Source: Methanomassiliicoccaceae archaeon
GTDB taxonomy: Archaea > Thermoplasmatota > Thermoplasmata > Methanomassiliicoccales > Methanomassiliicoccaceae
Reading direction: 5' to 3'
NCBI GenBank assembly: GCA_963728405.1
Contig: CAVSJV010000011.1
Coordinates: 1-10,913, forward strand
DNA length: 10,913 nt
Positions 1-10,913 of this stretch are shown here, in pieces. Under the pieces are notes generated by a model. That model was given only the letters and a program-made list of their open reading frames with translations, was not told the DNA's origin and did no database searches. The translations under genes and the position numbers were made by a program. Each line of letters begins with the position of its first letter. Position 1 is the first letter of the stretch.

Positions 1-100
1 CTACTATCATCTGGCTCATCCTAATTTTCCCAATTCCATTTGTAAACGCCTTTACCGGCTGAAGAGCGGGAATTCTTCCTTGACTTCATAGGCTCCGCTT

Positions 101-271
101 TCATCTTCTCAACAACAGCTGATCAAGGTACTTGATGACACCCGTTCGCATGATGTCCGATCGGCCGAGCCTGGTCCACCTCGACATCTTTATCAGCTCT
201 TTATGGAGTGGTACGGGCAGGTAGACGGACGCGTGGACTGTGGTCTTCTTGTTGGTCGTATTCGTAGGCAT
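101..271 (-). CDS. Ribbon-helix-helix (CopG/Arc/MetJ-like) DNA-binding protein, 56 aa as read
   Basis: Manual translation (not in ORF track): MPTNTTNKKTTVHASVYLPVPLHKELIKMSRWTRLGRSDIMRTGVIKYLDQLLLRR. Alternating beta strand (VHASVYLP), helix A, then G-R-S-D-I-M-R-x-G-V helix B match the RHH pattern. A frameshift near 120 would extend the C-terminus (AVVEKMKAEPMKSRKN...WNWEN*). Confidence 0.75.
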   Translation of the reverse strand: MPTNTTNKKTTVHASVYLPVPLHKELIKMSRWTRLGRSDIMRTGVIKYLDQLLLRR

Positions 272-477
272 GTTAACACATATGTACGAGGTAGCATTAT
301 AGAGATGTCCAGATAGTTATTTTCATCTTAAATTAATCTATTATATTCCTATGGAATCGGAGGCAGTTTCCTATCAGCAAACCGACCAAACTAACTGTCG
401 TAATTTGGCGCATGAGTCTCAATGACGCTCCGTCGCGAGCGACTCCAGGCCGCAGCGTTCAGTCCGGTAAGCGCATG

Positions 478-514
478 TGGGATGTCGTCCGAGACGGCAG
501 CCCATTTTCTTTCT
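478..514 (+). terminator. Stem-loop followed by T-rich tract, terminator-like
   Basis: TGGG-A-TGTCGTC-CGA-GACGGCA-G-CCCA (11 pairs including one G-U) followed by TTTTCTTTCT. Confidence 0.5.
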
Positions 515-570
515 AGAACGGACCCCTCCCTTCCAGAAGTAGGACCCTGCTTGTGCCGGTTGCCGATCAT

Positions 571-983
571 CTAGCAGTTGCAGGACCGCGGCCCTAGCAT
601 TATTTCCTTCAGCTTCTCGGTCGTCCGCTCCATCTCCTCGGCCGTCATCGGCTTGATGGGGTAGCAGACCATGTCGTTCTTCCTGGCCTTCTCCTTGTCC
701 AGATTAGAGTCGGAGCCGGTCAGAACGATCACTGGAGTGGTCTTGCTTATTCCCCTGTTCTTTTAAGAATTCCAGGACCTCGTGACCACTGACTCGGGGC
801 AGATTGAGGTCAATGATGATAAGACCGGCCTGCCCAACATCGTCGAAGAACTTGATCGCTTTCTCCCCCATTATCGAGCCAAATCAGCTCATGCACGATC
901 CCAGTATCTTTGATCAGCTCTCTGATAATGTCCGCATCAGGCCGATTGTCCTCAATGAGCAGGATCCGGTGGCCTTCGTTCAT
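571..983 (-). CDS. Single-domain response regulator (CheY-like receiver, Rcp1-type), two apparent 1-nt frameshifts
   Basis: Reconstructed MNEGHRILLIEDNRPDADIIRELIKDTGIVHELIWLDNGEKAIKFFDDVGQAGLIIIDLNLPRVSGHEVLEFLKEQGISKTTPVIVLTGSDSNLDKEKARKNDMVCYPIKPMT... It has the ED acidic pair, phosphoacceptor DLNLP, LT and KP motifs. Shifts fall in C-runs at 865-869 and 752-755. The ATG (983) directly abuts the kinase TAG (984-986). Confidence 0.92.
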
Positions 984-2901
984 CTACCTCGCCCTCTCGC
1001 CTGTCTTAGGTACGGTGAAAAAGAAGGTCGTACCCTTGCCGACCTCCGACTCGATCCAGATGCGACCGCCGTGCCGCTCCACGATCTTCTTGCTTATGGC
1101 CAGCCCGATACCGGTGCCAGGATATTCATTTTGAGTATGCAGTCTCTGGAACATCTGGAACAGCTTGTTGTGATACTTCGGATCGATGCCGATGCCGTTG
1201 TCCTTGACCGAGATGGTCCACTCTTGATCGCGCTCTTGAGAAGTGATCTCTACTCTCGGCGGCTCTGGCCCGTGGAACTTGATGGCGTTGCTGATGAGGT
1301 TCTGGAGCACCTGAGATAATTGCGTCGCATCCCCGAAAACGGTCGGCAGGGGGCCGACGATCGACCACTGCCCTGCTCTCCCCGATCACCACATGCAGGT
1401 TGTCGATCGCTCTCTCCGCTACCTGCTCCAGATCAACGGCCGAGAACTCTTCGCCCTGCATATGGATGCGCGAGTATTGCAGCAGATCGTTGATGAGCTC
1501 CCTCATGCGTGCGGCACCGGCGTTCGCCGCTGGCCGTGTACCCCTTGGCCTGGTCGTTGAGCTCATCGCCATACTTCTTGTTGAGCAGACCCAGATAGCT
1601 CATGATCATTCGGAGCGGCTCTTGAAGATCGTGACTGGCTACATAAGCGAACTGCTGCAGCTCGGCGTTGGAGCGCTCGAAGACTGGTGAAGTCACGGTC
1701 TGCTCCACCTCTTCGGTTATTTCGGTGTTGGTGCCGAACCAGCGAGCGACCTTGCCGCTCTCGTCCTTCACCGGCAGTACCCGCGTCAGGAAGGGACGGA
1801 ACACTCCGTCGGCGCCCCGCAGCGGGAACACCATGTCGAACGGTTGGCCGGTGGCTATCGAGCCCTTCCATTGATCGAGGACCTTCGGCGGTACATCGGG
1901 GTTGTGCACCGACTGCCAGCCCCAGGGGCCCATCTGCTCTGGGGTGGTGCCGGTGTAATCGTACCACTGCCTGTTATACCAGAAGATCGAGCCGTTCGCG
2001 TCAGCCATCCACGCTAACTGAGGGATGTTGTTCGGCGAGCATTGCAGGAGCGCTCCTCGCTCTCCTTGAGCGCTTCCTCCGCTCGTTTGCGGTCGGTGAT
2101 GTCCACGAGAGAGGAGAGCATTATCTCCTCCCCCTTGAATTCAATGACCTGAGCCAAATCAACGTGGTCCAGATTTTGGCCGTTCTTCTTACAAACACTA
2201 AGTTGTAGTTCCCCATGTTGTTAATGGAGCCTTTCTGTTTTAGCTCATTAACAACATTTTGGCGATCCTTCTGGGTTGGCCATAAGTTCAGTTCGGTGGT
2301 CGTTCGACCTGGATCGCTCATCCCTTGCCATACTCCAACATTTTGAGGCCTTGGTCATTCGCGTGAATGATCTTGCCGTCGCTCAAACGCGTGATGTAGG
2401 TCGAAGCTGAGGAACCGTGGAAAGCGCCTGGAAAACTTTTCCTCACTTTCCTTTAGCACTTCCTCCACCCGCTTGCGTTCGGTAACGTTTTCTTGGATCA
2501 TCACCAGCAAGTCCGGCCTCCCTGTGCCGTTCTCGATGGGGATAGCAGACCAGTTGACCCAGAACTCGATCCCGTCCTCGTTTTTGGCTCGGAACTCTCT
2601 GATCTCCAACTTCTCCTTGGTCTCGGAGACCCGGCGGAGAATTCGTAAGACGGGGCTCTTCTCACCGCCTGTGACGAAGTCTACCAACTTCACACCGACG
2701 AGGTTTGGTTCTTGAACCTCCCGGGAAGAAAGTGGCAAGAATCGTCGCTGATGTACTCTACTTCGAACTCGTCCAGGAGAGGTAGAAAACAGCGCCTGGT
2801 AGCCCGTTGATGATGCTCCCGAACAGCACCACATTTCGTCCGCTCCCTTTGGCCCAGTCATGGTCCCCGGCCATCGCTGCTTCGTGCATATGGGCAACCA
2901 T
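984..2901 (-). CDS. Cytoplasmic multi-PAS sensor histidine kinase (3 PAS/PAC + HisKA + HATPase_c, Cph1-like transmitter), multiple apparent frameshifts
   Basis: ORF-track pieces 2355-2897, 2121-2321, 1433-2008, 1126-1572 and 984-1310 concatenate. PAC linkers [19 protein letters not shown] and [31 protein letters not shown]...[11 protein letters not shown]-box [15 protein letters not shown]-box [11 protein letters not shown]1 DNGIGI, G2 GTGIGLAI. Probable start ATG at 2901 ([10 protein letters not shown]...). Confidence 0.93.
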
Positions 2902-3257
2902 CCTAGATGTAAACGTTAATTAACTCCACCCACGAGGAAAATACGAAGGGCTTGTTGATTATTATATTGTATCCTACTCACTTTCGGCACTCCCCCCCCC
3001 TTAAGCCACTTACCCTTGTTGCCCCTATCTCAAGCTCATGCCAAGTCCACCCCACCGAGAGTATTCTCGAAGAAGACGGTCCCATTTACATACTACGGCC
3101 ATGAACAGAAAGTAAGGTTTGCCTTCAATCGAATTATGGTCGAGGGAAGATGTGAGAGCCGTAGGCAGGGAATGCGCGTTAATTCCCAACGATTGCCGAT
3201 GGGCGCTCCCAAGTAGGTCCTAATCTGCGGATGAATTGGAAATGAACGGGACCACCT

Positions 3258-3438
3258 TCAGGTGACTGTCCAGGTGGTGCCATCCGTGTTATGGTCACTG
3301 TTCCATTGAGGTCGGTGCGGTAGATGGTCACACTATGGGCGTTCAGAAGAGACGGGATAGCGTATCGGAAGTCGGATGGCCATAGCTGTTTCCAGCCCTA
3401 ACCCCTATAACAGCGAGATTTGGCGAGGTCGATAGGAG
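3258..3438 (-). pseudogene. C-terminal remnant of a ComEC/Rec2-type metallo-beta-lactamase-fold hydrolase
   Basis: Manual translation across two shifts: LLSTSPNLAVIGVRAGNSYGHPTSDTLSRL / LNAHSVTIYRTDLNGTVTIT / DGTTWTVT*. This matches the NxYGHP...YRTDxxGxxxxxTDG signature. No HHGS or HxHxDH motif seen upstream. Confidence 0.75.
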
Positions 3439-3604
3439 TTGCCTAGCTACACTGGATTTGGGCGACGCCTGGTTACTCCAAGGCGGCGGTATAGGTGGAA
3501 TCATAGTCCGAGAAACTTACCGCGGGGTTCATCTTTTGTGGCTATGATGTCCGCCATGGTCGCGTGGAATCAGATCGTTCTAGCAACCGGGATGCAGATA
3601 ACCA

Positions 3605-3787
3605 ATGAAAGAGGAAAGAGCCCCCGACCCGATGAGGGTCAATACGCCGCTCAAGCACTATCGTGTGAAAAAAGGTTTGTGCTTGTCATGCGGCCGCGAG
3701 GAGTGCGATAGTCGTTCGCCCCTGGTCTGCCAATGTACCATCTACGAGGACCTGGCCATCCGAGCTCCGAGGCGGTCAATTCAGTAG
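3605..3787 (+). CDS. Small Cys-rich hypothetical protein (possible zinc-binding)
   Basis: 60 aa ORF with CLSC-x4-C-x7-CQC. No recognised family and no clear promoter. Confidence 0.4.
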   Translation: MKEERAPDPMRVNTPLKHYRVKKGLCLSCGREECDSRSPLVCQCTIYEDLAIRAPRRSIQ

Positions 3788-4080
3788 GAGACCTAACTAT
3801 GTGGTCAAAAAGGAAGGGGGGACAATTACTTGACGCCTTATGGGGGAGATGGTGTCGTCCATTGAGGGAAAGGCCCTCATTGATGGCAAATCTTAAGGAT
3901 TTTTATACCTTTCCGGCAAATATGACGGCTCGATCAAAAGGGTATGGCTTTTACCCTCTCCCATTTTTCTATCCAGATGAGTAACCTAGAACTGGAATTT
4001 TTGAGGGAGGGGGAAGGACCTCCTTATTCTACAAATAATTTATCTTTGGGTTGTTGGAACACCATTACGAGGAGCGCTTA

Positions 4081-5199
4081 ATGGGATCCAACCGGCTCGT
4101 TGAGCTCGACATCTTGAAGGCGATGGCGATCCTGGCGATTGTGGTCGCCCGTGTGCTAGAAGATGGTACCGGCCTTTGCCAGTGTGAGCTGGTTGTTGAC
4201 GTTGAGCGTTTGGACCGGCGTCACCGGCCTAAGCATATTCTTCTTCACCTCTGGGTACTCCTTGATGCTCAAGAAGCCCACTTTCGACCGCCCTCGCGAC
4301 ATCCTTGATTTTCCTCCGGAAGCGTTTTGTGAGAATATACCCGCTCTATTGGGTGGCGCTGATCGTCGCCACAATCGTCATAGCTCCCCGGGCAGTCGGT
4401 GAAGTCCTCTCGCTCTGACCAACCTCACAGCCCTGCAGCAGCTCTCAGGGTAAGCGGCCTGCAGATCCTATTCTACCCTAAGCTGGTACCCTACCTTGGT
4501 ATTCTATGGTTCGTCAGCATTCCTGTGATTTTCTACCTCTTCTTTCCCGTACTGATCTACTTGGCCGATGCGGCTATTTTCAGGTTTCACCAGGTCCCTC
4601 TTCCTCGTCGCCTTGGCCATCTTCGCAGTCCTGGTCGTTGTCTCTTTCATCACCGGTGCCGTGGGACTGGGCCAGGTGTACATTTACTACTGGATCTTCA
4701 TCGCCGGGATTCTCCTCGGAAGGGGGGCGAATCTCGGAGATAAAGAGTCCTCAGGTCCTAAAAGTCTGCCTGGCTTCCGGGGTGGGCTTTCCCTCATATA
4801 TGCCTCAGGCGGGGGCATGCTCGGGCTGGTATGTAAGTTAATCCCGCCCTCCCTTGATTCCAACCATCCACATCGCCCTAATCGGCGTGATCGGTGTCTC
4901 CGTTCTCCATCTTCTTCGTCAACTTGTACGAAAAGATATGCTACCGGCTTAATCGCCAGGGTGGTTAAAAGAGTCGGCCCGTCAACCTATTCGATATACC
5001 TCTTCCACATCTACTTCCTCACGCTGTTCGCGGTCCTGGGGGCGAGCGTGAGCCCCGGGGCTGCGCCGATCTTGGTGGTTGCCCTAGGGATCCCCTGTGC
5101 GATTATCGTTCCTGCTGCTACATCCAAGCCTTGGTCGACCGTACCATGAAATTATATGCTAACAAAGAAGCACCGAGGGGCTCAGACCCCCATGCTTAA
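4081..5199 (+). CDS. Acyltransferase family 3 (OafA/YrhL-like) integral membrane O-acyltransferase, multiple apparent frameshifts
   Basis: N-terminal RLVELDILKAMAILAIVVA, FFFTSGYSL, LWFVSIPVIFYLFFP and TYSIYLFH motifs spread over successive frames, with many hydrophobic segments. GAGGAG at 4069-4074 precedes ATG 4081. The last frame ends ...PRGSDPHA* at 5199. Confidence 0.88.
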
Positions 5200-5383
5200 G
5201 CACGGCCTTGATCTATAAGCTAACTTGATCGCAATCCCCGAGCCAGATGATTGGTGATTGGAACTGAAAGTTACCGATCGCGACTTGGGCCTAGTTGAGG
5301 CAAAGAAAGGAAGTGGTTTAGGACTATTTTTCATAGCCTCGAACAAGCGCTCTGTACACGAGGACGGTACAATTGAGGGGTCA

Positions 5384-5424
5384 GCCAGACAGTTTGGCGG
5401 TTTAAAATCCCGCTCGGCCCATCA
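5384..5424 (+). repeat. Site S1: copy of the palindromic att-like motif (outer right TGGC missing)
   Basis: GCCAGACAGTTTGGCGGTTTAAAATCCCGCTCGGCCCATCA; 29/41 columns identical to S3 by hand alignment. Confidence 0.65.
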
Positions 5425-5447
5425 ATTCATTACAATGATCCCATCTT

Positions 5448-5552
5448 GTGTCCCAACGGCTTGCCAAATAGAGGTTGTGGAGGAAGTATTTCGATAGCCA
5501 GTAATAAGTCCAGCCCAACCGCCCGACTTCTACGAGAATATACATCATGGCA
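5448..5552 (-). pseudogene. Possible highly decayed tyrosine-recombinase box II fragment
   Basis: One frame reads CHDVYSRRS...FGKPLGHK, resembling HxxRR...LGH with imperfect spacing. Same strand and relative position as the two clearer fragments. Confidence 0.3.
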
Positions 5553-5700
5553 GTTCTTGGAACTAGGCACCGTTAAGGGGGCTTCGTTTTCACTGGTCGA
5601 TGGTAAGAACTGCAGAGGACCATCCGCAGCTCCACCGGAGCATCGTGAATGCTAACGCCCTCCAATACGGTCACAGAATTTTTGAAATTTTCGAGGGTTG

Positions 5701-5753
5701 GCCAGATAATAATAATGAGTTCAAATCTCTTCGGGCTCACTAATTCTTCTGGC
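5701..5753 (+). repeat. Site S2: palindromic att-like motif containing a tRNA 3'-end-like core
   Basis: GCCAGA...TGAGTTC-AAATCTCTTC-GGGCTCA...TCTGGC. Bases 5717-5742 (GAG-TTCAAAT-CTC-TT-CGGGCTC-A-CTA) have the layout of T-loop, T-stem, acceptor strand and discriminator. No 5' tRNA half is present. Confidence 0.65.
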
Positions 5754-5754
5754 T

Positions 5755-6000
5755 TCACTCGTTTTCCCCAATAGTGTTGGGAAACGCCCTTACATTGCGA
5801 ACAACATCGGCATTATGTTTTTCCTGGAAGGCCTGAGGGTTCGCCCTCATCTTCATTCTTATCAGGTCCAGATAGTCGTCCTTCTTCTCCTGGACCTTGG
5901 CGTAATCAAGGGTAAATCCTAGATAGATCATGGTCGTCCTGGTATCGGCATGACCCAGCATGGTGGATACCTCGGTTATTGACGATCCATTCAGGGTCGT
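5755..6000 (-). pseudogene. Tyrosine recombinase/integrase C-terminal fragment
   Basis: NGSSITEVSTMLGHADTRTTMIYLG is the box II LGH...TTxxY motif with the catalytic Tyr. The upstream HxxR and R motifs are absent. The fragment begins at S3 and ends next to S2. Confidence 0.85.
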
Positions 6001-6007
6001 CAATTTG

Positions 6008-6057
6008 GCCAGACGATTTCGTGGGCAGAAATCCGCTCTGTCCACCATCATCCTGGC
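6008..6057 (+). repeat. Site S3: palindromic att-like motif
   Basis: GCCAGACGAT-TTC-GTGGGCAGA-AATCCGC-TCTGTCCAC-C-ATCATCCTGGC, with nested inverted arms around a 7 bp spacer. Confidence 0.7.
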
Positions 6058-6270
6058 TCAATATGTTAGTTTCCGTTTACGGAAAATAGATGCTGGCCTA
6101 ATATAAACCAAGCCGCCCCATCGCGTCGTCATATTGTCCACGTCCAAGCCCAGATGGCTAATGGCCATCTTAGTGTCGAAGTGCCCGAAGATTGGGGTAT
6201 TGTCAACGAACTGGTAGCCGGGCCCGATGTGGGCCGCCTGAACACAACCCCCCGCCAGGACCGCTTGCAC
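6058..6270 (-). pseudogene. Second, more decayed tyrosine recombinase C-terminal fragment
   Basis: IFGHFDTKMAISHLGLDVDNM aligns with MLGHADTRTTMIYLGFTLDY of the neighbouring fragment (Tyr replaced by His). With frameshifts the reading runs on into S3 (SQDDGGQSG). Confidence 0.65.
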
Positions 6271-6304
6271 TTGCTAGTACCTCTATGTCAGTTCCGGAGA
6301 CGCG

Positions 6305-6357
6305 CCCCCTGCTTGTGGTGGAAAGGGGGGAATTAGGCAATCCCCGGGAACAGTGGC
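6305..6357 (-). repeat. Site S4: inverted, diverged copy of the motif
   Basis: Minus strand GCCACTGTTCCCGGGGATTGCCT-AATTCCCCCCTTTCCACCA. Bases 6316-6334 match S3 6029-6047 at 15/19, with GCCA at near-equivalent spacing. Confidence 0.45.
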
Positions 6358-6372
6358 ATTATGAAAAACCAT

Positions 6373-7286
6373 CTAAACTGAAAATAGCTTGGTGCTTAGG
6401 TATTTCTCTCCCCGGTCAGGTAAAATAGTTATAATAACGCGGACTCTATCTGCTTGGCTATCTCGATGGCAGCATACATTGCGGCACCGCTGCTCATACC
6501 AACGAAGATCCTTTCCTGTTTAACGATCTGACGGGTCATCTCATAGGCTATTTCCGTCTCGACCATGATGGTGGCGTCGATCTGGGTGGGGTCATATATC
6601 GCCGGGACAATGGCTTCTTCCATGTTCTTTAATCCCTGGATATAGTGCCCTTTAACAGGATGAGCGCTGACTATCTTTATTTGCGGATTATGTTCCTTTA
6701 ACGCTTTACCTACGCCCATTATCGTGCCAGAAGTGCCTAACGCCGACACAAAATAGTCTACTTTGCCTCCAGTTTGCTTCCAGATCTCATCCCCGGTCGT
6801 CTTATAATGCGCAAGCTGGTTATACTGGTTGGAAAACTGGTCCGGCATGAAGTACTTTTGAGGATTTGCCTTGACCAATTCCCGTGCTTTTCTAATGGCG
6901 CCGTCGGTGCCGTATTTCCCCTCGCTTAAGGTGACGATTCCGCCGAACGCTTTGATCATCTGCCGTCTCTCTACCGAGACGGACTCACTCATAACGATCT
7001 CTACTTCATACCCTTTGATCGCACCGATCATCGCTAAAGCCACCCCGGTATTCCCCGACGTTGGTTCGATGATAGTTTTACCTTTGGTCAGCGTGCCCTC
7101 ATCTTCAGCCTGCTGGATCATGCTCAAGGCAATCCGGTCTTTGATACTGCCAGTAGGATTGAATCCCTCTACTTTGGCATATATCGTCGTGTTCTTGTTC
7201 GGATTAAGCTTGTTTATCCTGACCAAGGGGGTATTGCCGATCGTCTGGAGGATGTTTTCTTTGAAATCGGCCGATGGCGTTTTCAT
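6373..7286 (-). CDS. cysM: Cysteine synthase family PLP enzyme (CysM-like), one apparent frameshift near 6440
   Basis: IGNTPLVRI, NPTGSIKDRIA (PLP Lys), EPTSGNTG, GTSGT, GMSSGAA. A shifted frame supplies the conserved end VIITILPDRGEKYLSTKLFSV* (TAG 6373-6375). The IQGLKNMEEAIVPAIYDP loop looks more CysM-like than CysK-like; that sub-call is less certain. Confidence 0.9.
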
Positions 7287-7317
7287 GTTATGTTCCCCCT
7301 GTGAAAGGGGAGAGCAT

Positions 7318-7332
7318 TTATAATAAATATAT
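7318..7332 (-). promoter_or_regulatory. Archaeal TATA box of the cysteine synthase gene
   Basis: Minus strand TATATTTATTATAA, 32-46 nt upstream of ATG 7286. Confidence 0.55.
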
Positions 7333-7522
7333 CACAGCTAAGAAATATCAGCGACTAGTGCGGTTGTTGGGTGAGGTTAAAAAGTGACGATAGTTACACC
7401 AAACTGGAAGCCCGGCTAAATCTCGACACCCGATAACCCAGACCAATTACATAATCATAGTTGGAAGGGTTTGATTGTTTTGTTCGTCCCTCGCAAGATT
7501 TTTGGATTCCCGGAAATATTTT

Positions 7523-7582
7523 GGTGCCATCCAAGCGGTTTAGTTGACACAAATCCTGCTCTGTTCACCTAACAATGGCACC
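7523..7582 (+). repeat. Site S5: palindromic att-like motif
   Basis: GGTGCCAT...TTAGTTGACACA-AATCCTGC-TCTGTTCACCTAA...ATGGCACC. Perfect 8 bp outer inverted repeat; 7531-7569 matches S3 6009-6046 at 30/39 columns. Confidence 0.7.
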
Positions 7583-7620
7583 TGATTTCATCTCCCGAAC
7601 ATTTCGATAAATTTTGCAGA

Positions 7621-7639
7621 ACACCCCTTCGGTGGGTGC
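7621..7639. terminator. Small GC hairpin directly after the stop of the minus-strand membrane ORF
   Basis: ACACCC-CTTCGGT-GGGTGC; no clear T-tract. Confidence 0.3.
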
Positions 7640-7978
7640 CTAGCATTCCAAAATAGAACATAATATCGTACATGCATTATATATCCCTCTATGTGATCCG
7701 ATGTCATGGTAAAGATGTGGAATGGTAAGAAATTCCACTTCTGCCGAAGAACTCTTTACAAAGAGGCCTGCGAGGCCGATAAAGAAGAGAACAATAGTGA
7801 CGACAAGCGAAATAATCGGAAAGGCATCGTTACTCGGCATGGCGAGCTGGAGAAAAGCCGATAGGAAAACGATAATGGCCTAGGCAATGTATACCGGCGA
7901 TATGACTAGAAACGAGATCGACGAATCGCCATTGGATGAAATATGGTCCTGCTGAAAGAAATACAAATTCGACACCAT
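7640..7978 (-). CDS. Small hypothetical membrane protein with an in-frame TAG (7880-7882); possibly a pseudogene
   Basis: MVSNLYFFQQDHISSNGDSSISFLVISPVYIA*AIIVFLSAFLQLAMPSNDAFPIISLVVTIVLFFIGLAGLFV... Hydrophobic helices continue on both sides of the TAG. Confidence 0.4.
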
Positions 7979-8080
7979 CCATCTGATTCTAAAGGCCTCC
8001 TTGGTCAAAATATCAGCGATTTACTATATCGATTGTTTTTGGATCGTCGAGCGTGGCCAGCCCTTCTTTTCCGTAGGTTG

Positions 8081-8779
8081 TCATCCCCCCAGGTAGAGTG
8101 TTGTCAAAGTAATGGCCGTACCAATTACAAGAAAACCAATTCCGGGCCCTAATCTCCTAATGCCAGCACAGCCACCCCACTCTACCCCAATGACGAACAT
8201 CATTACCAGAGCGATCAGGTTCGAGATGTTCAATGCCAGGATCGGCTCGCTCGGAAAAACAATAAATGGGATGATGACCGGAAACAGCGTAAGAAAGACA
8301 GTAACTAATATCCAAGACGACCGATCAGATCGTCGCCGAAGTCCTTGAAGAAAGCCTTTCTATCAATGAATTGAGGGCACGGCATCAGCCACAATAGCGA
8401 CGATGCGTTCTCGATCGCTTGAGTTCATAGTATGAATGATCGTATTGTCGAGGTCGTCCACGATGGCCTCTTTCGCTTTCGCATTATCTCGGTCTTCATT
8501 TAGGGCCTTGGAGATCGTCGCATATCTATTTCGAGTAAAATAGCTGCCAATGACATACATCACCCCATCGACGATACCCCAAGCGATGTTGACCCCGATC
8601 ACAGCCAATAATAGATTTACTACAGAGAACCCATTTTGGGAGATACTTATTCTGAGTGTCCCAGTGACCCCTAAGACCAGAATGAGGCCAAGTACCACCT
8701 CGGGCAATCTATCGACCGGATCGAGATACTTTTCGATTGCATTCTATCCAGTCAGTAGACTGAACATCAGATTGGGCAT
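8081..8779 (-). CDS. VIT1/CCC1-like membrane protein, with apparent frameshifts and an in-frame TAG at codon 12
   Basis: YLDPVDRLPEVVLGLILVLGVTG...IGVNIAWGIVDGVMYV, a soluble loop, then VFLTLFPVIIPFIVF...LNISNLIALVMMFVIGVEWG...TLYLGG* (TGA 8081-8083). The topology is typical of VIT-family proteins. Confidence 0.75.
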
Positions 8780-8796
8780 ATGTTTCTTATCGAAGG

Positions 8797-8803
8797 TATA
8801 TAA
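8797..8803 (-). promoter_or_regulatory. Archaeal TATA box giving a near-leaderless transcript
   Basis: TTATATA begins 24 nt upstream of ATG 8779. Confidence 0.6.
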
Positions 8804-8847
8804 TCCATAGCTCGGTTTGCTTTAGGAAAATGGCACGCTTGAAAGTG

Positions 8848-8880
8848 TAAATAAAAGGAAAGTGACCGGAGGCTCCGGCC
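8848..8880 (-). terminator. Hairpin plus pyrimidine/T tract after the PRC-barrel gene
   Basis: GGCCGGA-GCC-TCCGGTC followed by ACTTTCCTTTTATTT, directly after the TGA at 8883. Confidence 0.6.
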
Positions 8881-8882
8881 GT

Positions 8883-9198
8883 TCAGGTTCCTTTTGGATT
8901 GTGTACCTTGACAGCGCCCTTAATGGAGGCAAAGTTGGAGTTCAGCTGCATTACTGTCGGGTGCGATGGTCCTTCACAAAGGAAGCGGGGATGTTCACCA
9001 TTGCGGCGCCGAACATCGGTTTCTTGATGTTCAGCTCCTCCGAGATGTCCTTGTGCACTTCTATGACGAAAGAGAAACTGTCCAACCCTTCGGGCTTACG
9101 ATGATCCCATCCAGAGTCCCCAGCAACTTTCCATCGTCAGTATAAACTTCCTTCGCCCCTGTGGCCTTCCAGTATGTCGGTTCCATGGTTTGGGTCAT
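8883..9198 (-). CDS. PRC-barrel domain protein, apparent frameshifts
   Basis: Manual reconstruction (not in ORF track): MTQTMEPTYWKATGAKEVYTDDGKLLGTLDGIIVSPKGWTV / FVIEVHKDISEELNIKKPMFGAAMVNIPASFVK / VMQLNSNFASIKGAVKVHNPKGT*. KEVYTxDGKxLG, WxV and IP..V are PRC-barrel features. Confidence 0.8.
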
Positions 9199-9320
9199 TG
9201 TCGTTTCAGATTTCTGTATGATACACATGGTGGATGATGCTTGGGACGGGTCAGTCTATAACACTTTCATCACCGTTCTTCAATGACTATGGGGAGGCCG
9301 CCGTCCATTTAACGGGCATG

Positions 9321-9329
9321 TATTAAAAA
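9321..9329 (+). promoter_or_regulatory. TATA-like box upstream of the DUF1269/DUF6325-like gene
   Basis: TATTAAAAA begins 23 nt before the in-frame ATG at 9344. Confidence 0.45.
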
Positions 9330-9475
9330 CCAGACACTTCAACATGGCACTGGTCTTCGGAAATAACCTAAATGACGAGAACATCATAAATCGGACGTGG
9401 AGCGGTCTGTCCGATTCATTGATAGCTCCCGTCGGAGGTCTATTCGGTGGATCATCAAGCATGGGAGAACTAGAT

Positions 9476-10003
9476 ATGGTAATGTATGGACCAATGCAGT
9501 TGATAGCGGTTGGATTTCCCGGGAATGAGTTCTCTGGCGAGGTTCTGCCGGCCATTAGAGATGTGAAGGAGAAGGGCCTCATTCGCGTGATCGACTATGC
9601 CTTCGTTATAAAGGACGCGGACGGAAACATGCTCGCGGTCGAAGCTACTGATTTTTGACCCGGAGAGGTCGAAGAACTGGGAGCCGCCGTCGGTGCCCTC
9701 ATAGGTCTCGGAGCCGGTGGAGCAGAAGGGGCGAGAAGGGGAGCCGAAGCCGGTGCGGAAAGGGCCAGGGAGATGGAAATGGCGAACGATAGGACCTACG
9801 GCCTCTCGCAAGATGATATTGACGAGATCGTTGATTCGTTCCCCAACAACACTTCCGCCCTCTTCGCCATCATCGAACACCTGTGGGCCAAAGACCTCAA
9901 GCAAGCGGTAATGGATTCCAACGGGATCGTCGTCCAGGGTATGCTGAGACCGGAGCTCTTCATGCGCATCGGTGAGGCGTTACCAGCTTTGGCCAGCAGG
10001 TAA
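9476..10003 (+). CDS. DUF1269/DUF6325-like protein, apparent frameshift(s) near 9652-9667; alternative in-frame start at 9344
   Basis: GPMQLIAVGFPGNEFSGEVLPAIRDVKEKGLIRVIDYAFVIKDADG, Gly/Ala-rich GAAVGALIGLGAGGAEGA, then DIDEIVDSFPNNTSALFAIIEHLWA. GGGAG at 9463-9467 precedes ATG 9476. Confidence 0.8.
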
Positions 10004-10458
10004 AGCTCGTGCCCAAGCCATAACTCACCAAACCACTTACCCTCCAATTTTATTTGACTTACGAAGGAGCAGGGGGATTTGTTCCGCCCTTGAGTTGGGG
10101 TCTGGGCCTTGGCCGTTGCCTACGGGAGTCCGGTTTCTAATCCACATACTCATGCCCTCGCTCCACTTACTTTGGGGCCATGTAAAGATTAACAAGACTT
10201 GGAGCGCTTAGATGGATCTATCTAAATGATCACTCCTCCCCCTGCCAATGGTCGGACCCACGGCTTATCATTCTTTCTGATCCCACTGCCGTCACTGGTC
10301 TTTTTTCACATTCTTGACCGTGACCGTAACCAGGAGACGTTGATTTTGTCTAGTCTTTCGATGATCTCTTTCATTTCTTTTTCCAGTTCCTGCCCTCCCT
10401 GTTTCAATGCAGGTGAGTTAGAGGCACTTTCTTTACTAGCTCCAGTAGGGACCTCTTT

Positions 10459-10910
10459 TTAACTCTTTTCGATCGGTCTGTATAGGACTTTTTGGACGAT
10501 GTAACTTACAAGCCTTGGCCCTGGTCATGCCCGGCTGCTTCAGAAGTTCCAAAACTTTGCAAGATCAACTTCCACATTTGGTCTTCCTGGAAAGTGTCCA
10601 TCCTTTGCTCACTATGCCCGCTCTTTTTTCGTTCGCTCAACCATGATCTGACCCTCGAACTCCACCACGGACGCCAGGATGTTTCCCATCAATCGCCCTG
10701 TTGAGGTGGAGTAGTCCAGGCCATCACATGATGACTCCAATCGGATGCCCTTGATCGAAGCCAATAATCGTAGATAGCCAAGAGATAGTGCGAAAGGCAA
10801 CCTTTGCATGTCTAAAAATATATTTTCGATGGGGCCGTTCAGTTATTTCACACATCCATATGTTTCAGGATTGCTGGAAAGGCGGGGCAAATACGGCCGA
10901 TCTTTACCAT
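10459..10910 (-). pseudogene. Decayed serine recombinase (resolvase/invertase family)
   Basis: GIRLESSCDGLDYSTSTGRLMGNILASVVEFEGQIMVERTK, then in-frame TAG TGA, PGRPNV and an HTH-like tail ending VLYR. Removing two homopolymer bases at the 5' end gives MVKIAVFARLSS (YARVS-like). The central DRxxR region is missing. Confidence 0.85.
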
Positions 10911-10913
10911 TAT

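Follow-up and report, generated by a model that had tools for sequence, protein, structure and literature searches.

Islands integrated into tRNA genes, as described in the Islander survey (Hudson, Lau & Williams 2015, PMC4383910), have ends that are marked by an intact tDNA and a co-oriented, displaced 3' tDNA fragment, with the crossover subsite in the T-loop or at the T-stem/acceptor junction ('J'). The same survey reports tandem arrays, 125 with at least two islands and 4 with at least three. Archaeal elements are likewise described as targeting mainly tRNA genes, where palindromic stem sequence borders a 7-bp overlap; a single locus can take up several elements in tandem, and the integrase gene may be lost after integration (PMC8371274). 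The characterised archaeal systems covered in the accessible part of this source, SSV1/SSV2, pTN3, pT26-2 and SNJ2, come from other lineages than the one studied here. It also describes XerA/dif, with two 11-nt inverted repeats and a 6-nt spacer (PMC8371274).

Here we analysed a stretch of 10,913 nt from a methanogen genome (the window, meaning the whole stretch), in which an initial annotation had noted five att-like sites at 5241-7582 and read them as an integron-like array. Our analysis suggests that the region is very likely a graveyard of att sites that integrative islands with tRNA-targeting tyrosine integrases left behind, and that rounds of integration, deletion and rearrangement stacked these sites.

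Five related sites in the window

Direct reading of the sequence located the five motif copies (S1 to S5) where they had been placed, with S4 inverted. Together with the other elements of the locus, they are:

S1: 5302..5436, plus strand; putative attR/attP-type junction made of an element-side arm of ~80 nt (S1fam extension, 5302-5383) and a core (5384-5436)
S2: 5701..5753, plus strand; displaced tRNA-Ile(GAT) 3' fragment with a GCCAGA element-side motif
tail2: 5755..6051, minus strand; ~75 of 331 aa of an integrase C-terminus (C-terminal profile E 1.6e-13 for the interval 5758-6057)
S3: 6008..6057, plus strand; putative attP-type core for tRNA-Ala(CGC) with a 9-bp stem
tail3: 6061..6273, minus strand; short piece of an integrase C-terminus (C-terminal profile E 0.0074), its stop codon abutting S3
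S4: 6305..6357, minus strand; inverted, degenerate T-arm and acceptor 3' strand, tRNA-Ala(GGC) positions 47-74
cysK-like gene: 6429..7286, minus strand; cargo gene for a PLP-dependent, cysteine-synthase-like protein (Pfam PALP E 1.3e-69)
S5: 7462..7582, plus strand; degenerate S1fam-like extension and a core (7527-7582) that copies the tRNA-Ala(CGC) 3' end, positions 56-74, with an interrupted left arm
Last integrase codons and 3' flank: 1..54, minus strand; end of a nearly wholly deleted integrase, directly after the preceding tRNA-Ile gene in the copy of the window on contig C13

Gaps between sites of the same orientation are 318, 308 and 1520 bp, and the cysK-like gene is the only intact ORF within the 5241-7582 span. 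The spacers are as first described (AAAATCCCGC in S1, AATCCGC in S3 and AATCCTGC in S5). The proposed outer GCCA...TGGC frame is present in S2 and S3, register-shifted in S5 and missing from the right side of S1 and S4. Similarly, the term palindromic suits S2 and S3 (RNA-fold z -3.51 and -3.84) but not S1 (-0.11), S4 (+1.17) or S5 (+0.37); folding was significant against shuffles in only two of the five sites.

A profile built from S1-S5, which is circular for its five source sites, gave 26 matches at E <= 0.03 in the whole genome: four in the window, their four twins in the C13 copy, one true tRNA-Ala gene and 17 elsewhere. S5 scored E 2.3e-9 in this profile (circular), and S4 only E 1.3. 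Within the window, ARAGORN detected no tRNA genes and Rfam gave no matches at E <= 1. Integron attC sites carry an inverse core box (RYYYAAC) and a core box (GTTRRRY) in an R''/L''-L'/R' layout. We read the right ends of S1-S5 and found no GTTRRRY in any of them; the right halves are tRNA acceptor strands.

tRNA origin of the sites

The best local alignments with tRNA genes of the same genome matched all five sites, in sense orientation, to tRNA positions ~47-56 through 73-76, a stretch that runs from the T-loop to the acceptor end and stops at the tRNA 3' end. The target is tRNA-Ile(GAT) for S2, tRNA-Ala(CGC) for S1, S3 and S5, and tRNA-Ala(GGC) for the inverted S4. The earlier account missed this origin: in every site, the right half is nothing other than a tRNA gene's 3' end, and the common spacer corresponds to the last part of the T-loop followed by the T-stem 3' strand. 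As in Islander-type islands, the identity block begins in the T-loop or at the T-stem/acceptor junction and continues to the tRNA 3' end in 5/5 sites. Genome-wide, a piece of tRNA is matched at 37 non-tRNA places, 22 of which are 3'-end fragments.

The similarity is above chance, as the real score was reached by 0/300, 0/300, 2/300, 0/300 and 1/300 dinucleotide shuffles for S1 to S5 (n = 300 per site, scored against the tRNA genes of the same genome); for S1 this concerns the core against tRNA-Ala(CGC) positions 49-73, and for S2 a match of 20/20 nt to tRNA-Ile(GAT). It could still be thought that the resemblance arose by chance or as a by-product of coding for a conserved integrase peptide, considering that S3 overlaps an integrase ORF and that the antisense of a tRNA T-arm and acceptor reads RAGF, near a conserved integrase motif. 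However, S3 is alone in this, as none of the other four sites falls within an integrase-like ORF; 17 more copies are found outside integrase genes, and there are copies in other genera. Nor is the variation limited to synonymous positions of an integrase peptide: the integrase profile match starts downstream of S3, and homology to a longer integrase copy on contig C12 stops 20 nt before it. The shuffle tests (0-2/300) and the integrase profile search have already refuted this explanation, and we give it practically no weight.

Two of the Ala-type sites can be followed further. S3 reads GCCAGAC, GGGCAGA (identical to tRNA positions 1-7), AATCCGC, TCTGTCC and ACCA, and has sister copies at C13:154134, C13:166563 and C4:274443, the last flanked by non-integrase sequence. 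S1 aligns with the S1fam family by nhmmer at 5302-5433 (E 4e-38). Copies of S1fam, with a conserved arm of ~80-125 nt, occur in 7/31 related genomes, G000 among them, and also in other genera. The extension of S5 (~7462-7526) resembles S1fam only when judged by eye, as its match to the S1fam profile stayed short of E 0.01.

The tRNA-Ile locus and its copies

The C13 copy is 97% identical to the window, and window position 1 aligns to the last base of its tRNA-Ile(GAT) (C13 c[126932,127007]). The counterpart of S2 in this copy matches 24/24 nt of tRNA-Ile (121255-121278, same strand), and the intact tRNA-Ile lies 5.65 kb upstream of it in the same orientation, giving the Islander-type combination of an intact tDNA with a co-oriented, displaced tDNA 3' fragment. 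Window positions 5717-5793 are also 79% identical (E 6e-7) to C13:126955-126878, which comprises the tRNA-Ile 3' end and the equivalent of window 1-54. The window contig has more frameshifts than its C13 twin, so some of what looks like decay may reflect the assembly or a strain variant.

Contig C12 lacks window 5766-8838, with the left edge in the S2 flank and the right edge without a recognisable S site. If C12 were an 'empty site', the window would have gained a 3.07-kb insertion at S2; we set this aside as ambiguous, the right junction having no convincing S site, and simple deletion may account for the difference. The homology that tail2 shares with the longer C12 copy of the integrase ends at 5988, ~35 nt left of the S3 spacer, indicating that S3 does not come from a crossover within its own core. 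For this reason, and because element-type sequence reaches ~35 nt left of the spacer, we also rejected S3 as the product of integration into a pseudo-site inside an older integrase gene.

Integrase remnants of two families

The sites had been described as interleaved with integrase tails, which applies to two intervals only, those after S2 (tail2) and after S3 (tail3). Degenerate tails left of S2 (5573-5758, minus strand) and left of S5 were also considered and dropped when an integrase profile search gave no support for either. Remnant tail2 covers the part of a tyrosine integrase C-terminus that follows the HxxR motif and retains GH...Y, and its stop codon lies ~15 nt from S2. Against Pfam PF00589 it scored E 0.023 only, and a PF00589 scan of the window only E 0.16 (at 5920-5991); its best match is a family of 331-aa integrases (E ~1e-27), and it is 67-69% identical to P0002/P0004 residues 259-322. 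The best BLASTP matches of tail3 are integrase tails beside tRNA-Ala(CGC) (E 9e-7) and tRNA-Ala(GGC) (E 8e-6).

The 331-aa integrases are an uncharacterised archaeal family present in 67/151 genomes of the order, and one relative in the database is labelled Methanomassiliicoccales. Among 13 fetched loci of such relatives, a tRNA-Ile(GAT) gene is convergent at the integrase 3' end in seven and a tRNA-Val gene in one; no tRNA was found beside the integrase in 5/13. Each remnant belongs to an integrase family that targets the tRNA of its adjoining site, tail2 being tRNA-Ile-linked and tail3 tRNA-Ala-linked. The proposal of one Xer/Int-like family gives way to at least two integrase families, with two tRNA specificities mixed. 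The expectation that sites lie at integrase 3' ends and island borders was borne out at the stop codons of tail2 and tail3, at the relatives' loci and at an island in a congeneric genome (G009, see below).

As first noted, the window has no intact integrase; Pfam and the C-terminal profile detected stubs only, and full-length P0002 as query matched only 5818-6015 (residues 257-323). In the genome itself, whose assembly is 93.75% complete, a full-length 331-aa query gave four matches, all partial. A search of genome contigs for related loci with a 403-aa integrase yielded no confirmed relative. Since the assembly yielded no intact integrase of the cognate kind, we regard the array as probably a fossil. 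The presence of C-terminal stubs only, with partial matches in the genome, marks the locus as a remnant and not an active island, and it differs from what Islander calls a putatively active island, namely one with an integrase inside and both att sites intact.

S3 begins the tail2 ORF in its reading frame, a position reminiscent of SSV-type 'suicidal' integration, in which att lies inside the integrase gene; tail2 and S3 would then form an Int(C)-attR border. Such a partition is known in archaea (PMC7253208, PMC8371274), and the S3 antisense peptide VDRADF falls at the RRAG[LI] motif of the relatives. However, full-length 331-aa relatives have ordinary sequence at this place with no tRNA-like segment, and their tRNA lies beyond the stop codon, not within the gene (7/13 loci and G009). 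Furthermore, the homology to the C12 copy ends 20 nt short of S3, the full-length query found no N-terminal integrase fragment in the window, and the C4 sister of S3 sits amid non-integrase sequence. The SSV-type reading is largely refuted by these data and appears highly improbable.

Another possibility is that the S junctions are still active. Integrases acting in trans would then cut out short segments (cysK, a 277-aa ORF, small membrane proteins) in circular form and insert them again at tRNA genes or at other S sites. If true, archaea would have a tRNA-anchored equivalent of an integron or of an array of cis-mobilisable elements (CIME), with an integrase that reads the tRNA acceptor-stem halves as core arms. 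Short modules between co-oriented sites would be consistent with this and are present in the window, on contig C7 (1518 and 1355 bp) and in genome G003 (467 and 1292 bp). Every S1fam junction retains the conserved arm, the core and the last integrase codons, an attP-like unit; a second cysK copy, 95% identical, lies between S1fam sites at C7:141555-142579, placing the gene at two S-flanked loci; and the genome encodes intact integrases of other subfamilies (C13:1920-3077, 386 aa; C18:19024-20214, 397 aa). Yet the 95% cysK block stops before the flanking S sites, which are unrelated between the two loci, and hence cysK has not moved recently as an S-bounded unit. The S1-S2 and S2-S3 intervals contain no cargo gene, the tail2 family is represented in the genome by the partial matches alone, the cores are degenerate with mixed tRNA types, and the C12 difference is ambiguous as an empty site. 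We therefore consider ongoing activity unlikely.

An intact island with the same design

The congeneric genome G009 contains a 19.5-kb island along with a tRNA-Ile gene and an intact 336-aa integrase (PF00589 E 1.9e-11). At the end of this island is a 44-nt repeat of 91% identity, which extends from tRNA position 60 to 25 nt past the gene and is preceded by GCCAG and ATGGGCCC. This border has the design of S3: GCCAG, an arm copying the tRNA 5' acceptor strand, ~8 nt and the acceptor 3' strand. An Ile-type acceptor-mimic site is present in 4/151 genomes, with none for reversed-pattern controls. Taken together, the matches to tRNA 3' ends, the cognate integrase remnants and the shared design of the congeneric island support, at the level of sequence, the assignment of S1-S5 as putative att sites of tRNA-targeting tyrosine integrases.

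The idea that these are tyrosine-recombinase sites is supported as well, with inverted arms around a spacer of 7-8 nt in some copies. Such arms stand out in S3 (9 bp around 7 nt) and in the attR of G009 (7 nt around ~8 nt). In S5 they are interrupted, the S2 stem has two G:T pairs around 10 nt, and S1 and S4 have none. They change with the target, from GGGCCC/GGGCCC in the Ile type to GGGCAGA/TCTGTCC in the Ala type. In 11 sites, hand-chosen and partly for their arm-like look, the inner arms pair in 79.8% of cells, and sliding the partner by 1-3 columns lowers this to 30-42%. Across 18 S1fam sites whose arms played no part in the selection, the helix pairs in 61.9% of cells, counted on a structure that we named after RNAalifold had predicted no consensus structure for these copies; a second alifold run also gave none. 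The outer repeat of S5 gave an impression of covariation (GTGCCAT/ATGGCAC for GCCAGA/TCTGGC); its left member is 5-6 nt out of register, so we make no such claim.

With an element-side arm that copies the tRNA 5' acceptor strand, a site resembles an acceptor microhelix. An alternative reading is that S3-type hairpins are expressed and act as RNAs in the form of tRNA-like microhelices. The acceptor stem of S3 contains G3:U70, together with a discriminator A and an encoded CCA; tRNA-Ala positions 1-7 recur unchanged in its left arm, with the G responsible for a G:U wobble in place of a perfect complement; ACCA follows S3 while the genomic tRNA-Ala has no encoded CCA, and the hairpin is strong (-21.5 kcal/mol). 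However, the minus strand folds equally (-21.6 kcal/mol), as expected of a DNA palindrome, and the same design occurs at a real island border beside an integrase in G009, where a role as core site explains it. The sister copies vary in the loop and lack CCA, and Rfam gave no match at E <= 1. An RNA function is thus very improbable.

A model for the stacked att sites

Taking as observed the tRNA origin of the sites, the cognate remnants and the design of the intact island, we apply to this locus the mechanism established for such islands and infer the order of events and the positions of binding and cleavage as follows. The circular island would carry an attP whose right half copies the 3' end of the target tRNA, from the end of the T-loop to the acceptor 3' strand and a further ~25 nt. 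The left half would be element DNA that has the GCCAG motif and, in several copies, also an arm that reproduces the tRNA 5' acceptor strand; as a result, the integrase would bind the two acceptor halves as inverted arms on either side of a ~8-nt overlap. On strand exchange with the tRNA gene, the tRNA would be restored, the integrase gene would come to lie convergent to its 3' end, and the old tRNA 3' fragment would move to the far island border. Repeated integration, followed by internal deletion and rearrangement, would stack such fragments, with the 3' end of the neighbouring island's integrase gene coming after each.

Applied to the locus, S2 would be the displaced tRNA-Ile fragment of an island filling window 1-5700, and tail2 the residue of the integrase of the next, older tRNA-Ile-type island. 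S3 with tail3 would represent the attP-type junction of a tRNA-Ala-type island, S1 and S5 the right-end junctions of tRNA-Ala-type elements with the conserved S1fam arm, and S4 an inverted scrap. The Ala-type sites S1, S3, S4 and S5 inside a tRNA-Ile-anchored island are not predicted by simple tandem integration.

Discussion

Our results identify the tRNA-Ile locus of a methanogen as a repeated landing pad for islands, which accounts for puzzling repeats and broken genes. They also provide a candidate att model for an integrase family found in 67/151 genomes, which could guide the mapping of island borders. The S1fam arm marks island right ends across several genera and could be used as a search handle. 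In other respects the finding is an ordinary one; tRNA-targeted island scars are already familiar, and elements of this order might already appear in the island lists that accompany the cited surveys as supplements.

The array shares with integron attC/attI arrays the imperfectly palindromic tyrosine-recombinase sites and the short, gene-sized intervals. Unlike in integrons, there is no IntI-type integrase next to an attI, R''/L''-L'/R' boxes are absent, the sites are tRNA-derived, and two of the four intervals consist of integrase stubs with no cargo. XerA/dif differs as well: dif is present as one site per chromosome, whereas the sites studied here recur at 17 other places of the genome besides the four in the window and their C13 twins, with right halves derived from tRNA. 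Nothing shown requires the integron-like system first suggested, since an intact tRNA, a displaced 3' fragment and tandem arrays are standard island anatomy as described in PMC4383910 and PMC8371274; the locus is a familiar genomic scar and no new cassette system.

Similar to the SSV-type integrases, those at this locus are archaeal and tRNA-targeting and have left integrase fragments beside att (PMC7253208, PMC8371274); unlike in that type, att follows the stop codon in the 331-aa family and is not inside the gene. The bacterial phage Ms6 infects an unrelated host. The portion of its description available to us states that small core changes suffice for a switch between tRNA-Ala isoacceptors and suggests strand exchange in the T-loop, and does not mention an element-side arm copying the 5' acceptor strand.

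Overall, the locus has in common with the Islander islands, as the survey describes them, the tDNA fragment marks, a tyrosine integrase, the crossover subsite and the tandem arrays. It differs in that the integrases are C-terminal stubs, a single locus combines two tRNA identities, and intervals go down to ~310 bp. According to the survey, the Islander filters ask for an integrase and both att sites in intact form, so they would not list these remnants as islands.

The repeated sites match the 3' parts of tRNA genes

The initial annotation had described five copies of one motif between positions 5241 and 7582, the fourth inverted, and reading the window sequence located all five as described. 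Their origin had gone unrecognised in that annotation: every one aligns in sense with the 3' portion of a tRNA gene from the source genome, G000, with a score that was reached by at most 2 of 300 shuffles per site.

Best tRNA match of each site, with shuffles (of 300) reaching the real score
S1, 5384: tRNA-Ala(CGC), tRNA positions 49-73, 0/300
S2, 5701: tRNA-Ile(GAT), tRNA positions 53-76, 0/300
S3, 6008: tRNA-Ala(CGC), tRNA positions 48-74, 2/300
S4, 6305-6357 (reverse complement): tRNA-Ala(GGC), tRNA positions 47-74, 0/300
S5, 7523: tRNA-Ala(CGC), tRNA positions 56-74, 1/300

ARAGORN and Rfam found no tRNA gene within the window, and the sites are therefore tRNA fragments. What had been called the shared spacer, AATCC(Y)GC, is the T-loop end and T-stem 3' strand of tRNA-Ala, and the right arm of the sites is the acceptor-stem 3' strand. 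The description of the sites as palindromic held for S2 (z -3.51) and S3 (z -3.84), but not for S1 (-0.11), S4 (+1.17), and S5 (+0.37).

Integrase remnants adjoin S2 and S3

The sites had also been described as interleaved with integrase tails. A profile built from ten integrase C-termini (125 aa) of G000 and related genomes bore this out for two minus-strand stubs, 5758-6057 (E 1.6e-13, tail2, adjoining S2) and 6061-6273 (E 0.0074, tail3, adjoining S3), but gave no match on the left side of S2 or S5. Chance similarity or coding constraint was rejected as the origin of the sites on the basis of the shuffle tests (0-2 of 300) and the placement of the stubs by this profile.

Tail2 shares 67-69% identity with residues 259-322 of tyrosine recombinases that are 331 aa long. 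HxxR and all sequence before it are missing, the GH...Y part is retained, and the stop codon is ∼15 nt away from where S2 ends. Of the 151 genomes sampled from the order, 67 carry the 331-aa family (E ≤ 1e-20). Among 13 fetched loci, tRNA-Ile(GAT) is convergent with the integrase 3' end in seven and tRNA-Val in one, and the fetched stretch contained no tRNA at five. Tail3, whose stop codon abuts S3, best matches the integrase tails after the G000 genes for tRNA-Ala(CGC) (E 9e-7) and tRNA-Ala(GGC) (E 8e-6), with E 1e-3 for the Ile family. Given these family matches, next to S2 and to S3 comes the 3' end of an integrase of the type that targets the respective tRNA. An SSV-type partition of the integrase gene was rejected, since intact relatives lack a tRNA-like insert and the tRNA lies beyond the stop codon. 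With a full-length query, the G000 assembly (93.75% complete) gave four matches to the tail2 family, all of them partial; it also carries two intact integrases from other subfamilies.

An apparently intact island has the same site design

The near-complete congeneric genome G009 contains what looks like an intact island with ∼19 kb of cargo.

Features of the G009 island
L050:46-123, tRNA-Ile
L050:244-1251, minus strand, intact integrase of 336 aa (PF00589, E 1.9e-11)
L050:19609-19652, 44-nt repeat of tRNA-Ile from position 60 to 25 nt past the gene (91% identity)

Left of the repeat, the border reads GGGGGTAGCCAG, 9 nt, ATGGGCCC, then T, comprising a GCCAG motif and an arm copying the tRNA-Ile 5' acceptor strand; this arm and the acceptor 3' strand form inverted repeats around ∼8 nt. 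S3 has for tRNA-Ala(CGC) the design that the G009 border has for tRNA-Ile: the order is GCCAGAC, GGGCAGA, AATCCGC, TCTGTCC, where GGGCAGA repeats tRNA positions 1-7 exactly. The proposal of tyrosine-recombinase sites with arms that change by specificity was supported by these Ala-type and Ile-type arms and by arm-pair counts. In a set of 11 hand-picked sites biased by choice (S1, S2, S3, S5, six other G000 copies, and the G009 border), nine arm pairs were formed in 79.8% of cells, compared with 30-42% when the partner was slid by 1-3 columns, and three pairs change on both sides.

The S3 hairpin (6021-6052) is also an exact tRNA-Ala(CGC) acceptor microhelix, with the GGGCAGA 5' strand, G3:U70, a 7-nt loop, the 3' strand, discriminator A, and an encoded CCA that the genomic tRNA-Ala gene lacks. 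That it has a role as RNA is nevertheless very improbable, as its minus strand folds equally well and a recombination core site accounts for the microhelix without such a role.

A pattern search detected the Ile-type version of the site in 4 of 151 genomes (reversed-pattern control, 0), two of which have a GCCAG/TCCAG motif at the expected distance; G096 is odd. At G096:C13:269608-269735 (L057), a tRNA-Ile fragment from D-stem through anticodon arm is followed by 8 nt and then GGGCCC-AAATCTCTTTGGGCCCA. It looks like a tRNA-Ile in which a copy of the gene's 5' acceptor strand has taken the place of the variable loop and T-stem 5' strand, and ARAGORN calls no tRNA in this stretch.

Near-identical copies of the window

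The window is the entire 10.9-kb contig C11 of a 2.73-Mb assembly in 18 contigs, which encodes MCR alpha and hence belongs to a methanogenic archaeon.

Other features of the window
101-271, minus strand, small ribbon-helix-helix gene (E 0.0014)
984-2897, minus strand, PAS histidine kinase split over three or more frames
4051-5149, plus strand, broken acyltransferase-3 gene
10612-10809, minus strand, serine-resolvase fragment (E 5e-6)

A collinear twin of the whole window lies reversed at C13:116071-126932 (97% identical, 129 gap positions), and its equivalent of window position 1 is the final base of tRNA-Ile(GAT), c[126932,127007]. The S sites of the two copies differ by two substitutions in all. 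Several open reading frames are longer in the twin (histidine kinase, 380 aa; acyltransferase, 298 aa; frames of 247 and 238 aa), and part of the gene breakage in the window may thus be assembly or strain noise; the window contig, with its extra frameshifts, could come from a variant strain, from the decay of a duplicate, or from an assembly rich in indels. C12:8982-12384 corresponds to window 2978-9492. It is 94% identical to 2978-5765 and then runs straight into a homologue of 8839-9492, without the 3.07 kb carrying tail2, S3, tail3, S4, the cysteine-synthase-like gene cysK, and S5. The left edge of this difference is in the S2 flank, and its right edge has no recognisable att site.

Related sites elsewhere in the genome

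In G000, 37 places outside tRNA genes match a tRNA piece (E ≤ 0.05), and 22 of these are 3'-half fragments that stop no more than 4 nt from the tRNA 3' end. A profile of the S sites found 17 sites in addition to those of the window and its twin and one true tRNA; these sites match from the first profile positions, GCCAG part included, which real tRNA genes do not.

S1 belongs to S1fam, a noncoding subfamily of ∼125 nt whose left extension is conserved. Its members have an A-rich stretch, a 7-bp hairpin (TTGTACC...GGTACAA), and the GCCAG motif, followed by a tRNA-Ala 3' end. The extension hairpin is 86.8% paired, with compensatory changes in two pairs. Over 18 of 20 full-length matches, which were not selected for their arms (one near-duplicate of S1 and one core-less copy were dropped), the arm helix is 61.9% paired. 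The S5 extension resembles a degenerate S1fam by eye only, and at S5 the S1fam profile gave no match as good as E 0.01. Rfam had no match in the window, S1 copy included. S1fam occurs in 7 of 31 related genomes (G000, G002, G003, G005, G011, G013, and G023).

Copies of S1fam in G000
Window copy (S1): 5302-5436
Other copies: C12:5862, C18:20336, C18:30791, C6:45149, C4:268497, C7:141204, C7:139722, C18:22104, C13:166486

Beside two copies, the stop codon of an integrase abuts the tRNA-like end (C18:19024-20214, 397 aa; L006:287-1495, 403 aa); beside others, only the last integrase codons are left. At C18:19-40 kb and C13:150-167 kb, S-type sites occur in clusters together with PAS histidine-kinase genes, at 3-5 kb spacing; the C13 cluster lies downstream of tRNA-Ala(CGC).

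In the island C7:130426-142700, downstream of tRNA-Ala(GGC), a frameshifted integrase precedes ∼9 kb of cargo, after which come three S1fam sites (139722, 141204, and 142619) that enclose a 277-aa open reading frame and a frameshifted cysK, 95% identical to window 6364-7383. The boldest reading left, active cassette or CIME-like exchange of short modules, is unlikely: the sites flanking this cysK are unrelated to those around the window cysK, so that the block has no flanking sites common to its two loci.

Discussion

The S sites are real remnants of recombination sites; they belong to a known kind, and the archaeal order that carries them is under-studied. Their tRNA origin, the integrase stubs, the G009 design, and known island anatomy lead us to read 5241-7582 as what are likely the stacked att junctions of decayed islands. 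Some points fit poorly. Ala-type sites sit within an island anchored at tRNA-Ile, and tail2 joins S3 ∼35 nt left of the S3 spacer, hence not by a core crossover. The Ala sites, this join, and the C12 difference are most simply explained by deletions and rearrangements between islands; relaxed-specificity recombination by an archaeal integrase has been reported in another lineage (PMC5495485).

In tRNA-targeted islands as described in PMC4383910, the tRNA is restored by the island, and its old 3' fragment, now displaced, lies at the far border; the T-loop and the T-stem/acceptor junction are among the crossover subsites, and tandem arrays are known. Archaeal elements are described as targeting tRNA genes through a 7-bp overlap flanked by palindromic stems; they can integrate in tandem, and the integrase gene can be lost (PMC8371274). 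The 26-nt core of phage Ms6 runs from the T-arm of tRNA-Ala to its 3' end (PMC1762012). The features here are those of this standard anatomy, and the integron-like framing suggested at first is not needed.
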